From IMG/VR virus record IMGVR_UViG_3300029935_000001, positions 137,867 through 201,866 of that record: a stretch of 64,000 nucleotides of DNA. The stretch is one strand, 5' to 3'. Both the position numbers and the translations under genes were made by a program. Under the pieces are notes generated by a model. It saw only the letters and a program-made list of their open reading frames with translations. It was not told the DNA's origin and made no database searches. The stretch's first letter is position 1. Each line of letters begins with the position of its first letter. Shown here one piece after another: positions 1 to 64,000 of the stretch. Source of the stretch: a virus (taxonomy: Duplodnaviria > Heunggongvirae > Uroviricota > Caudoviricetes).

Positions 1-1426
1 CTTAACAGCAACTGATCCAAAAGGTCCGTTAGTTGCTGCTGTTCCGCCGTCGGAACAAAGCAACGGCGCTGCCCTTGCGTTAGGCGACATCTGGGTTGAT
101 ACGTCGGACTTAGAAAATTATCCTAACATTTACCGTTGGGAAGAAGTGGACGGTGCACGCCAGTGGGTCCGCATCGATAATACTGACCAAACGTCGCAAA
201 GCGGTATTGTGTTTGCTGACGCCCGTTGGTCAGCAAATGGTGACTTAGACCCAATTAACGATCCTATTCCGACGATTGAGTCGCTACTCAATGCGCAATC
301 AAGCGTAGTCGACCCAGACTGCCCGTCGTATACGCTATATCCCGAAGGCACATTGTTGTTTAACACTCGACGCTCAGGCTTTAACGTTAAACGATTTGCT
401 CGTAATTACTTTACTGCAGCTCGGTTCCCTGATGCAGACCTAACTGGTCGTGCGCGTGACACATGGATTACTGCTTCGGGCCTACGTGACGACGGTAGCC
501 CGTACATGGGCCGTAAAGCTGTTCGCGCTATGGTAGTTGCAGCAATGAAATCGGCAGTAGATACTAACGCTGCCATTCGCGAAGAGCAGCGGGCCTTTAA
601 CTTATTAGCTGCGCCAGGGTATCCTGAACTTATTCCGAACTTAGTTGCGCTCAATAATGAGCGCAAGCAAACTGGCTTCGTTGTAGGCGATGCACCTTTA
701 AGGCTTGACGACTCGGGCAACTCAATCCTTTCGTGGACAAATGATGGCGGTCAAGATAATTTAACCTCCGGTGATCCGTACGCTGCTGTTTTCTACCCAG
801 CTTGCCGAACTAACGACTTGTCCGGAAGTCCGGTGGTGCAGCCTGCTAGCCACATGATGCTTCGCACTATTATCCGCAGCGATAGCATCGCGTATCCGTG
901 GTTAGCTCCGGCAGGAACTCGCCGCGGTCTAGTTGATAACGCGCAGTCGTTGGGGTACATTGATGCAGCCACCGGAGAGTTTGTTGAGGTCAACAATCGT
1001 GAACGTGTGCGCGATGTGTTATACGAAAACCGAGTAAACCCAATTACGTTTATTCCTGGGGCTGGGATCACTAACTACGGTAATAAAACGTTATACGAAG
1101 GTTCGGCACTTGACCGAATTAACGTAGCTCGTTTAGTGGCATATGCACGCGGTAGGCTCGAGGCCATTGGGCGCCTTTATTTGTTTGAACCAAATGATCC
1201 GTTGACCCGCAACGAACTCAAAGGTCAAGTTGAGCAACTAATGCAAGAGTTAGTAGCAAAGCGCGCCATTTATGACTACTTAGTAGTGTGCGACGAAAGT
1301 AATAACACACCAGCAAGAATCGATCGTAACGAACTATGGGTTGACATAGCGATCGAACCTGTTAAGGCGATTGAATTTGTTTATATTCCGCTTCGTATTA
1401 AAAATACAGGAGAAATTGGTTCGTAA
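1..1426 (+). CDS. gp18: Tail sheath protein (T4 gp18-like), 5' partial
   Basis: Frame open from base 2; sheath C-terminal motifs (NLLAAPGYPE, YPWLAPAGTRRG, NPITFIPGAG, RINVARL, DESNNTPARIDRN, IEPVKAIEFVYIP). Confidence 0.92.
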   Translation, partial: LTATDPKGPLVAAVPPSEQSNGAALALGDIWVDTSDLENYPNIYRWEEVDGARQWVRIDNTDQTSQSGIVFADARWSANGDLDPINDPIPTIESLLNAQSSVVDPDCPSYTLYPEGTLLFNTRRSGFNVKRFARNYFTAARFPDADLTGRARDTWITASGLRDDGSPYMGRKAVRAMVVAAMKSAVDTNAAIREEQRAFNLLAAPGYPELIPNLVALNNERKQTGFVVGDAPLRLDDSGNSILSWTNDGGQDNLTSGDPYAAVFYPACRTNDLSGSPVVQPASHMMLRTIIRSDSIAYPWLAPAGTRRGLVDNAQSLGYIDAATGEFVEVNNRERVRDVLYENRVNPITFIPGAGITNYGNKTLYEGSALDRINVARLVAYARGRLEAIGRLYLFEPNDPLTRNELKGQVEQLMQELVAKRAIYDYLVVCDESNNTPARIDRNELWVDIAIEPVKAIEFVYIPLRIKNTGEIGS

Positions 1427-1442
1427 CTAACCTAGATGTAAC

Positions 1443-1473
1443 AAAAATAAAGCCCCTAAGGGGCTTTATTTTT
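1443..1473. terminator. Bidirectional intrinsic terminator
   Basis: Perfect inverted repeat AAAAATAAAGCCCC-TAA-GGGGCTTTATTTTT between convergent genes. Confidence 0.85.
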
Positions 1474-1475
1474 GG
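1458..1475 (+). repeat. 18-bp direct repeat, copy 1 (copy 2 at 3050-3067)
   Basis: AAGGGGCTTTATTTTTGG occurs exactly at both ends of the endonuclease gene. Confidence 0.9.
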
Positions 1476-2995
1476 GTCCAAACCCACTTACTGCTACCGC
1501 AGTCCCAAATCCGTAGATATCCTTGCGCTTTCCTGTTTTCCACTTCAGTTAACGTTGGGTTGTCGTTAGTTGTTTTACGCAAGGTAAACCGGTGGATTCG
1601 TTGAGTTGCTGGGGGTTTAAAATACCAATAGTTTGGAACTCCGTCTGAGACCTTAGAAAACCCAATTGCTGAATATAAGTCGCCAGACGACCACCGATTG
1701 TCAGAGTATGATATAATCGATTCAGGAGAGTAAGTTTTTACAAAGTAGTTAAACAACTTACTTGCTGCACCTATAACTATTGTGTTTAGTTTTGACGCAA
1801 ATCGGTTTAACTCCCACCCAACTACTTTTCTCGAAACATTAGACCTGCTAAATGTCATAACAGAGACTAAGTTATCTTGGTAGTATAATCCGAGCCTAAC
1901 GTTGCTACGGCCGTGACGCATAGAGTGATTTTCGTTGCAGAATGCCGATGCTTCTGACGTAGAAATCTCTTGTAGCTTGCATTTTCGAGCATAGATTTTA
2001 TTTTTAGTAAGTCCTAAAATTGCCGACAATCTGCTCTGGGTAATATCCTGTTGAGTTTCCCATTCGTCGCTGAAAATTGTGATTAATCTAATACCTTGCT
2101 CAGTAAAATGTTTTTTCTTGTTAAAACTTCTATGTTTATCTTTACTGTTGTATTCTAAAACATTCTCACTGTGCCAGTATAGTCCGTCGTACTCAATACC
2201 GATATTTTTTGACGGAATAAAAATATCAAGCTCTTGACTGTGGTACGTTTTCCGGTAACCTTGGATGGCGTCTGGGCACACTGATTGAACAAACCGGAAC
2301 AATTCAGTTTCACCGCGACTTTGTTTGACTGTTCGTGGGAAACACGTTGGGCACATCTCTGAGAATGTTTTCGACGGAGTAAAATATTGCGAAGTAAACT
2401 CAAACAAGGTATGGCATTGATTACACTTTAGCTGAAGTGGCTGATGCCCGATTGGAGATTCGACAGTTAGATTGTATTGATTTGCAAGCTCTAAAATTCT
2501 TTTTCGTGTTTTTATAGTCTTTTGTTTGTTAGCCTCAGAACTAGCTTTTTTGATTTTTTCTTTGGCTTCGGTTGTGTGTTTGCGTCCAGCAAACGGCGCT
2601 GGAATTTTACCGTACTTAGTTAGCTTTGTGACTAGAGCCTTTTGGGCTCGTTGTTTAATCGCGTCGCGATTTTTTGCAGCAAACTCTATAGAGCGCTGGC
2701 TCAGTAATGCTTTATGCGCCTCGTCCCATTTTTTACCGCGTTGAATCTCACCGTTGCGAAAACGCTCTTCTCGTTTTGTGATTGCTTCATGTATCTTTGC
2801 TAAGTGCGCAGGATCTGTAACTTTTTTCCCTTTGTTATGCGGAACCCTTGTAGCATGTTTGGCTAAGGTCTCGGCACTATACAGTGAGCCAAATTTATCT
2901 TTATATTCGGCAGTGGTGATGTTATGAGTCTTTAGGTGCTGCCATGGTATAATTTTTGGAAAAGACTCCTGACAAATTTGACAAGTTATCGACAT
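1466..2995 (-). CDS. Free-standing homing endonuclease, Vsr/Hef-like
   Basis: N-terminal CQIC...H..H zinc motif, NUMOD3-like KHTTEAKEKI, nuclease motif ELDIFIP..IGIEYDGLYWH, C-terminal KIYARKC...WELNRFA...IWDCG domain. Confidence 0.75.
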   Translation of the reverse strand: MSITCQICQESFPKIIPWQHLKTHNITTAEYKDKFGSLYSAETLAKHATRVPHNKGKKVTDPAHLAKIHEAITKREERFRNGEIQRGKKWDEAHKALLSQRSIEFAAKNRDAIKQRAQKALVTKLTKYGKIPAPFAGRKHTTEAKEKIKKASSEANKQKTIKTRKRILELANQYNLTVESPIGHQPLQLKCNQCHTLFEFTSQYFTPSKTFSEMCPTCFPRTVKQSRGETELFRFVQSVCPDAIQGYRKTYHSQELDIFIPSKNIGIEYDGLYWHSENVLEYNSKDKHRSFNKKKHFTEQGIRLITIFSDEWETQQDITQSRLSAILGLTKNKIYARKCKLQEISTSEASAFCNENHSMRHGRSNVRLGLYYQDNLVSVMTFSRSNVSRKVVGWELNRFASKLNTIVIGAASKLFNYFVKTYSPESIISYSDNRWSSGDLYSAIGFSKVSDGVPNYWYFKPPATQRIHRFTLRKTTNDNPTLTEVENRKAQGYLRIWDCGSSKWVWTQK

Positions 2996-3028
2996 TGTGG
3001 TTGATCCTAGTAACGCTAATAGCGCAGG

Positions 3029-3036
3029 TATTTATA
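3029..3036 (-). promoter_or_regulatory. T4-type late promoter for the endonuclease gene
   Basis: Exact TATAAATA on the minus strand 33 bp upstream of the ATG at 2995. Confidence 0.75.
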
Positions 3037-3038
3037 AA

Positions 3039-3065
3039 AAAGCCCCTTCAAGGGGCTTTATTTTT
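3039..3065 (-). terminator. Intrinsic terminator, near-duplicate of 1443-1473
   Basis: AAAGCCCCT-TCA-AGGGGCTTT hairpin with T/A tracts on both sides. Confidence 0.8.
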
Positions 3066-3067
3066 GG
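3050..3067 (+). repeat. 18-bp direct repeat, copy 2
   Basis: Identical to 1458-1475. Confidence 0.9.
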
Positions 3068-3285
3068 AGTAGCTTTGCTGTGACCAGCGCAGGATCAATC
3101 CTAAGCAGTTGCTCAGGTTCTTGTCTTAGCGCAACTTGCCAACCGCTATGAACAAGCAAACTAACATTAACAAACTTTGTTCCAGCAATGCCTGTGATTA
3201 CGCCGACTGCCAACCGTCTACCGCCTTTAGAGATAAGGACAACATAGTCGTCTACCTCCAGGTCCTGCCCCAAAAAGTCTCGCAT
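3058..3285 (-). CDS. Hypothetical early protein (~75 aa)
   Basis: ATG at 3285 overlaps the upstream stop (TAATG); ends QK* like the adjacent endonuclease. Confidence 0.65.
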   Translation of the reverse strand: MRDFLGQDLEVDDYVVLISKGGRRLAVGVITGIAGTKFVNVSLLVHSGWQVALRQEPEQLLRIDPALVTAKLLQK

Positions 3286-3587
3286 TATGCCACCCAATCC
3301 ATATTAACTACATGGACGCTAGCATGCCCGCTTCGAATCATCGACTCGAGGTCCATGATGTAGCAAGCTCGCGGGGCCAGTACATAACCGTCGACGATCG
3401 CAGGCTTGAATCCAATTTTGTAGTTGTCGGCAACACGATATCGCACTTCGCTCACCTCAAACTCGGCCTCGATTGCTGCGTCGCTGCTGGTAGTGTAGCT
3501 GAAAAAGCCACAGGTGCGTAGCGGAGTCTCTTTCAACGTAAATCGGAGGTTCGCAACACCGTATTGCTGAGCGAGTTCGCGGATCAT
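3285..3587 (-). CDS. Hypothetical early protein
   Basis: 100-aa ORF in a tightly packed minus-strand cluster, GGAG upstream. Confidence 0.65.
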   Translation of the reverse strand: MIRELAQQYGVANLRFTLKETPLRTCGFFSYTTSSDAAIEAEFEVSEVRYRVADNYKIGFKPAIVDGYVLAPRACYIMDLESMIRSGHASVHVVNMDWVA

Positions 3588-3598
3588 GTAGTGGCTCC

Positions 3599-3742
3599 TT
3601 AAAGGCTGAAAAGAGTGTAAAGGCCAATAGCAACGATTGCGCTGCCGGGTACGATCGCCGGCCGGTCTTGGATGCGAATGCCAAGACCAATTAAAATCGT
3701 GCCAACCGCAACAAAGCCGAGACTCCCAATGACCGGTTCCAT
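3599..3742 (-). CDS. Small two-helix membrane protein (47 aa)
   Basis: MEPVIGSLGFVAVGTILIGLGIRIQDRPAIVPGSAIVAIGLYTLFSL; start follows the upstream stop. Confidence 0.6.
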   Translation of the reverse strand: MEPVIGSLGFVAVGTILIGLGIRIQDRPAIVPGSAIVAIGLYTLFSL

Positions 3743-3743
3743 G

Positions 3744-4052
3744 TTAAGTCGGCTCCAGACGATAGCCCAGCTTTTCGGCCGCCTGCTTGAGCAACGCCAG
3801 CTCGGCTTCGGCTTGCGTTTCGTTACGGTACCAGCCCTTCTCAGCAAGCACCGTGCCGTGGTAACTGTCGAGGACCACCAGTTGTTGACAGTCAGCGTGC
3901 TCAACTTCGACAATGTTGCCGTACTCGAACTGCGGCTGCCCTGCCCGGTTAATGCGGGCTGCGCTCGCCGCAATCTTAGCGCCGAGCCTGGGATCCGATT
4001 CCCATACGTGTTGTTGGTCATTTGCGAGAACAACCACAGTGCGATAACCCAT
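3744..4052 (-). CDS. Hypothetical early protein (102 aa)
   Basis: ATG at 4052 with CGGAG upstream. Confidence 0.65.
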   Translation of the reverse strand: MGYRTVVVLANDQQHVWESDPRLGAKIAASAARINRAGQPQFEYGNIVEVEHADCQQLVVLDSYHGTVLAEKGWYRNETQAEAELALLKQAAEKLGYRLEPT

Positions 4053-4080
4053 TTCGTTTGCTCCGAGTAGTTGAGATCGG

Positions 4081-4230
4081 TTAAAGGAAGAACGAATACA
4101 CACCGAGGCCAGCAATGAGAGTGCCGACACCAATGATCAGGCCGCCGTCAAAGTCGCCAACGCGGCCGCCGGCGTACATAACAAGGCCACCAACAGCAGT
4201 AACTACAGCACTAACAATCATGGGCGACAT
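4081..4230 (-). CDS. Small two-helix membrane protein (49 aa; not in ORF track)
   Basis: MSPMIVSAVVTAVGGLVMYAGGRVGDFDGGLIIGVGTLIAGLGVYSFFL; downstream of a consensus promoter and GGAG RBS. Confidence 0.7.
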   Translation of the reverse strand: MSPMIVSAVVTAVGGLVMYAGGRVGDFDGGLIIGVGTLIAGLGVYSFFL

Positions 4231-4262
4231 TTGCTTGCTCCGTTGCGTTACGTTATGTAGCT

Positions 4263-4291
4263 ATTATACCGGATCTGTGCAGAAAGGTCAA
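4263..4291 (-). promoter_or_regulatory. Sigma70-type early promoter
   Basis: TTGACC-N17-TATAAT. Confidence 0.85.
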
Positions 4292-4297
4292 CCTAAA

Positions 4298-4483
4298 TCA
4301 CAAGTCGAGAAACCGAAAAAGTTCTTCGTCCACCGAAACTGTGCCAGTGCCGCAGCGCTCTGCGAGCTCGAGCATGCTCCTGAGACGGTACAGCCGCACG
4401 CGCCGATCGTCGGGTTGAGCAAACGACAGTTCAGTGCGAACACGCGACAGAATGCCAGCCACCGGAAGATTAATTTGAAGCAT
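4298..4483 (-). CDS. Hypothetical protein (61 aa)
   Basis: ATG 4483; stop abuts the promoter cassette. Confidence 0.55.
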   Translation of the reverse strand: MLQINLPVAGILSRVRTELSFAQPDDRRVRLYRLRSMLELAERCGTGTVSVDEELFRFLDL

Positions 4484-4667
4484 CGTTCTTCTCCACAAAA
4501 ATATAAGTCACTAAGCGCCCGTTGCCCCAGGCAGAGCAACTCGGAATCTCGCCGACCATAAACCAGCACCCAGCACCCTCAGCAAACGCGCACCCTGCAC
4601 AGTCGTCAAACGCAGCAGGTTTGGCGGTGTATTCTTTCCCACCATACTCAAAGTTGAGCGTAGTCAT
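4470..4667 (-). CDS. Small Cys-rich hypothetical protein
   Basis: 65 aa, CAGC..C..C pattern; coupled to upstream gene. Confidence 0.6.
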   Translation of the reverse strand: MTTLNFEYGGKEYTAKPAAFDDCAGCAFAEGAGCWFMVGEIPSCSAWGNGRLVTYIFVEKNDASN

Positions 4668-5026
4668 GCTACTTCCTTGTCAAAGTACGAAAACGGGAGC
4701 CCATTTACGTAGCACAAGTGTTCCAAGTCGTCAGCGCAACCGTCGGCATCGGCAATCCAGCGCAGAGCAGTGGCACGATCGGCAGCGCCAGTCTCGATCA
4801 CCAAAGTCACGCGGGCTTCAAACTCAAGCATTGCGCGGCGCATCGACTCTTTTTCTTCGGCAATGCGCAGTTCAATCTCGGCTGAGCAGCGCTCAATCGC
4901 AGCCCGGAGCTCTTCGACGGTGTCAAACACATGACCGCGCGGACGAATGCCGTATGCGTCTTTGTAAGCGTCGGAGTAGATGCACTCAAGTTGCTCGCGT
5001 TCGCTCAGTTGGTTCCAATCGCGCAT
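4664..5026 (-). CDS. Conserved phage early protein
   Basis: YSDAYKDAYGIRPRG motif; preceded by promoter cassette and GGAG. Confidence 0.75.
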   Translation of the reverse strand: MRDWNQLSEREQLECIYSDAYKDAYGIRPRGHVFDTVEELRAAIERCSAEIELRIAEEKESMRRAMLEFEARVTLVIETGAADRATALRWIADADGCADDLEHLCYVNGLPFSYFDKEVA

Positions 5027-5059
5027 GATCCTTGCTCCGTTGCGTTACTGTATGTAGCT

Positions 5060-5088
5060 ATTATACCAGAATACCAGCAACTGGTCAA
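5060..5088 (-). promoter_or_regulatory. Sigma70-type early promoter
   Basis: TTGACC-N17-TATAAT; flanks nearly identical to 4234-4298. Confidence 0.85.
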
Positions 5089-5094
5089 CCTAAA

Positions 5095-5391
5095 TTAGAC
5101 TGGAACAATCGCGCCTTCCCCGGCCCATCCAGTACCTGAGTCGCACTCAACTAGGTAGCTGGTGTATTTGACCTGCCCGAGATTGTAATCTACCTCGCCC
5201 TCGCCCTCGGCCGCCCGGCGGTCCCACTCGTCGTAATCGATGACGCAGCTTTTGCGCGCAACAATCGTGCCAACACCTTGAAAAACGCACACATTTTTTC
5301 TAACCTGTTGATAAGCGCCAGTGGGTGCCCGATCAGACAGCCACAGCCCAGCGGGGCACTTAGGAGTCACTACGTCGCCGTTTTTGAACAT
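5095..5391 (-). CDS. Hypothetical early protein
   Basis: 98-aa ORF downstream of promoter 5421-5449. Confidence 0.65.
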   Translation of the reverse strand: MFKNGDVVTPKCPAGLWLSDRAPTGAYQQVRKNVCVFQGVGTIVARKSCVIDYDEWDRRAAEGEGEVDYNLGQVKYTSYLVECDSGTGWAGEGAIVPV

Positions 5392-5420
5392 TAGAGTAAT
5401 CTCTGAGCTAAGTTAAGTAA

Positions 5421-5449
5421 AATATACAACAAATAGAGCCATTGGTCAA
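5421..5449 (-). promoter_or_regulatory. Sigma70-type early promoter
   Basis: TTGACC-N17-TATATT. Confidence 0.65.
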
Positions 5450-5486
5450 CTCTTTTGGGCCCGGATTCTTTCCCGGCGATATTGGC

Positions 5487-5492
5487 TAAATA
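5487..5492 (+). promoter_or_regulatory. T4-type late promoter core
   Basis: TAAATA upstream of tail tube RBS AAGGAG; the same hexamer precedes many structural genes. Confidence 0.65.
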
Positions 5493-5515
5493 AGTATATC
5501 AGTAAGGAGACACTA

Positions 5516-6154
5516 ATGTCCGTATCATCATTAAACCGCATGACAGTGCCTATTGCGTCCGACCAATCGAACTCAACGCAAGGCATGTTGATGCCAAAAC
5601 TAAAATTTCGCTTTCGCGTAGTGTTTGAGAACCTCGGTGTCTCTACTCCTCGCAGCGAGCTAACAAAACAAGTAATAGATTTTACACGTCCGTCGGTGAC
5701 CTTTGAAAACATCGACATTGATGTTTATAACTCACAGATCCGATTAGCAGGCAAGCACCGCTGGAACGACATTACGGTTAACGTGCGCGATGACGCAAGC
5801 GGTACCGTAGCTCGGTTGGTCGGCGAGCAGCTACAGAAGCAAGTAGATTTTCATGAACAATCGTCGGCTTCGTCGGGCGTTGACTATAAATTTACAATGC
5901 GTTGCGAAATGCTCGACGGCGGCAACGGCGTCCACGAAGTTAAGGTCCTCGAGACATGGGAGATTTATGGTTGCTTCTTAACTGAGGTGAACTATAACGA
6001 GCTCAATTACGCCGAATCTTCGCCTGTTCAAATTCAAATGAACATTCGATTTGATAACGCTCTACAAACTCCGCTCGAGTACGGCCTTGGCAAGAACGTC
6101 GGTCGCACACTTGGCGATCTCACCACCGGTCCTGGCCTTACACCAATTGGCTGA
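5516..6154 (+). CDS. gp19: Tail tube protein (T4 gp19-like)
   Basis: PKLKFRFRV, FTRPSVTFE, AGKHRWNDITV, ETWEIYGCF, IRFDNA; near sheath gene. Confidence 0.85.
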   Translation: MSVSSLNRMTVPIASDQSNSTQGMLMPKLKFRFRVVFENLGVSTPRSELTKQVIDFTRPSVTFENIDIDVYNSQIRLAGKHRWNDITVNVRDDASGTVARLVGEQLQKQVDFHEQSSASSGVDYKFTMRCEMLDGGNGVHEVKVLETWEIYGCFLTEVNYNELNYAESSPVQIQMNIRFDNALQTPLEYGLGKNVGRTLGDLTTGPGLTPIG

Positions 6155-6161
6155 TAAGTAA

Positions 6162-7130
6162 ATGGCGTTTTTCGGTGACGTAAAAGACGGGCTGCTTTCA
6201 CAAGACTACTTCCGTGATTTTCAACACGGAAGTAGAGTCTTTGGGGCGGATACAATGGCCTTGGCCCCAAAGGTCAAGTTTTTATACCACGTGTATTTTT
6301 CGCTTAACACAGAAATTCCTGCGTTAAGATCATTGTTTCCAAGAACCACGCAAAGTCAAATCGGTCTCATGGTCAAAAGCATTCAGTTGCCGTCGTTTGA
6401 CGTGCAGACTGAGTCGTTAAACCAATACAATCGAACACGTATAGTTCAGACTGGGATTAAGTATCAACCAGTGACTATTACGTTTCACGACGATGGTCGC
6501 GATGTAGTACGGTCGTTGTGGCGACAATACTACCGCTATTACTTTGGCGATTCGCAAGCTCGACCGTCAGAAACCGGCCGCAGAGATATATACAATCAAA
6601 GCCGCCGCGACGCAGCATGGGGTTATTTAGGCGAACCGTACAGCGGCTCAGCCGCTCCGGGAGTAAAACCGCCGTTTTTTACAGATATCCAGGTGTATGG
6701 ATTCAATCAAAAAAATAACGTCGGTTATAAATTGATTAACCCTACAATTAAATCCTGGCAGCACGACACTTACGATTATTCTGAAGCAGCTGGTATAATG
6801 GAACACACTGCGTCTGTGGAATACGAAGCTGTTGAGTATCTTGGTAATCAATCGTTTGTACCAGGGTTTGCTGAACCTGGTGGGTATGATAGATTCCCAA
6901 GTCCGCTTGGAAAACCGGGCGCAAATTCAAGTTTGTTTGGCCCTGGTGGTTTATTCGATAGTATCGGCGATGTTGCGACAGATTTAGCATCCGGCAATGT
7001 TCTTGGTGCTCTATTAGGTGCTGCCAGGACTGCTAATGCAGCTAAACAAATATCCAAGGCAGGATCAGAAGACGAAGTCAAAGCAATTGTTAATGGTGTG
7101 TTAAGGGGCGTATCAGGAATTCCACGATGA
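6162..7130 (+). CDS. Tube-fold baseplate/tail tube initiator-like protein
   Basis: VKSIQLPSF..NQYNR..QTGIKYQPVTITFHDD resembles gp19/gp48/gp54-type proteins. Confidence 0.65.
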   Translation: MAFFGDVKDGLLSQDYFRDFQHGSRVFGADTMALAPKVKFLYHVYFSLNTEIPALRSLFPRTTQSQIGLMVKSIQLPSFDVQTESLNQYNRTRIVQTGIKYQPVTITFHDDGRDVVRSLWRQYYRYYFGDSQARPSETGRRDIYNQSRRDAAWGYLGEPYSGSAAPGVKPPFFTDIQVYGFNQKNNVGYKLINPTIKSWQHDTYDYSEAAGIMEHTASVEYEAVEYLGNQSFVPGFAEPGGYDRFPSPLGKPGANSSLFGPGGLFDSIGDVATDLASGNVLGALLGAARTANAAKQISKAGSEDEVKAIVNGVLRGVSGIPR

Positions 7131-7465
7131 ACATAAATGAGACCACAGTTACAGTTACAGATGAATTTTCAGATTTTTCCGCTGATATTCCAGTGAACGA
7201 GTATGATGTAGTTTTGTCGTTTTTTGTTGATTTAATGAAAAGTCGCCCTGCAGCCGAGCAATTCGCCGGAGTAGTGTTCCGTGTTGCTGCACAAATGGGC
7301 GAAAACGCGTTAGAAATAGTAAACAACCTGCGAGGTAAAACGTCGGATGTGGTTTTACTTACTATTTCATATTATATGAATCAACTAAGATCGCGCGCAT
7401 CGCTCGTAGGCGTTGCTCCAATCCGCGGCCCAAACTTTTATGCGGCCAGGAATGTAATGCTGTGA
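7127..7465 (+). CDS. Conserved virion-module hypothetical protein
   Basis: 112 aa; overlaps both neighbours. Confidence 0.7.
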   Translation: MNINETTVTVTDEFSDFSADIPVNEYDVVLSFFVDLMKSRPAAEQFAGVVFRVAAQMGENALEIVNNLRGKTSDVVLLTISYYMNQLRSRASLVGVAPIRGPNFYAARNVML

Positions 7466-7899
7466 CTAAGTTTGCACAGGGGATATATCAAGTAACAAAC
7501 CCCAAAAAGTATGTTGGCGCTCACCCCCCACAGTATAGATCATCGTGGGAAAACACCTTTTTTCGGTTCTTAGATACCCACCCTGGAATCTTACAGTGGG
7601 CATCGGAATCCATTCGTATTCCGTACCGCCACCCAATAACAGGCAAAATTGCAAATTACATCCCTGACCTCCTAATTCAATATGTTGATAAAAACAACTC
7701 AGTGAAAGTCGAGTTAGTTGAAATCAAGCCGGCGTCGCAAACTTCATTAAATGAAGCTAAGTCAAAACACGACAAGATTCACGCAATTATTAATGCAGCT
7801 AAATGGGAAGCTGCCAGTCGCTTTTGTCGGGCCCAGGGAATGATTTTTAGGGTTGTGACAGAGGTGCAGCTCTTCGGCGGTAAATATCGTAAACGATAG
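7462..7899 (+). CDS. gp4: Head completion nuclease (T4 gp4-like)
   Basis: YRSSWE..QWASE.IRIPY..YIPD..VEIKP..NAAKWEAA..C..F.V.TE. Confidence 0.88.
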   Translation: MTKFAQGIYQVTNPKKYVGAHPPQYRSSWENTFFRFLDTHPGILQWASESIRIPYRHPITGKIANYIPDLLIQYVDKNNSVKVELVEIKPASQTSLNEAKSKHDKIHAIINAAKWEAASRFCRAQGMIFRVVTEVQLFGGKYRKR

Positions 7900-7906
7900 G
7901 ATCAGC

Positions 7907-8620
7907 ATGTTTATTGAAAACAAATACCTAAAATGGTATAACGCGATTATTGCTGCCGCATGCACCCGAGAAAAACTGCCAGGGGCATACGTTGAGCATC
8001 ATCATATTGTCCCCCGGAGTCCGGGTGGTACCAATTCAAAAAGCAACATAGTCAGGTTGTCGCCCCGCGAGCACTTTGTTTGCCACCTGCTCCTTCCGAA
8101 GATAACCAGTGGAAATGCCCGATATAAGATGATGTTTGCGTTGTCGATGATTACTAAAGCCATGAACATTGGGGCTGGCAGGTATCGGCCATCGAGCAAA
8201 CTCTACGAATCAGCTAGGCGTCAATATCTCGAAGCATCGTCTCACTACTGGACAGAAGATCGGCGGGCAGCGCAGGCCCTTAGGGCAAGTGTCGATCACA
8301 AAGGAAGGAAGGCATCTGACGTTACGAAGGAACGTTTGCGAAATAAGCGTTGGTCCGCTACTGCTATTGAGTCTAGACTGGCCAATTGTTTAGCATCAGC
8401 TGCCAGACGCAAGGGTGTAAAAAACCCAGCGCACGGCGAAGCGGTGTTTCGACTCTACGTTGAACAAAATATTGATACTATCCGCAAGGTTTGGGAGTTG
8501 TATGACCAAGGAGTCAACCGTCGGCAAATTTCGATAAAGATGGGGATAAGTTGGGACAGGGTTGGCACGGCAATAAAACATCGTGAAAAAATTCAGACCG
8601 TGATAGGACAAGTATTATGA
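7907..8620 (+). CDS. Free-standing HNH homing endonuclease (Mob-like)
   Basis: NKYLKWY..EHHHIVPRS.GG.N..N.V.L..REHFVCH.LL; C-terminal HTH-like segment. Confidence 0.85.
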   Translation: MFIENKYLKWYNAIIAAACTREKLPGAYVEHHHIVPRSPGGTNSKSNIVRLSPREHFVCHLLLPKITSGNARYKMMFALSMITKAMNIGAGRYRPSSKLYESARRQYLEASSHYWTEDRRAAQALRASVDHKGRKASDVTKERLRNKRWSATAIESRLANCLASAARRKGVKNPAHGEAVFRLYVEQNIDTIRKVWELYDQGVNRRQISIKMGISWDRVGTAIKHREKIQTVIGQVL

Positions 8621-9114
8621 CAATGCCACACAACTCAAATTTAGAACAATTGTTTAACTTAGCAGAAGAAGTAGACCCCACCGACACCCCAGTCGACGGG
8701 GAAGGCTCAGACCCTGATATTTTTATGCCCGATCTACCAGTGAACCCTGGGTCGTTAACTGCAATAGAAAAGGTCGAAGCTGCACTACCGCTGGTACGCG
8801 ACATGCAAGCCACTGATTCTGAGCTCGACGAGCTTGCAAAAACTGCGCTTGATGGTTATAAAGATTTAGTAGATTTAGGCATGAACGTTGATGCGCGCGC
8901 AGCCGCAGAAATACTGAGTGTAGCATCGTCGATGCTTGGACACGCTATTACTGCTAAAACCACTAAGATTAACAAAAAGCTTAAAATGATTGAACTACAG
9001 CTAAAGAAGGCTAAGCTCGATCAAGACCGCGGCGAAATTCCTGCCGAAACAGCACAAGGTCACGTATTTGACCGCAACGAACTCATTGCATTGCTAAAAC
9101 AAAAACCGCAATAA
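8617..9114 (+). CDS. Helical protein, candidate terminase small subunit
   Basis: Acidic N-terminus and two long helices (ELAKTAL..AEILSVASSML..); identity inferred from size and context only. Confidence 0.4.
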   Translation: MTMPHNSNLEQLFNLAEEVDPTDTPVDGEGSDPDIFMPDLPVNPGSLTAIEKVEAALPLVRDMQATDSELDELAKTALDGYKDLVDLGMNVDARAAAEILSVASSMLGHAITAKTTKINKKLKMIELQLKKAKLDQDRGEIPAETAQGHVFDRNELIALLKQKPQ

Positions 9115-9136
9115 ATATAGCAAAGGATGGACAACC

Positions 9137-9727
9137 ATGACTAAAACATTTAAAGATTACTTAATGGAAAGCCGCCGCAGCTATTCCTATCGTGTAAAGA
9201 TTGCTGGCGAAACTGACTCTGATTTTTTTAAACAGTTCGAAAAAGAGTTAGCTCGATTTGACGTTATTCGAGCTTCGGAACCAAAGCGTGCGCCTGTAAT
9301 GAAGACGCTGCCAGGATTTCCTGACTCAGTAGCCAACGAGGAATTGCACTCAGTAGACATCGAGCTGAATTACCCAGCAAATGCTGAACAAATAAAACAA
9401 ATTTTGGTCGACTTAGGTAAGAATCCAAACTATATTTGTGTGATAGATCCGCAGTTTGCTGACACCGAAGTTAAAGCAGCAGAAGAAACAGCCAAAAACT
9501 CCGGCAACGAGGCCTTGCTAAATCGCGCATACGAAGATACTACTCAAGAACAAGCAGTAGCAGCCGGCGAGTATGCCAAGAGCTATCAAACAGCCGCAAA
9601 AAACACCGAGCGAGTTAAGTATAAGTTTGCCGGCGAAGTAGCCAAGGACGCGGAATTCACCAGCGACCTGCCGCAAGGACGAGTAAGCCCGTTAACAACA
9701 GCTCCAAACGCAAAGGCAAGCAACTAA
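9137..9727 (+). CDS. Putative head/internal protein
   Basis: N-terminus MTKTFKDYLME resembles T4 capsid-targeting sequences; TAAATA at 9112. Confidence 0.6.
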   Translation: MTKTFKDYLMESRRSYSYRVKIAGETDSDFFKQFEKELARFDVIRASEPKRAPVMKTLPGFPDSVANEELHSVDIELNYPANAEQIKQILVDLGKNPNYICVIDPQFADTEVKAAEETAKNSGNEALLNRAYEDTTQEQAVAAGEYAKSYQTAAKNTERVKYKFAGEVAKDAEFTSDLPQGRVSPLTTAPNAKASN

Positions 9728-9728
9728 T

Positions 9729-12257
9729 ATGAAACACAAATTATTTAAAATAGCCCTTTCCGAAACTCACAAGTATGCACAGTTGATGCATACAGCAGCC
9801 GACCGTTTGGCGTATAACGACGTGAGTCGCGCTATTCGCGAGTCTGCTCAGTTTAAAGGTATCCGCTCACCAGATGTGCAAACGCTTGCTGAACAAGTAG
9901 TAGCACACCTCCGAGAAAGTGTTATGTCGGAAATTGATCAGGTGATTCGTGACGCCAAAGAGGACGGTCTTGATGATATCACAATCGCTCGCGAGCTTGC
10001 TGAAAAATATGGCATGCGCTTGCCTGATGCGCAACGCTTTGTGGCGCAATGGGTAGCCGATAATCTTGACGAAAACTCTTCCGGGGCCACTGTTTACGCA
10101 GGGCTCGAAGGCGACGAAGCTGAGCGGCTAGCGACTTCGCGTGCCCGCATGCGCCAGTTTATGGCTAAGACTGGCGCAGACTCCGACGTGGCGTGGGATT
10201 ACCTTACTAAGAACCATTGGAATCTTTCGATTGCTGTTGGTAAGTACAGGCAAGCCAACAGCACAACCAACGAAGCGCAGACTATGGGCGGCGCCTTGCG
10301 GAACGAGCTGTCAAAAGCCGAATCAGTGACCGAAGCCACTTCGGCTCTAGCACAGTGGAAACAAAAAGTAAAAGCTGCGCATCCTACAGCAACCTTTGAA
10401 GTGCGAAAGAAGACTGACCGCTATGGGTCGGACCGGGTCGAGGCCAATGTTGGTGACCGCATGGTTGGCTACTTTGAAAAGAAATCGGGCCGCAGCAACG
10501 TTCTCGAAGCCGCAGAAAAGAGCATAAAAGTATATCATGTTGATCGCAACGGTAAAGAAGGATACACTGTAGTTGACTCTGCTGCTGCGTTACAGGATCA
10601 CATAAAGGGCCTAAAGCGGAGTGGCGCAAAAATAACCCATACTGCGTCCATGATCAACGGCCAAGAAGGTCCTGCTGTATATCCCAAGGCTGCGCAAGTA
10701 GACGAAAACTTTTCAGGCGCCATTGCTGAAGTTGGTTATGCAGATGCCCTCGGCGATCTCAACATTCCGCACAACGAATTAGTCGCATCAGCTCAACCCG
10801 ACGGCACTATAAGCCAACGTTCGGTTATGAAGTTTACCCAGGGCGACGACTGTCTCTACTTTTTTGAGTCGGACGGAGAAATTGATGCTCTGGTATTACT
10901 AGCCGGCAACAACCTCAAAGCAATCAAAAACTATACCAATGAAAAAGGTCTGGTATTTGCGCTGTTGAACCACATTGTGAGCATGAAAGGCACTGAAGTT
11001 CGAGTTGACGCTACTGAGCCACTGACTGCCGAAGGGTTCAAGTGGGTAGCAGCTCTGATCAAAAACAAAGCCGGGCTCCGTGTTCGCGACTCGGCGGGTC
11101 AAGAAGTTGACATCTCTGCGCTCGAAGCTGAATGGAAAAAATCAAAAGCAGGACACGGCGAAGAGTCGGGGCCAACGGGGTTAGTGATTACTGAAGCTAG
11201 CGCGTCGTGGAAGAAAAAACTGATCGAAAACGAACAACGGATTATGCCATTTGCGTATTTTAACGTCAGCGCTAAGCGAGTAGTAAATGAGTCGCGGTAT
11301 GCAGGGCTCAAAGGTTCTGCAGTGTATTCTAACACAACCGAAAGCGAACAGCTAGACGAGCTAAGCTCAGCGACGTTAAAATCGTATGCTGACAAGCGCA
11401 TGGCTTCGTTCGATCGGACAAAAGGCATAGCCCGCGGATCTGAAGAACACAAGCAGTGGAAAATGGCGCAGAAGGCATATGACCAATCTGCTGCAAAATC
11501 ACAAGTTCCATCCCAAGCAAGAGAGTCAGTCGAAAGCGATATTGACCAACTGATAGATTTCCATCAAACTGGATTAGCCAATGCGCAGTATAAAGGCCCA
11601 ATGGCCGCAATGCATCGCAAAAAGCTAAGGGCATTGATGACCAAAAAACAACGCTCGCACCGCGACCAAGAAGCTGCCGACTGGCACGAATTGCAGCGTG
11701 AGCGATCTCCACTTCAGAAACGCGCCCAATACGTTGAAGATGGCAGTATAGCGATTAAGCCCGGCGACCGTGTGCGCACCATTCGTATGGGGCAAACTCC
11801 AGGCGTGGTAGAAAAAGTTGAAGATGGGTATGTATATTTCCGTCACGAGTCGGGTAGGTTGTATCGCGCTCCGCTCAGTAACGTTAAACTCGACGAGGAA
11901 ATGTCCCGTAGCCAAGAGCAAGAACGCGAGCGTATAGTAAAAGGCATGAAAAAGAACAAAGCCGACTTCGCAGACCGTTACGGCAAACGCGGCGAAGAAG
12001 TAATGTATGCCACTGCAACTAAGCGAGCAATGGGCGAAGATAGTGACAACGCTTATCAGTCAGGCCTCCGATCAGCAATCGAAATCTTGCGCCGCGCAAA
12101 CCAAGAGTTCCAAAAGACTGGCGACCGTAGTGTTTTAGATCGTGCCCACCGCGAGTATGCGCAAGCCTACGACAAGCTAGTAGCAGCCCAGCCGCAAGCG
12201 CACAGCCGCCAAGCTGCTCGTAATCAGGTGTGGGGCCCGGCAGGAACTAACGACTAA
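9729..12257 (+). CDS. Large modular (mosaic) putative head protein
   Basis: 842 aa; short modules (UBA-like, SH3/KOW-like, RIVKGMKKNK..RYGK..VMYATATK) separated by hydrophobic-X-E motifs. Confidence 0.7.
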   Translation: MKHKLFKIALSETHKYAQLMHTAADRLAYNDVSRAIRESAQFKGIRSPDVQTLAEQVVAHLRESVMSEIDQVIRDAKEDGLDDITIARELAEKYGMRLPDAQRFVAQWVADNLDENSSGATVYAGLEGDEAERLATSRARMRQFMAKTGADSDVAWDYLTKNHWNLSIAVGKYRQANSTTNEAQTMGGALRNELSKAESVTEATSALAQWKQKVKAAHPTATFEVRKKTDRYGSDRVEANVGDRMVGYFEKKSGRSNVLEAAEKSIKVYHVDRNGKEGYTVVDSAAALQDHIKGLKRSGAKITHTASMINGQEGPAVYPKAAQVDENFSGAIAEVGYADALGDLNIPHNELVASAQPDGTISQRSVMKFTQGDDCLYFFESDGEIDALVLLAGNNLKAIKNYTNEKGLVFALLNHIVSMKGTEVRVDATEPLTAEGFKWVAALIKNKAGLRVRDSAGQEVDISALEAEWKKSKAGHGEESGPTGLVITEASASWKKKLIENEQRIMPFAYFNVSAKRVVNESRYAGLKGSAVYSNTTESEQLDELSSATLKSYADKRMASFDRTKGIARGSEEHKQWKMAQKAYDQSAAKSQVPSQARESVESDIDQLIDFHQTGLANAQYKGPMAAMHRKKLRALMTKKQRSHRDQEAADWHELQRERSPLQKRAQYVEDGSIAIKPGDRVRTIRMGQTPGVVEKVEDGYVYFRHESGRLYRAPLSNVKLDEEMSRSQEQERERIVKGMKKNKADFADRYGKRGEEVMYATATKRAMGEDSDNAYQSGLRSAIEILRRANQEFQKTGDRSVLDRAHREYAQAYDKLVAAQPQAHSRQAARNQVWGPAGTND

Positions 12258-12261
12258 CGCA

Positions 12262-14097
12262 ATGGTAAATATAACAAACGATGTGTGGTACGAAGGCATG
12301 ACCGCCGGAGCGGTTCCGTCGTACCAAGTTGAGCAGTTGTTGGCCAAAGTGGATATAGGCGGGTCCGAATACCGCCTATATCAAACGCGCAAACTTCGTT
12401 CCACTGATCACCGTGTGGTATATTTTTTGCGTGATCCGCAAGGGGAAATCGTAAAGCAGTGGCCCAACGCTGACATCGTCGATGTTAAAAGAGAGATAAT
12501 AAGAATGGTAGATCCAGTAAACGAAACGCAGCTCGACGAAGATCATTTCAGTAGTGATCAAGTCGCTGCAATTAAATCATGCAGCGACGAAGCTGTGCGC
12601 GGATATTATAGAAAATATCTTCAAGCCGAAGCAACCGGCGACGTTGAAGCCGCAGATCGCTATGCCGGTATTATTGTAAAGCGTTGTAATTTGCTAGGTG
12701 TGTTTTCCACTGAAACGACTACCGAGTCGGATGCGCCGCCTGCGAAGAACGACTACGAACACTGGGAAGACCGCATGAAAGCTGCTGGTGCTACTGTGTT
12801 CCGGTCTGATGCCGACGAACCTCACTATGATCCTACTGTAATCAGCGCGTATAAGCCAGTAAATGGCAAACATGTATTAATGGGCGAATACGATCCAGTT
12901 AACGACCGTGAGATTTTTGAAACCGCAGACAAAGTATTCGAGTCGGTTGGCAATGCTAACAGCGCTACAGTATGGACTGAGCAAGTATTAGCGGCCGGCG
13001 CAACAGAGATCAAAGATATTCGCGGCGGCAAGGTGGCTTACCTAGGTGAGTCGCGTATTGGAGTTTATCGAGTAAAAGAAGAACCTAAAGTGACTAAGAA
13101 ATTCAACGACATACTTCGAGAATCGTTTAACGTTTCGTTAAATGCCGACTCCGAAGGCAACAAAACAATTACTGTCACAGCATCCGACGGCGATGCTGAG
13201 CATCTAGCTAGTATTCTAAAGTTGTCTGGCCTTGGGCACCATCCTGCTGCCCAATCATGCGGCTGTACTGGTGATATAGAAGTTACTGAAGAATACGCCA
13301 ATGCTCCAGACGAAAAATACACCGACACAGATACTCAGCTAAATCGCATGTCCGGCGGTCTTAATAAGCCAAAGCGTATGTCAAACCCTAACAATCCAGC
13401 TGACAACCCACTTGCAATGGGCAAGTTAGGTGTTAAAGGTGGCAAACAGTTGAACATCGAAGAAGCAAAAATTGCTGAATCTTTGTTAGCTGAATTTGCT
13501 TCGTTCGGTAGCAAACAGTTGGATGAATTGTCGCCTGACGCTTACAAAAATTATATAGACACAGCCACTGGTGATTATGCGCACACAAACGCACAGCGCT
13601 TGCGCACCCCGCGCGATCAACAAACGCCATTATCAGATCGCATGAAAAAGCGCAATGCTGGTCTCAGCCGAGCCCAGACTGGGCTAGATCGTTACGCTGA
13701 CGACGTTGTTCGCGAAAATGTCGAAGCCGAAGGCAATATTGGTGACGAAGTTAGAATCACCGGTGACGTGCAGTTCAGCGGCGAAGTTGGTGTTATTGCT
13801 GATTTTGGGCAAGATCGCCGGTTTGTTATTGTTGACTTATACAACCACGGTAAGCGCTCGTTCCACGCTTCAGATGTGTCACTAAATGACTCCGACGACT
13901 CCGACAATTACGACCTAGATGAGAGCAAGCAGTCTGCACTAGACCGACTAGGCTGGGCACACTCAAAAGCTGCTGGGCTAGGTGGTCTAAATGACACGAG
14001 AAAGCGCCATAAGGATTGCGACACTGACACATCGAAGCAGCTTAAAGCAACAGATGTGATCGACGGGGGCAGTCCGGCAGCGTATGATCAACCATGA
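12262..14097 (+). CDS. Large modular putative head protein
   Basis: 611 aa; YANAPDE..SGGLNKPK..DNPL motif, LDELS module, KOW-like module. Confidence 0.7.
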   Translation: MVNITNDVWYEGMTAGAVPSYQVEQLLAKVDIGGSEYRLYQTRKLRSTDHRVVYFLRDPQGEIVKQWPNADIVDVKREIIRMVDPVNETQLDEDHFSSDQVAAIKSCSDEAVRGYYRKYLQAEATGDVEAADRYAGIIVKRCNLLGVFSTETTTESDAPPAKNDYEHWEDRMKAAGATVFRSDADEPHYDPTVISAYKPVNGKHVLMGEYDPVNDREIFETADKVFESVGNANSATVWTEQVLAAGATEIKDIRGGKVAYLGESRIGVYRVKEEPKVTKKFNDILRESFNVSLNADSEGNKTITVTASDGDAEHLASILKLSGLGHHPAAQSCGCTGDIEVTEEYANAPDEKYTDTDTQLNRMSGGLNKPKRMSNPNNPADNPLAMGKLGVKGGKQLNIEEAKIAESLLAEFASFGSKQLDELSPDAYKNYIDTATGDYAHTNAQRLRTPRDQQTPLSDRMKKRNAGLSRAQTGLDRYADDVVRENVEAEGNIGDEVRITGDVQFSGEVGVIADFGQDRRFVIVDLYNHGKRSFHASDVSLNDSDDSDNYDLDESKQSALDRLGWAHSKAAGLGGLNDTRKRHKDCDTDTSKQLKATDVIDGGSPAAYDQP

Positions 14098-14169
14098 GCT
14101 AAAAATGCGCAACGAAAACGTCGATCCCACCGAATCTGTCAACACTCTAAAGAAACTCTCCAGACTGCT

Positions 14170-14613
14170 ATGAGAGCATTTTTACTATCTATCCTCTTAT
14201 GTGTATCTACCGCTGCGCACAGCGTCTATGATGTAGCGCTGTCGCAGCCATACCATTGGCCTGTAGTGCGTATTATTGACGGCGACACCGCAGTAGTAGA
14301 CGCACCGTGGCTCCCACCTGAGCTTGGTAAAGAAATAGCTATCCGGCTCGTTGGTGTTGACGCTCCGGAAATCTCGTGGCGCGCACAGTGTGACGCAGAA
14401 AAAGCAAAAGGCCGCGAATCGCTGTCTGCTTTGTCTAAGCTTATCGCGCGGCCCGGAGTTACAGTGCGGGTGGTAGGCTGGGACAAATACGGCGGTCGTG
14501 TATTAGGCGATTTTGTCACCAGCGACGGCCGCTCGGTATCGCAAATAATGTTAGATCAAGGTTTACTAAAGGTATATACTGGTGTAGGGCCAAAACCTAA
14601 CTGGTGCGACTGA
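14170..14613 (+). CDS. Staphylococcal-nuclease-like (thermonuclease) protein with signal peptide
   Basis: VVRIIDGDT, IRLVGVDAPE, DKYGGRVLG; hydrophobic N-terminus. Confidence 0.85.
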   Translation: MRAFLLSILLCVSTAAHSVYDVALSQPYHWPVVRIIDGDTAVVDAPWLPPELGKEIAIRLVGVDAPEISWRAQCDAEKAKGRESLSALSKLIARPGVTVRVVGWDKYGGRVLGDFVTSDGRSVSQIMLDQGLLKVYTGVGPKPNWCD

Positions 14614-15248
14614 TGGATATTGAAAAATTTAAACGATATTATGATGTGGTGTTGTCTCAGGTATATGACGAAGGGAACAGTCCCTTTCATAAAAGCCTGA
14701 CGGTTAAAGTAGTAGACGAATTAATCAAGCCGTTGGGGTTACCGACCAGCTCGACTATTATGGATTTAGGCTGCGGCCCTGGATATTTTTTGGATGCAAT
14801 GGCTGCTGCCGGATACACAAATTTAGTTGGTACTACATTAAGTCCGCAAGACCGAGAGCAGTGTCAGAGCAACGGGCACCGCATTATGGAGATGGATATT
14901 TCTTTTTTGGACGTGCCAGACGGTAGTGTAGATTTAATATTTTCTCGTCACAGTCTCGAACATTCGCCATTTCCGTTCATAACTCTATTAGAATATCACC
15001 GCGCCTTGGCGCCCGGCGCGTTATTGTATGTAGAAGTGCCTACGCCCGAAGACTCACGCAAACACGAGTTTAACCCCAATCACTATTCGATATTAGGTCA
15101 CAGTATGTGGTGTGCGCTGTTCGCCCGTGCTGGATTCCGGGTGCGTGTCGACACTCGTGTTACCCTCGAGTTAACCAACACTGTAACCAATAGTAAATTT
15201 CCTGAAACTTACTACGTGTTCTTACTTCAGAAAAATGGAAATAGTTGA
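14613..15248 (+). CDS. Class I SAM-dependent methyltransferase
   Basis: MDLGCGPG motif I; DLIFSRHSLEH; LAPGALLYVEVP. Confidence 0.85.
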   Translation: MDIEKFKRYYDVVLSQVYDEGNSPFHKSLTVKVVDELIKPLGLPTSSTIMDLGCGPGYFLDAMAAAGYTNLVGTTLSPQDREQCQSNGHRIMEMDISFLDVPDGSVDLIFSRHSLEHSPFPFITLLEYHRALAPGALLYVEVPTPEDSRKHEFNPNHYSILGHSMWCALFARAGFRVRVDTRVTLELTNTVTNSKFPETYYVFLLQKNGNS

Positions 15249-15408
15249 TCTAAAACGACTGGCGGGAATTGGGCAACCGAGCCAATTCGCGCAAGCTGTT
15301 TCGCAGTCAATTGACCGAGCTGCTATTATGCGCGAACAAAATATAAAACCAGGCACAGATGCCTGGTTTCGCCTGTGGTTCACAAAACCACAGGCGAAAC
15401 CTTACTGA
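15235..15408 (+). CDS. Small conserved phage protein (57 aa; not in ORF track)
   Basis: MEIVDLKRLAGI...MREQNIKPGTDAWFRLWF; motif recalled from T4-like phage proteins. Confidence 0.65.
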   Translation: MEIVDLKRLAGIGQPSQFAQAVSQSIDRAAIMREQNIKPGTDAWFRLWFTKPQAKPY

Positions 15409-15935
15409 TTTACCGCAGCTCGGCCGGCACCGATATACTCAACCCACGATGGGTGACGAACGTGAGTGATGGTTTGCTTAACTGAATTTGCGATTTTGTG
15501 ATAGTCGGGTTTAAACGGTGTCCACAACGGAGCTTGGAGTTTGGCTCCTTTTTTGTGATTACACTTCCAGCACGAAGTGATAGTGTTAGCCCAAGTGTGC
15601 GGCCCGCCGTGCGCCCTCGGCACGACGTGGTCAACAGTTAGATCGCGATGGTCGAAAGTATCGCCACAGTACCCGCAGCGGTATAAGTCGCGCAGGAACA
15701 AATTGTCGCGAGTAAACGCCACTGATCGTTTACGTTTGTTATACCCTACTTTTGACACAATCACCGCTGGCACTCGCATGGTGAGCTTAGCTGAGTGGAT
15801 CACCCAATCGTCGTACCATTCCATCACTGAGGCCTTTTCGAGAAAAAACAAGCGCAGGGCTTGTTGCCAGTGAATAGTTGATAATGGTAAGAAGTTTAGT
15901 GGTTGGTAGTCAGGACCAAGGACAAGTGTGTGCAT
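15402..15935 (-). CDS. HNH endonuclease (McrA-like)
   Basis: FTRDNLFLRDLYRCGYCG..TVDHVVPR..GG..W.N....C..CN..K; likely start ATG 15935 after TAAATA at 15944-15949. Confidence 0.85.
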   Translation of the reverse strand: MHTLVLGPDYQPLNFLPLSTIHWQQALRLFFLEKASVMEWYDDWVIHSAKLTMRVPAVIVSKVGYNKRKRSVAFTRDNLFLRDLYRCGYCGDTFDHRDLTVDHVVPRAHGGPHTWANTITSCWKCNHKKGAKLQAPLWTPFKPDYHKIANSVKQTITHVRHPSWVEYIGAGRAAVNQ

Positions 15936-16021
15936 GATAAGTATATTTACAAAGATTTTATAACCATGAGCAATAATAACACAACTTGGGGATGCTGTCA
16001 ACCCCTTGCACGGAGAAATAA

Positions 16022-16942
16022 ATGTCAAAAACATTAGAAGGGGTATTGATCAAGCGCCCCCACCAAAAGCTTAACTATACTGATCAGCATGTAAAAGAAA
16101 TGCTCAGTTGCATGGACCCAATTTCTGGCCCTGAGTATTTTATGTCAAACTTTTTTCACATACAGCACCCTACACGTGGTCAAATGCTGTATCAACCGTT
16201 TGAGTATCAAAAGCAACTGATTCACACCTACCACAACTACCGCTTTTCGATTTCGATGATGCCGCGCCAATCTGGGAAATCGACCAGCGCAGCAGGCTAT
16301 TTGTTATGGTATGCTATGTTTGTGCCAGATTCGACTATCCTAATTGCTGCACACAAGTATCTTGGCGCCCAAGAAATTATGCAGCGCATTCGATACGCGT
16401 ATGAAGCATGCCCAGATCATATTCGCGCTGGCGCAGTGAGTTATAACAAAGGATCGCTTGAGTTTGACAACGGATCTCGTATTGTAGCTCAAGCGACTAC
16501 CGAAAACACCGGTCGCGGTATGTCTATTTCGTTGTTATACCTTGACGAGTTTGCGTTCGTTAGGCCAACTATTGCTTCTGAATTCTGGACATCTATAACT
16601 CCAACGTTGTCAACTGGTGGTAAAGCGCTAATTACATCTACTCCAAACTCCGACGAAGATCAGTTCGCGCAAATTTGGAAGGCCGCCAATAAAACCGAAG
16701 ACGAGTATGGCAATCCCACTGAATTAGGTAAAAACGGATTTAAAGCGTATCGCTCATACTGGCATGAACATCCAGATCGTGACGAAAAATGGGCCAATGA
16801 GCAGCGTGCGCAGTTAGGCGATGAACGCTTTCGGCGTGAAATTGGCTGTTTAACAGGAAATTCAGTAGTCACCATTAAAATGGCCACTGGAGAAATAAAA
16901 CGCGTTTCGATGCTTGAATTACGTCAGATATTGAGTTTATAA
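16022..16942 (+). CDS. terL: Terminase large subunit N-terminal half plus IntN of a split intein
   Basis: Walker A PRQSGKS, LLYLDEFAF, STPN; extein ends RREIG, followed by CLTGNSVV.. Confidence 0.92.
   Translation: MSKTLEGVLIKRPHQKLNYTDQHVKEMLSCMDPISGPEYFMSNFFHIQHPTRGQMLYQPFEYQKQLIHTYHNYRFSISMMPRQSGKSTSAAGYLLWYAMFVPDSTILIAAHKYLGAQEIMQRIRYAYEACPDHIRAGAVSYNKGSLEFDNGSRIVAQATTENTGRGMSISLLYLDEFAFVRPTIASEFWTSITPTLSTGGKALITSTPNSDEDQFAQIWKAANKTEDEYGNPTELGKNGFKAYRSYWHEHPDRDEKWANEQRAQLGDERFRREIGCLTGNSVVTIKMATGEIKRVSMLELRQILSL
16847..16939 (+). mobile_element. Split intein N-fragment (31 aa)
   Basis: Block A CLTGNSVVTI at the terL junction, then TAA. Confidence 0.85.
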
Positions 16943-16948
16943 AGAGCC

Positions 16949-17287
16949 ATGGACGACTTTCTAATAAAAAATAATAAACAAATTCAGGTGTTAACTGATA
17001 CAGGGTGGTCGGACTTTTTAGGCATTGCTGATCGAGGGTATAAACAGTCTATGGAAATTTTCCTCAGCAATGGGAGAAAAATCCATAGCACATTAGACCA
17101 TAAGATTTTTCTGTCCTCGGGTCAAGCAGTAGCGGCCGCTTCGTTGAGAGTAGGGGATTGTGTTTATAGCGCCACTGGCTATACGACCGTCGTAAAAATT
17201 GCGTTAGCTGACGAAGAATTTGTTTATGATCTAATAGAGGTGGAGCGAAACCGCCGATATTATGCGAATGATATTTTAGTCTCAAAC
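16949..17287 (+). mobile_element. Split intein C-fragment (113 aa)
   Basis: Ends ILVSN followed by Cys+1 at 17288. Confidence 0.85.
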
Positions 17288-18031
17288 TGCGAATTCATCA
17301 TCGCCGACGAGACGCTAATTCAAGGCACCATTTTAGCAGAAATGGAAGGGATTGAGCCGATCGAAAAGCTCGGCCAAGTTCGATGGTACCAACCAATAAA
17401 AAAAGGAAAAATATACACTGTAGCATTAGACCCAAGCCTTGGCACCGGCGGCGATCCGGCAGCAATCCAAGTTTTCGAAGCAGGGTCTACCAGCCAGGTA
17501 GCTGAGTGGAAACATAATAAAACACCAATACCGCAGCAAATTAAAGTATTTGTTGAAATTATAAAACATATTCATTCAATAACCAACGAGCAACTAAACA
17601 TTTACTACTCAGTCGAAAACAACACTATCGGAGAAGCTGCGCTGATTAGTTTGAGCGACTACGGCGAAGAAAATATCCCAGGGATATTCTTATCAGAGCC
17701 TAAGCGGGCCGGTAACAGCCGTCGACATCGCAAAGGATTTTTGACCACGCCATCGTCAAAACTGTCGGCTTGCTCAAAACTAAAAACATTAGTTGAAAAT
17801 AAGAAAATGAAGATTTATTCTAAGTCTCTTATTTCTGAGCTGAAGAATTTTGTTGCCAGTGGCCAATCTTATGCTGCTAAAGTAGGCGAAACTGATGATT
17901 TAGTAATGGCAACTGTATTAACTGTCAGGATGTTTCAGCTGTTGCAGAATTATCACAAAGAGCTTGGTGACCAAATACGCGACCACTCAGACGAAGTTAT
18001 CGCTCCTATGCCCTTTGTGGTAGTTTTCTAA
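16949..18031 (+). CDS. terL: IntC (113 aa) plus terminase large subunit C-terminal nuclease half
   Basis: Block B STLDHKIF, block F VYDL, block G VSN/C; extein CEFI..ALDPSLGTGGD..VENN..DDLVMA. Confidence 0.92.
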   Translation: MDDFLIKNNKQIQVLTDTGWSDFLGIADRGYKQSMEIFLSNGRKIHSTLDHKIFLSSGQAVAAASLRVGDCVYSATGYTTVVKIALADEEFVYDLIEVERNRRYYANDILVSNCEFIIADETLIQGTILAEMEGIEPIEKLGQVRWYQPIKKGKIYTVALDPSLGTGGDPAAIQVFEAGSTSQVAEWKHNKTPIPQQIKVFVEIIKHIHSITNEQLNIYYSVENNTIGEAALISLSDYGEENIPGIFLSEPKRAGNSRRHRKGFLTTPSSKLSACSKLKTLVENKKMKIYSKSLISELKNFVASGQSYAAKVGETDDLVMATVLTVRMFQLLQNYHKELGDQIRDHSDEVIAPMPFVVVF

Positions 18032-18052
18032 ATTCAGGTAAATACACGCACT

Positions 18053-20101
18053 ATGTCTAATAATGGTTACCAACAAGATAGCACTTCCAGTCAGTTATAC
18101 GAATTGTTACTATCCCGGAATTTTGAACCCGATATCCTCGACGCGTCAGGGCAACGAGTAACAGACCCATCAACAGCTGAGGTCCTCAGCTTTGACTATC
18201 GCACAGAAAATAAAAATTACGGAACGGTAGTAATACTAATTAACAGCACCGATTCTCTCGAGTTGTTTTATGGAGACAACTTAGGTCGAGGGATGGAGCG
18301 GGACGACAAAGATGCTTGGTATGATTTTTTATACCAACTTCGTATGTTTGCTAAGCGTAATTTACTTGCGTTTGAATTAAAGAACATGAATCGTCTCAAG
18401 TTTACTATGCAGGGAATGGCTGCTATTAAAGAAGGGTTGTTTGAAGGCTATTATGGCAACAAGCACACTTCGTATTCAGACGGTCCACAAAAAACTCGGC
18501 TAATTATCAAGCATAATAAATCGTTAGAGTCCACGGATCCACGATACCGTTATATCGAGTCGATCTTTGTAGAAACCGAAGAAGGCGAACGCTTCAAGCT
18601 ACCGTTTACCAAGCTAAGTGGTGGCCGCGCAATGGCTCGTCACTGCGCCGAAGGTGGCACACCTTACGATCCACTGGGGCAGCACATTTGCGGAATGGTG
18701 GAGCAGATTGCCCGCGTAGGCAAATTTGTTCGCAAGCTGCGTGGTAAAGAAGTAGCCAACGAAACTGAAGAAATGCAGTCTACCGCCGGCGAACATTATA
18801 ATCGTTTGCGCAAACAGCTAAAGAGCCTGGCTGGCCAACGTGGGTATCGTGCTTATCGCGAAAGCTGGTCTCCTGATCAGATAACAGAGTCTGATCAGTA
18901 TGTCAACCAGTTAGACAATCTCCTCACCGAAAACTACCGTACAGGAACACCGTCAATGAAAGAAATAAAACTATTTGAAAGCTGGGCTACTCGCTTAGTC
19001 GAAGGTACGTGGTCTATACCAGAAACGCCTGAGCAAATCGAAACTCTTCGAGATTTGCTTGCCGCGCCACTTGAAGTAGGGCCTGACGCAATGAATGCGC
19101 AAGAGCTGCTGTATGACGTAGTCGGCGACGACGAGTTGTTTGATCAACTATACACGTTGGCTCAAGAAAATCCCGAAGCCGACGCGCGCGAAACTGTTAC
19201 TGCGTGGCTACAAGCCCGAGCTGAAACAGAACCGCGGTATGCTGCTGCTTTAGCAGCAGTGCAGTCAACAGCGGCGCCGGTGGCCGAAGAAATAGGTGAT
19301 CCTACTAACGACCCAGAGTTTTACGACGGCGATGATGCTGGCGAGTTTTACGTTGTAATTTACGACGAAGATGAAGACAGCACGTTTGTTGGCAAACTCC
19401 AACAAACTGAACGTCGTTGGGAAGAACTTCCAGTTGCTGGACAAGCACCGGCACAATGGGGCGGTGGTTATATGTCTTATGTTTCCCCTGCGGATATTAT
19501 GAACTGGCTTTATCAAGATTACAGTCGCGGGTATACAGTTAAAGGCCCGTATTACAGCAAGCAAGAAGCTCTGCAAGTGGCGCACAACGAGTTTGGCATC
19601 CGCGAAAATGCGCACAACGAATACCAAGCCAACCAATACTTTAAATCTCAACAAAAACTACCAAACAAACAGTTTGACGATTTTGCAGAGTGGCGCAAAT
19701 ATATGACTGCGTTTGACCCAATGGTAAAGTTTTATAAAAAAACCACGCAGCAAGGTGAAGTAATATTAGCCAAAGACGGTGACCGAGTGTTGGGCAGTTT
19801 TAGTCCTGCTAATAAGTTTGGATTCATTGGCGAAGAAGTAGAAGCTCCGGTTAGCGAATCTTTCCCGTACGACGTGGACCATATGCCGGGTCAGCGGCAA
19901 CCGTTTAAATCCAACAACTGCACAACCTGTCATGGCCGTCAGTATATGTATCGGTTAGATGATAAGCTATACGCAGACAATAAAAAAGGCGCTACCCGGT
20001 TAAAATGTCCAACCTGCAACGGAACAGGCAGTAAACCGGCCGCCAACGAAAGCACCGACTCGATAAATACATTATCATCATTACTGAAAAAACTTATCTA
20101 A
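18053..20101 (+). CDS. Large modular putative virion protein
   Basis: 682 aa; TAAATA at 18039; repeated X-X-E linkers; C-terminal CTTCHG..CPTCNGTG. Confidence 0.65.
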   Translation: MSNNGYQQDSTSSQLYELLLSRNFEPDILDASGQRVTDPSTAEVLSFDYRTENKNYGTVVILINSTDSLELFYGDNLGRGMERDDKDAWYDFLYQLRMFAKRNLLAFELKNMNRLKFTMQGMAAIKEGLFEGYYGNKHTSYSDGPQKTRLIIKHNKSLESTDPRYRYIESIFVETEEGERFKLPFTKLSGGRAMARHCAEGGTPYDPLGQHICGMVEQIARVGKFVRKLRGKEVANETEEMQSTAGEHYNRLRKQLKSLAGQRGYRAYRESWSPDQITESDQYVNQLDNLLTENYRTGTPSMKEIKLFESWATRLVEGTWSIPETPEQIETLRDLLAAPLEVGPDAMNAQELLYDVVGDDELFDQLYTLAQENPEADARETVTAWLQARAETEPRYAAALAAVQSTAAPVAEEIGDPTNDPEFYDGDDAGEFYVVIYDEDEDSTFVGKLQQTERRWEELPVAGQAPAQWGGGYMSYVSPADIMNWLYQDYSRGYTVKGPYYSKQEALQVAHNEFGIRENAHNEYQANQYFKSQQKLPNKQFDDFAEWRKYMTAFDPMVKFYKKTTQQGEVILAKDGDRVLGSFSPANKFGFIGEEVEAPVSESFPYDVDHMPGQRQPFKSNNCTTCHGRQYMYRLDDKLYADNKKGATRLKCPTCNGTGSKPAANESTDSINTLSSLLKKLI

Positions 20102-20111
20102 GGAAGCTACT

Positions 20112-20603
20112 GTGCGAGTAAGGCACTTAAAACATTCAACAGTGCCCGACGCAGGCGATAACAAGCTGGTTCAGCCGTCGGATTGGAATGCAGATCACAT
20201 AATCGAAGATGTTCAAATTTCCGATGTTATGGGCCTGCAGGCTGTCCTGGACGGCAAACTTAATGTAGGCGATGTAATTACCGGAGCCGACGGCAAATCT
20301 GCGTATCAGCTTGCGTTAGAAGCTGGGTATGTAGGCACTCTCGAAGAGTGGCTTCAATCGCTGGTAGGTCCAGTTGGTAAATCTGCGTATCAGCTTGCGT
20401 TAGAGCAAGGATATGTTGGCGATATTGATCAGTGGTTAGATTCTCTCAAAGCCTCGATTGAAGTCACTGCCCTTGACGCAGGAAAAGTATTAACAAATGA
20501 TGGAACGACCACAAGCTGGTCGAGTATAGGCGATGTTGAAGGGTTCGACGCAGCCGTAGAAGATGCCTTGACAACCATAGTAGTTGATCAAGGCGACATA
20601 TAA
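20112..20603 (+). CDS. Fibre/baseplate-associated protein with GKSAY repeats
   Basis: Two GKSAYQLALE.GYVG..E/QWL.SL repeats. Confidence 0.65.
   Translation: MRVRHLKHSTVPDAGDNKLVQPSDWNADHIIEDVQISDVMGLQAVLDGKLNVGDVITGADGKSAYQLALEAGYVGTLEEWLQSLVGPVGKSAYQLALEQGYVGDIDQWLDSLKASIEVTALDAGKVLTNDGTTTSWSSIGDVEGFDAAVEDALTTIVVDQGDI
20292..20404 (+). repeat. Intragenic repeat, 84-bp period
   Basis: AAATCTGCGTATCAGCTTGCGTTAGA at 20295-20320 and 20379-20404. Confidence 0.85.
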
Positions 20604-20622
20604 ATTTTTCGGAGAAATATAA

Positions 20623-22017
20623 ATGGCAATGCAAATTAAATTCTTGCGCGGCAATACAGCTCAAAACGACGCTTACACTGGCCCGCTTGGTACTATTACA
20701 ATCGACACGCAAGCTAAGCGTATTCGTCTACACGACGGTGCCACTGCTGGCGGTCTTGCTCAACTGGCCAACCTTGACGACATCCAAGGTTTACAAACAC
20801 AAATCAATAACCTTGGCATCTCGGACATCAGTGGCCTGCAAGCTGCGCTCAACGCGCTCCAAGCCGAAATTGATGCTGAAGAAATTGCCCGGTCTAATGC
20901 AGACACTGCCCTCGATGGTCGACTGACTACAGTCGAAGGCTCGTATATTCACAAAGACGGCTCCGTGGCATTTACTGCTGCTCAATCCATGGGTGGATTT
21001 GCGCTTACTAACGTACTCGATCCAGTTGCCCTCCAGGACGCCGCTACTAAGAACTACGTAGACACAGAGATTACTGCTGTAGAAAATATGGTTGCAGCTC
21101 TCGGTAACGCGTTTAACTATGTTGGCGTCTTAACTGGTGGTGTCGACGAGCCGTCGGCGTTTGACTTAGGCACACTTCCTGCTGCAGGTCGCGATGCTGG
21201 CGATTACTACAAAGTAACTACTGCTGGTTGGTTCACTTATAACTCTGTTGCTCAGTATTTTAATCTCGGCGATGGCTTGGTGTTCAACACAAGTGGCGGT
21301 TATGACAAGATCGACAACACCAACTCCGAAGTTCAAGGTACTGCCAACTTTATTGCAGTAACTGGTTCTGCCGACTCGGGCTTTGTGGTCGACGTGGCTT
21401 CGCAATTCAAGACTCGTGTAAGCGATGCTGAAGCTGCGATTACTGCGCTTCAGGGGTCCACGTCTGCTATTCAGGCCGAGCTTGATGACACGCAAGCTGG
21501 CGCCGGGCTTGCTGCAGATGGCTCGTATGTGGCCACCGGGACTGCTAATTATATTGCTGCTGCGACCAGCCTCGACGATGCCGATCAAAAGCTTGACACT
21601 GCGCTTAAAGGCTTAGCCGATACAGTTGCTGGCCTCGACGTTGGTGTTAGCTCGGTCACTGGCACCGCCCCGATTGTTGTCAACAACACTGACGCTGCCA
21701 ATCCGGTGGTTTCGATTACAAATGCTACACAGGTAGCCGACGGTGCTATGTCGTCTGCTGACAAGGTCAAGCTTGACGGTATCGAAGCCGGCGCTCAAGT
21801 TAACACAGTCGATTCCGTCAATGGTTACACTGGTGAAGTGGTACTGACCAAAGCTGACGTGGGCCTTGGCAATGTGGAAAATTATGCTGTTGCTACCCAA
21901 GCCGAAGTTGAAGCTGCTACCCCGACTACCGTTAACAACAAATACATGACTCCGCTTCGCACCCGCGAGTTTATCGAAGGCGGCACTTACACAATCGATC
22001 TTGGCGTGCTCCCATAA
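20623..22017 (+). CDS. Fibre protein with Mtd-N-like N-terminus
   Basis: IKFLRGNTAQ..YTG..G.ITIDT..IRLHDG; coiled coils; VDSVNG.TG.V.L.KADVGLGNVEN. Confidence 0.75.
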   Translation: MAMQIKFLRGNTAQNDAYTGPLGTITIDTQAKRIRLHDGATAGGLAQLANLDDIQGLQTQINNLGISDISGLQAALNALQAEIDAEEIARSNADTALDGRLTTVEGSYIHKDGSVAFTAAQSMGGFALTNVLDPVALQDAATKNYVDTEITAVENMVAALGNAFNYVGVLTGGVDEPSAFDLGTLPAAGRDAGDYYKVTTAGWFTYNSVAQYFNLGDGLVFNTSGGYDKIDNTNSEVQGTANFIAVTGSADSGFVVDVASQFKTRVSDAEAAITALQGSTSAIQAELDDTQAGAGLAADGSYVATGTANYIAAATSLDDADQKLDTALKGLADTVAGLDVGVSSVTGTAPIVVNNTDAANPVVSITNATQVADGAMSSADKVKLDGIEAGAQVNTVDSVNGYTGEVVLTKADVGLGNVENYAVATQAEVEAATPTTVNNKYMTPLRTREFIEGGTYTIDLGVLP

Positions 22018-22044
22018 TAGCTAAATAGTTGTAAAGTGTTTAAA

Positions 22045-22070
22045 AGATAAGGCACTTCAGTGCCTTATCT
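22045..22070 (+). terminator. Hairpin (terminator or mRNA-processing stem)
   Basis: AGATAAGGCAC-TTCA-GTGCCTTATCT, 11-bp stem. Confidence 0.65.
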
Positions 22071-22087
22071 TCTATTAAAGGACAACT

Positions 22088-22735
22088 ATGTCAAAGACCG
22101 TTCAACACAAAGGCGGATCAACCGTTCAAAACAACAGTTATACTGGGGCAGCGCGTGAAATAACTGTTGATACTACAAAAAACACACTGCGGGTTCACGA
22201 CGGGGTTACTGTTGGGGGCACCGAACTGGCTCGACTTGTTGATATTCCTGCACCATCGCTCCCAGCCATTGGCGCTGCGCCGCCGGTAAGCCCACCCATT
22301 GGTAGGCTATGGTGGGATTCGGCAATTGGCAATATGTATATTTTTTATAACGATGGTGACAGTTCGCAATGGGTTCCTGTTACTGCAAATGTCGGGCCAA
22401 AAGGTGATCCTGGGTTTGGGCTTAGTCCGGCTTATTATAACTTAGGTACTATATCCGGCACTGTAAACATCAATCTCACCAATAGCGATACACAAATTGG
22501 AACTTTATCTGGGAATACGACCATTGTGCTTCCTGCGCTGGCAGCGGGCCAAACTCGGCAATTAACGCTGATTATAACAAATAGCAGCGCAGGCGGCCAT
22601 GCAATAACCGTGCCGTCGGTAGCTTGGATAGGGCAAGGCGCACCGCAGTTCAATGTCGCAGCGAACGCTCGGAACATTTTGTTATTTCGCGGCATTGACG
22701 GATTGTGGATTGGCGATGGAGGGCCAGTGGCATGA
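22088..22735 (+). CDS. Short fibre protein with Mtd-N-like N-terminus
   Basis: QHKGGSTVQNNSYTGAAREITVDT..LRVHDG; G.LWWDS..MYIFYNDGDSSQWV. Confidence 0.75.
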   Translation: MSKTVQHKGGSTVQNNSYTGAAREITVDTTKNTLRVHDGVTVGGTELARLVDIPAPSLPAIGAAPPVSPPIGRLWWDSAIGNMYIFYNDGDSSQWVPVTANVGPKGDPGFGLSPAYYNLGTISGTVNINLTNSDTQIGTLSGNTTIVLPALAAGQTRQLTLIITNSSAGGHAITVPSVAWIGQGAPQFNVAANARNILLFRGIDGLWIGDGGPVA

Positions 22736-23346
22736 CACGCTTATTTTATCAGTTACCAAATGGAACCCCAACTGCAGACTTGAGTGCGTTAGTGCCGTCG
22801 GTAATCAACCCGCAGTTTCTTACTGCCGCTGAGTTAGCAGAGTTTGGTGTAGCAGAATGCGTAGTCAATTACCCATCAGTGGCTTGGTGGCAAGAACTTG
22901 GTGCAAAACTAATCGATACTACGCTCCCGGTTCATGCGATTACATGGGCAGTAACAAATCGAGCCCTCGCCGAAACTCAACAAATGGCTTGGGAAAAGAT
23001 TAAAGAGCGACGAGCTATTGAGCGTCAAAAGGGCGTGAGTTTTGTCTTTTCGGATGGCCAGACTGGGACTATTCAAATCCGGGATGAAGACATTACTAAC
23101 TTATTAGCAATACACGCGGCTGCTGCTGCGGCATTAATGACCGACAATGCGACCCAAATCCCGTTTACTGACGCGGAAAATCAGACTCGCTTTTTAGAAC
23201 CGGCTGAAGCGCTCCGGCTGGTTATGGCTGCGTTTGCGCACGGTTCTCACGTCCATGTCACAAGTCAAAATATTAGAACAGCAATTAACAGCGCCGACTC
23301 TGTAAGCAAAGTAGTTGACGCAACCAAGTGGCCTGGCGACGAGTAA
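22732..23346 (+). CDS. Tail fibre assembly/chaperone-like protein (DUF4376-like)
   Basis: ATGA overlap; EKIKERR..IQIRDED..F.DAENQ..pattern downstream of a fibre gene. Confidence 0.6.
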   Translation: MTRLFYQLPNGTPTADLSALVPSVINPQFLTAAELAEFGVAECVVNYPSVAWWQELGAKLIDTTLPVHAITWAVTNRALAETQQMAWEKIKERRAIERQKGVSFVFSDGQTGTIQIRDEDITNLLAIHAAAAAALMTDNATQIPFTDAENQTRFLEPAEALRLVMAAFAHGSHVHVTSQNIRTAINSADSVSKVVDATKWPGDE

Positions 23347-23999
23347 TGAGTGTTTATTATACTGATTTTAGCGAATACCCGCTCGATCAGCCACCAGTGG
23401 ATTGGACAACTATTTGGTCGCCGGCAGACATAACATGGGCAGTGAGAAACTTTCCGGGAGCAACTGGTAACAGAATCTTAGAACGCACGGGCTCGTGGAC
23501 ATTGTTTTCTGGGCATGTTTGGAACACGCCAGGGCAACACACTGACTCCGAGGTACTAACGCGATTTAGAGTTAGTTCTGTTTCTGCACAAATTGACTTT
23601 GTCTGTACGCGAGCTTCGGGCACGGTCGAAGCCAACGCAAATAATTACTCGGCGATTTGGCTTGGGGGAACTTTGTACCTTGGACTACGCACCAATGGAG
23701 TGCTCACAGTGTTATCGAGTATGTCGTTTTCAATGAGTGCAGGATCAGTATATTGGGCTCGCCTGAGGTCTAACGGGTCTTTGCATCAACTTCGTGTGTG
23801 GCTTGACGGTAGCAACGAGCCGGGGACTCCAATGTTGTCGGCAGTCGACTCAACTCACACATCCGGCCTGGCCGGAGTCATGTCTCGGCAGGATTATACT
23901 TACGAATTTGATTTTGTTAGTGTAGCCACCAATGGTGACATTGCGGCGTCAACCCCGCCGAATCGAAGTTTAAGATCAAAGCTAATGATTACACGGTAA
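23346..23999 (+). CDS. Beta-sandwich/lectin-like fibre-associated protein
   Basis: TAATG overlap; Trp/Ser/Thr-rich beta pattern. Confidence 0.5.
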   Translation: MSVYYTDFSEYPLDQPPVDWTTIWSPADITWAVRNFPGATGNRILERTGSWTLFSGHVWNTPGQHTDSEVLTRFRVSSVSAQIDFVCTRASGTVEANANNYSAIWLGGTLYLGLRTNGVLTVLSSMSFSMSAGSVYWARLRSNGSLHQLRVWLDGSNEPGTPMLSAVDSTHTSGLAGVMSRQDYTYEFDFVSVATNGDIAASTPPNRSLRSKLMITR

Positions 24000-24006
24000 A
24001 TATGAT

Positions 24007-24729
24007 ATGGCTATAAATTTTCCAAATTCCCCAACGGTTAACCAGGTATTCACTGTAAATGGTGTTAATTATATTTGGGACGGCACTAAGTGGGCAGTAG
24101 CAGCAGGAACTAATCCAGCTCTTGGTACTGCTGCGTTTCGTAATGTGCCTGCTGTTGGTAACGCAACACTCGCAGAAGCGGTGTTAGGTAGCGATACGCG
24201 GTTAGCAGATGCAAGAGCGCCAACGCCGCATACTCATGTTATTGCGGACATCACTGATTATGCCCCTACTGCGGTGCGAATGTGGCACGGCGAGATCGGC
24301 AACTTGAGCACAAATAATCAAATCGCATGGAGTAACACGTTACCAACGGTCGCCAATGGTACTCAGGTGTTTACTCGGACTATTACGCCCCTTCGCACTG
24401 ACACAGTTTTTGTGATTACTTTTACTCTTTATACCGCACACACTAACCGCGATGCTGTAGTAACTGCTGCTCTCTTTAGGGGTACAACTTGTGTTAGTGC
24501 CAAACCAAATACACAAGGTGTTAGAAATAACAACCAGGTTGCCGGCACTTTTTCTGTCACTTATGTAGATGCTACTGTGAGAACTAATTTAGATCCAGTG
24601 ACATTTTCGCTACGTGTTGGCGCTGACGTCACTGGCACAACACACATCAACCAAGGCACTTCAGGACAGAATTATGCCGGCGCTGGTGCTGGTGCGTACA
24701 CAATTATGGAAATGATAAGGACAGTGTAA
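24007..24729 (+). CDS. Fibre-associated protein
   Basis: MAINFP.SP..NQVFTVNG..YIWDGTKW N-terminal motif; SDTRLADAR.PT.H.H. Confidence 0.65.
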   Translation: MAINFPNSPTVNQVFTVNGVNYIWDGTKWAVAAGTNPALGTAAFRNVPAVGNATLAEAVLGSDTRLADARAPTPHTHVIADITDYAPTAVRMWHGEIGNLSTNNQIAWSNTLPTVANGTQVFTRTITPLRTDTVFVITFTLYTAHTNRDAVVTAALFRGTTCVSAKPNTQGVRNNNQVAGTFSVTYVDATVRTNLDPVTFSLRVGADVTGTTHINQGTSGQNYAGAGAGAYTIMEMIRTV

Positions 24730-25190
24730 TGACAATGACATATATTCAAGCAATTAGCTTGGGATTTCCTGGCACGTATGTTTCGGCGCCTGGCGACGGA
24801 TCTGTCTACGAAGACTTGGTGTGGGAAGCCGGCAATCCCATACCGTCAAAGACAGCACTCGACGAGTGGATCGCTGCCAATAGCACAGTTCAACTACCGA
24901 CTCGCTTAACAGTATTGGCGTTTCGTAATAGATTTACGCAGGCTGAAAAAGTAGCAATTGACTTATCGTCAATTGATAACCCAGCAGCGCCCATCGAGCA
25001 GCGACAAATGGCAGCAATGCTTCGAGTGTTTATGGCCGATTTGCACGCAGCAACGTTTGTTGACATTTCGCGGCCCGACACGCGCGCAGGTGTTCAACAG
25101 TTAGAGGCTTACGGAATAATCGGCCCCGGTCGAGCAGCAGCAATACTCGACACCCCACCAACAGCGATTGAACTATCGCCTTTCAATTGA
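24729..25190 (+). CDS. Fibre-associated hypothetical protein
   Basis: 153 aa; coupled; LAFRNRFT.AEK..I motif. Confidence 0.6.
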   Translation: MTMTYIQAISLGFPGTYVSAPGDGSVYEDLVWEAGNPIPSKTALDEWIAANSTVQLPTRLTVLAFRNRFTQAEKVAIDLSSIDNPAAPIEQRQMAAMLRVFMADLHAATFVDISRPDTRAGVQQLEAYGIIGPGRAAAILDTPPTAIELSPFN

Positions 25191-25197
25191 GTAAGAC

Positions 25198-25854
25198 ATG
25201 ATAAAAAAATTATATGAAACAGTAGCCAATTGGGTAGTTGAGTTAATTGGAAAGACTACCTGGCGCAAGATAGCGATTTTCCACAAAGGTCTTTATTACG
25301 ATCTAACCTACGCCGAGCAAGAAACAATAAAAACGTTGCTCAAACGAGACTATTACATTATACTAACTCGTCGCAAAACACACCTGTCTACTTACGCAAT
25401 TAATTTTTCGCATTGGTTTCTTACTCGATTTAAAACCTGGGGATATTACAGCCACTCTCTTGCTAATCTCGAAGACGAGGTAAAAAGCGAAGATGACTTC
25501 CGTTTAATCGAAGCCACTAATAAGCGTGGCGTAGGGTATGTTCCGTTTGCCCAAGTTTTTGACTGTGACTCGGTTGCGCTGTTAAAACCGCGAGGGATAA
25601 CACTCGACGAGTGGACTCGGGTAATGGACAACTTAATGACCCACGAAGGTAAAAAATACGACACGTTGTATAAGCTCGCCGACGAGACTGAAATGAGTTG
25701 TGTAGAGTTAATTCGCACTGCGTTAATGACACTGCCTGACTACAATAATCGATTTGCTCGTTTTGAACAAATGATCGCTCGCGCGCGAAACCTCGACCCT
25801 CATATGTTTTATACATGCGGCGATTTTGAAGTCGTATACGAAGTGAGGCACTAA
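25198..25854 (+). CDS. Permuted papain-like NlpC/P60 (YaeF/YiiX-type) protein
   Basis: YYSHS His precedes GKKYD..EMSCVELI Cys. Confidence 0.6.
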   Translation: MIKKLYETVANWVVELIGKTTWRKIAIFHKGLYYDLTYAEQETIKTLLKRDYYIILTRRKTHLSTYAINFSHWFLTRFKTWGYYSHSLANLEDEVKSEDDFRLIEATNKRGVGYVPFAQVFDCDSVALLKPRGITLDEWTRVMDNLMTHEGKKYDTLYKLADETEMSCVELIRTALMTLPDYNNRFARFEQMIARARNLDPHMFYTCGDFEVVYEVRH

Positions 25855-26216
25855 TGGACTACGAGTATTCAATTCCGGGAGCGTTTCAAACAGGTGCTTT
25901 TACTTCGGCATTCCAGTTAGCTCAATCATATGCTGGCAGTAAGCGTAGGCCGCGTGCCCGCGGTTCGCGGTATGGTGCCTATTTAATTCCGCTTGGGCCA
26001 ATTTATTCGGACGAACGATATGTTATTGTGCGCGGCAAGCTTGGACAAGGCCTGGCCTCATTTGAAAAACATATTGAATACAATTCCGAAGACCAGCCCG
26101 AACACTCAATCAAGCTCGACGAAAATTGGCTAAATACAGCAACGGAGCCAACTTTTGTGACCACTGGATTTGCTGTTGATCACCAATTTAAAGTTGGACA
26201 TTTTGAATTATGCTAA
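25854..26216 (+). CDS. Hypothetical protein
   Basis: 120 aa, coupled. Confidence 0.55.
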   Translation: MDYEYSIPGAFQTGAFTSAFQLAQSYAGSKRRPRARGSRYGAYLIPLGPIYSDERYVIVRGKLGQGLASFEKHIEYNSEDQPEHSIKLDENWLNTATEPTFVTTGFAVDHQFKVGHFELC

Positions 26217-26932
26217 CAATAAAACTAACAGAATCCACCAACCTTGCCTTTGACATGATCGTCGAAGGTAGCAAGTCTACTGTAGACCAAGCCTGGCTGG
26301 TGTTTGAAGCTGCTGCTGGCTACGAAGTGCGCGTGCCTGCGCAACACGCAGACGGGCGAGTTCGTTGTGCCATACCAGCACTCGAAGGTGTTTTGCCAAA
26401 CGGCCCTACAAAGGTCACATTAGAGGTTGTAGTTGATGGTAGATATTATCGTCCTGTTACTGAGACAGTTCAGCTGGGCAAAGGCCAAGACATCAGTATT
26501 ATTACAAAATCGCTCGAAGCGGCGCCAGTGGACGAGGCACGTGCCCCTACTATTAGTCAGTTTGGCACTCCGCCTAAAAAGCGCAAGTCGGCGCACCAAA
26601 AAGAAGTAGAACGAAAAAGCAAAGAATATTGGCTTAGCCAGCCGGTAATTGAGCCAAAAGACCAACAAGTGGGCAACGCCAAGGTTGTAAAATACGACGA
26701 GTCCATAGCAGCATTAGACCAGTTACGCGCAAAAACCACCGCCGAAGACCAGCAAATGATTGCTACGTTTGGTAGCCGGTTCAATCAAGCGCTCGAAGAG
26801 CAGCGCCGCGAAACTGACCGCAAAGTGGCCGAAGCAAGAAAAATTGCTGAAGCAATGCTCGGCGGGATAACTACACAAGCAGCAGACAACAGTGTAGAAG
26901 CAATAAAAACACTGTTATCGCCGAAAAAGTAA
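26210..26932 (+). CDS. Hypothetical protein
   Basis: 240 aa; beta-rich N-half, charged C-half. Confidence 0.6.
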   Translation: MLTIKLTESTNLAFDMIVEGSKSTVDQAWLVFEAAAGYEVRVPAQHADGRVRCAIPALEGVLPNGPTKVTLEVVVDGRYYRPVTETVQLGKGQDISIITKSLEAAPVDEARAPTISQFGTPPKKRKSAHQKEVERKSKEYWLSQPVIEPKDQQVGNAKVVKYDESIAALDQLRAKTTAEDQQMIATFGSRFNQALEEQRRETDRKVAEARKIAEAMLGGITTQAADNSVEAIKTLLSPKK

Positions 26933-26950
26933 GAAAGGTAATAAATACTA

Positions 26951-26980
26951 TTGCTCGTGTTACACACATAGCGTTAAACT
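26951..26980 (+). promoter_or_regulatory. Putative sigma70-type promoter for ssb (late TAAATA at 26942 adjacent)
   Basis: TTGCTC-N18-TAAACT. Confidence 0.45.
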
Positions 26981-27133
26981 ATACGCACAATGTATGTGAT
27001 ACAACAAACTCTTGTATCGACGCAGGAGTGGGAACGCCATGTCCCGAGATTGGCCGCAACGGCCAATCATGCTCATAGCGAGCAGTCGACAGTGAATATC
27101 TCATACATAGACTAAATTAAGGAGTAGTAAATT

Positions 27134-28153
27134 ATGGCAACTCTCGCAGAAATCCGGGCCCGTCTACAGGCTCAAGAAAACAAAGCCCAAGGTAAGTTTG
27201 ATCGTGACAGCGGCGACAACGCTATGTTTGCGCACTGGAACATGGAAGAAGGCACCACATCTTCGATTCGCTTTGCGCCAGACGGCGACGAAAGCAACCC
27301 ATACTTCTGGGTTGAAAAAGCGATGATCAAGCTCCCATTTAATGGAGTCAAAGGTGGCGACTCCAAGCAAGTTATCGTTCAGGTTCCGTGTATGGAAATG
27401 TGGAACGAAACTTGCCCGGTGCTTACTGAGGTTCGTCCCTGGTTCAAAGATCCGGCACTTGAAGACATGGGTCGCAAATACTGGAAGAAGCGCACTTACC
27501 TGTTCCAGGGCTTTGTGCGTGAAAATTCGCTTGTTGATGACAAAGCGCCAGAAAACCCAATTCGCCGGTTCATTCTAAGCCCGCAACTGTTTCCAATTGT
27601 TAAGGCTGCGCTGCTCGATCCCGAGCTCGAAAACCTACCAACCGATTACATCCACGGTCTCGACTTCCGTATTACCAAGACCAGCAAGGGCGGATTTGCT
27701 GACTACAGCACTTCTACTTGGTCGCGTCGCGAGTCTGCACTTACTGAAGCCGAACGCGCAGCCATTGAAAAGTATGGTCTGCCAAAGCTAAGTGACTTCC
27801 TTCCGAAGAAGCCGTCGAGCATCGAGCTCCAGGTGATCAAGGAAATGTTCGAAGCGTCAGTTGACGGTATGGCTTACGACCCAGATCGTTGGGCTGCTTA
27901 CTACCGTCCAGGTGGCATGCCAGCACCGCAGTCTGACCGCAAAGAAGCCGCTCCTGCTACTACAGCAACACCGCGCCCAGCGTCAACTGCGCCTGCTGCT
28001 AGCACCGGTGCCCCATGGGAAGACACCGCGCAAGCTGCTGCTGACTCGATCGCAGTCCCAACCCCTGCTAAAGCTGAAGAACCAGCAGGCGGCGAAGACA
28101 AAGCCGCAGCAATCCTGGCTATGATTCGTAGTCGTCAGACCAAACCTGCTTGA
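27134..28153 (+). CDS. gp32: Single-stranded DNA-binding protein (T4 gp32-like)
   Basis: IRFAPDGD..FWVE..CMEMW..CPV..YWKKR..IRRF..G.DFRI.K..GFADYS.S; low-complexity tail. Confidence 0.88.
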   Translation: MATLAEIRARLQAQENKAQGKFDRDSGDNAMFAHWNMEEGTTSSIRFAPDGDESNPYFWVEKAMIKLPFNGVKGGDSKQVIVQVPCMEMWNETCPVLTEVRPWFKDPALEDMGRKYWKKRTYLFQGFVRENSLVDDKAPENPIRRFILSPQLFPIVKAALLDPELENLPTDYIHGLDFRITKTSKGGFADYSTSTWSRRESALTEAERAAIEKYGLPKLSDFLPKKPSSIELQVIKEMFEASVDGMAYDPDRWAAYYRPGGMPAPQSDRKEAAPATTATPRPASTAPAASTGAPWEDTAQAAADSIAVPTPAKAEEPAGGEDKAAAILAMIRSRQTKPA

Positions 28154-28168
28154 TCAGTAGTGTCGCTC

Positions 28169-28200
28169 AGTGGGTCGCGCATGCTATTGCGCGACCCACT
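28169..28200 (+). terminator. Strong hairpin after ssb
   Basis: AGTGGGTCGCGCA-TGCTAT-TGCGCGACCCACT, 13-bp stem. Confidence 0.7.
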
Positions 28201-28225
28201 ATTCATTTATTATGGAGTTAAATTC

Positions 28226-28465
28226 ATGGCACGCCCTTTTGACGTTTCAAAGTTCAGAAAAACAATTACTAAAGCCATCGAAGGTCTTTCGATTGGATAC
28301 AATGACCCCGATACCTGGGTGTCAACAGGCAATTACGCACTTAATTACCGCATTTCAAACGATTTCAACAAAGGCATTCCTTTAGGCAAAGTCACTGTGT
28401 TTGCTGGCGAATCTGGATGCCTTCCTGAATCTGCAAAAGTAAGAATTCGGATAAGCAATAAATAA
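28226..28465 (+). CDS. uvsX: UvsX/RecA-like recombinase N-terminal fragment plus 15-aa IntN
   Basis: ATG 28226 after GGAG; STGNYALNY.IS..KGIPLGKVTVFAGESG, then CLPESAKVRIRISNK*. Confidence 0.9.
   Translation: MARPFDVSKFRKTITKAIEGLSIGYNDPDTWVSTGNYALNYRISNDFNKGIPLGKVTVFAGESGCLPESAKVRIRISNK
28418..28462 (+). mobile_element. Split intein N-fragment (15 aa)
   Basis: Block A CLPESAKVRI inside the P-loop, then TAA. Confidence 0.85.
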
Positions 28466-28472
28466 TTTTAAC

Positions 28473-28516
28473 CCGCATTCTCCAGCATTTGTATAAATAA
28501 TGCAAGGAGAATGCGG
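28473..28516 (+). promoter_or_regulatory. RBS-sequestering hairpin with late promoter in its loop
   Basis: CCGCATTCTCC (28473-83) pairs with GGAGAATGCGG (28506-16); TATAAATA at 28492-99. Confidence 0.8.
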
Positions 28517-29616
28517 TGTTAAACAAAGAAGCGACTCGTTTTTTAAAAAGAAAGAGTGTTAAATCTATTTTAGCAGACAAGGTGTTAACTGGTATGCATT
28601 ATGCCAAGTTGAACCGACTTTTTAATAAGTTTAGGTGTAAAGAACTTGAAAATATGCATACAACTATTGCTAAGTTTGTGCTATATGATTTAAATAACTA
28701 CGAAGGAAGGCTCCGTCGTCTTGCCGGAATTCCAGGGACATCTGAATATACACAATTATTACGATACGGAAAGCACCAGTTCAGAGAAGTTTTACATTCT
28801 CAAGCTAAGCGGAAAACCTTACATTTTGCAAATACTATAGAACATTGGATAGCAAAAGGTATGACCGAAATTGAAGCAGCTAAAAAAGTAATAGAGTGTC
28901 AAAAATCAAGAAGTGCAAGATCACCTTCTGCGCAAAAAGGCGCAAATGAATATTCGCCGCGGTGTGTTGGCTTTTGGATTAAACAAGGGTTATCCGAAGA
29001 ACAGGCAAAAATAGAAGTTGGAAAAATTCAGCGCCGGCAGCATACCAACGAGAGAAATGATAGATGGCAGGCTACACTTAACTCAAAATCCGATGCCGAA
29101 AAAGAGTTAATAAACAAGAAAAAAGGGCATTCCATTGATGCATATATTCTTAGAGGACTATCGCTTAGTGACGCCATAGCAGCATCAACTAATTACTACG
29201 CAAAACGAAATAATTATTCAAAAAGTTCGCAAGTTTTCTTCGGACTATTGGAAATGGCTGTAGGACACTCGGATGTTTATTATAAAGTAAAAAATTATGA
29301 AAAACAGTTCTCTGGCAAATGTGTAGATTTTTATGATGCTCGCGCCGAAGTGGTAGTTGAATATTACGGAGATTTTTGGCATCGAAACCCAAATAGATAC
29401 GCAAGTGATTTTGTTGCATATAACAAATCATCGTCTCAAATTTGGTTAGAAGATAATATTCGAGTCTCGAGAATAATATCAGCTGGCGTTAACAAAGTTA
29501 TAATTGTGTGGGAAAGTGAAGTCTTATCAAATCCTCAAGAATGTGTTAACAAAATATTAGGAGAAATTAATGGAAATCAAAGAAGTTACAGTGAAAGAGT
29601 TAAACGAGTTATATAA
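28516..29616 (+). CDS. Free-standing Vsr-like homing endonuclease between the split-intein halves
   Basis: C-terminal VDFYD..VVVEYYGDFWH..D..R...VIIVWE; repeated W..KG helical motifs; visibly AT-rich. Confidence 0.82.
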   Translation: MLNKEATRFLKRKSVKSILADKVLTGMHYAKLNRLFNKFRCKELENMHTTIAKFVLYDLNNYEGRLRRLAGIPGTSEYTQLLRYGKHQFREVLHSQAKRKTLHFANTIEHWIAKGMTEIEAAKKVIECQKSRSARSPSAQKGANEYSPRCVGFWIKQGLSEEQAKIEVGKIQRRQHTNERNDRWQATLNSKSDAEKELINKKKGHSIDAYILRGLSLSDAIAASTNYYAKRNNYSKSSQVFFGLLEMAVGHSDVYYKVKNYEKQFSGKCVDFYDARAEVVVEYYGDFWHRNPNRYASDFVAYNKSSSQIWLEDNIRVSRIISAGVNKVIIVWESEVLSNPQECVNKILGEINGNQRSYSERVKRVI

Positions 29617-29941
29617 CTCGGGTAAATTTAATATAGAAATTGACACTCCTGATGGATTTCAGCCTGTCACTAATTGGTTTAATAAAGGCATTTTACCGAT
29701 GGTCCAAATTGAAACCGAATCGGGACTTATTACTAATTGTGCGGTTAATCACTTGCTACAACTCGACACAGGTGAATGGATCCCAGCCGGGCAATTAACC
29801 GTCGGTCAACAATTATTAACAGTCAACAGTCCCAGCGACGAAGTGACACAAGTACAAGACTCAGACGATGAAAAATGCTTTGACTTTACCGTAGACCACT
29901 TTAATCATAGGTACTGGGGTGACGGTTTTTCCAGTCACAAC
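29570..29941 (+). mobile_element. Split intein C-fragment (124 aa)
   Basis: Ends HN; Ser+1 at 29942. Confidence 0.87.
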
Positions 29942-30838
29942 TCTGGCAAGTCGTATATTTGCTCGGGTAACATTATTAAAAACGCACAAGAGCAGGGCAT
30001 CTTTGTGGTGCTGATTGACTCAGAAAACGCGCTCGATGAAGAATGGCTCAAAGCGCTCGGTGTTGACACCAGCGAAGACAAGCTGCTCAAGCTCAACATG
30101 GCTATGATTGACGACGTTGCCAAAACGATTTCGGAGTTTATGAAAGAGTATCGAGCAATGCCCGAAGGCGAATCTAAGCCCAAGGTGCTGTTCGTTATCG
30201 ACTCGCTTGGTATGCTGCTCACGCCAACCGACATTAACCAGTTTGAGGCCGGCGACCTCAAAGGCGACCTTGGCCGTAAGCCCAAAGCGCTTACTGCGTT
30301 GGTGCGCAACTGTGTGAACATGTTTGGCAGTCACAACGTAGGGATGGTAGCCACTAATCATACCTACGCAAGCCAAGACATGTTCGACCCCGATGACAAG
30401 ATCTCGGGCGGCCAAGGCTTTATCTACGCGAGCTCGATCGTAGTCGCAATGCGCAAGCTCAAGCTCAAAGAAGACGAGGACGGCAACAAGATCTCTGAGG
30501 TGCGCGGTATTCGCGCAGCGTGTAAGGTAATGAAGACACGTTACGCCAAGCCTTTCGAGTCGGTACAAGTCAAGATTCCGTACGACACAGGGATGAACCC
30601 ACATTCGGGACTAACTGACATGTTCGAAGCAATGGGTCTGCTCAAGAAAGAAGGCAACAGTTTGGTATATGTAACGTTAGATGGCGAAATTATCAAACAG
30701 TTCCGCAAAGCCTGGGAGCGAAACGACAACAACGGACTGACGAAGATAATGGAAGAAATTCCAATTCGAGAACAAATGTCCGGCACCGCAACCGAAGAGC
30801 CCGATATCATACCAGATCCCGACGAACTTGGTGAGTAA
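29570..30838 (+). CDS. uvsX: IntC (124 aa) plus UvsX/RecA-like recombinase C-terminal part
   Basis: Block B CAVNHLL, F CFDFTV, G SSHN/S; extein SGKSY..DSENALD..VIDSLG..NHTY..SGGQG. Confidence 0.92.
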   Translation: MEIKEVTVKELNELYNSGKFNIEIDTPDGFQPVTNWFNKGILPMVQIETESGLITNCAVNHLLQLDTGEWIPAGQLTVGQQLLTVNSPSDEVTQVQDSDDEKCFDFTVDHFNHRYWGDGFSSHNSGKSYICSGNIIKNAQEQGIFVVLIDSENALDEEWLKALGVDTSEDKLLKLNMAMIDDVAKTISEFMKEYRAMPEGESKPKVLFVIDSLGMLLTPTDINQFEAGDLKGDLGRKPKALTALVRNCVNMFGSHNVGMVATNHTYASQDMFDPDDKISGGQGFIYASSIVVAMRKLKLKEDEDGNKISEVRGIRAACKVMKTRYAKPFESVQVKIPYDTGMNPHSGLTDMFEAMGLLKKEGNSLVYVTLDGEIIKQFRKAWERNDNNGLTKIMEEIPIREQMSGTATEEPDIIPDPDELGE

Positions 30839-30844
30839 AAGAAA

Positions 30845-30864
30845 AAAAGGGCTTCGGCCCTTTT
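30845..30864 (+). terminator. Intrinsic terminator
   Basis: AAAAGGGC-TTCG-GCCCTTTT. Confidence 0.85.
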
Positions 30865-30884
30865 GCTATATAAGAGCATAGACA

Positions 30885-31145
30885 ATGAAAGGACATACAA
30901 TGAATCTCGATTTAGTAGTAGACACTTGGGAAGCGCTCAAGCACTATTTACACACTACCGAAATTAACGAAGCTGCTGAAGCGCTGGTTACTGTGCTAAT
31001 TGATGCGCATGGAGTAGACCCACAAGATGCGTATGACGCGTTTGAAGGGTATCCTGCAGTTCGTAAAGTGCTTGCGCACTACTTAACGCACGACGCCGAC
31101 GAAGTTGATGACGAGCTTGAAGAACTGGATTTTGAAGACGACTAA
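30885..31145 (+). CDS. Acidic hypothetical protein
   Basis: 86 aa (alternative start 30900). Confidence 0.65.
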   Translation: MKGHTMNLDLVVDTWEALKHYLHTTEINEAAEALVTVLIDAHGVDPQDAYDAFEGYPAVRKVLAHYLTHDADEVDDELEELDFEDD

Positions 31146-31603
31146 TGAGTCACTGGTATAACAAGATTACTGCTAATATAGCAGAAATCCCTAACTTCAT
31201 TACATACTACGAACATGAACTTGCAGAAGCTAAAAAAGAATGTCAAATTGCTGGCAACTTAGAGCGTGCTGCTGCTAACTTGCCTGGCATTACTGAGCAT
31301 AGATTTAACCAGCTTCAAGAAATTGAAGCTGTGTTGAATTTTTTGAATATTCAGTTGCGAAAAATTCGCCGCAAGCACTTTCAAAATTACTTAGAAAAAT
31401 ATAACCGGGCTTTGTCGAGTCGCGACGCGGAAAAATACACCGACGGCGAACAAGAAGTGATTGATTATGAAACTATTATCAATGACGTGTCGTTGGTAAG
31501 AAACAAGTTCCTTGGAGTAATCAAGGCATACGAGTCTAAAAACTTTATGCTTGGTCACGTAATACGCCTCCGCACAGCTGGTATGGAAGATATCTCATTA
31601 TGA
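31145..31603 (+). CDS. uvsY: Recombination mediator (UvsY-like)
   Basis: Coiled coil with LSSRDAEKY.DGE..V..RNKFLGVIKAYESKNF.LGHVIRLRTAGMED. Confidence 0.75.
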   Translation: MSHWYNKITANIAEIPNFITYYEHELAEAKKECQIAGNLERAAANLPGITEHRFNQLQEIEAVLNFLNIQLRKIRRKHFQNYLEKYNRALSSRDAEKYTDGEQEVIDYETIINDVSLVRNKFLGVIKAYESKNFMLGHVIRLRTAGMEDISL

Positions 31604-32370
31604 AATACACACCGTTTTCCGATTCTCAAGCAAGCCACGAGCACAGCTTAGAGACGTTAAATCTGCTCGCAGAGTATGATTCGTTTATGGAAAGCGTCGA
31701 CACCTTGGCTGACTTTGGCTGCGGCGTCGACGGTCTTGACTTAGAGTGGTGGGCCACTCGGCATACTCGTGACGACGGGGCCGACCGCACCCCGCTAAAT
31801 ATCAAGTGTACTGGAGTTGACTTAGTTGACTCTTTGCCGGTAGCAAAAAAACACAAGAACATTGTTTACCGCCGGGCAGACTTAGAAGCGCCAGCAGTCG
31901 CCCAGTCTGAGTTTGACGTGGTTTGGTGCCACAATACATTCCAGTATATACTCAACCCACTAGCAGCATTGCGGCACTGGAATACTCAGATTCGCGATAA
32001 TGGCATGCTGTGTTTGATTGTCCCGCAAACTACTAACTTAGATTTCAACCGTCAAGCGTTTGATCAATGGGACGGTCAGTACTTTAATCACACTATGGTT
32101 AGTTTGATTCATATGCTAGCAGTGAATGGGTTTGATTGCCGCAATGGCTTTTTCAAGAAAGCAGTGGGTGATCCGTGGCTTCACGCTGTGGTGTATAAAA
32201 GCGAAGTCGCGCCAATGGACCCACGTACCACTTCGTGGTTTGAGTTAGCAGAACATGAGTTGTTGCCCGAATCTGCTGTCGAAAGCCTAACTAAATACGG
32301 TTGTGTTCGTCAGCACGACTTGGTTTTGCCGTGGCTTGATAAGAACTTATCATGGTTAGGGTATGAATGA
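31600..32370 (+). CDS. SAM-dependent methyltransferase
   Basis: LADFGCG, TGVDL, FDVVWCHNTFQY, GMLCLIVP. Confidence 0.8.
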   Translation: MKYTPFSDSQASHEHSLETLNLLAEYDSFMESVDTLADFGCGVDGLDLEWWATRHTRDDGADRTPLNIKCTGVDLVDSLPVAKKHKNIVYRRADLEAPAVAQSEFDVVWCHNTFQYILNPLAALRHWNTQIRDNGMLCLIVPQTTNLDFNRQAFDQWDGQYFNHTMVSLIHMLAVNGFDCRNGFFKKAVGDPWLHAVVYKSEVAPMDPRTTSWFELAEHELLPESAVESLTKYGCVRQHDLVLPWLDKNLSWLGYE

Positions 32371-33007
32371 CGGCGACATACTTGTTGTTAAACCAGCCAC
32401 AGTTGCTAAGTCGTTAGTAGTAAGCTTTACTGGGATGGACCACGGTAAATTTAACCGATGGTCGTGGTATCAAGGGTGGCACAAACAAGAAAGCCCGCAT
32501 GCATACTGTTGCGTAAAGGACGATCGACATCACTTCTTTTTGAACACTGCCGAAGATAAAAACTATCAACAACGACTAATTAACTATATCAAGGAGCTAC
32601 AGCATCAAACCGGAGCTCGCGATATAATTACTGTCGGCTCCAGTATGGGCGGTTATGCTGCTATTGTGTATGGCAGTTGGCTTTCAGCAAAGCTAACAGT
32701 GGTGTCAAACCCACTTAACGATTTTACTAGTGCTTGTTTACACAACAGGGAACTGTGGCGTCGAAAAATTAACGAAGTAGGTTTGTATTGGAAAGACGCT
32801 AGCACAGTAATTCAGCAAAATGGACTACAGCGGCTTGAGTTATTACATGGCCGCTACCCTGCTGATGTTTCTGCGGCTGTTAATATTATTAGCGCAGCAA
32901 ATAAAAGACAAATACCAGTTGCTGTAACCGAGTTTCCTACCTTAGAGCACGAAAATTTGTTTCAGAGCAACTGGCTATACCAAAAGATACATTACAATGA
33001 CTGTTAA
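32363..33007 (+). CDS. Alpha/beta-hydrolase-fold protein
   Basis: Nucleophile elbow GSSMGGY. Confidence 0.65.
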   Translation: MNDGDILVVKPATVAKSLVVSFTGMDHGKFNRWSWYQGWHKQESPHAYCCVKDDRHHFFLNTAEDKNYQQRLINYIKELQHQTGARDIITVGSSMGGYAAIVYGSWLSAKLTVVSNPLNDFTSACLHNRELWRRKINEVGLYWKDASTVIQQNGLQRLELLHGRYPADVSAAVNIISAANKRQIPVAVTEFPTLEHENLFQSNWLYQKIHYNDC

Positions 33008-34505
33008 AATCCTTTGCTTAAAGTGGGGCACTAAGTTTGGTCCTGAATACGTCAACAATCTCTACGCAGGAATTCGTCGCAATACCACAGTTCCTTTTGA
33101 GTTCCATTGCTTTACTGACAACCCGAGTAAGCTCAACCCAGCGGTGATTACACATCCGCTACCGTTTAACACTCTTGAAGGTTGGTGGAACAAGCTGTAT
33201 CTGTTTAGCAAAGAGCTACCATTTGCGCGCGGGGATTCGATATTTTTCTTTGACCTCGACACTTTAGTAATCAGCAACATTGACCACTTTCTAAAATACA
33301 AGCCATCTCAGCTCACAGTTCTTAGAGACTTTTATACCGGATTGGCCCGCTCAATTCAAGGGCGAGATAATATTGGGTCTGGACTGATGGCCTGGCGCCA
33401 CGGCGACTACAGTAAAATCTGGGAAGAGTTCGCGCGTGATCCAGAGTCGGCAATACGAAGTGTTTACCCGCACGGCGATCAACGCTGGATCCAAAAACAC
33501 GCAAAACCACGACGATACTGGCAAGATGTATTGCCTCACACCGTGGTCAGCTTCAAGGTACATTGCCTTCAAGGCCCGCCGCCGGATGCTGCTATTGTTT
33601 GTTATCACGGCCGTCCAGCTGTTCACGAATCTCCTACTGCCCGCTTTAAGGACTGGATCTTTCACGTCACTCCGCAACCGTGGGTTTTAGACCACTGGCA
33701 CTCGGGCACAGTGCCTCCGAAGCCGCGCGTTCGGGTAGAGCAGCAACGCGAACGCCCCACGGTGGCGCCAGCCATTCACTCCACTCGCCCTACTCCTACA
33801 GTGAAGACCTATTTTGCTATGGTCCCAGCTCGGCAGATCTTTGGGTCCGTTGGGCGCTGCGGAGGCGGCCACAACACCGTGTGGGAAGATTGGACCACCG
33901 TAGGGCGTCGAGCCCGGGCTAATATCATACGCGAGTTTGAAGAAGGCATCAATCGGATTTGCGGCCACTACACCAAGCTCGAAGCCAGTATGCTTGCCGA
34001 AGGCATGCGCAACCCACTGGTTATCACTTGCGGCCAACCGTTACGGCGCACAATAAATCATATACCCCCGGAGATCCGGTCCTTAGATCAGTCACGCTGG
34101 TTGTTGCTCGAAGGCACATCCGGAGGGTCGCGCCTGTGGGTAGCACAAAAGCACGACATGGTGATCCCATGCTTTGTCAATGACCGAACTGGCCGGTTTG
34201 CTGGCGGCGAAGCTATTACCACCGTTGAACAAGCCCTGCTCAAGTATCAAGACCCGCCGGCACACCTGGCCATTAACCCAAAGCAGGGGTTGACAGAAGC
34301 CTTCGATCAGCGTAAAATAGGCTACCACCTCGGTGTGGAGTGGAGCGAGGATCGAATGGTCCAAGAGCGCGCACCAATGTGGGTGCGAGCAATGAACCGT
34401 TACGGCTACTACGTTGATCGCCTGTCGCCACAAGTTATTCAAATGCTTGCCGACGCGGGTGTTGTTCAACCAGAAAATTTAAAGAAACGGTTGACCGCAC
34501 AGTAG
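32997..34505 (+). CDS. Glycosyltransferase-like domain fused to ParB/Srx-like domain
   Basis: CLKWGTKFGPEYVN..GWWNKL.LF..FDLD..GDQ.W..C.HG.P; C-half LEASM..EGMRNPL..GGSRL..IPCFV. Confidence 0.7.
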   Translation: MTVKILCLKWGTKFGPEYVNNLYAGIRRNTTVPFEFHCFTDNPSKLNPAVITHPLPFNTLEGWWNKLYLFSKELPFARGDSIFFFDLDTLVISNIDHFLKYKPSQLTVLRDFYTGLARSIQGRDNIGSGLMAWRHGDYSKIWEEFARDPESAIRSVYPHGDQRWIQKHAKPRRYWQDVLPHTVVSFKVHCLQGPPPDAAIVCYHGRPAVHESPTARFKDWIFHVTPQPWVLDHWHSGTVPPKPRVRVEQQRERPTVAPAIHSTRPTPTVKTYFAMVPARQIFGSVGRCGGGHNTVWEDWTTVGRRARANIIREFEEGINRICGHYTKLEASMLAEGMRNPLVITCGQPLRRTINHIPPEIRSLDQSRWLLLEGTSGGSRLWVAQKHDMVIPCFVNDRTGRFAGGEAITTVEQALLKYQDPPAHLAINPKQGLTEAFDQRKIGYHLGVEWSEDRMVQERAPMWVRAMNRYGYYVDRLSPQVIQMLADAGVVQPENLKKRLTAQ

Positions 34506-34519
34506 CATCCTAGTATAAT
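34491..34519 (+). promoter_or_regulatory. Sigma70-type early promoter
   Basis: TTGACC-N17-TATAAT; CGGAGC RBS as in the 4234/5031 cassettes. Confidence 0.85.
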
Positions 34520-34554
34520 TGTTTTGTTGAGTTAAGCAAAACCGGAGCTAAAGA

Positions 34555-35550
34555 ATGTCGACTGTTCGTATCCTGAATGGCATGTATCGCAAGTTTGAAG
34601 TCATTGATCAAACTTTCCCGGTAGTCAAAGCTCCGCAACAAGGCAATAACGGTTGGTTTGTGACTGTTCAGTCCAATGGCTTTTTTGGTCCTGAGTTTGG
34701 TGTCGTGCGGGTCAAGTTCAACTCGCCCAACGACATTATCATGAACAGCTATGTCGCAGCCGGCGCTGCCGCCGAAGAAGAGACTGATGAAGAAATCATC
34801 ATTCGTATCAACAAGCGCTTTGAGATCCTTGACAAGATGACTGTAGGCGCAGTGTCGGGTGCCATCAAGGCTATGATTGTCACAGGCCCCCCGGGCGTGG
34901 GCAAGAGCTTTGGAGTCGAATACCAGCTCGAAAAATACGGCACGTTCGATCGCATCAGCAAGAACCAAGTCAAGTACGAAATTGTCAAAGGGGCGCTGAC
35001 TCCGATCGGTCTGTACCAAGTCCTGTACAAGAACTCGGACCGAAACTGCGTGCTGGTGTTCGACGATGCCGACAACATCTTCTTCGACGACATTTCCTTG
35101 AACCTGCTCAAGGCTGCGCTGGACACGTCCGATCGCCGTCGAATTTCGTGGAACGCGGAATCGCGCGCGCTGCAGGAAAACGGTATCCCTAACCAGTTCG
35201 ACTTTAAGGGTTCGGTGATCTTTATCACCAACCTGCAATTTGCGAACATCCGCTCCAAGCGCCTGCAAGACCACTTAGCTGCGCTGGAATCGCGCTGCCA
35301 CTTCGTTGACCTGACCATTAACACGGCTCGCGAAAAGATGCTGCGAATCCGCTCGGTTGTGGCCGACGGCACTATGCTTGACCGCTACGATTTCTCCGAT
35401 ACTCAACGTGCTGAGCTCGCCGAGTTTGTTGAAGAAAACGCCAACCGTTTCCGTGAAGTTTCGCTTCGCCTCGTTATTAAGTTGGCTGATTTGATGAAAA
35501 GCTTTGGCGACTCCTGGAAGGAAATGGCGCGAGTGACGTGTATGATGTAA
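34555..35550 (+). CDS. AAA+/P-loop ATPase
   Basis: GPPGVGKS; VLVFDDAD; SVIFITN; ALESRC. Confidence 0.85.
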   Translation: MSTVRILNGMYRKFEVIDQTFPVVKAPQQGNNGWFVTVQSNGFFGPEFGVVRVKFNSPNDIIMNSYVAAGAAAEEETDEEIIIRINKRFEILDKMTVGAVSGAIKAMIVTGPPGVGKSFGVEYQLEKYGTFDRISKNQVKYEIVKGALTPIGLYQVLYKNSDRNCVLVFDDADNIFFDDISLNLLKAALDTSDRRRISWNAESRALQENGIPNQFDFKGSVIFITNLQFANIRSKRLQDHLAALESRCHFVDLTINTAREKMLRIRSVVADGTMLDRYDFSDTQRAELAEFVEENANRFREVSLRLVIKLADLMKSFGDSWKEMARVTCMM

Positions 35551-35563
35551 TTTACCAAAATAC

Positions 35564-35615
35564 TTGCTTCCTTAATAGGAGCAAACTATAATAAAAGGGC
35601 GTAAACAGCCCTTTT
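35564..35615 (+). promoter_or_regulatory. Sigma70-type promoter followed by hairpin
   Basis: TTGCTT-N17-TATAAT, then AAAAGGGC-GTAAACA-GCCCTTTT. Confidence 0.7.
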
Positions 35616-35618
35616 ATT

Positions 35619-36698
35619 ATGACCAAAGAACAACTAACTGCCTGGATCGTTGCCAACTTAACGCTGAGTAGGACTGACCTAAAGTTCTTTAGCTTTGTTG
35701 CAGGCAAAGTTGCTGCTCAACAACCAATTACTACAGCACAAGATGCGCTCTGGCATCAACTGCTGCGAAAGTATTATCGTCAGCTCAGGAAAACATTTGC
35801 TGACGAAAAAATCAAGCAAGTTGAGGAAGTAGGCTGGCAGCACTTGCCAGTTCAAACTGTGCGCTTTAACAAGCTTGGCGTCGTTGATATCAACGACGTT
35901 GCGTATCTGACCATTAAGACCCCATATAATAAAGCAATCAACGCGCGGATTCAGTCCTCGTTGCTACATCATACCTTGCGGTATAATAGTTCTCTTGGCT
36001 GGTATTTTTTGTTTTCTCACGACGGCGTGAATGACTTGTTGTCGTTTGCAAACAGTGTGCTCGGCCGCAGAAATTATACCCTTAACAAAGCATTAGCCGA
36101 GTACCTCAATGCAGTGCGCAGCTTGGGCACTGCTAGTGATTGGACTCCGCAAGTACGCACAGTTGGATGTGTTAACATGGTTTCGTCGATAACAGAAACT
36201 ATGCTGGCATACCTTCCTGAGGCAACAGATCAAAGCTTGGTTGCTGCGAAACAATATTTAGATATGGGCATACAGTTGCACCCGGCGATGCGACGCAAAC
36301 TTCGGGCTAAATACGGTCGCGACCTTGCTGAGCTTACTTGTAGACGCAAACCAATGCTAGCAGTCCGATCTGGGTCGTTGCTGCGCGTGTGCGATGTTGT
36401 ATACGAGTATGCGTGTGCTCATGCTGTTAAATGTGTGGCTATCTGCACAGGTTCATTATACGAAGATACGGTACTTGAGGCCGAATACCAATCTCTTACT
36501 AGTAGACTCGAAGCATTTGGGATAACCGTACTAATAGGAATGGCCGCCGGGCAGAGCATCGGGTGTGTCCCAGCACCGGACCTGATCATGGTATCAACTG
36601 TCGTACACGCTGCGCATTACGGACCGTTTTACCCAACTGCCAAAATCATTGTAATTTCAAATCACATAACATCCACCAGGTTTATTAACTCTTTTTAA
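35619..36698 (+). CDS. Hypothetical protein
   Basis: 359-aa ORF between promoter and uvsW. Confidence 0.65.
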   Translation: MTKEQLTAWIVANLTLSRTDLKFFSFVAGKVAAQQPITTAQDALWHQLLRKYYRQLRKTFADEKIKQVEEVGWQHLPVQTVRFNKLGVVDINDVAYLTIKTPYNKAINARIQSSLLHHTLRYNSSLGWYFLFSHDGVNDLLSFANSVLGRRNYTLNKALAEYLNAVRSLGTASDWTPQVRTVGCVNMVSSITETMLAYLPEATDQSLVAAKQYLDMGIQLHPAMRRKLRAKYGRDLAELTCRRKPMLAVRSGSLLRVCDVVYEYACAHAVKCVAICTGSLYEDTVLEAEYQSLTSRLEAFGITVLIGMAAGQSIGCVPAPDLIMVSTVVHAAHYGPFYPTAKIIVISNHITSTRFINSF

Positions 36699-36709
36699 CT
36701 CTTAACTAT

Positions 36710-38185
36710 ATGCCACATTGTAAAATTATCATTGCCGACGAAGTCAACTGTAAAATTACTGACTTGTCGTTGGATGCGCGAAAAAAGCTAGTCTCGTTGT
36801 TTAAATATGAGCTGCCTGGCGCCCGCTATCTTCCAGCAGTGCGACTTGGGCGGTGGGATGGCAAAGTGGCGTTTTTTAATCTTGGCGGCACCACATACAT
36901 CAACTTACTGCCTGAGATCTTACCGATCTTAGATCAATACAACTACACTTATGAACTTGAGGATTTGCGCGAATATTCAAATTCGTTTGCCTTTCCTACA
37001 GTCACCGCCGGCGAGCACAGCGCATTTAACTGGCCTCCAGGTCATTTTAAAGAAGGTGAACCTATTGAACTAGACGAGCACCAAGTTGAAGTTATTAACT
37101 CGTTTTTTTCAAACCCGCAGTCAATGACACAAGCGTCAACTGGCGCGGGCAAAACAATTATAACAGCCACTCTATCCAAACACGTCGAGCCCTACGGTAA
37201 GTCGATTGTTATTGTACCAAACAAGTCACTGGTCACGCAAACCGAGTCGGACTACAAACTCATCGGCCTCGATGTTGGTGTTTACTTTGGTGATCGCAAA
37301 GAAGTTGGGCACCAGCACACTATCTGCACTTGGCAAAGCTTGTCGTCGATGCAACGCGCAGCCAAGAAAGGCGAAGAACGTCCGTACGAGCTAGCAGACA
37401 TTCTCGACGGCGTAGTAGCCGTTATTGTCGACGAGGCCCACGGAGTGCGCGGCGACGATTTAAAGAATATGCTGGCTGGCCCAATGGCACATATTCCAAT
37501 TCGATGGGGCCTTACTGGCACCATCCCTAAGGAAAAGTTTGCTGCTACCGCGCTTAAAGTGTGTATTGGCGAAGTGGTGTCACGCGTAACTGCTGCTGAA
37601 CTTCAAGACAAGGGGTTTTTAGCAAACTGTCATGTTAATATAGTACAGCTTCAAGATCACGCAGAATTCAAAACATATCAACAAGAGTTGGCTTATTTGG
37701 TTGGTAATGATGATCGCTTAGATTACCTAGCAAAGCTAATCACAAAAATTGCTTCCGAAAATAATACGCTGATCTTAGTAGACCGCATCTCCACAGGGCA
37801 AGTTTTACAAGCCTACATCGCGGAGCACCTAGGAGTGGAGGTTTCGTTTGTAAGCGGTAGCACCAAAGGAACTAAGCGCACCGAAGAATACAAAAGCATT
37901 GCTTCGGCCGACGGCAAAGTGATTATTGCCACATACGGGGTAGCAGCAGTGGGGTTAAATATTCCACGTATATTCAATTTGGTTATGTTAGAGCCAGGGA
38001 AGTCGTTTGTTCGAGTTATTCAGTCTATTGGCCGCGGGCTGCGTAAAGCACACGACAAAGATCATGTTGAGATTTGGGATCTTACAAGTTCTTGCAAATT
38101 TTCAAAGCGGCACCTTACACAACGGAAACAATTTTATGCCGAAGCTGAATACAAATATAGCATGGAGAAAGTCGAATGGAAATAA
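36710..38185 (+). CDS. uvsW: SF2 DNA helicase (UvsW-like)
   Basis: STGAGKT, IVDEAH, GLTGT, ATYGVAAVGLNIP, QSIGRGLR. Confidence 0.9.
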   Translation: MPHCKIIIADEVNCKITDLSLDARKKLVSLFKYELPGARYLPAVRLGRWDGKVAFFNLGGTTYINLLPEILPILDQYNYTYELEDLREYSNSFAFPTVTAGEHSAFNWPPGHFKEGEPIELDEHQVEVINSFFSNPQSMTQASTGAGKTIITATLSKHVEPYGKSIVIVPNKSLVTQTESDYKLIGLDVGVYFGDRKEVGHQHTICTWQSLSSMQRAAKKGEERPYELADILDGVVAVIVDEAHGVRGDDLKNMLAGPMAHIPIRWGLTGTIPKEKFAATALKVCIGEVVSRVTAAELQDKGFLANCHVNIVQLQDHAEFKTYQQELAYLVGNDDRLDYLAKLITKIASENNTLILVDRISTGQVLQAYIAEHLGVEVSFVSGSTKGTKRTEEYKSIASADGKVIIATYGVAAVGLNIPRIFNLVMLEPGKSFVRVIQSIGRGLRKAHDKDHVEIWDLTSSCKFSKRHLTQRKQFYAEAEYKYSMEKVEWK

Positions 38186-38234
38186 TAAACAATTCTACCC
38201 CGATGCATAAATATATGCGTGTAAGGAGATCCCA

Positions 38235-38951
38235 GTGTTTAAGTCAAATAAGTATAAACGGTGGTATGACAGTATAATTAGCAACGCAAAGGAACGGACC
38301 CTAGATGGGTATGTAGAAAAACATCATATTATTCCGCGATGTATGGGCGGGAGTGATGACCGCAACAACTTAGTTGAACTAACGGCACGCGAACATTTTA
38401 TATGTCATTGGTTGCTACCGAAATTTGCGTCTACAACCTTTTACAAAAAGAAGATGCTTAATGCGCTTGGAAGGTTTTTACAAAAGACTACAAAGCAAGA
38501 GCGTGTAATATCTAGTAGGCAATACGAGATAGCAAGAAAAGCGGTGTCTGAGGCAAATTCCGGTCGTGTATATTCTGATGTGTCTCGAAAGAAAATCAGC
38601 GACGCCAACAAAGGTCGGACGCCGTGGAATAAAGGGGTATTTGGCGCTCAACACTACCCCGAATCGGCTAAAGAGAAGCTAAGTAACCTGTATCTAAACA
38701 AAACGTTCGAAGATCGATTTGGCGATGACTTGGCTAACAAAATCAAGCAGAGAATCACCGAATCTAAGCTAGGGCAACCGTCAGGAATGTTAGGGAAAAC
38801 GCATTCCGAAGCTACTAAACAACTGATGCGGCAGAAGGCAACCGGCAGACGCTACGCTCAACAGAGACATGCGGTTTGCCCTGCGTGCGGAACCGAATCG
38901 GTAACTGGCCGCCATATCAAATATTGTAAACTGCGAAATAATACCGTTTAG
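38235..38951 (+). CDS. Free-standing HNH homing endonuclease with NUMOD3-like repeats
   Basis: NKYKRWY..EKHHIIPRCMGG..N.V.LTAREHFICHWLL; GKTHSEATKQ; TAAATA at 38208. Confidence 0.88.
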   Translation: MFKSNKYKRWYDSIISNAKERTLDGYVEKHHIIPRCMGGSDDRNNLVELTAREHFICHWLLPKFASTTFYKKKMLNALGRFLQKTTKQERVISSRQYEIARKAVSEANSGRVYSDVSRKKISDANKGRTPWNKGVFGAQHYPESAKEKLSNLYLNKTFEDRFGDDLANKIKQRITESKLGQPSGMLGKTHSEATKQLMRQKATGRRYAQQRHAVCPACGTESVTGRHIKYCKLRNNTV

Positions 38952-38988
38952 TCTTGAAAAGATTGACTGGAAGAAGTAATCGCTTTGG

Positions 38989-39017
38989 TTGCTTTTTACT
39001 AACCCCTACACTATAAT
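38989..39017 (+). promoter_or_regulatory. Sigma70-type promoter, probably leaderless transcript
   Basis: TTGCTT-N17-TATAAT; ATG only 5 nt downstream; no SD. Confidence 0.7.
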
Positions 39018-39022
39018 TAACT

Positions 39023-39526
39023 ATGAAGATCCTTTCCCTTAACACCAACTCTGCTTTTGAACTAGACACACTACCAGACTCAGCTGACGACCTTAGGTTT
39101 GCAGTGTTTGACAATTCCGACCCTGCTGCTCCTGATTATCATTACATTCCTCTTATATTTTTAGAGTCGTTTTCCTCGCCAGCATTAGTGCTGCAAATTG
39201 GCAATCACAGGATTAAAATGCCAGTGGATTGGCAAATTTTAATTGGCGAAAAAGAGTTTGGAGACCTCGAAGTGCTACCGCTCACTTCGATTAATGATCG
39301 CGGGTTTAGCGCATTTGCATTCAACCCACGCACAAGCTTTAAACCAGAATTTCTTCCTATTGATATTATTGATGTTTATCACGAAGTGTCTTGGTATGCT
39401 CCAAAACTAAAAAATGGACAAATGCTAGCAGTGCCACTTTCAAACGAGCCCGGCGCCCTTTGCGTATATTTTGTCAAAGACATTTCGCGCAACTGCGAAG
39501 TGGTTAATTACCAACAGTGCTGGTAA
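39023..39526 (+). CDS. Conserved phage hypothetical protein
   Basis: 167-aa beta-rich ORF. Confidence 0.7.
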   Translation: MKILSLNTNSAFELDTLPDSADDLRFAVFDNSDPAAPDYHYIPLIFLESFSSPALVLQIGNHRIKMPVDWQILIGEKEFGDLEVLPLTSINDRGFSAFAFNPRTSFKPEFLPIDIIDVYHEVSWYAPKLKNGQMLAVPLSNEPGALCVYFVKDISRNCEVVNYQQCW

Positions 39527-39529
39527 ACC

Positions 39530-40207
39530 ATGGCCGAGACTAAATCGAAAAAGAAAAAAGTAAAAGAGCCTACCCGAGATTTATCACTTGGCGTAAGCGA
39601 TAACTTTGCGTTTGACTACAAAATCCGCGAACACGAAACCGAGACTGTTGCTAAAGAAGAGGACAACTATTTTAAAGAGTTGCAAGAAATCCTCGAAGCG
39701 CTTGACAACAAAGATCGTACTTATTATCGCAGGCTCACTGCCGAACGCCAAAAGCGAGTACCGTTTTATTTGCTCTTGCGCTATATGAGCACAGTCACTG
39801 GCGATTCTTCTAAGGCTTGGGTTAAAAAAGAAAACTACACTAGTAATCCGCTTCTCGAATCGTATTATATTCAATCAACTAATGCTGCTGCTAACAAGCA
39901 TTTCTTTGACACTAAAATGGACGGGAGCGACGACGACCAACCCGAGCTTAAATGGCTGATGCTGACAGCGGCGTCGCCGGGTATGGGCACATGGAAGCAT
40001 CCGTGGCTTGCAAAGATGCCCGAAAGTTTGCTAAAGAAAGAACTCGCCGACGCCGAAAAACGCAAAGACAAAAAACGAGTAGAAAAGCTAGCTGTATTGG
40101 CTCGGCAACATCCTACTGCCAAAGAAGATGAAATATTACTATTAGCAGAGATTACAACAGATGACGAAATCCGCGACTACCTTAGAAGATGTGGTCAAGA
40201 GTCTTAA
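39530..40207 (+). CDS. Candidate clamp-loader small subunit (gp62-like)
   Basis: LLLRYMS..N...NKHF...PELKW.ML..PG.G..HPWL pattern; replication context. Confidence 0.45.
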   Translation: MAETKSKKKKVKEPTRDLSLGVSDNFAFDYKIREHETETVAKEEDNYFKELQEILEALDNKDRTYYRRLTAERQKRVPFYLLLRYMSTVTGDSSKAWVKKENYTSNPLLESYYIQSTNAAANKHFFDTKMDGSDDDQPELKWLMLTAASPGMGTWKHPWLAKMPESLLKKELADAEKRKDKKRVEKLAVLARQHPTAKEDEILLLAEITTDDEIRDYLRRCGQES

Positions 40208-40901
40208 CATAAAAAAACCAGTTGGACAGTTTGTTTGTAAGTATTGCAACAAAGGGTTCGCTCGCGAAAGTTCGCTGGCTGTTCACTTGTGTGAAAAAAA
40301 GAAACGGCATCAAGACAAAAACGAGCCCGGCATTCGGCTAGCGTTTCGGACATTTACTCGATTTTACGAAACTACGCAAACTGCAACAAAGCCGCGGACT
40401 TTCGATGATTTTGTTGACAGTCCGTATTACACAGCGTTTGCTAAATTTGGACGATATATGGTTGCGGTCAATGCAATCAATCCTCCTGCGTTTATTGAGT
40501 GGATTTTAAACTCGCAAAAGAAAATAGACCGGTGGGCGTCTGATCGAGTGTACGAAGAATATCTTGCGTATTATATAGTTCACGAAAATGTTAGCGATGC
40601 ACTCGAGCGCGGTATTACACATGCAATGTCTTGGGCAGAAGCAAATAATAGCCAAGTCAGCGATTATTTCCGATACGCATCGCCAAACAGTATTTGTCAG
40701 AGTATTAGCACAGGAAAAATCTCGCCGTGGATTTTGTACAGCTCAACACAAGGCCAGGCATTTCTTGACACCAAGCTTAATGCCGATCAAATTAAATTAA
40801 TTTGGCCGGTGATTAACCCAGACGTGTGGGCGCCACGGATTAACAAGCATCGCGACGATTGGGAGTTTGCTAAACAAATGCTGGCAGGAGTAGGATGGTG
40901 A
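40161..40901 (+). CDS. Zinc-finger-containing protein
   Basis: FVCKYCNKGFARESSLAVHLC. Confidence 0.65.
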   Translation: MTKSATTLEDVVKSLNIKKPVGQFVCKYCNKGFARESSLAVHLCEKKKRHQDKNEPGIRLAFRTFTRFYETTQTATKPRTFDDFVDSPYYTAFAKFGRYMVAVNAINPPAFIEWILNSQKKIDRWASDRVYEEYLAYYIVHENVSDALERGITHAMSWAEANNSQVSDYFRYASPNSICQSISTGKISPWILYSSTQGQAFLDTKLNADQIKLIWPVINPDVWAPRINKHRDDWEFAKQMLAGVGW

Positions 40902-41497
40902 CCACACGCTTTTCGTCGGATATTGATATTGATATAGCTAATCGAGACCAATTATTGGCGCAAGTTCCACACACTAAAGCGTCAATGTGGCACTCAGGGA
41001 GTATGCGGGCACATAACTCAGGGTTTTACCCTACCCCTATTCCGTACGATCCTATTATTGGTGCTGCTGCAATCGATTACGTAGAAGCGGAGCAACGCGG
41101 GTACGTAAAAATTGACCTACTAAATATGTCAGTTTACGACCAAGTAAAGTCTGTAACGCACCTAGAACAGTTAATGGCAATGGAGCCACCGTGGCATAAG
41201 CTGCAACATAAAAGTTTTTGCGAAAAGGTGATTCACATCGGCAACTGGCATTCGACTATTATTCAGTTGCCGGAACCGCTAGATTCGATTCCGAGACTGA
41301 TGATGTTCTTGGCAATAATCCGCCCTGGCAAAAAACACCTAATAGGAAAACCGTGGCGAGAAATTGGCCAAACAGTGTGGAACAAAGCCGACGACGGGTT
41401 CAGCTTTAAAAAAGCGCACGCGTGCGCTTATGCACACCTTGTTACTGTGCATATGAATCTTCTGAATCAGAAAGTCAAGGACGTTTCACCAATGTAA
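40895..41497 (+). CDS. Minimal family-C (DnaE-like) polymerase catalytic domain
   Basis: SDIDID, HNSGFY, GYVKIDLL, AIIRPG, FSFKKAHACAYA in 200 aa. Confidence 0.75.
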   Translation: MVTTRFSSDIDIDIANRDQLLAQVPHTKASMWHSGSMRAHNSGFYPTPIPYDPIIGAAAIDYVEAEQRGYVKIDLLNMSVYDQVKSVTHLEQLMAMEPPWHKLQHKSFCEKVIHIGNWHSTIIQLPEPLDSIPRLMMFLAIIRPGKKHLIGKPWREIGQTVWNKADDGFSFKKAHACAYAHLVTVHMNLLNQKVKDVSPM

Positions 41498-41849
41498 TCG
41501 ACTTGCGTTTAGATCGGCGTTTAACCAGTTCGCCAAGAGAGGTACAAGGGCCGTGTATTATTTCTAAGTCTTTGTTAGTAAAAGTTCTAATATACGGTTT
41601 AAACACAGACCAGTCGGCCTTGAGAAAAATGTTAATAGGTATTTGCCTATTGGACTCTTCCCACCATTCTGCTGCTAAGTCAAGAAAGAGCCGCTTTAAG
41701 TGCGGCTCAACAACATCCCCAAAATCGTAGATGGTTGTAATAAAATCGTCACGATTTTGAATGACTCCAACATACTCGTTTCCGCCGTATTGACATATAG
41801 TAATGAAAGGAAACTGTTCGGCTAATTTTTTTATTATTGTTTGATCCAT
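41475..41849 (-). CDS. Conserved hypothetical protein
   Basis: 124-aa ORF (FPFITI..YGGNEYVG..WWEESNRQIPINIFL) filling the gap. Confidence 0.7.
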   Translation of the reverse strand: MDQTIIKKLAEQFPFITICQYGGNEYVGVIQNRDDFITTIYDFGDVVEPHLKRLFLDLAAEWWEESNRQIPINIFLKADWSVFKPYIRTFTNKDLEIIHGPCTSLGELVKRRSKRKSITLVKRP

Positions 41850-41869
41850 AAATATGTGTGGAGATAGAA

Positions 41870-42658
41870 ATGTATTCGACTCAAATTTATTTATATAATC
41901 AAAAACATGTGGTTTTGCTCAGCGACGATTATTACGAGTCGGCATACGATTTAAGGTGGCGTCCAGTGTACTCAAAAAATTTAAAGCTCAACAAAGGCGT
42001 TGATAACGTAATACTTTTTCAATTCCTAAACCAAAATCAAAAACCCGTTGACATTAGCGATTCCGAATTGACCTTTCGACTGTTGGATCAAGAGGGTCAG
42101 CAAGTTTTACTAACGCTACCTATGGAGGTAGTAGATGCTGCTAAGGGCAAAGCTCGCTTGGCAGTGCGCGCAACTGATACATATCAGCTGCCTCCACAGG
42201 TTTGTTCATATAGTATTACTCGTGCGCGAATTGAAGAGCAACACTTGCCTGACTCGGCGATAATTGGGGTGGATTTAGTCGAAGCGTCTTACATCGACGA
42301 CCACGCTGGCGCGCGCGGTGTAATTGAAGTTCTCGATTCAGTATTACCTACTGCAATTCCGAGCACAGTGGTGTCTATTCCTGATCAGTATCAATTCGAA
42401 AACGACCCTATCTATACTAGCACAGTTTCTCGGGCTACAAACGGGATCACAACCTTCCAACTGTTTTTTGATCAATTCCAAGGCCAGGTTATTGTCGAAG
42501 GCTCGGTGAGTCCATATGGTTCTTGGATCGAGTGCTCGGATGCAGTTATTGTCACTGATCAAGCGTCGATTTGTATCAACGGCGAAGGTCATTTTAACCA
42601 GCTTCGGTTAAAGATTATTTCTACAGCCGGCTCTATTACCAAAATTCTTGCACGCTAA
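41870..42658 (+). CDS. Putative structural Ig/BppU-like protein
   Basis: KGVDNVILFQFLNQNQKPVD beta-rich pattern; TAAATA 41849 and GGAG. Confidence 0.55.
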   Translation: MYSTQIYLYNQKHVVLLSDDYYESAYDLRWRPVYSKNLKLNKGVDNVILFQFLNQNQKPVDISDSELTFRLLDQEGQQVLLTLPMEVVDAAKGKARLAVRATDTYQLPPQVCSYSITRARIEEQHLPDSAIIGVDLVEASYIDDHAGARGVIEVLDSVLPTAIPSTVVSIPDQYQFENDPIYTSTVSRATNGITTFQLFFDQFQGQVIVEGSVSPYGSWIECSDAVIVTDQASICINGEGHFNQLRLKIISTAGSITKILAR

Positions 42659-42682
42659 CCTACTGATCAATTACAATTAACT

Positions 42683-43657
42683 GTGATTGATATTCTTTCT
42701 GTTCTACCCTCAAAGCGTCGTCGAACACCCAAGGGCTGGTGGTCCTTTAACTGCCCAGTGTGCCATTTGCACGGGCACTCGCGCGACAAACGCTCTCGCG
42801 GCGGTATGCATATCGAACCCGATGGTGCTTGGTCGTACAGTTGCTTTAACTGTAATCACAAGGCGCGGTTTGTGCCTGGCGAGGTGTTGTCTCGGAAAGC
42901 GCGACAGTTGCTAATAGCGCTAGGACTTAGCGAAGACGATATTACAAGCATTAACCTCGAAAGCGTGCGGATACGAGGGTTGCTTAACTATATCGAAAAG
43001 CCTAAGTTTGAATTTAAGCGCCCAACATTTCAGCCACTTGCAGAACTGCCCGGCGAGCTCTTGGATCCATCAAACCCAGCACACCAAGAGCATTACGAAT
43101 ATGTTCGCCAGCGGCGAATTGACCTTACTCAATTCCCGTTCCTAGTAGACCTCAAAGCTGAGAGGCCTGGCATTATTATTCCGTTTACTATCGGCGGAAT
43201 GGTTGTAGGATATACCACCCGATATTTTGACAATCGAAAACCAAAGTATTTGTCTGTGCAGCCTGAGGGCTATATTTTTGGGTTAGATTGGCAACAACCA
43301 GATTGGACTGTTGCACTAGTAGTCGAAGGGCCGTTTGACGCTATGTCAATTAACGGTCTTGCTACTATGCACCAGGTTATGTCGCCCGAACAGTTGATGT
43401 TTATTAAATCGTTAGGAAAAGAAGTTATTGTAGTGCCCGATCAAAATGTGTCGGGTATGGAAATTGTTGACCAAGCGATCAACGAAGGGTTCAGTGTTTC
43501 TATTCCAGAGTGGCATCCTGGTATCACCGACGTTAACGAAGCTACTAAAGCTTACGGACGTCTTGGTGCGTTGCTAACTATACTTAGAAACAAAGAAAGT
43601 AACCCTATAAAGATAGAATTAAGGAGAAAGGCGCTTGCTCAAAGACTACTCGCCTGA
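42683..43657 (+). CDS. DNA primase (gp61-like)
   Basis: Zn-binding CPVC..CFNC; TOPRIM VEGPFDA..PDQ..G..DVNE. Confidence 0.85.
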   Translation: MIDILSVLPSKRRRTPKGWWSFNCPVCHLHGHSRDKRSRGGMHIEPDGAWSYSCFNCNHKARFVPGEVLSRKARQLLIALGLSEDDITSINLESVRIRGLLNYIEKPKFEFKRPTFQPLAELPGELLDPSNPAHQEHYEYVRQRRIDLTQFPFLVDLKAERPGIIIPFTIGGMVVGYTTRYFDNRKPKYLSVQPEGYIFGLDWQQPDWTVALVVEGPFDAMSINGLATMHQVMSPEQLMFIKSLGKEVIVVPDQNVSGMEIVDQAINEGFSVSIPEWHPGITDVNEATKAYGRLGALLTILRNKESNPIKIELRRKALAQRLLA

Positions 43658-45077
43658 TGTTCAAAAGCTTTTTATTGATTTTATGTTAGCTGACGCACAG
43701 AATTATGTTCGCGTCCAAAACATTTTTAACACTGAAAACTTTCACCGCACGCTCAAACCCACTGTTGAATTTATCAAAGAGCATTCTGATAAGTTTAAGG
43801 CATTACCAGACCCTCACCAGTTAAAAGCAACCACCGGGTATGTTTCTACACCAATACCCGATGCGACTGAAAGTCACGTTGAATGGTTTTTGACAGAATT
43901 TGAAAACTTCACCAAACGTAAAGAGATTGAGCGTGCAATTGGTAAAGCAGTAGACTTGTTAGAAAAGGGTGAGTTTGACCCCGTTGAAAAGTTGATCAAA
44001 GATGCGGTTCAGATATCACTCACCAAGGATATGGGCACCGACTACTTTGCCGACCCAAGGGCCCGACTAACACGAATTAAAGACCGCAGCAACCAAGTGA
44101 CCACCGGGTGGCGCGACCTTGACCAGTTGCTATACGGCGGGTTCAACCGTGGCGACTTACAAATCTTTGCCGGCGGCTCTGGGTCAGGTAAATCTCTGGT
44201 CATGCAAAATCTAGCAGTCAACTGGACTTACTTAGGGCTTAATGGAGTTTACATTTCACTTGAACTGTCGGAAGATCTATGCTCAATGCGAATGGACTCG
44301 ATGTTTACAAAGACGCCAGCTCGAGAAGTATTACGGAGCATTGACGACGTTGAACTCAAGCTCAAGGTCTTGTCTAAGAAATACGGTCAGCTACGTATCA
44401 AGTATTTGCCAGCGCAAAGCACAGTTAATGATATTAGGTCATACCTCAAAGAGCTACAAATCCAAACCGGTATGCGCCCTGATTTTGTATGTGTTGACTA
44501 CTTAGACCTGTTAATGCCCGTGTCGGCAAAAGTAAGCCCCAACGATTTGTTTGTTAAAGACAAGTATGTGTCGGAAGAGTTGCGCAACTTTGCTAAAGAA
44601 TGGAACGTGTTGTTTGTAACTGCGTCGCAGCTAAACCGATCGGCCGTTGAAGAGGTTGAGTTTGATCACTCGCATATCTCCGGCGGTATTTCGAAGATCA
44701 ACACAGCAGACAACGTATTCGGCATCTTTACTAGTCGAGCAATGCGCGAGCGTGGCCGTTATCAGATTCAAGCAATGAAAACGCGATCGTCGTCGGGTGT
44801 TGGTCAAAAGATTGAACTGTCGTTTGACATTGATTCGTTGCGCATCGAAGACCTTGACGAGGATGCCGCAAGCAGTGCCGCTTCGATGTCGCCGGTGACA
44901 TCGATTATGTCAAAGATTAAAGGAACCGGGAGCAGCTTAGGAGCAGCCAGTGGACCAAAAGAAACTGTGGACCCAACAACTGGTGAGATATTTAACAAAG
45001 CGCCAGCGAAACCAGCAGCGCCCGTTGGCGACCAGTCATCAAAGCTCAAGCAAATGCTTGCAAATATTAAGACTTGA
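43635..45077 (+). CDS. Replicative helicase (DnaB/gp41-like)
   Basis: GGSGSGKS, SLELSE, VDYLDL, TASQLNR, KTRSS. Confidence 0.9.
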   Translation: MLKDYSPDVQKLFIDFMLADAQNYVRVQNIFNTENFHRTLKPTVEFIKEHSDKFKALPDPHQLKATTGYVSTPIPDATESHVEWFLTEFENFTKRKEIERAIGKAVDLLEKGEFDPVEKLIKDAVQISLTKDMGTDYFADPRARLTRIKDRSNQVTTGWRDLDQLLYGGFNRGDLQIFAGGSGSGKSLVMQNLAVNWTYLGLNGVYISLELSEDLCSMRMDSMFTKTPAREVLRSIDDVELKLKVLSKKYGQLRIKYLPAQSTVNDIRSYLKELQIQTGMRPDFVCVDYLDLLMPVSAKVSPNDLFVKDKYVSEELRNFAKEWNVLFVTASQLNRSAVEEVEFDHSHISGGISKINTADNVFGIFTSRAMRERGRYQIQAMKTRSSSGVGQKIELSFDIDSLRIEDLDEDAASSAASMSPVTSIMSKIKGTGSSLGAASGPKETVDPTTGEIFNKAPAKPAAPVGDQSSKLKQMLANIKT

Positions 45078-45110
45078 TTTGCTAAATATAGTAAAAGCTT
45101 TTTGAGAACT

Positions 45111-45359
45111 ATGCAGAAACGAACTAAATCCATTCTCGATGAACTTGACGCGTATTATCCTAACAAAGATAAAACTCACGTGTTTGAGTCTCGGGCTTCA
45201 AATATTATTGCCAGCGCCATCCGTTTGCTTGAGCAAATCGAAGCGCAGTATTCTGCTGAGCAGGCTGAGAATCTATCTCGCAAGTTTCTCAATGCTATAC
45301 GAGCTAAAGACGCCGCTAGGTTTACGCGCTCGTTAAGGAAAACTGATGAAAATAAATGA
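45111..45359 (+). CDS. Conserved hypothetical protein
   Basis: TAAATA 45083; TKSILDEL..FTRSLRK. Confidence 0.65.
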   Translation: MQKRTKSILDELDAYYPNKDKTHVFESRASNIIASAIRLLEQIEAQYSAEQAENLSRKFLNAIRAKDAARFTRSLRKTDENK

Positions 45360-45789
45360 AATTATTAACGAAGCGTCGTGGAGCGATGTGATTAATGCAT
45401 ATAAGACTCAAGCTTCGATAAACAAAACAGACCAACAAGCGCAATGGGCAGATTTTAAAAAAAAGCTAACACCATTTGCAGGCACTGCTGAAAAAATTGC
45501 TCGAGCTCGGATTAATCAGTTAGCCGATCAGCTAGTAGATCGTTGGCAAAAAGAAGTTGCAACCTCGGGCAATCTAACTATTCCGCAGTATCAAAATAAA
45601 TTAGCAACTTGGTTAGGACACCAGCTTAAAGGTCGTGTATCGCCTACGGGTGTTCAAGAAGTTGTAGACTCTAATGACCCCAAAAAAGTGCGCGAGTATT
45701 TAACCAATTATTTGCTACCAGACAAATTCCGTGTCAAACGCCCGGATACAAGTTCTGATTCGACACCAACAGGAGCGCCGACTACATGA
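45346..45789 (+). CDS. Putative head-associated protein
   Basis: N-terminus MKINEIINEA. Confidence 0.55.
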   Translation: MKINEIINEASWSDVINAYKTQASINKTDQQAQWADFKKKLTPFAGTAEKIARARINQLADQLVDRWQKEVATSGNLTIPQYQNKLATWLGHQLKGRVSPTGVQEVVDSNDPKKVREYLTNYLLPDKFRVKRPDTSSDSTPTGAPTT

Positions 45790-47681
45790 AGTTACTTGAA
45801 GGCGGAAATGTATTTAAAAATCATGACGGGACGGACGCAACACAACGGATTAATCAAGCAGACGTCCGCCCGACCGTTGCTTGGCTCGAACAGCTAACTG
45901 GTTTGCCCTTGCTTGATAACATGCTGGGCTCGACTGGCAAAAAGCCAACGTCGGGCGATTTAGATCTGGCTGTGGATGCCACCCAGATCACTAAAGACCA
46001 GCTAGTATCGCACTTATCCCAATGGGTTCAGAGCCACGGCGAAGAACCCAAGCAGTGGATTAAAAAGTCGGGCATTTCGGTTCACTTCAAGACCCCGATT
46101 GTTGGGCGTCCTGACCATGGCTTTGTACAGACTGACTTCATGTTCGTGACTGACGTGAGCTTTTCGAAGTTCATCATCACCGCGCCCCCAGACTCGGCGT
46201 TTCGTGGTCAAGACCGGAACATCCTGATCAACTCGATCGCCAAGGCGCTAGGATATAAGCTCAATCAAACGGCCGGTATTATGGACCGGGCCACCAACCA
46301 GCTGATCGCCAATGACCCGGACAAGATTGCTAAAATCCTGCTTAACCGCAACGCCACCCGCGACGACCTGCACAGCGTTGAGACCATTCTCGCTGCGTTA
46401 AAGAACGACCGCAACCGCGATGCTAAACTAGCCGATGCCCGAGCTCACTTTGCTCGAGAAGGCATTCCATTCGATCAGCCCGTGCAGGAATCAGTGGAGA
46501 GCGATGCCTATTTTCTTGCGAAACTCCGCGATCGTATAGTAAATTGTGGGATGCAGCCTTTAATTGAAGGGCGCGAAATCTTAGAGGAAGGCGTGCGGAT
46601 TGAGCACCCAGAAGACCTTATATTTGCTGCCGGTGCTCCGGGGGCGCTTCAAGCGCTTGCCGCTATCGCGCAATTAAGTAAAAGTGCTGCTGGGCTAAGT
46701 GTTAAGTGGGATGGCAAACCAGCGGTGATTTTTGGCCGCGACGACAACGGGTTTATACTCACCGACAAATCGGGGTTTACTGCCAGAGGATACAATGGCT
46801 TAGCACGCTCGCCTGAGGACATTGCGCAGATTATGTCCCAGCGCAGCGGCGACCGCGCAGAGCTAGTAGCGATGTACCGTCGCATATGGCCGTACTTGCG
46901 CTCGGTTGTGCCAACGAGCTTTCGCGGGTTCATTCAAGGGGACCTGCTGTGGTCTGAAACGCCGGGCCGCGAAGGCAACGATTACGTATTTACGCCCAAC
47001 ACAGTTACATATCGGGTTGCTGCTGACTCGCCCATTGGGCAACGAATCGGCCGCTCAGTTGTGGGTGTAGTGGTTCATACGTTTTACCCAACTGTCAACG
47101 ACAGCGGCCAGCCATGGCACCAAGTTGATCAGCTTGCAAAAACGCCTGGTGCAGTAATACTTACGCCCGAGTTTAATCAGCGCCCGAGTTTAACGGCCGA
47201 AAAAACGCGCCTCAATAAGCTTTCTGCGTATGCCCAAAGCAATTCTATTGCTATCGACGCGTTACTTAACCCCGGTGCACTTCGCGAGCAAAAAATTACT
47301 GATTTGCCTGCGCTGATGAAAAAGTATATCAACAGTCGCGTTCGCGCTGGTAATTTTGAGCAACTTGCTGCTGGGCTTATGTTTTGGATTGAGCAACAAG
47401 GTATTACGCCAGCTAAGGTTGAGCGTATCCGTCGGCACTTAGCCGAAAATCAAAAGGGATTTAACGCAGCGTTTACTATCTTTGTGGGCATTACTGCACT
47501 AAAGCAGCAAATGATCGAGCAACTCGATGCTACTGACCAAGACATTCGGGCCGAAATTGCTGGCAGTCGTGGTCACGAGGGGTATGTGTATGCGCAAGGT
47601 TCAGCACCGATCAAATTAGTAGACCGTATGAAATTTAGTCGCTTAAACTTTAACCGGAATAACCCCATCGGCGATGAGTAA
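45786..47681 (+). CDS. Nucleotidyltransferase-like domain fused to ligase-like (KxDG) domain
   Basis: GSTGKKPTSGDLDLAV; IEHPEDL; SVKWDGKPA; EGYV..KLVDR. Confidence 0.7.
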   Translation: MKLLEGGNVFKNHDGTDATQRINQADVRPTVAWLEQLTGLPLLDNMLGSTGKKPTSGDLDLAVDATQITKDQLVSHLSQWVQSHGEEPKQWIKKSGISVHFKTPIVGRPDHGFVQTDFMFVTDVSFSKFIITAPPDSAFRGQDRNILINSIAKALGYKLNQTAGIMDRATNQLIANDPDKIAKILLNRNATRDDLHSVETILAALKNDRNRDAKLADARAHFAREGIPFDQPVQESVESDAYFLAKLRDRIVNCGMQPLIEGREILEEGVRIEHPEDLIFAAGAPGALQALAAIAQLSKSAAGLSVKWDGKPAVIFGRDDNGFILTDKSGFTARGYNGLARSPEDIAQIMSQRSGDRAELVAMYRRIWPYLRSVVPTSFRGFIQGDLLWSETPGREGNDYVFTPNTVTYRVAADSPIGQRIGRSVVGVVVHTFYPTVNDSGQPWHQVDQLAKTPGAVILTPEFNQRPSLTAEKTRLNKLSAYAQSNSIAIDALLNPGALREQKITDLPALMKKYINSRVRAGNFEQLAAGLMFWIEQQGITPAKVERIRRHLAENQKGFNAAFTIFVGITALKQQMIEQLDATDQDIRAEIAGSRGHEGYVYAQGSAPIKLVDRMKFSRLNFNRNNPIGDE

Positions 47682-48246
47682 ATTTGAGTTTATTGATTCT
47701 CTCCACGAAGCCCGTATGTTACGTCGATTGTCACGGGTTCGTGGCGAATCTGTGCCAGCGCTTACTAAGCGCTTGTTCAATCACTTGCTTGCGTTGCGTA
47801 TAATTTATGCAATCAAGCCAGCAGTGGCACAAAAATATACCAGAGAAACTTTGCAGCATTCTCACTTTAAGTCGTTTTTGCCAAGCAGCACCGATCTTTA
47901 CAATTTAATTGTGTTGATTATTCAACAGTATGAATATGCAGATCAACTGTTTAACGACTGGAAAATAGTATTGCCGGAGATGCGACTACGTAGAGTTTTG
48001 CGCAGTATCGAAGCAGGAAAGTTAGACCACAGTGATTATAACGAATTGATGCTGATCATCCAGCGGAAGACCGCGCTCGATGGGTATCAAATTACTATGC
48101 GTCGTGTAGTAGCAGATTTTGAAAAGGCGCCGGCCTCTCAAAAAATCCAGCACATTAAGCGTTTAGTCCTGCTAATGCGCGAAGATACTGTACAAAGTGA
48201 CCTTTATATTATATTAAAAAACATAGTTGAACAGACTGAATTGTAG
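47674..48246 (+). CDS. Hypothetical protein
   Basis: 190-aa helical ORF. Confidence 0.65.
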   Translation: MSKFEFIDSLHEARMLRRLSRVRGESVPALTKRLFNHLLALRIIYAIKPAVAQKYTRETLQHSHFKSFLPSSTDLYNLIVLIIQQYEYADQLFNDWKIVLPEMRLRRVLRSIEAGKLDHSDYNELMLIIQRKTALDGYQITMRRVVADFEKAPASQKIQHIKRLVLLMREDTVQSDLYIILKNIVEQTEL

Positions 48247-48313
48247 GTATTTTTCACAACTGGCATAAATAAAAGTAGGATCCATATATCCATTCAATTT
48301 AGGAGATTTAAAA

Positions 48314-48610
48314 ATGGCAATTCCAGGTATCAAAATCAATGGCATTCACGCACAAGCCTCGATGACTCTTGTTGGTCGCGAGTTCCAAATGTACACCGTG
48401 GCCGGCTGCGCTGACATCGACGAAGCTACTGCTGCTATTCGCACTCTTCAGCAGTTCTATACTGTTGAAGCAATTGGTGATCTTTCAGACCCAGCTTCGT
48501 TCCGCGTAGTGTGCTCAGGTGGCGACGACGGCCGCACTCCAGCTGCTGACGCAGGCGACACTGCGTTTGGCGCTGATTTAGGCTTCACTGTTACTCCATT
48601 CGTATTCTAA
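48314..48610 (+). CDS. Small, probably abundant structural protein
   Basis: Own late promoter (48266), strong AGGAG RBS, own terminator. Confidence 0.6.
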   Translation: MAIPGIKINGIHAQASMTLVGREFQMYTVAGCADIDEATAAIRTLQQFYTVEAIGDLSDPASFRVVCSGGDDGRTPAADAGDTAFGADLGFTVTPFVF

Positions 48611-48630
48611 TCCGCTAGGTTAGATAGTGT

Positions 48631-48660
48631 AAAAGCCCGGTTTAATCGCCGGGCTTTTTT
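48631..48660 (+). terminator. Intrinsic terminator
   Basis: AAAAGCCCGG-N8-CCGGGCTTTTTT. Confidence 0.85.
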
Positions 48661-48678
48661 GTTGGCGTAAATACTAGC

Positions 48679-49140
48679 ATGATAAAAATTGTTTGTTATA
48701 CGTTGTTTGACATTACCCCAAGCGGAATTAAAAGTCACACCCGAGCTTTAGATTTTCCGCTGGTTGATCGGACCGGCACTACTTTGGCCAATTTGGAAGA
48801 TTGGGCCCGAGCTCGCAATCAGCAGCGCAATTGGGAGACTATTCTTCAAGTAGTTTCACTGCGAACCCAGCCTGAGAATTGTTCTGAGCCTGTTAACTTT
48901 ATGGTTGACTTTAAGACAACCGAGTTTCCGTTAAAAAGCAAAGGGCGAGTATGGTCCTTTGCTTTTGAGAGTGACATCGACGACGCGTTTGAGCAAGCTG
49001 GCGACCCTATTGGCGCGCTAAACGCTGATGTTCACCAAGTGCCGATGATTTTAGGCTTAAACGAAACCTCGACAAAAAATCAATTTGTAGTATCTGCCGG
49101 GTCTGCCCGAAACATTTATTTCACTTATGAAAAACTATAA
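48679..49140 (+). CDS. Conserved hypothetical protein
   Basis: TLFDIT..RNQQRNWET.LQ..SLRTQP; TAAATA 5 nt upstream. Confidence 0.7.
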   Translation: MIKIVCYTLFDITPSGIKSHTRALDFPLVDRTGTTLANLEDWARARNQQRNWETILQVVSLRTQPENCSEPVNFMVDFKTTEFPLKSKGRVWSFAFESDIDDAFEQAGDPIGALNADVHQVPMILGLNETSTKNQFVVSAGSARNIYFTYEKL

Positions 49141-49633
49141 GTTCAACAAAAAGTTTGAAAAGTTAGTAACCACTGAAGTTCCGCGGTTATCGAATGTAAT
49201 GTATGTTCCGTACCGCTTGGGCTACTTATTGTTTGAAAAATTTTATTTGCGAGCGGTAGACTCCGTTTGGTATGTGGACTACCAACAAGTTACTCGAGAG
49301 TTTTACTCTGCTGCTATTGCAATAGCTTGGTGTATTTCTAAAAACTCTTGCGACGAAGCGACAGCGCGTTCTATCGAAAAACAAGCAGCTCTATACACTC
49401 ACTATAGTGGCGAAATTCAATATTATAAAAAGATGATAAGTAGTATTAGCAACCCTTACTCGGACAAAACAGGGATAATTGAAGCAAAGTTGTCAGATTC
49501 GATTTACTACGCTACTCAAGCCCGTGCCGAGTTGAATAAGTGCCTTAAAATTGCTAAATACAAGCAAACTATAGGATTCAATAATGAAATTAGACGATCT
49601 GTCCCATCAAAGTTCGGCCAGCGACATAAGTAA
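49127..49633 (+). CDS. Hypothetical protein
   Basis: 168-aa ORF overlapping neighbours. Confidence 0.55.
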   Translation: MKNYKFNKKFEKLVTTEVPRLSNVMYVPYRLGYLLFEKFYLRAVDSVWYVDYQQVTREFYSAAIAIAWCISKNSCDEATARSIEKQAALYTHYSGEIQYYKKMISSISNPYSDKTGIIEAKLSDSIYYATQARAELNKCLKIAKYKQTIGFNNEIRRSVPSKFGQRHK

Positions 49634-51836
49634 GATTTATCAATCTTACTTTGGTCGGCCTCTTAACATTGATACCGCCTCGCGCGCCGGTTTACAGCGC
49701 GCATTGTCTCGTGTACAATCAGTAATTGCCGAATGTCGCACAACTTCCGAGTTTCACCAATCTGAGCAAAATCCTCGTTATTTGCGTGCTATGATAGCCG
49801 AACAGGCAATTGCTGCGCGGCTCGACGAGCTCGGGTCAGTAGGCACAGTTAACACAGCAACCGGTACCACTACCACCGGTTCTATAGCCACAAAGCCGGC
49901 TCCAAAACCGCACGAGCTACAGCAACGAATGCAGCAAATCAAAGACCCAAAAATGAAGGAGCTACTTCGCAAAGCGTCGAGTGGGCAACAAGTTTCGCCC
50001 GACGATCAAAAGAAATTGGTCGCTCTAGCAGCAGACCAAACAGTCACCGAAGACACCCCGGCTCGCAAAGCTGAGATCGGTCAACTAATGTCAAAGCTAG
50101 CCCAAGTAATCAATTCAGTCGAAACAGTAGACCAGCACCGCGCGGCCGAAAAGTATGCAAATTTAGTGATAAAAAAAATCCGCGACCGCAGCAAATCCGA
50201 TCCTGGGTTCGCTGGCATTAGCGAATTGCATGACTATCTTCGAGCCATTAACCAGGATCTTCGCAACAAATTACGAGAAATTACTTTAGGTAACCGCATG
50301 AACGAATCCCGAGAATACTCAATCAAATACGTCCAAGAAGACGACGTGTGGGCAGTAGTCGATAGCGTAGGCAATCGAGTAGAAAGTTTTATCGAAAAGC
50401 ACGAAGCAGCCCAAGAAGCGCGCAAACTTAACGCAGGCTCTAGCAAAGCACCTACCCGGCACCGTCACGTAAATTCGCGCGGCGACCTCGAGGAAAGTTC
50501 AAACAAACCAGCAAAAGTAGACCGCACCAAAGAACCAAACGCTAAGTCCGAGCGCTATTATGCCAAAAAAGCAGCGACTAAGAAAGCGGAACCCAAGGGT
50601 GTTTCTGACTCTCAAACGCAAGTGCAAGAAACATACGAAGGACCGAACTTTCCAAACGGGGTTGCGTCTGCTGCCAAATACAGCAAAGACTTCGGCCCAA
50701 TTCTTTCTAAACTAAGTAAAGTAATAGATTCTGTAAAAACACATGACCAACTCGATTCGGCCAATAACTACGCTGAGTTGGTTATTAGCCATATCCGCCG
50801 CGAGCTAAAAAAGCGCAAAGGATCAATGGGCGATAACGAAGTTTACGGATACATGACTGCGATTGACGATGCGCTAGCAGAAAAAGAAAGGTCAATATCG
50901 CGGTTTAGCGAAAGCAAGCGATTAGTAATTAACGCCGGTACAAACAGGAAAGATGGGTTGCGTGAAGGCAAGCTCGACGACCTCAAAGACAAAAAGGCCG
51001 CAAAAGACGACTGGTTCGACGGCAAAAACAAAGCAGAGCCCGCAAAGAAAAAAGTAGCAGGCAAGCAGTATGGCGGTAGCAAGCAAAAAGACGACACAGT
51101 AACTGAATCCGCAGACGACATGGCTAGCTTAAAAGCCAAAGCCAAAGAGTTGTCGGACAAAATGGATGCTATCGTCAAAGACGGGGGCAAGGTCGGACTT
51201 AACGACCCACTCAGTGTTCAATATAAAAAGACCATGGACAAAATTAAAAAATTAAAATCAAAGAAAGTAAACGAAAGCGCAAACCTACGCAGTGCGTCGA
51301 CAGCAAAGTTAGTTGAGTTTTACCGAAAGCATCGCGCTAGCGGCAGCGACCGTGTTAAAATGGTTGAGTCCGAATTGCTACGCCGCAAAAAGATAAACGA
51401 ATCTAAAAAGAGTACGCGTCGCTTAGTAACCGAAGGTGAGGTTCAGCAGGCCCAAGTGGTCTTGGCTGCGCAAGACATGGTTGATCAGATTCAAAAGATG
51501 ATCGAACAAGCATCAAGTGCTCAGTTCAAAGACTTGCCGGCGCTTGTAAGTCAAATCCGATTAGATCAAGGTCCCGACCAGTCTGCACAGTTTAACCAAG
51601 CGGTTACTGCTGCAATGACTTCGTTGCTTCAAGCTCTAGCAGGTGCCAAAGAGCAAATGGAAGGCGCCGTTGATGTAGTCACTGGCAAGGCGCCTGCAGG
51701 ACCAGCGATTAACCCAGGCGACGATGCTGCGCCGGCTACGGACGTGCCTCCGGCGCCCAGCGACGATGCTGCGGCAGACCTCGACCTAGATAAAGAAACT
51801 GGCGACATTACCGGGTTTGGTCGTGAGCGTCGGTAA
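49584..51836 (+). CDS. Large modular putative head/scaffold-like protein
   Basis: 750 aa; TAAATA 49555; internal ~70-aa duplication; many X-X-E linkers; C-end L.EGEV.QAQV.LAAQDMVD..GRERR. Confidence 0.7.
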   Translation: MKLDDLSHQSSASDISKIYQSYFGRPLNIDTASRAGLQRALSRVQSVIAECRTTSEFHQSEQNPRYLRAMIAEQAIAARLDELGSVGTVNTATGTTTTGSIATKPAPKPHELQQRMQQIKDPKMKELLRKASSGQQVSPDDQKKLVALAADQTVTEDTPARKAEIGQLMSKLAQVINSVETVDQHRAAEKYANLVIKKIRDRSKSDPGFAGISELHDYLRAINQDLRNKLREITLGNRMNESREYSIKYVQEDDVWAVVDSVGNRVESFIEKHEAAQEARKLNAGSSKAPTRHRHVNSRGDLEESSNKPAKVDRTKEPNAKSERYYAKKAATKKAEPKGVSDSQTQVQETYEGPNFPNGVASAAKYSKDFGPILSKLSKVIDSVKTHDQLDSANNYAELVISHIRRELKKRKGSMGDNEVYGYMTAIDDALAEKERSISRFSESKRLVINAGTNRKDGLREGKLDDLKDKKAAKDDWFDGKNKAEPAKKKVAGKQYGGSKQKDDTVTESADDMASLKAKAKELSDKMDAIVKDGGKVGLNDPLSVQYKKTMDKIKKLKSKKVNESANLRSASTAKLVEFYRKHRASGSDRVKMVESELLRRKKINESKKSTRRLVTEGEVQQAQVVLAAQDMVDQIQKMIEQASSAQFKDLPALVSQIRLDQGPDQSAQFNQAVTAAMTSLLQALAGAKEQMEGAVDVVTGKAPAGPAINPGDDAAPATDVPPAPSDDAAADLDLDKETGDITGFGRERR

Positions 51837-52168
51837 TGCGTATTTTTGAAATTACCGATTTCAATTCCCCTGATAAGCTGGTAGCATTAAGCCAGCTTAT
51901 CCGAGGGCGTTTAAAAAATACTGCTGCTACCACATCACTATCGGTTGACGCGTTTATCAAAATGGGACGAAGTTTAGGTATGACCATCGATAGAGAAACG
52001 CTCACAGACCTTATTGCCAAGCCGCCGTTAAGTAATATCATTACTGGAGTAAACGGTGATCAAATTCAATTTCACGGACAAGAAGAAATTGATGTTGAGT
52101 CGCCGTCGGATATCGAGCAAGACGAAGACCACGTTAAGAAAATGGCCAAACGTCAGTTGCCGCGATGA
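51836..52168 (+). CDS. Conserved hypothetical protein
   Basis: MRIFEI; V.KMAKR C-terminus. Confidence 0.65.
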   Translation: MRIFEITDFNSPDKLVALSQLIRGRLKNTAATTSLSVDAFIKMGRSLGMTIDRETLTDLIAKPPLSNIITGVNGDQIQFHGQEEIDVESPSDIEQDEDHVKKMAKRQLPR

Positions 52169-52476
52169 AAGATTTTCTAGTAGATATTTTGTATTATTTG
52201 TTAATCGTTGGTATAATAGCAACCGGTTTGCTCGCGGGCTGCTATTTGTATTTTGAATACAACGGTTGGCCGCAGTGGTTGGCACCAGCGATCAATGTTC
52301 CTGCGTTTGTTGTGCCCAAAGCAATGGCGTCGATTAGTATAAGCGGTGTCGAAGTAACGGCAGAAATTACGCGCGAAGATACATTTTTTACTGTAGCCGG
52401 TCTTATTTTTACTGTGTTAGGCACTTACGCCGGCATCCGCGCGATAAATTTTTTGTTTCAGCGGAATAAACTATAG
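52165..52476 (+). CDS. Membrane protein (2 TM)
   Basis: Two hydrophobic segments. Confidence 0.6.
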   Translation: MKDFLVDILYYLLIVGIIATGLLAGCYLYFEYNGWPQWLAPAINVPAFVVPKAMASISISGVEVTAEITREDTFFTVAGLIFTVLGTYAGIRAINFLFQRNKL

Positions 52477-52527
52477 ACTTTGATGCTTGCGTATGTTAAA
52501 ATAAGGGCTCTGAGCCCTTATTTTTTT
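52474..52527 (+). promoter_or_regulatory. Sigma70-type promoter overlapping an intrinsic terminator
   Basis: TAGACT-N17-TAAAAT; AAAATAAGGGCT-CTG-AGCCCTTATTTT plus T-tract. Confidence 0.65.
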
Positions 52528-52530
52528 GAT

Positions 52531-53214
52531 ATGATTACACAACGATACCTATACCCTGAGATGGAACGCGTCCCTGTTAACGGTGTTCGGCATTACGCTA
52601 CGCCTTTTAACCAGCTGGTGCCCAGCGTTACCACAATCCTTTCGGCTACTAAATCCAAAGAGTCGAGTCAAGCACTCGAAAACTGGCGCCAAGCAGTAGG
52701 GCACAAGCGCGCGGACGAGGTAACACACGAGGCTGGCGCCCGCGGCACTCGTATGCATGCTTACCTTGAGCATTGGGTTAAAACTGACGAGATTAAAACA
52801 CCAGGATCTAACCCATACGCCAAGCAAAGCAACCAAATGGCGCGCGTTATAATAGAAAAGGGGCTGGTTAATGCCACTGAGTTTTGGGGCACTGAAGTAG
52901 GGCTGTACTTTCCAGGTTTATACGCCGGCACTACTGACTTAGTAGGCTGTTGGAAAGGCGCCCCCGCAATCCTCGATTTTAAACAAACTAATAAACCCAA
53001 GACCACAGAACGCATCGAAGATTATTTTTACCAGCTAGCGGCTTATGCTAATGCCCACAACGAGATGTTTGGAACTAATATTCGCACCGGCGTGATTTTA
53101 ATGTGCTCCAAAGACTACGAGTATCAGCAATGGGTTATCGAAGGCACTGAGTTTGATCGGTGGTCTAACGCCTGGTGGCATAAGCTTGAGCACTATTATT
53201 TGCTAAATACTTGA
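52531..53214 (+). CDS. PD-(D/E)XK exonuclease
   Basis: PSVTTIL, GTRMH, E..L..YAGTTDL..ILDFKQ, QLAAYA. Confidence 0.85.
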   Translation: MITQRYLYPEMERVPVNGVRHYATPFNQLVPSVTTILSATKSKESSQALENWRQAVGHKRADEVTHEAGARGTRMHAYLEHWVKTDEIKTPGSNPYAKQSNQMARVIIEKGLVNATEFWGTEVGLYFPGLYAGTTDLVGCWKGAPAILDFKQTNKPKTTERIEDYFYQLAAYANAHNEMFGTNIRTGVILMCSKDYEYQQWVIEGTEFDRWSNAWWHKLEHYYLLNT

Positions 53215-53227
53215 AAGGATTTCAAGT

Positions 53228-54778
53228 ATGGCAATCACGCAAATAAGTCGGATCACACACCGCAAAGGTCTTAGAGAAAATCTCCCTCAGTTAGCCAATG
53301 GCGAACTTGGATGGGCAGTTGATGAACGCCGTTTGTTTATCGGTAACGATCCCGTTTTTGCTCCTGAGTTTTATACTCACTTCTCAGGGTCTACTCCGCT
53401 CAACGTAACGGAGATTCTAACCGAACACTCCGATTTGTTGGGAATCTCAAGCTCCTATCAATATCGAGGCGATGCAGCAGGATATGCACACCAAACGCAT
53501 GCGCGCCCTTTAATTGCAAAGCTCGACGAGCGAGTTAGTGTCAAAGATTATGGTGCCACCGGTAACGGAATCGACGACGATACCATTGCTATTCAAAACG
53601 CGCTGATGGATTTATATACCCGTCAGCCAAATCCGCAGGTGCGTCGAGTTTTGTTTTTTCCTGCAGGCCGTTACCGAATAACCGGTTTATTAATTATTCC
53701 TGCGTTTGCTGTGCTCGTCGGCGAAGGAAAAAACCAATCAATCATCGAATATCACGGGCCAGTCGACGAGCCGTATTGTGTCAGAACTGCCGACAGTAAA
53801 GGTCAAGTATCTAACGATATTGGCACCAATGGTGCGTTGTTACCTCAGCACATTGTTGTTGCAAATATGAGATTATCAACAACACGCGCAAATTCTGTTA
53901 TGTTGGCCGAAGCAGTCGACGGGCTAGTTATGTTTAATGTAAGTTTAGCCGGCAATGGCAGACCACTTGTGGGCTCGCAGGCCGCCGGGACCGGCTTGCA
54001 TGTTACTGGTATTCCTGGTAGCTTAGCGGCCACCGGCTGGTCAAAAAATGTATATTTAAACAATGTTACCATCGAAGACATTGACTTAGCGGCCAAAATA
54101 GACGGCAACAGTGAAAATATCACAGCTTCGGCAGGATTAATATCTAACGTTCGTTACGGCCTTGACGTTAGTAGTTCAACAAATGTTAAGATTTCTGTTA
54201 GTAAATTTAATGACATTACATATAGTGCGTTAAAAGTCAGAAACGACGCATATGGAGTTACATCGAGTTTTAACACATACACAGACGTAGCAACATCAAA
54301 CTCCGACGGTGTAATTGAGTTTTTATCTGACGACAATATTTCAATTGGCGACATGTTTTGGCCTTCTGCTTCAGCGTCTAAGAACGTTCGAATTGGCCGC
54401 ACTACTTCAATTGCTTTTAACTCTGCTCAGTCAATACAACAAGGCTCGTACCAGCGCGAAACCGGGCGAACCGTCGACTTAACTCCGCTGGCTGTTGATC
54501 AGCCGTTGTTTTCGGTATCGTATCTTGATTATCGTGTTTTTCGACTCGACTACACAGTTCAGCGTGGCGATTACGCGTATCGCCACGGTAGCTTAACGGT
54601 GTCGGCGCGGTCGGACTTACAAGTGCCGCATTGGTCTGAAGATTATACAGAAAATGTCAACTCCGGTGTAGTATTTTCTGTAAGCCGGCAAGGCTTAGTG
54701 ATAACTATTAGATATACACTTACTGAAAACACCGTCGAAGGTGGAACAGTTAGGTACTCTATAACCAAACTTCTCTAA
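53228..54778 (+). CDS. Tailspike-like protein (Mtd-N-like start plus pectate-lyase-type beta-helix)
   Basis: ISRITHRKG..LPQLANGELGWAVDERRLFIGN; VSVKDYGATGNG.DDDT.AIQ..FFPAG.Y. Confidence 0.8.
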   Translation: MAITQISRITHRKGLRENLPQLANGELGWAVDERRLFIGNDPVFAPEFYTHFSGSTPLNVTEILTEHSDLLGISSSYQYRGDAAGYAHQTHARPLIAKLDERVSVKDYGATGNGIDDDTIAIQNALMDLYTRQPNPQVRRVLFFPAGRYRITGLLIIPAFAVLVGEGKNQSIIEYHGPVDEPYCVRTADSKGQVSNDIGTNGALLPQHIVVANMRLSTTRANSVMLAEAVDGLVMFNVSLAGNGRPLVGSQAAGTGLHVTGIPGSLAATGWSKNVYLNNVTIEDIDLAAKIDGNSENITASAGLISNVRYGLDVSSSTNVKISVSKFNDITYSALKVRNDAYGVTSSFNTYTDVATSNSDGVIEFLSDDNISIGDMFWPSASASKNVRIGRTTSIAFNSAQSIQQGSYQRETGRTVDLTPLAVDQPLFSVSYLDYRVFRLDYTVQRGDYAYRHGSLTVSARSDLQVPHWSEDYTENVNSGVVFSVSRQGLVITIRYTLTENTVEGGTVRYSITKLL

Positions 54779-55191
54779 TGTGGCCAAACTCTTTTGAAGA
54801 ACGACTTGCTTCGTGGACAGCATTGCGCGACAACGAAGCACTTCCTGTCGAACAGTATCTTCTAGCAGTAAATCAGTGGTGGCACTCCACGCCGTGGTCG
54901 CCGTATTATCTTCATTGGGACGACCGAGCCGAATGGCCGTCTCCGTGGGAATTACTGGCCGACAATGTATTTTGTCCGGTTAGTCGTGGCCTCGGTATAT
55001 TGTACACTATTGCTTTGTCGCCTCGCACACTGCAAGCTGAATTAATCGAAGTAGATAATGACAATTTAGTCCTAGTTGCCGGCGGAAAATATACCCTGAA
55101 TTACCAAGCCGACGAGATAGTAAATATCAAACTACCACAAGTAGTTTCAAATCACAGCATTTCTATCGAAGAAATAAAACAAAAGTTTTAA
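54778..55191 (+). CDS. Conserved hypothetical protein
   Basis: W..LR..W..P..WPSPWELL.DN.FC..RGLG..YT. Confidence 0.7.
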   Translation: MWPNSFEERLASWTALRDNEALPVEQYLLAVNQWWHSTPWSPYYLHWDDRAEWPSPWELLADNVFCPVSRGLGILYTIALSPRTLQAELIEVDNDNLVLVAGGKYTLNYQADEIVNIKLPQVVSNHSISIEEIKQKF

Positions 55192-55278
55192 CCCGTATAA
55201 AAGTTTTTGCTGGTGTGTTTCCAGCTGAAGTATTCGTCGCCTCTAAAAATCGCGACATCATTGTTTAGGAGAAATTTA

Positions 55279-57180
55279 ATGGACGTTAGTCAAACTATTC
55301 TGAGTGAAATCACAGTTTTTAACAAATATGCCAAGTTTATTCCGGAGATTAATCGCCGAGAAACTTGGCAGGAAATTTGCGAGCGCAACATGGCCATGCA
55401 TATTCGCAAATACCCTGCGCTCAAAGAAGAAATCAAGTCAATATACCGCGAATTTGTTATGACCAAGAAAGTGCTACCGTCGATGCGATCAATGCAATTT
55501 GGCGGTGCTCCGATTGAGTTGGCAAACAATCGCATGTTTAACTGCGCTTTTGTTGCAGCAGACAATCCAGCAGCGTTTTGGGAAACTATGTTTCTACTAC
55601 TCGGCGGGTCTGGAGTAGGATTTTCGTGTCAAGAGCATCATGTTGCGCAGCTACCGCTGGTCCAAGGGCCCACTAACAAACACCGGCGATTCCTAATAGG
55701 TGACTCTATTGAAGGCTGGGCCGACTCGGTAAAGGTCTTGGTTCGCTCGTATTTCGAAGGCAAAAGTGACCCGGTTTTTGACTACCGCGACATTCGCCCT
55801 AAGGGCGCACGCCTAATTACCTCAGGCGGCAAGGCCCCGGGTCCTGATCCGCTTCGCATTTGCTTGGATCACATTCGAGCGGTACTGAACAATGCTGTAG
55901 GTCGCAAACTCCGCCCGATTGAGGTGCATGACATTATGTGTCACATTGCCGACGCGGTGCTTTCGGGCGGGATTCGCCGTGCTGCCCTTATTTCCTTGTT
56001 TTCGCCATCCGACCTTGACATGCTGTCATGCAAATCAGGGGCTTGGTGGGAGCTTAACCCACAGCGCGGTCGTGCTAACAACTCGGTTGCCTTGCTTCGC
56101 GGCGCTGTATCGGAGTCTGAGTTTCAAACGCTGTGGAAGCGAGTTAAAGATTCTGGGTCAGGCGAACCGGGATTCTTCTGGACCAACGACTTAGACATTG
56201 GTACCAACCCGTGCGCTGAAATCTCGCTAAAGTCTGCACAGTTTTGCAACTTAACTGAGACTAATGTGTCTGATGTAGTTGACCAAGCGGATTTTAACCG
56301 TCGCGTCTGTGCTGCTGCGTTTATTGGCACGCTACAGGCTGGCTATACCGATTTCCATTACCTTCGTCCAATCTGGAAAGAAAACACCGAAGCCGACGCA
56401 CTCATCGGCGTTGGCCTTACTGGTATCGCGTCTGGCGCTTGCTTGGGGCTAAACCTCGAAGAAGCTGCATTCGAAGTCAATCAGGAAAATGCCCGAGTTG
56501 CAGCGCTTATCGGCATCAACCCGGCGGCCCGCACTACAACAGTGAAGCCTTCGGGCACCAGCTCGCTAGCAGTGGGCTCCTCGTCGGGCATCCATGCTTG
56601 GCACGCGCCTTACTACATTCGCCGCATGCGCGTAGGCAAAAATGAGCCACTGTATCGCTATATGATCGAAAACTTCCCACAGCTAGTTGAGGACTGCCAC
56701 TTCAAGCCACACATCGAAGCAGTGATGAGCTTTCCACAAAAAGCGCCCGATGGTGCGTTGATGCGCTCGGAGTCTGCTCTAGACTTGCTCGAGCGCGTTA
56801 AACGCTTCAACCTCGAATGGGTGCGCCCTGGCTACCACAGTGGTTCTAACCACCACAACGTGTCCTGCACTGTGTCCATCAAGGACCACGAATGGGGCCC
56901 GGTAGGCGAGTGGATGTGGGCAAACCGTGACAGCTACACTGGCATCTCAGTCCTACCGTACTCTGACCACACTTACATCCAAGCCCCGTTCGAAGACTGC
57001 GACGCAGGAACTTTTGAGTTCATGTCACAGCTATTGCACGAAATCGACCTCACGCAAGTCGAAGAAACTGAGGATTTAACTAACCTCAACGACCAAGCCG
57101 CTTGCGCCGGGGGCGCGTGTCTGGTTGACGACTTTACAGCGCCTTCGCTCGGCCTAACCGAAGGCGAGTTAATCAACTAA
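55279..57180 (+). CDS. nrdJ: Ribonucleotide reductase, class II (monomeric NrdJ-like)
   Basis: KYAK..RRETW, LPSMR, FNCAF, GGIRRAA, TNPCAE, FCNLTE, VKPSGT, C-terminal ACAGGAC; no beta subunit nearby; ATG 55279 after AGGAG. Confidence 0.8.
   Translation: MDVSQTILSEITVFNKYAKFIPEINRRETWQEICERNMAMHIRKYPALKEEIKSIYREFVMTKKVLPSMRSMQFGGAPIELANNRMFNCAFVAADNPAAFWETMFLLLGGSGVGFSCQEHHVAQLPLVQGPTNKHRRFLIGDSIEGWADSVKVLVRSYFEGKSDPVFDYRDIRPKGARLITSGGKAPGPDPLRICLDHIRAVLNNAVGRKLRPIEVHDIMCHIADAVLSGGIRRAALISLFSPSDLDMLSCKSGAWWELNPQRGRANNSVALLRGAVSESEFQTLWKRVKDSGSGEPGFFWTNDLDIGTNPCAEISLKSAQFCNLTETNVSDVVDQADFNRRVCAAAFIGTLQAGYTDFHYLRPIWKENTEADALIGVGLTGIASGACLGLNLEEAAFEVNQENARVAALIGINPAARTTTVKPSGTSSLAVGSSSGIHAWHAPYYIRRMRVGKNEPLYRYMIENFPQLVEDCHFKPHIEAVMSFPQKAPDGALMRSESALDLLERVKRFNLEWVRPGYHSGSNHHNVSCTVSIKDHEWGPVGEWMWANRDSYTGISVLPYSDHTYIQAPFEDCDAGTFEFMSQLLHEIDLTQVEETEDLTNLNDQAACAGGACLVDDFTAPSLGLTEGELIN
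57100..57119 (+). repeat. 20-bp direct repeat, copy 1 (copy 2 at 58010-58029)
   Basis: GCTTGCGCCGGGGGCGCGTG, encoding ACAGGA(C). Confidence 0.92.
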
Positions 57181-57993
57181 CCGTATTTCCCAGCCCTCCG
57201 AGTTGCGGCGTGCCATTAGGCTGCCCCTCGGAGCTGGCGGTATTTTGCCTCTGTTAATGAACTTTCGAAATATATCTCGGTTTAGGGCATGCTGAATGCA
57301 GAACGATTTAAGTGCTCTGACAGAGTACTGATCACCATTTGGTGATATGATTAGGTATGAATACACCGAGTTCTTTTGCGCGAGCAACTGTCTAGTTTCG
57401 CTCGAATGAGCTTTACCGACAAACGAGTACGACGCAAATTTTTTGCGCTCGGCGGGAGACATTTCGGAGACTGTTTTGATCCGGGCTTTGAGGCCGCGCT
57501 GTAGTGATTCATTGCTCATTGAGTGCCTAGGGTTGTTAGTTATCATCCGGGCTCGAGCAGCGGCTCGCGACTGAATTGTTTTGCCGCTGTTGTCTACTCC
57601 GTATCTGGCCATTAACGTTTGCGTTCTTTTTTGAATAACATCTGGTGAGTTAAGTTTATCTTTTATTTTCTGCCCAACTACACCAGGATCAGTTTTGTGA
57701 TGATGATGCTGTACTCCGGTCTCGGGTATTAAGTTTGCCCATGCTACACTTTCGACGATTGCGTTTGACTTTGAGAAATTAGCAGCAAACTCAGCTAGTG
57801 TCACTGGGTCTACAAAGAGGCAGTACCATACAGTCTCTACTAGATCTTTACCGTGAACTCGTATATGGTTAAGCCATCGCACCCCGCTTCCACTATAAGT
57901 CTCGGGGTTGCGTTGAGTTTTCCCAAAATAGTGTAAATTGGTTTTTGTGTGTCGCTTTATATACAAGAAAGTCGGGGTAAAATTAGTAGCCAT
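57169..57993 (-). CDS. Free-standing GIY-YIG (Seg-like) homing endonuclease
   Basis: LYIKRH..LHYFGKT..YSGSG.RW..H; NUMOD3-like GKAHSSETRQ; NUMOD1-like end. Confidence 0.82.
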   Translation of the reverse strand: MATNFTPTFLYIKRHTKTNLHYFGKTQRNPETYSGSGVRWLNHIRVHGKDLVETVWYCLFVDPVTLAEFAANFSKSNAIVESVAWANLIPETGVQHHHHKTDPGVVGQKIKDKLNSPDVIQKRTQTLMARYGVDNSGKTIQSRAAARARMITNNPRHSMSNESLQRGLKARIKTVSEMSPAERKKFASYSFVGKAHSSETRQLLAQKNSVYSYLIISPNGDQYSVRALKSFCIQHALNRDIFRKFINRGKIPPAPRGSLMARRNSEGWEIRLVD

Positions 57994-58009
57994 ACCGTAT
58001 ATATGACAG

Positions 58010-58072
58010 GCTTGCGCCGGGGGCGCGTGCGAAATTGATGTGTCTCTGGTAGCCGAAACCGAATCGGTTTAA
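58010..58072 (+). pseudogene. Stranded original 3' end of the RNR gene (repeat copy 2 plus CEIDVSLVAETESV*)
   Basis: Reads ACAGGACEIDVSLVAETESV then TAA; no start of its own. Confidence 0.75.
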
Positions 58073-58139
58073 CCAAAACCGTTGCAGCCAAAATGCCGAT
58101 ACTGTATAATTCAGTATCGGCATTTTTAATGGAGGAAAT

Positions 58140-58442
58140 ATGCATTTCGACGTTGACACAATTTATAGTATTAAGCTAGTAACCGGCGAAGAGATTGTTG
58201 CTAAAGTAATAGGGCAATCAGACACTGTTTTAGAAATTACAAAGCCCCTTACCATTGGCGTAGGACCACAAGGCCTACAAATGGTGCCGTCGCTGTTTGG
58301 TGGCAACCCGGACCGAAAAATCCAGCTAAATAAGGGTAGCGTTGTCATGGTCACTTCTGCACGCGACGAGCTAGTCTCTTCGTATATTGAAGGCACCACT
58401 GGTATCAAGCCAGTCACCAAGGGCAGCATTCTTATGGGTTAA
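58140..58442 (+). CDS. Small Sm/LSm-like beta protein
   Basis: IKLVTGEEIVAKV..KPL..Y..T.GI pattern. Confidence 0.55.
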   Translation: MHFDVDTIYSIKLVTGEEIVAKVIGQSDTVLEITKPLTIGVGPQGLQMVPSLFGGNPDRKIQLNKGSVVMVTSARDELVSSYIEGTTGIKPVTKGSILMG

Positions 58443-58445
58443 TCA

Positions 58446-58733
58446 ATGCCAGCATTAGTACGAGTAGGAGATCCCAACGAAGTAGGTGGGTTAGTTATTA
58501 CCGGAGAACCCACTGTGATTGTTAATGGTAGACCGGCGGGGATTCATCAGGCCGACATCACACCGCACCCTTGCTGTGGGTCAAAGGGTTGTGCGATACA
58601 CTGTAACGCCAAAACCACTACTGGATCTTCTACAGTATTTGCTGGCGGCAAACCTGTGCTGTATGTTGGTGTTGCTGACACTTGTGGCCACACACGCGCG
58701 CAAGGAAGTCCTGACGTTTTTGTAGGAACATAA
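58446..58733 (+). CDS. PAAR-domain spike tip protein (gp5.4-like)
   Basis: RVGD..V.VNGRPA..H.C..H..GS.TVFAGGKP..D.CGH..GSPDVF. Confidence 0.88.
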   Translation: MPALVRVGDPNEVGGLVITGEPTVIVNGRPAGIHQADITPHPCCGSKGCAIHCNAKTTTGSSTVFAGGKPVLYVGVADTCGHTRAQGSPDVFVGT

Positions 58734-60478
58734 TGAGTTTAAGTGTATTACAGCTAAACGCACTGAATGCGTTAATGGCAGGCCCTTGTTTAGCACCAGT
58801 AGCCTTACCTGCGGTAATTGGTTTTGGGCGAGAAATTATCCCTAACTTAGATGCTGACATTTCCCCAGCTAACACTGCTCGCATCTCCCAATTAGTCGAA
58901 TCTGCTAGGCCATATTTAGACACAGTCGAGGCTCGAAGTTATAAAGTTTCAGGATTTCCGGTGACCTTCCAACCACTACCGGTGTATCTAAGTGCGTATA
59001 TCCCAGTGTGGCGTTCTACTGTGTTATTTTTTAACGACAATCAAAACAAGTTTTGCTCGTTGTTAAATGTAGTCCGTGGCTATATAGATCAATCTAACGA
59101 AATTCTCGGCGCAGCAGCCAACTCTAATACGGTAGCAAAAAAGCTAAGTTTTAGGTCACCTGACTTTGTAGCTACTGCAGGGATCACTGCGTTGACTTCA
59201 GATCTCAGTGCGTACAGGCAAGATTTAATCAACCTCGGTAACGCACTGAGCTTCAAATACCTTGAGAGTTTTGGGGACCCGGCTAGTTTTATTCAAACTG
59301 TTCTTGAGGCAGCAAGCGGCCTACCGTCGGTGTTGCTTGATCGGCTGGTAGCCGCCGGTCTTTCTCGTTCGACTATTTTAACAAACTCATACTCGGTTGC
59401 AGACAAAGGTCTGATCTACCGCACACTACTAGCAATTAACGGCGCTGACCTTGGGTTGTTGCTTTCTATTCTGCGAGTTCGAACAGCAGGTCTTGAAACA
59501 GCAGCAGATTTGCTTGATCCAAAAAAGTTGTTTCCGCTTTCGTTTAGTAGTTTTGCAAAAGCTGCTAACTTTTCTGTACCAAAAAGCGCACAGTACCTGT
59601 TTTCGATATTGCCCGAATCTGTAGTTCTCCGCACAGTCGAGTTCAGAACAAACGCGTTACAAACCAATAATATTATTAGCCTCACTCCAGAAAAGTTAGC
59701 CGGTGTAGTCAACAAATTAGATTTGACAGGAGCGTCAATTCCTACTGGAAATTTAGCAACCATCCCGGTGGTGGAATCCGCGTTAGGAACCGGCACAGGG
59801 CGAGGAAACCGCTATCGTTTAGTTGACGGTCTCGGTAGTTTAGTTGGACACAACTTGCTTGTAGAAATTGCACAGTTAAACGCCTTGGTCCTTGACGTTC
59901 CAGTAGCGCTTCGTGCTAATTTTGATAGCCTTGGGTTAATTATGGCTGCTCCTGACCCTGAGATTCCTGAGTTAAGTACGGATCCGTTAACCCCGCAAGT
60001 TGCAGCGTTTGAAGTTGTAGGCAGTTCTATAATCGCAAGTGCAGTTAGTACGTTAGGAATTAACCAATATGCAACTTCGTTCGAAGCAAGAAACGCTGAG
60101 GTTACGCGACTACTAAACGATATTGAACCCGAGTGGTATAGCTATACCATCACCCATGGCGATAAATTGTCTGCAGCGCACGAAGCCTACCTAACTATCA
60201 CTTCTCAACTCGCCCGCGAACACGCCCTTCGCTACCGCGCCGAAGAAGAAGGCGGATACAGTATAGTCGAAAGCACTCGCGCAACAAATTCAAATCTCGT
60301 ATCGTTTGTTAAAAGTTTACATGAATTTGGAGCCAACCCCGAGTATCAGGAATTTGTTGAAAAACTCACATCAAATCAATTCATTATTGGTTGTTTGCGA
60401 GAAGGCAAAAACATTAAAGCACTACAAACGGCAGGAATTAACAACAGTATTCTTGTATCTTCTACACTAAGTGGTTGA
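58733..60478 (+). CDS. Hypothetical (baseplate-associated?) protein
   Basis: 581 aa coupled to PAAR; ends LREGKN..L..AGI. Confidence 0.6.
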   Translation: MSLSVLQLNALNALMAGPCLAPVALPAVIGFGREIIPNLDADISPANTARISQLVESARPYLDTVEARSYKVSGFPVTFQPLPVYLSAYIPVWRSTVLFFNDNQNKFCSLLNVVRGYIDQSNEILGAAANSNTVAKKLSFRSPDFVATAGITALTSDLSAYRQDLINLGNALSFKYLESFGDPASFIQTVLEAASGLPSVLLDRLVAAGLSRSTILTNSYSVADKGLIYRTLLAINGADLGLLLSILRVRTAGLETAADLLDPKKLFPLSFSSFAKAANFSVPKSAQYLFSILPESVVLRTVEFRTNALQTNNIISLTPEKLAGVVNKLDLTGASIPTGNLATIPVVESALGTGTGRGNRYRLVDGLGSLVGHNLLVEIAQLNALVLDVPVALRANFDSLGLIMAAPDPEIPELSTDPLTPQVAAFEVVGSSIIASAVSTLGINQYATSFEARNAEVTRLLNDIEPEWYSYTITHGDKLSAAHEAYLTITSQLAREHALRYRAEEEGGYSIVESTRATNSNLVSFVKSLHEFGANPEYQEFVEKLTSNQFIIGCLREGKNIKALQTAGINNSILVSSTLSG

Positions 60479-60503
60479 CAGGCGGTAAATACTAAGTTAT
60501 ACT
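60475..60503 (+). promoter_or_regulatory. Dual early/late promoter
   Basis: TTGACA-N17-TATACT with TAAATA (60486-91) inside the spacer. Confidence 0.7.
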
Positions 60504-60526
60504 CTCTAAAAACTAAGGAGATTGCT

Positions 60527-61135
60527 ATGTACTTAGTAGCTCGTCTACGACATTATAGCGTTTTATTGGTTTCAGGGATGCTTGTTGTGTGCCTGTCAAT
60601 CATATTTTTTGAACGCAGCAGCGATTACGTTACGTCGCTGCAACCCGAAGTATATCCGATAATAGCATTGTCGGAGCCAGTGGAACTTGACGAAGCTCCA
60701 CTAAAGCCGTTGATCACCGGTGATATCAAACGCCAGCTCGAATGCATGGCAGACAATATTTACTACGAAGCTGGTATTGAGTCTCGGTTAGGTAAGGTAG
60801 CCGTTGCACGCGTAGTTATGAACCGTGTCAATGACCCACGTTGGCCCAATACCCCTTGCAAAGTTGTGTATGAGGGTGCAAAATACTCTAAAGACGAAGC
60901 ACACCTGCAGCGCGGTCGGTGTCAGTTTTCGTGGTTATGTCAAGGTAAGCGACCGGAAAAGCCTAACCCTCAGGTCTACCGCGAAGCTTACGAAGTGGCA
61001 ATCGAAGTGCTGTTGCACAACAAATGGCAAGACCGCTTTCAAGACATCACATTTTATCACGGCGATTACGTAAATCCTCGTTGGCGCTATCAGTATGTTA
61101 AGCGCGTAGGCCGGCATCTTTTTTACAAAGGTTGA
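60527..61135 (+). CDS. SleB-like cell wall hydrolase (Hydrolase_2), membrane-anchored
   Basis: CMADNIYYEA..GKVAVA.VVMNRV..P.T.C.VV..CQFSW; N-terminal TM. Confidence 0.88.
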   Translation: MYLVARLRHYSVLLVSGMLVVCLSIIFFERSSDYVTSLQPEVYPIIALSEPVELDEAPLKPLITGDIKRQLECMADNIYYEAGIESRLGKVAVARVVMNRVNDPRWPNTPCKVVYEGAKYSKDEAHLQRGRCQFSWLCQGKRPEKPNPQVYREAYEVAIEVLLHNKWQDRFQDITFYHGDYVNPRWRYQYVKRVGRHLFYKG

Positions 61136-61137
61136 TA

Positions 61138-62475
61138 ATGATTTCTCAATGGGTTGACAAGTTAAACGAATCAAACAGCCGAAAGCACAAAGAAGCAACA
61201 ATCGCTCAGTGTTTGGCGTCGGCGCAGCTCGGCGACGAAACTGCTCAGCGATTTTTGCGTTATGCCAAAATGGCTTACAATCCCTGGATTACATTCGGAG
61301 TAAAGCAGGTGCCCGAAGCTAGTAGCAACGGTGCCACCGACGACAACCTTGTCGAGTTTGATACCGTAGCTGCCGGGCTAATTTCTCGAGAGTTGACGGG
61401 GCATGTTGCCCGCGACGCTATTGCAAAAGCAATGCAGCTGGTGAGCGTAGACACTTGGAACAAGGTGTGCCGCCCGGTATTGATCAAAGATCTTCGTTGT
61501 AACGTAACAGAAAAAACGTTCAACAAGGTGCTCGCCGGCACACCTTATGAGATTCCGGTGTTTAGTGCTCAACTCGCCGAAGACGGGACTGAGCATCCGG
61601 CTCACATGAAAGGAAAAAAACACCTTAACGTTAAGCTCGACGGCGTTCGTGTTCTTGCGTTTGTAGACGATACCAAGTGCATTTTGTATTCGCGCAATGG
61701 GATACCGTTTGAAAACTTCGAAGTGGTTGAGCGTGAACTACTTGACGTTTTTTGGCCTCGCTACCGACTGCACAATCCGCGCAGTGCCGGCGTGGTGTTT
61801 GATGGTGAGATTGTGTCGCGCGACTTCAATGACCTCATGAAGCACGCCAGGGTCAAAGGCTCTAAGAAGGGCAAATCCAAACCAGTTTATCATGTGTTCG
61901 ACATGATCCCAGTTGAAGACTTTGATCGCACTTACTATAATGTACCACAATCTACACGAACAAAAAACCTAGGGCGTGTGATCCCTATTAGTTTCAATAG
62001 CGAAGTGGTAAAGCTAGTTCCGCATGTGGAAGTAGATCTTGACACTGCCGAAGGGCACGAAATCCTAAATCGGTTTTTGACTGACGCTATAGCTAACAAG
62101 TTCGAAGGCGTTATGGTCAAAGATGCTGACGCGCCGTATGAATGTAAGCGCTCAGTGTGGTGGCTCAAGATCAAACCCACTATTACCGTGGACCTTGAAT
62201 GCGTTGGTTACGAAGAGGGCACTGGACGTAACCTCGGGCGCCTGGGCGCTTTCATCTTTGAAGGACTATACAACGGTAGCAACGTGCGAGTCAACGTAGG
62301 CACCGGGTATTCAGACCAAGATCGAGCGCATTTTTGGGCAATCCGTGACGAGCTAGTTGGATGCATTGGTGAAATCGAAGCGGACAAGGTGTCTGAAAAC
62401 AAAGACGGCGGGTTTTCGCTTAGGTTTCCTCGATTTGTGCGTTGGCGCGGATTTAAGCTCGGGGTGAAACTATGA
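61138..62475 (+). CDS. lig: ATP-dependent DNA ligase
   Basis: KLDGVR, FDGE, FDM, EGVMVK, WLKIK, SLRFPRF. Confidence 0.92.
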   Translation: MISQWVDKLNESNSRKHKEATIAQCLASAQLGDETAQRFLRYAKMAYNPWITFGVKQVPEASSNGATDDNLVEFDTVAAGLISRELTGHVARDAIAKAMQLVSVDTWNKVCRPVLIKDLRCNVTEKTFNKVLAGTPYEIPVFSAQLAEDGTEHPAHMKGKKHLNVKLDGVRVLAFVDDTKCILYSRNGIPFENFEVVERELLDVFWPRYRLHNPRSAGVVFDGEIVSRDFNDLMKHARVKGSKKGKSKPVYHVFDMIPVEDFDRTYYNVPQSTRTKNLGRVIPISFNSEVVKLVPHVEVDLDTAEGHEILNRFLTDAIANKFEGVMVKDADAPYECKRSVWWLKIKPTITVDLECVGYEEGTGRNLGRLGAFIFEGLYNGSNVRVNVGTGYSDQDRAHFWAIRDELVGCIGEIEADKVSENKDGGFSLRFPRFVRWRGFKLGVKL

Positions 62476-62801
62476 TGCCACGTCGCCTTCGCCGCATGTA
62501 TCGAGGGGAAAGTATTCGTTGCTTGGAAGAATTGTGTAAGCAATACCATGCAACTGCCGAAATGCCAAACGGTACGCAACACAACTATTATCAATCCAAC
62601 GGCACCGGTACAGTTACTATTTCTATCCCAACTAGTCGGGCCCTGGAGCTAGCAATAATAAACGACATGGTCGTTAAGCTGACAGCCGCTAACTCCGATT
62701 TGCTCGATGTGGTTGAGATGGTATCGGCGCACCCAAACGACGCAGTTAAATCTGCCTTTGAGCAATTAATGACGGTGTACAAGTTATCAAAGACACTATG
62801 A
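62472..62801 (+). CDS. Hypothetical protein
   Basis: 109 aa, coupled. Confidence 0.6.
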   Translation: MMPRRLRRMYRGESIRCLEELCKQYHATAEMPNGTQHNYYQSNGTGTVTISIPTSRALELAIINDMVVKLTAANSDLLDVVEMVSAHPNDAVKSAFEQLMTVYKLSKTL

Positions 62802-63085
62802 AATCAGACTACGCTTACTATATTCGGTATTTTGCTGAACGGTACAGAGTTACCAGCATAGAGGTAAATCCTCTCGAATTCAGCACCGTTGGATCATCTT
62901 ACCAAATGCCTGTGCAACGTTCAAATGATGTATTTTTGCGCATCGGAATTTCCGAGTTGAACGACGTGGCGCAAACGCTTTATGAAGCTGAGCGCGAAGA
63001 ACAAATGCGTAAAAGATTTCCAGCCCTTGATGATGCCTATCATAAGTATCGAATGTTAGTAGAGATTTATCGAGGAGTGTTGTAG
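62798..63085 (+). CDS. Hypothetical protein
   Basis: 95 aa; R..FPAL.DAY.KY tail. Confidence 0.6.
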   Translation: MKSDYAYYIRYFAERYRVTSIEVNPLEFSTVGSSYQMPVQRSNDVFLRIGISELNDVAQTLYEAEREEQMRKRFPALDDAYHKYRMLVEIYRGVL

Positions 63086-64000
63086 TGCTTTTTGGCATAT
63101 TTGTATTAATAGTAGCATTAGGATTGTCTGCGGTTGCTGCTTATTATAGCATAGTCGGCTTGGTAGCGATTTTTGCGGCTGCTGCTATACCTATTATCGT
63201 TATGGGATCCATCCTTGAGGTAGCCAAGATTACTGTAACAATTTGGCTTCACCAGTATTGGGATAGGTGCCAATGGATGATGAAAACGTATCTAACTATA
63301 GCAGTGGTAATGTTGATGTTCATTACTAGCATGGGAGTGTTTGGGTTTTTGTCAAGGGCCCATATTGAGCAGACATTATCCGTTGGGTCCAACGGAGTAT
63401 TAATAGCAGACATCGATCGACAAATTGCGGTGCACGAGCGTGTGATTTCTGACGCTAACACTGTCATTGCACAACTGGATCAAGCAGTGCAGTCACTGAT
63501 TGATGCACAACGAATCCGCGGAGCCGGCGGATCACTGGCGGTGCGCGAGGCCCAAAAGACCGAACGTGACACATTAGCAGCAAGCATTGCTGAGGCCAAC
63601 GCTGCAATATCCGTGTTGGCTGAGCAAAAGCTACCGCTACTACAAAGCCAACAACAGCTCGAGGCCGAAGTGGGTCCGCTCAAATATATTGCTGCACTAA
63701 TATACGGAGACTCGCCGTCACACGATTTGCTCGAAAATGCAGTCAGGTGGGTTATCATCCTTATTGTTGCAGTGTTTGATCCCCTTGCCGTAATGATGGT
63801 GCTAGCCGCGACCGAAAGTTTCAAGTGGGCTGCTGCTCGCAAGCAGGAAGCGTCTGCTTCGGGCGAGTTAGCTGCGATTGCAGGACCGACGGCTGTTATG
63901 GCCGATCCAAGCTCTACTATGTCTACTGGTGAGATTGAAAACTCGCAGCCTCATCTTCCGCCAGGGCCCGAGCCAACTTCCGACTCGGGCCCTGGCGCCC
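63085..64000 (+). CDS. Multi-TM plus coiled-coil membrane protein, 3' partial (not in ORF track)
   Basis: GTG overlaps the upstream TAG; LSAVAAYYSIVGL..LEVAK..TSMGVFGFLSRAH; runs off the window. Confidence 0.75.
   Translation, partial: MLFGIFVLIVALGLSAVAAYYSIVGLVAIFAAAAIPIIVMGSILEVAKITVTIWLHQYWDRCQWMMKTYLTIAVVMLMFITSMGVFGFLSRAHIEQTLSVGSNGVLIADIDRQIAVHERVISDANTVIAQLDQAVQSLIDAQRIRGAGGSLAVREAQKTERDTLAASIAEANAAISVLAEQKLPLLQSQQQLEAEVGPLKYIAALIYGDSPSHDLLENAVRWVIILIVAVFDPLAVMMVLAATESFKWAAARKQEASASGELAAIAGPTAVMADPSSTMSTGEIENSQPHLPPGPEPTSDSGPGA

Follow-up and report, generated by a model that had tools for sequence, protein, structure and literature searches.

The stretch of DNA analysed here (the window) is 64,000 nucleotides long and corresponds to bases 137867-201866 of a 323,407-bp IMG/VR record that has direct terminal repeats and is rated 100% complete. 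In its terminase DNA, it is similar to jumbo phages of the PA5oct-like and Atu_ph07-like kinds, and the host phage of the locus is a mesophilic phage of wastewater. The 323-kb genome has only one gene for the large terminase subunit (terL), and this gene is divided between two ORFs (Table 1). The first ORF (16022..16942, 306 aa) is preceded by a Shine-Dalgarno (SD)-like GGAG and ends in RREIG/CLTGNS...RQILSL-TAA (here and below, a slash marks a splice junction or insertion site), while the second (16949-18031, 360 aa) starts with ATG in the same frame and carries, after the ...DILVSN that ends its intein portion, the Cys+1 codon TGC (17288-90) followed by EFII. The layout given by the original prediction, i.e., an N-terminal intein fragment (IntN) of 31 aa, a C-terminal fragment (IntC) of 113 aa, a 6-bp gap, and both halves in one frame, is exact in the sequence, and its statement that no endonuclease lies between the halves also holds, as the gap consists of AGAGCC and nothing more, with neither an endonuclease ORF nor any other ORF in these 6 nt. 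Elsewhere in the same genome, a second fractured gene (uvsX) still has its endonuclease.

Table 1. Parts of the divided terL gene, in window coordinates.
Feature	Position	Strand	Description
TerL N-extein, 275 aa	16022..16846	+	ATPase domain, ends ...FRREIG; Pfam Terminase_6N, E 1.4e-17
IntN, 31 aa	16847..16939	+	Cys1 codon TGT first; block A only
TAA stop ending the N-half	16940..16942	+	equivalent stop in relatives
Spacer AGAGCC, 6 nt	16943..16948	+	same position holds a 253-353 aa endonuclease gene in relatives
IntC, 113 aa, ATG start	16949..17287	+	block B (TLDH), block F (VYDL), block G (VSN); Pfam Intein_splicing
TerL C-extein, 247 aa + TAA	17288..18031	+	Cys+1, then EFII...; nuclease/translocation domain; Pfam Terminase_6C

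The Pfam Intein_splicing match in the C-half ORF falls below the gathering threshold (27.5 bits vs a cut-off of 35.8), and the two pieces together hold the residues of a class 1 intein, namely C1, T48 and H51 (in TLDH), D94 (in VYDL), N113, and C+1. Among the 32 sequences of an IntC alignment, T48, H51, Y93, D94, N113, and Cys+1 are invariant, and Cys1 is likewise invariant in 14 of the 14 aligned N-fragments (29-37 aa, taken from DNA loci). A penultimate histidine in block G aids Asn cyclisation in many inteins, and this residue is common but not obligatory. The original prediction had noticed a serine at this place, and the residue is indeed Ser112, in a column that contains Ser, Lys, or Ala but never His across the 32 aligned sequences of the subfamily.

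The proposed splice junctions find a counterpart in a natural allele. An intein-free protein (P0005, 523 aa), which is 98% identical to the N-extein and 97% identical to the C-extein of the window, reads RREIG/CEFII at the terL junction, and the splice junctions of the window are therefore exact; the splice product ending its N-part in RREIG and resuming with CEF, as had been predicted, has the same junction as this allele. An alignment of the intein-free allele to T4 gp17 (E 2e-44) places the insertion site at FRQEHT/AAFEG, near the end of the gp17 ATPase domain, with the C-extein aligning to the gp17 C-domain. Given this position, splicing would join the ATPase and nuclease domains.

The exteins and both intein pieces are under purifying selection. 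Against the intein-free allele L131, with 86-89% nucleotide and 97-98% protein identity over the exteins, dN/dS was 0.014 (N-extein) and 0.021 (C-extein), while IntN and IntC, compared with those of a related split locus (L125), gave ~0.10 at a dS near saturation. Separately, structure prediction of the IntN tail with IntC weakly supported a complex, with a score of 0.57, the best of three controls reaching 0.00, with runs agreeing in at least 80% of contacts and a partner pLDDT of at least 71. Of 80 solved complexes, 58 attained the pass mark for such scores, as did 2 of 110 mismatched pairs; passing scores at or below 0.60 came from 7 of the 80 solved complexes plus both passing mismatches. 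This predicted pass may reflect likeness to the solved structure 6DSL rather than binding by the window copy.

These observations bear on whether the two halves are spliced at all. In a gene that is decaying, or in a terminase whose ATPase and nuclease have become separate subunits, with the intein fragments as a non-covalent link between them, one could expect the penultimate His to be missing and the break to fall, as it does, at the gp17 ATPase/nuclease domain boundary. However, the nucleophiles and the residues of blocks B, F, and G are all conserved, the intein pieces themselves evolve under the constraint just described, the genome, which is complete and has terminal repeats, contains no other terL, the same arrangement recurs in four studies whose sequencing runs date from 2015 to 2025, and the homologous AceL, GOS, and Cat inteins splice (PMC11766414). 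We thus consider a terminase without splicing highly improbable, and the window intein is real and probably functional in trans-splicing.

Another question is whether the single TAA that divides the gene is genuine, as the sequence was assembled from a metagenome and the two halves share one frame, both of which would be compatible with an ordinary contiguous mini-intein into which a stop had been introduced by sequencing or assembly. The original prediction had called for a check of the support for TAA at 16940-42, and such support was found in assembled contigs: Logan contigs of four runs from four studies covered the region 16500-17500, with no substitutions at 16904-17010 and no indels anywhere in the region, and in one of these runs, possibly the source run, word depth was ~77. 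Habitat labels of runs in which just a small portion of the stretch occurs were set aside. One 2025 run showed three base differences from the window, while a diverged strain was recovered twice, differing at 35 of 989 bases in a 2022 biofilm run and at 32 or more in a 2025 wastewater run. In the assembled contigs of this strain, the changes in the exteins are nearly all synonymous, and the TAA, the spacer, and the ATG are unchanged. In addition, relatives from more than 100 clusters are broken at the same place (see below). A base-call error at the TAA, which had been entertained earlier, is excluded by the contigs of four studies, including those of the diverged strain, and an artefact of any kind has a negligible probability.

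A genuine TAA could still be read through. Were TerL made mainly in this way, a contiguous precursor with a 3-residue linker would splice in cis, and the downstream ATG would be irrelevant; the two halves do stand in one frame, a codon apart, in a contiguous relative, one residue stands at this place (...MSL-C-VEELLKN), and the C-half ORF has a poor SD (AAGAG, 2 nt upstream of the ATG), while several genes in the window have GGAG at the usual distance. On the other side, TAA is the commonest genuine stop of the window, ending 27 of its 44 long ORFs, and no suppressor was present among the 27 tRNAs of the genome, which together rule out a suppressor tRNA or a reassigned TAA. In most relatives, moreover, the halves differ in frame or have a whole gene between them, so the family works in trans, and in the window, the ATG is kept at the conserved start of IntC. 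The readthrough site that the original prediction had listed among its options found no positive support and is not needed to account for the locus, and we regard readthrough as the main source of TerL as very unlikely.

The position of the break is widely shared. A search with the C-half returned more than 100 protein clusters (352-369 aa, 55-90% identity), all of which share the IntC start of the window to within a few residues, and in ~20 related DNA loci, the N-half ends in an IntN of 29-37 aa. The break point is common, within a few residues, to relatives down to ~40% IntC identity. In a broader search, a profile of the intein family was run against 1.84 billion representatives, yielding 1148 matches at E <= 1e-10; within the best 150 of these 1148, IntC lay at the extreme N-terminus of the protein in 67 and was internal in 83, and those internal cases that we examined included contiguous inteins as well as related inteins inserted elsewhere in terminases and fusions of an endonuclease with IntC. 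A word-indexed search among proteins of 368-1173 aa found no contiguous forms, though it requires shared 5-mers and missed the known contiguous protein P0013, and a search of the PDB with the 45-aa IntN tail, a very short query, returned no matches up to E 10. The suggestion that the split might be very recent is thus wrong as far as the break itself is concerned: judged from these sequence comparisons, the split of the terL intein is ancient.

What distinguishes the window from nearly all of these relatives is the content of the gap. Immediately before the IntC ORF, ~20 related loci have, in place of the N-half, a gene of 253-353 aa that overlaps the IntC start, and by Pfam, these gap genes are of two types, HNH with NUMOD3 and DUF7487. 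A gap endonuclease ORF was found in L125, L126, L002, and L083-L099 and is absent in the window. The relatives with a free-standing endonuclease gene between the halves include those whose C-halves are closest to that of the window (P0002, 90% identical, and P0003, 77%). In L125, whose C-half is 77% identical to that of the window, IntN is followed by TAA, TTT, and the ATG of a 284-aa HNH/NUMOD3 ORF, which overlaps a GTG-started IntC by 29 nt; L126, with a C-half 90% identical, has the same 29-nt overlap and GTG-started IntC on a contig that begins inside the endonuclease ORF. The sizes of the fragments (31 aa for IntN in L125, 113 aa for IntC in both L125 and L126) equal those in the window. 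The spacer of the window shows no endonuclease scar, and no match to AGAGCC occurs on either side of the L125 endonuclease ORF; the only remnant is the stretch corresponding to the last seven endonuclease codons, which survive because they overlap with IntC. A minus-strand HNH gene upstream of terL (15402-16034) was considered as a relocated intein endonuclease and rejected; its similarity to the L125 endonuclease is confined to the HNH motif, and it also occurs beside the intein-free allele.

In a tree of IntC sequences, which is small and midpoint-rooted, the window, L125, and L126 form one group (support 95/97), nested in a clade whose alleles bear endonucleases. The clade that holds the window comprises 15 rows, and an HNH/NUMOD3-type ORF lies between the halves in most of its sampled branches. 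Parsimony on this small midpoint-rooted tree, together with the identical break point, suggests that the recent event at the window terL was the loss of the endonuclease gene. Other stages can be seen in related loci, such as L082, in which a truncated endonuclease remnant is fused in frame to IntN, and L100, in which the terL halves lie ~6.3 kb apart.

The opposite order of events would make the endonuclease-free split ancestral, in that a mini-intein acquired a stop codon and endonucleases invaded the gap later in other lineages. Several observations agree with it: HNH/NUMOD3 and DUF7487 genes, which are unrelated, both reside in this gap and are intermingled across the IntC tree, so that it has been invaded or refilled repeatedly; the halves of the window are in frame and separated by just the TAA and 6 nt; and contiguous relatives exist (P0013/L127 and P0122). 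Yet the closest intein relatives of the window carry the HNH/NUMOD3 gene at a break point that is the same to the residue, most of the sampled branches of its 15-row clade have such ORFs, L082 shows endonuclease decay under way, and in the 2009 model of gene breaking, it is the invading element that supplies the stop and start codons (PMC2677866). An ancestral endonuclease-free split is therefore unlikely in our assessment.

The contiguous relatives invite one further reading. P0013/L127 has its intein at the same site, is nested among split alleles (support 99/97), and has the single residue mentioned above where the window has its stop, while P0122 is another contiguous relative. Because contiguous L127 is nested in the split clade and has one codon at the stop position of the window, the TAA and the 6 nt could represent a switch point at which split and contiguous states interconvert by single mutations, with low-level readthrough as a second, cis-splicing route. 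We put this forward as a speculative and rather unlikely addition. If it were true, intein fragmentation would be reversible in nature and not one-way toward dispersed genes.

Weighing these alternatives, we consider it very likely that the sole terL of this jumbo phage is interrupted by a class-1 intein with a natural, atypical split, that this intein trans-splices, and that its endonuclease gene has been lost, leaving the halves adjacent. In this endonuclease-loss scenario, insertion of an endonuclease would have created the stop and start codons, both of which would have been kept when the nuclease ORF between them was deleted. The two terL ORFs would be translated separately, with the start of the C-half probably coupled to termination of the N-half, because the ATG lies 6 nt past the TAA and has a poor SD. 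By analogy with the Cat/AceL/GOS family, IntN (block A, with Cys1) would then dock into IntC (blocks B, F, and G), the two making up a full HINT fold, in which a Cys1 thioester would be attacked by Cys+1 and Asn113 would cyclise. Splicing is predicted to yield a TerL of 522 aa that reads RREIG-CEFII at the junction and has its ATPase and nuclease domains joined.

Short-IntN split inteins are valued in protein semisynthesis, where the N-fragment can be made chemically, and the window offers a further natural Cys1/Cys+1 example with a short IntN, ~30% identical to Cat. Together, the window and its relatives cover the steps of the 2009 gene-breaking model in one intein family, the forms present being contiguous, endonuclease-bearing, with the endonuclease partly decayed, with the endonuclease lost, and with the halves ~6 kb apart. 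The locus thus adds detail and leaves current understanding unchanged.

Relative to known systems, the original prediction had compared the intein with the atypically split, short-IntN inteins AceL-TerL and GOS-TerL, and this likeness was borne out. Among solved structures, the family profile matched CatC (6dsl_B), the engineered AceL/GOS consensus, best, at E 2.4e-13, with an alignment that begins at chain residue 12 and reaches the .../CE junction, and the window sequence by itself matched CatC at E 4e-6 with ~30% identity. The AceL, GOS, and Cat TerL inteins trans-splice, and their IntN/IntC sizes (25/104, 37/115, and 30/104 aa, respectively) were reported previously (PMC11766414). With these three, the window (31/113 aa) shares a large-terminase host and a break between blocks A and B, and with AceL and Cat the Cys1/Cys+1 pair, the Cat C-extein also starting with Cys-Glu. 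In contrast, the penultimate residue of the window is Ser and not His, and at ~30% identity to Cat, the window falls in a 'QVLTDTGW' branch and not in the 'KVLTPxGF' branch. By its sequence, then, the window intein is a distant member of the already known atypically split TerL inteins. Two other small phage HINT domains have clear sequence similarity: gp41-1 (6QAZ, E 1.4e-9 to the window intein) differs in having a helicase host and a break at the canonical site, while VidaL (6VGV, E 1.7e-11 to the family profile) is also atypically split but differs in having UvsX as its host. The IntN of VidaL is 16 aa long. A VidaL-like locus is present elsewhere in the window.

The genetic arrangement, finally, can be placed within the fractured genes of Dassa et al. 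(2009), in which a phage gene is broken inside an intein and the 3′ end of an endonuclease gene overlaps the IntC ORF (PMC2677866). In the same work, the Lake Gatun terminase intein, whose C-part measures 122 aa, was described as 'fractured at an unusual point' (PMC2677866). Step II of the scheme has an endonuclease ORF between the halves, whereas the window has 6 nt there. In step III, the endonuclease is lost and the halves are still adjacent, a state seen once, in gp41-7 (PMC2677866). The window differs from gp41-7 in that its gap is 6 nt, is in frame, retains no endonuclease, and is too short for a gp41-7-like upstream hairpin; with its adjacent halves on the same strand and its endonuclease-bearing alleles broken at the same point, the terL locus corresponds to step III.

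Comparison of the terL intein alleles revealed a mosaic patch in IntN, the N-terminal intein piece (see table). Within the first 57 IntN bases, 13 positions distinguish the window from the strain recovered from two other metagenomes, but only one (1/57) distinguishes that strain from L125, a close relative with an endonuclease gene between its intein halves; across the flanks (16904-17010) the strain is identical to the window. The patch resembles the outcome of gene conversion over a short tract between intein alleles.

Related loci and proteins also showed endonuclease decay and possible fusion forms. In L082, an endonuclease tail of ~60 aa of the NUMOD type is joined in frame within a single ORF, which represents an endonuclease gene undergoing deletion; the Intein_splicing match of this ORF lies upstream of its IntN and is possibly a further, contiguous intein. 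In two representative proteins (P0136 and P0141), the NUMOD-type tail passes in frame directly into IntC, the C-terminal intein piece (the join reads ...WYNNG...GKIR-YMKNT..LTD.GW), which could reflect fusion of an endonuclease to IntC or an artefact of gene calling.

Separately, in L103 and L104 (about 2300-2520) the terminase has another split intein, located at the P-loop (LLPRQSGK|CFTGDT...). Here too the endonuclease gene is absent and the halves meet in one frame at TAA-gca-ATG, so that the arrangement of a stop, a few bases, and a start recurs at other sites.

Other layouts were found among the relatives. The Walker-B fracture of L127 holds a 304-aa ORF without a Pfam match between its halves, while at the window's terL site the same locus has a contiguous intein (...MSL-C-VEELLKN...) that nests among split alleles in the IntC tree and may be a re-fusion. 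In L100 (record G001, 216,815 bp), the terminase halves are already uncoupled: the IntC-TerL-C ORF comes after a gene for a T4 RNase H-like 5'-3' exonuclease, and its TerL N-half partner, encoded on the same strand, is ~6.3 kb upstream.

The HNH gene beside terL is unrelated to the endonuclease of the terL intein, and it also adjoins an intein-free terL allele. Its true start is probably an internal ATG, which would make the protein 177 aa long, the length found in the intein-free L131; there a 256-aa ORF without a Pfam match, lacking in the window, separates the HNH gene from terL.

Coordinates of features in the window and related loci
Feature	Position	Strand	Description
Mosaic patch	window 16858-16903		strain in two other metagenomes compared with window and L125
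L127 (P0013)	2480-5815		fractured at Walker-B site (…|CDEFAF)
uvsX/recA-like N-half ORF	window 28160-28465		ends GESG, then 15-aa fragment with Cys first
Intervening ORF, 366 aa	window 28516-29616		between uvsX/recA-like halves
uvsX/recA-like C-half ORF	window 29570-30838		IntC-like segment at start, ending SHN|SGKS
HNH endonuclease gene	window 15402-16034	minus	Pfam HNH, E 9.5e-16; head-to-head with terL
L082 single ORF, 531 aa	925-2520		Terminase_6N, Intein_splicing match, IntN of window site, endonuclease tail

The window contains a second fractured gene, uvsX/recA-like (28160-30838), whose IntC-like segment was matched by the terL IntC profile (E 2.9e-9). Whereas the window's terL has no gene between its halves, this locus keeps one, and it resembles VidaL-type atypical split inteins.

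What the first reader, a model, noticed from the sequence alone, without database searches (positions are those of the whole stretch)
28226..30838. uvsX is fractured by an atypically split intein with a 15-aa N-fragment, with a homing endonuclease between the halves
Seen: the recombinase ORF reads ..FAGESG|CLPESAKVRIRISNK* inside the P-loop. A 366-aa Vsr-like endonuclease ORF follows, then an ORF whose first 124 aa carry intein blocks B, F and G (CAVNH, CFDF, SHN) followed by Ser. Joining the exteins gives the intact Walker A GESGSGKS. Known: fractured phage genes with a Vsr-like endonuclease between split-intein halves have been described, and the VidaL UvsX split intein has a similarly tiny IntN (about 16 aa as I recall). 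Inference: active UvsX needs protein trans-splicing, and a 15-aa Cys1/Ser+1 IntN is among the shortest natural ones, so it may be a useful labelling tool.
Basis: partly seen in the sequence, partly recalled or inferred. Interest (0 to 1): 0.85.

Follow-up and report, generated by a model that had tools for sequence, protein, structure and literature searches.

The report
VidaL-type split intein fracturing phage uvsX
The recombinase gene of this 323-kb wastewater jumbo phage is broken in its ATP-binding loop by a split intein with a 15-residue first half and a selfish nuclease gene between the halves; this is a natural relative of the already well-studied VidaL intein, so it is real but not new in kind.

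Summary
uvsX lies in two ORFs, 28226-28465 and 29570-30838. A 366-aa endonuclease gene (28516-29616) sits between them.

- **N piece:** it ends GESG|C plus 14 more residues, a 15-aa IntN.
- **C piece:** it opens with a 124-aa IntC ending SSHN|SGKS.
- **Joined exteins:** they give GESGSGKS, the motif found in intein-free alleles.

IntC matches the solved VidaL intein (PDB 6VGV) at E=6e-35. The endonuclease's C-terminal domain folds like Vsr and the homing endonuclease I-Bth0305I (Z 10-11). Its 5' region has the RBS-sequestering hairpin with TATAAATA, and its 3' end overlaps the next ORF. Both are features described for 'fractured genes' (Dassa 2009).

The genome holds no second uvsX.

The layout is common:
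- 59 of the 120 best N-fragment clusters are split the same way, and 15 aa is the most frequent IntN length.
- Cultured Pseudomonas phage PA5oct and its relatives carry the same layout, annotated only as hypothetical proteins.
- Salicola phage SCTP-2 has the unsplit form.
- The VidaL locus itself has lost the endonuclease.

Verdict: a new member of a known kind. Splicing itself is untested.

The parts
28226..28417 (+). uvsX N-extein (64 aa), ending in the first half of Walker A (FAGESG)
   Evidence: ORF list. Matches phrog_97 'UvsX-like recombinase' at E 1.5e-10 and the N-terminus of UvsX PDB 9GBG at E 0.003. Collinear with intein-free uvsX in 77 IMG/VR loci.
28418..28465 (+). IntN, 15 aa (CLPESAKVRIRISNK), plus TAA stop
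   Evidence: Family consensus is CLPxxAKVxIRxxxK, with Cys1 and Pro3 conserved in at least 90% of 52 sequences. Predicted to dock into IntC.
28473..28516 (+). RNA hairpin upstream of the endonuclease gene. The 11-bp stem (28473-28483 / 28506-28516) buries RBS AAGGAG (28504-28509) and the first base of the GTG start. The loop holds TATAAATA (28492-28499).
   Evidence: Sequence. Fold -29 kcal/mol, z -7.9, 0 of 200 shuffles as good. Same feature as reported for fractured genes (PMC2677866). Analogous hairpin in PA5oct.
28516..29616 (+). Free-standing homing endonuclease gene (366 aa): helical N-terminal region plus a Vsr-like/I-Bth0305I-like catalytic domain (residues ~233-356)
   Evidence: AF2 model pLDDT 90. 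VIA-align: 1CW0_A Z 10.9 (rmsd 3.0, 115 aligned), 1VSR Z 10.5, 3R3P_B Z 10.0. Invariant E282, G285, H289, W332, E333; D271, D286, W288, D313 conserved in at least 90%. GC 0.356 against 0.499 for the C-extein.
29570..29941 (+). IntC, 124 aa, ending SSHN. Its start codon and RBS (AGGAG 29559-29563) lie inside the 3' end of the endonuclease ORF (47-nt overlap).
   Evidence: PDB 6VGV VidaL at E 6.3e-35. T, C, A and H of block B, blocks F and G, and the terminal HN are invariant in 20 alleles. Sequence.
29942..30838 (+). uvsX C-extein (298 aa), starting SGKS (Ser+1, second half of Walker A), plus stop
   Evidence: Pfam RecA 46.9 bits against a cut-off of 27. Only RecA/UvsX match in the 323-kb genome.

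Best explanation
This is a 'fractured' uvsX. A class-1-type mini-intein of the VidaL UvsX lineage sits in the Walker A loop, between GESG and SGKS. A free-standing Vsr-like (I-Bth0305I-type) homing endonuclease gene has broken it in the loop after its second beta-strand (the S1 site).

Proposed mechanism:
1. Two polypeptides are made: a 64-aa N-extein carrying the 15-aa IntN, and the 124-aa IntC carrying the 298-aa C-extein.
2. IntN inserts as strands into IntC and completes the HINT fold.
3. Cys1, the block B His, the terminal His-Asn and Ser+1 carry out protein trans-splicing.
4. The product is a 362-aa UvsX with an intact GESGSGKS P-loop.

The endonuclease spreads the unit by cutting alleles that lack it. 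Its translation is held back by a hairpin that buries its RBS and start codon. Its 3' end supplies the RBS and start codon for the IntC ORF.

Shown here: the anatomy, the homology, the fold, conservation across alleles, and the absence of another uvsX. Inferred: splicing activity, endonuclease activity and target, and the role of the hairpin.
For: Intein:
- IntC matches VidaL 6VGV at E 6.3e-35.
- Catalytic positions are invariant in 20 alleles.
- IntN is conserved in 52 sequences.
- The exteins rejoin to the motif found in 77 intein-free alleles, GESG[A/S]GKS.
- There is one RecA-family locus in a complete, terminally repeated genome.

Predicted N-fragment/IntC complex: score 0.79, best of 3 controls 0.00. 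That mark was reached by 58 of 80 solved complexes and 2 of 110 mismatched pairs. The runs share at least 68% of contacts, and partner pLDDT is at least 46. The interface is exactly residues 63-79 of the N fragment against IntC 1-25, 55-62, 101-105 and 115-123. A VidaL structure is solved, so the pass may reflect that likeness.

Endonuclease:
- Vsr and I-Bth0305I are the top structural matches.
- tblastn finds 'putative VSR endonuclease' in the Aeromonas phage PolB split-intein loci.
- Hairpin z is -7.9.
- The HEG ORF overlaps the IntC ORF by 47 nt.
- The insert has low GC, 0.369 against 0.499.

Same layout elsewhere: 14 IMG/VR loci and the PA5oct group. Unsplit forms occur in SCTP-2 and L005. 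Split forms without the endonuclease occur in L004 and in L007, which is VidaL itself.

The intein tree rejects pairing the window with L004, its closest extein relative (p-AU 0.0014). That fits lateral movement of the intein.
Against: - No splicing assay, junction peptide or transcript data exist for this phage.
- The complex prediction may be memory of 6VGV.
- Sequence profiles alone do not reach Vsr. Pfam and a PDB profile search gave no significant hit. Only 3 of 36 homologues touch MTES_1575 or DUF559, and only weakly.
- TATAAATA is not enriched in the window (3 found, 2.5 expected). Its role as a promoter in this phage is therefore doubtful.
- The tree clades were named after the trees were seen, and the reverse test on exteins is only borderline (p-AU 0.055).
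Confidence: 0.88

Rival explanations
1. The intein is functional, but the endonuclease gene is a decaying passenger that no longer cuts DNA. The locus would be on its way to the endonuclease-free split state seen in VidaL.
For: Endonuclease-free split alleles exist (L004, L007). Laid contigs from four other runs showed no allele lacking the insert, so current mobility is not demonstrated.
Against: The ORF is full length and intact. All positions invariant across 36 homologues are kept: E282, G285, H289, P292, W332, E333. The model is confident, pLDDT 90. The RBS, hairpin and overlap are intact.
Confidence: 0.15
2. The split intein has lost activity, and uvsX is a dead, fragmented gene in this phage.
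For: No direct evidence of splicing. Jumbo phages can tolerate loss of some recombination genes.
Against: All catalytic residues are present and invariant across alleles. Both ORFs have good RBSs. Exteins are 60-86% identical to relatives, with no stops. There is no replacement uvsX. The same layout is kept in many independent phages, including cultured, viable PA5oct-group phages.
Confidence: 0.05
3. The interruption is removed at the RNA level (a group I intron carrying the endonuclease) or skipped by the ribosome, not by protein splicing.
For: Vsr-like endonucleases also occur in recA group I introns (PMC2677866).
Against: There is no Rfam intron match in 27900-31200, even at E up to 1. The flanks of the insert encode a recognisable HINT domain homologous to a solved intein. 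The C fragment has its own RBS and ATG.
Confidence: 0.01

Closest known systems
VidaL UvsX split intein (PDB 6VGV/6VGW; Neugebauer 2017 and Burton 2020, as cited in PMC13014065)
   Same: Same host gene and same insertion point (GESG|C...HN|SGKS). Same S1 split after beta-strand 2. Cys1/Ser+1. IntC of about 124 aa, E 6.3e-35. IntN follows the same CLPxxAxVxxR pattern.
   Different: IntC is only about 55% identical. IntN is 15 aa rather than 16. The window keeps a 366-aa endonuclease gene between the halves, whereas the VidaL-like locus L007 has only a 58-nt spacer. This allele is uncharacterised biochemically.
Fractured genes of Dassa et al. 2009 (PMC2677866)
   Same: Two adjacent same-strand ORFs of a DNA-metabolism enzyme carry split-intein halves. 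A free-standing Vsr-like endonuclease gene lies between them. A hairpin with TATAAATA sits upstream of its start. Its 3' end overlaps the downstream ORF.
   Different: uvsX is not among the eight fractured enzyme types named there. In that paper UvsX appears only as an upstream neighbour of gp41 loci. The passages read do not discuss split position (the search term 'split site' had no occurrence). Here the break is at the atypical S1 site, giving a 15/124 division.
I-Bth0305I (PDB 3R3P) and E. coli Vsr (1CW0/1VSR)
   Same: The C-terminal catalytic domain shares the fold (Z 10.0-10.9). The acidic residues and the WH motif are conserved.
   Different: Sequence identity is only 15-18%. I-Bth0305I is intron-encoded in recA, while this one is free-standing inside an intein. 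The N-terminal ~230-residue helical region has no match tested here.
Pseudomonas phage PA5oct group, gp276/gp275/gp274 (NC_071039)
   Same: Identical three-ORF layout. IntN is 17 aa. The endonuclease is 37% identical and IntC 54% identical. There is an analogous RBS hairpin.
   Different: The endonuclease is longer (477 aa). The records annotate the pieces as hypothetical proteins plus 'UvsX-like recombinase'. The MIJ3 paper reports a PolB split intein but does not mention this one (PMC6892783).
PolB16 OarG, AceL-TerL and GOS-TerL atypically split inteins
   Same: Natural split inteins with short IntN of 15-37 aa (PMC13014065, PMC10189870).
   Different: They have different host genes. PolB16 is cysteine-less. 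The TerL inteins split at S2, after helix 1.

Membership tests
Class-1-type split intein, VidaL UvsX lineage | Significant sequence homology of the splicing domain to VidaL | tested here: met
   phmmer against PDB: 6VGV_A at E 6.3e-35, covering residues 2-126 of 126.
Class-1-type split intein, VidaL UvsX lineage | Nucleophile at intein position 1 and at extein +1; block B His; terminal His-Asn | tested here: met
   Cys1 (28418), Ser+1 (29942), TNCAVNH and SSHN are present in the window. They are invariant in 20 alleles.
Class-1-type split intein, VidaL UvsX lineage | Atypical split giving a very short IntN (S1 site, after beta-strand 2) | tested here: met
   IntN is 15 aa. Alignment with unsplit alleles (L003, L005) puts the break between KVxIR and VTVxEL. 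The S1 definition comes from PMC13014065.
Class-1-type split intein, VidaL UvsX lineage | The two halves associate | tested here: met
   Model only: score 0.79 against best control 0.00. The mark was reached by 58 of 80 solved complexes and 2 of 110 mismatched pairs. Runs share at least 68% of contacts; partner pLDDT is at least 46. The pass may reflect the solved VidaL structure.
Class-1-type split intein, VidaL UvsX lineage | Catalyses protein trans-splicing | not testable with these tools
   Needs expression and SDS-PAGE/MS.
Fractured gene (Dassa 2009) | Host gene halves with intein halves flank a free-standing endonuclease ORF on the same strand | tested here: met
   ORFs 28226-28465, 28516-29616 and 29570-30838, all on the + strand.
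Fractured gene (Dassa 2009) | Hairpin over the endonuclease RBS/start, often with TATAAATA; 3' overlap with the downstream ORF | tested here: met
   Hairpin -29 kcal/mol, z -7.9. TATAAATA at 28492-28499. 47-nt overlap. Compared with PMC2677866.
Vsr-like (I-Bth0305I-type) homing endonuclease | Vsr-type catalytic fold | tested here: met
   1CW0_A Z 10.9 (rmsd 3.0, 115 aligned), 1VSR Z 10.5 and 3R3P_B Z 10.0 (98 of 98 aligned) are the three top rows over residues 233-356. The next rows, Z 9.3-9.6, are RAP/FASTK-type domains.
Vsr-like (I-Bth0305I-type) homing endonuclease | Conserved acidic residues, the invariant Glu and the F-W-H motif of Dassa's three motifs | tested here: met
   VDFYD (D271), VVEYYGDFWH (E282, D286, W288, H289), D313 and VWE (W332, E333) are invariant or at least 90% conserved in 36 homologues. 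Correspondence to the Vsr residues is by motif, per PMC2677866.
Vsr-like (I-Bth0305I-type) homing endonuclease | Sequence-profile match to Vsr/DUF559-type families | tested here: inconclusive
   No Pfam hit for the window protein. 3 of 36 homologues hit MTES_1575 (best E 4e-4) and 3 hit DUF559 (best E 0.04). The profile against PDB sequences found nothing.
Vsr-like (I-Bth0305I-type) homing endonuclease | Site-specific DNA cleavage and homing | not testable with these tools
   Needs an in vitro cleavage assay or mixed infection.
UvsX/RecA recombinase | RecA-fold ATPase core with Walker A | tested here: met
   Pfam RecA 46.9 bits against cut-off 27 on the C fragment. N fragment matches phrog_97. 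Spliced Walker A GESGSGKS equals that of intein-free alleles.

The most novel reading that the evidence does not exclude
The endonuclease lineage seen here may be what creates natural 'atypical' split sites.

Its distant relatives (25-30% identity) sit between a short IntN and a long (over 100 aa) IntC in other P-loop genes of large phages: TerL, UvsW-type helicases and a probable gp46/Rad50-like gene. For uvsX the whole series survives: intein-free, unsplit mini-intein, endonuclease-fractured, and endonuclease-free split.

If so, short-IntN split inteins are the footprint of one endonuclease family's preference for the N-terminal loops of one intein clade. The window's allele would be the intermediate that VidaL has lost.
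Probability: 0.45. Interest if true: 0.5.

Novelty: new member of a known kind. Interest (0 to 1): 0.3.

Why it matters
**Tool development.** This is one more natural VidaL-type allele (about 55% identical IntC, 15-aa IntN). The survey shows a panel of at least 59 natural IntN variants of 14-27 aa that could be mined for faster, more extein-tolerant or mutually orthogonal short-tag split inteins.

**Biology.** The locus keeps the endonuclease that the characterised VidaL locus lacks. Together with the unsplit alleles, it documents how a split at a non-canonical site can arise.

**Experimental access.** The same layout is present in cultured Pseudomonas phage PA5oct and its relatives. It is not annotated there, and none of the papers I could search describes it. 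That gives a tractable system for asking whether an essential-pathway recombinase really depends on trans-splicing during infection.

None of this would surprise an intein specialist.

Tried and rejected
- **Group I intron or other RNA element in 27900-31200:** no Rfam match at E up to 1 apart from a chance lncRNA hit.
- **Vsr by sequence:** Pfam on the window protein and an A2 profile against PDB sequences found nothing significant. Foldseek E-values for the whole model were also weak (best Vsr row E 0.35). Only the domain-level structural alignment was clear.
- **IntN against PDB by sequence:** the 25-aa query gave no hit. It is too short.
- **TATAAATA as a general late promoter of this phage:** 3 copies in 64 kb against 2.5 expected, so not supported.
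- **Expression:** no RNA holder is listed for the stretch. One wastewater library labelled RNA-Seq holds contigs over parts of the endonuclease and IntC regions. Its RNA nature is a guess, so nothing is concluded.
- **Alleles lacking the insert in four other runs:** no joints were seen. Contigs are short and cover is patchy, so this says nothing either way.
- **Burton 2020 (PMC7275667) and Bachmann & Mootz 2015 (PMC4661395):** not held. Statements on VidaL rest on PMC13014065 and on PDB 6VGV.
- **Extein/intein tree discordance:** only one of two post hoc AU tests was significant. I treat it as suggestive.
- **Shared frame:** the N and C ORFs share a reading frame here, but not in L084, so this is coincidence.
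Full report
**What is there.** The window is part of a complete 323,407-bp virus record with direct terminal repeats. DNA similarity puts it among jumbo phages, with Atu_ph07, PA5oct and Rak2-like uvsX as the nearest matches. The source is a wastewater metagenome.

A gp32-like gene and a terminator-like hairpin (28169-28200) lie upstream. Three + strand ORFs follow:
1. ATG 28226 to 28465, 79 aa. This is the UvsX N-terminus ending FAGESG, followed by 15 residues starting with Cys and then a stop.
2. GTG 28516 to 29616, 366 aa.
3. ATG 29570 to 30838, 422 aa. Its first 124 aa end SSHN, and the rest begins SGKS and matches RecA (Pfam 46.9 bits against cut-off 27).

Each ORF has a Shine-Dalgarno sequence at normal spacing.

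**It is an intein of the VidaL lineage.** The 124-aa IntC matches PDB 6VGV 'VidaL' at E 6.3e-35 over its whole length, at roughly 55% identity. The next hits are the gp41-1, DnaB, DnaE and RecA inteins.

In an alignment of 20 alleles, these positions are invariant:
- T, C, A and H of block B;
- C.DF...H.NHRY.GD of block F;
- the terminal SHN.

IntN follows the family pattern CLPxxAKVxIRxxxK. Intein-free uvsX alleles read GESG-A/S-GKS at this point (77 of 80 IMG/VR loci). Splicing would therefore restore a normal Walker A motif.

A complex prediction of the 79-aa N fragment with IntC plus 36 extein residues gave a score of 0.79 against a best control of 0.00.
- That mark was reached by 58 of 80 solved complexes and 2 of 110 mismatched pairs.
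- The runs share at least 68% of contacts, and partner pLDDT is at least 46.
- The interface is exactly residues 63-79 of the N fragment against IntC 1-25 and blocks B, F and G.
- VidaL has been solved, so this shows likeness rather than independent proof.

**The middle gene is a Vsr-like homing endonuclease.** Sequence profiles do not reach Vsr. An AlphaFold model built on 36 homologues has pLDDT 90. Its residues 233-356 align best with:
- E. coli Vsr: 1CW0_A at Z 10.9, rmsd 3.0, 115 aligned; 1VSR at Z 10.5;
- the catalytic domain of I-Bth0305I: 3R3P_B at Z 10.0, 98 of 98 aligned.

The family-invariant residues fall in VDFYD, VVEYYGDFWH, D313 and VWE. These correspond to the three motifs and the extra invariant Glu that Dassa et al. 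described for their Vsr-like family (PMC2677866). tblastn also finds the 'putative VSR endonuclease' of the Aeromonas phage PolB split-intein loci.

**Control elements match the 'fractured gene' description.**
- The 50-nt spacer upstream of the endonuclease folds into a hairpin of -29 kcal/mol (z -7.9). Its 3' arm contains the RBS and the first base of the GTG start, and its loop contains TATAAATA.
- The endonuclease ORF overlaps the IntC ORF by 47 nt and so carries that ORF's RBS and ATG.
- Dassa et al. report hairpins in 15 of 16 loci, TATAAATA in 10, and such overlaps in 15.
- PA5oct has an analogous hairpin with GATAAATA.
- TATAAATA is not enriched in this window. If it acts as a promoter at all, it probably came in with the endonuclease.
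- The insert is AT-rich: GC 0.369 against 0.499 for the C-extein.

**How common it is.** Of the 120 best N-fragment clusters in the protein collection, 59 are split in the same way. IntN lengths in those 59 clusters are:

| IntN length (aa) | 14 | 15 | 16 | 17 | 18 | 19 | over 19 |
|---|---|---|---|---|---|---|---|
| Clusters | 1 | 29 | 12 | 5 | 6 | 4 | 2 |

Fourteen IMG/VR loci show the same N fragment / endonuclease / IntC-uvsX order.

In cultured phages:
- The PA5oct group (11 records) has gp276 (IntN 17 aa), gp275 (477-aa endonuclease) and gp274 (IntC-UvsX). These are annotated as hypothetical proteins plus a recombinase.
- The MIJ3 paper notes a PolB split intein but not this one.

Other states of the same site also exist:
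- Salicola phage SCTP-2 and locus L005 carry the unsplit form of the same intein at the same site.
- L004 and L007 are split without any endonuclease.
- L007's IntC is about 98% identical to the crystallised VidaL, and its IntN is 16 aa.

All four states are therefore seen for one insertion site: empty, unsplit, fractured with endonuclease, and split without endonuclease. This is the series proposed in Dassa's gene-breaking model.

The window's closest extein relative is L004, at 86% identity. L004 carries a different intein lineage. Forcing the two inteins together is rejected (p-AU 0.0014). The reverse test on exteins is borderline (p-AU 0.055). Both clades were named after seeing the trees. 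This fits lateral movement of the intein but does not prove it.

**Wider context.** More distant relatives of the endonuclease (25-30% identity) lie between a short IntN and a long IntC in other P-loop genes:
- TerL (L098);
- UvsW-type helicases (L097, L118);
- a probable gp46/Rad50-like gene downstream of an SbcD-like gene (L107, L109, L116, L130, L133, L134, L155). Pfam did not name this host, so the assignment is inferred.

The same window also holds an atypically split TerL intein with no endonuclease. Its IntC is only 21% identical to the UvsX one.

**Is the gene needed and alive?** The genome has a single RecA/UvsX locus. Independent samples hold the same arrangement:
- a contig from another study bridges 28146-28550 with one mismatch;
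- a roughly 90-94% identical relative in a third study also has endonuclease sequence in place.

No run gave usable RNA evidence.

**Verdict.** The element is a natural allele of a family that is already solved, kinetically characterised and used as a tool: VidaL has a 16-aa IntN and a half-time of about 1 min (PMC13014065). Its 15-aa IntN is the family's commonest length and only ties the published record (PolB16 OarG; PMC10189870). It is a new member of a known kind.

The points of modest value are:
- the retained endonuclease;
- the full evolutionary series at one site;
- the unannotated occurrence in cultured PA5oct-group phages;
- the large natural panel of IntN variants.

Splicing, cleavage and hairpin control remain inferred.

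Noticed in passing
window 16022-18031 (+): The terminase large subunit is also in two ORFs. The first ends ...FRREIG|C plus 30 more residues (31-aa IntN). The second opens with an IntC of about 113 aa ending VSN|CEF. Only 6 nt separate them and no endonuclease lies between. Its IntC is 21% identical to the UvsX IntC (pairwise E 1e-7).
   Followed up: partly
window 15402-16034 (-): A 210-aa ORF with an HNH-like motif (DHVVPRAHGG...CNHKKG) lies directly upstream of, and antisense to, the split terminase gene. It may be another mobile nuclease.
   Followed up: no
L002 (NC_071039 134722-137728) and 10 related Pseudomonas phage records: PA5oct-group phages carry the same fractured uvsX: N fragment with 17-aa IntN, 477-aa endonuclease, IntC-UvsX. 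The records annotate the first two as hypothetical proteins. The papers I could search do not mention it.
   Followed up: partly
L003 2743-4713 (Salicola phage SCTP-2 gene 204); L004 4806-6531: SCTP-2 uvsX holds two unsplit inteins: the VidaL-type one in the P-loop and a second at ISGG|C...HN|SGQ. In L004 that second site carries a split intein whose N half is long, so uvsX there is in three pieces.
   Followed up: partly
L097, L098, L107, L109, L116, L118, L130, L133, L134, L155: Distant relatives of the endonuclease sit in other P-loop genes (TerL, UvsW-type helicase, probable gp46-like). They lie between IntN tails of roughly 30-40 aa and long IntC parts related to the UvsX IntC (27-37% identity).
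   Followed up: partly
L093 3475-3801: One allele's IntC ORF appears to lack the first helix (VTVxEL) at its N-terminus. It may be a degenerate copy or a mis-assigned start.
   Followed up: no
window 28169-28200: A strong terminator-like hairpin (13 pairs, 9 G-C) lies between the gp32-like gene and the uvsX N fragment. uvsX may therefore have its own transcript start.
   Followed up: no
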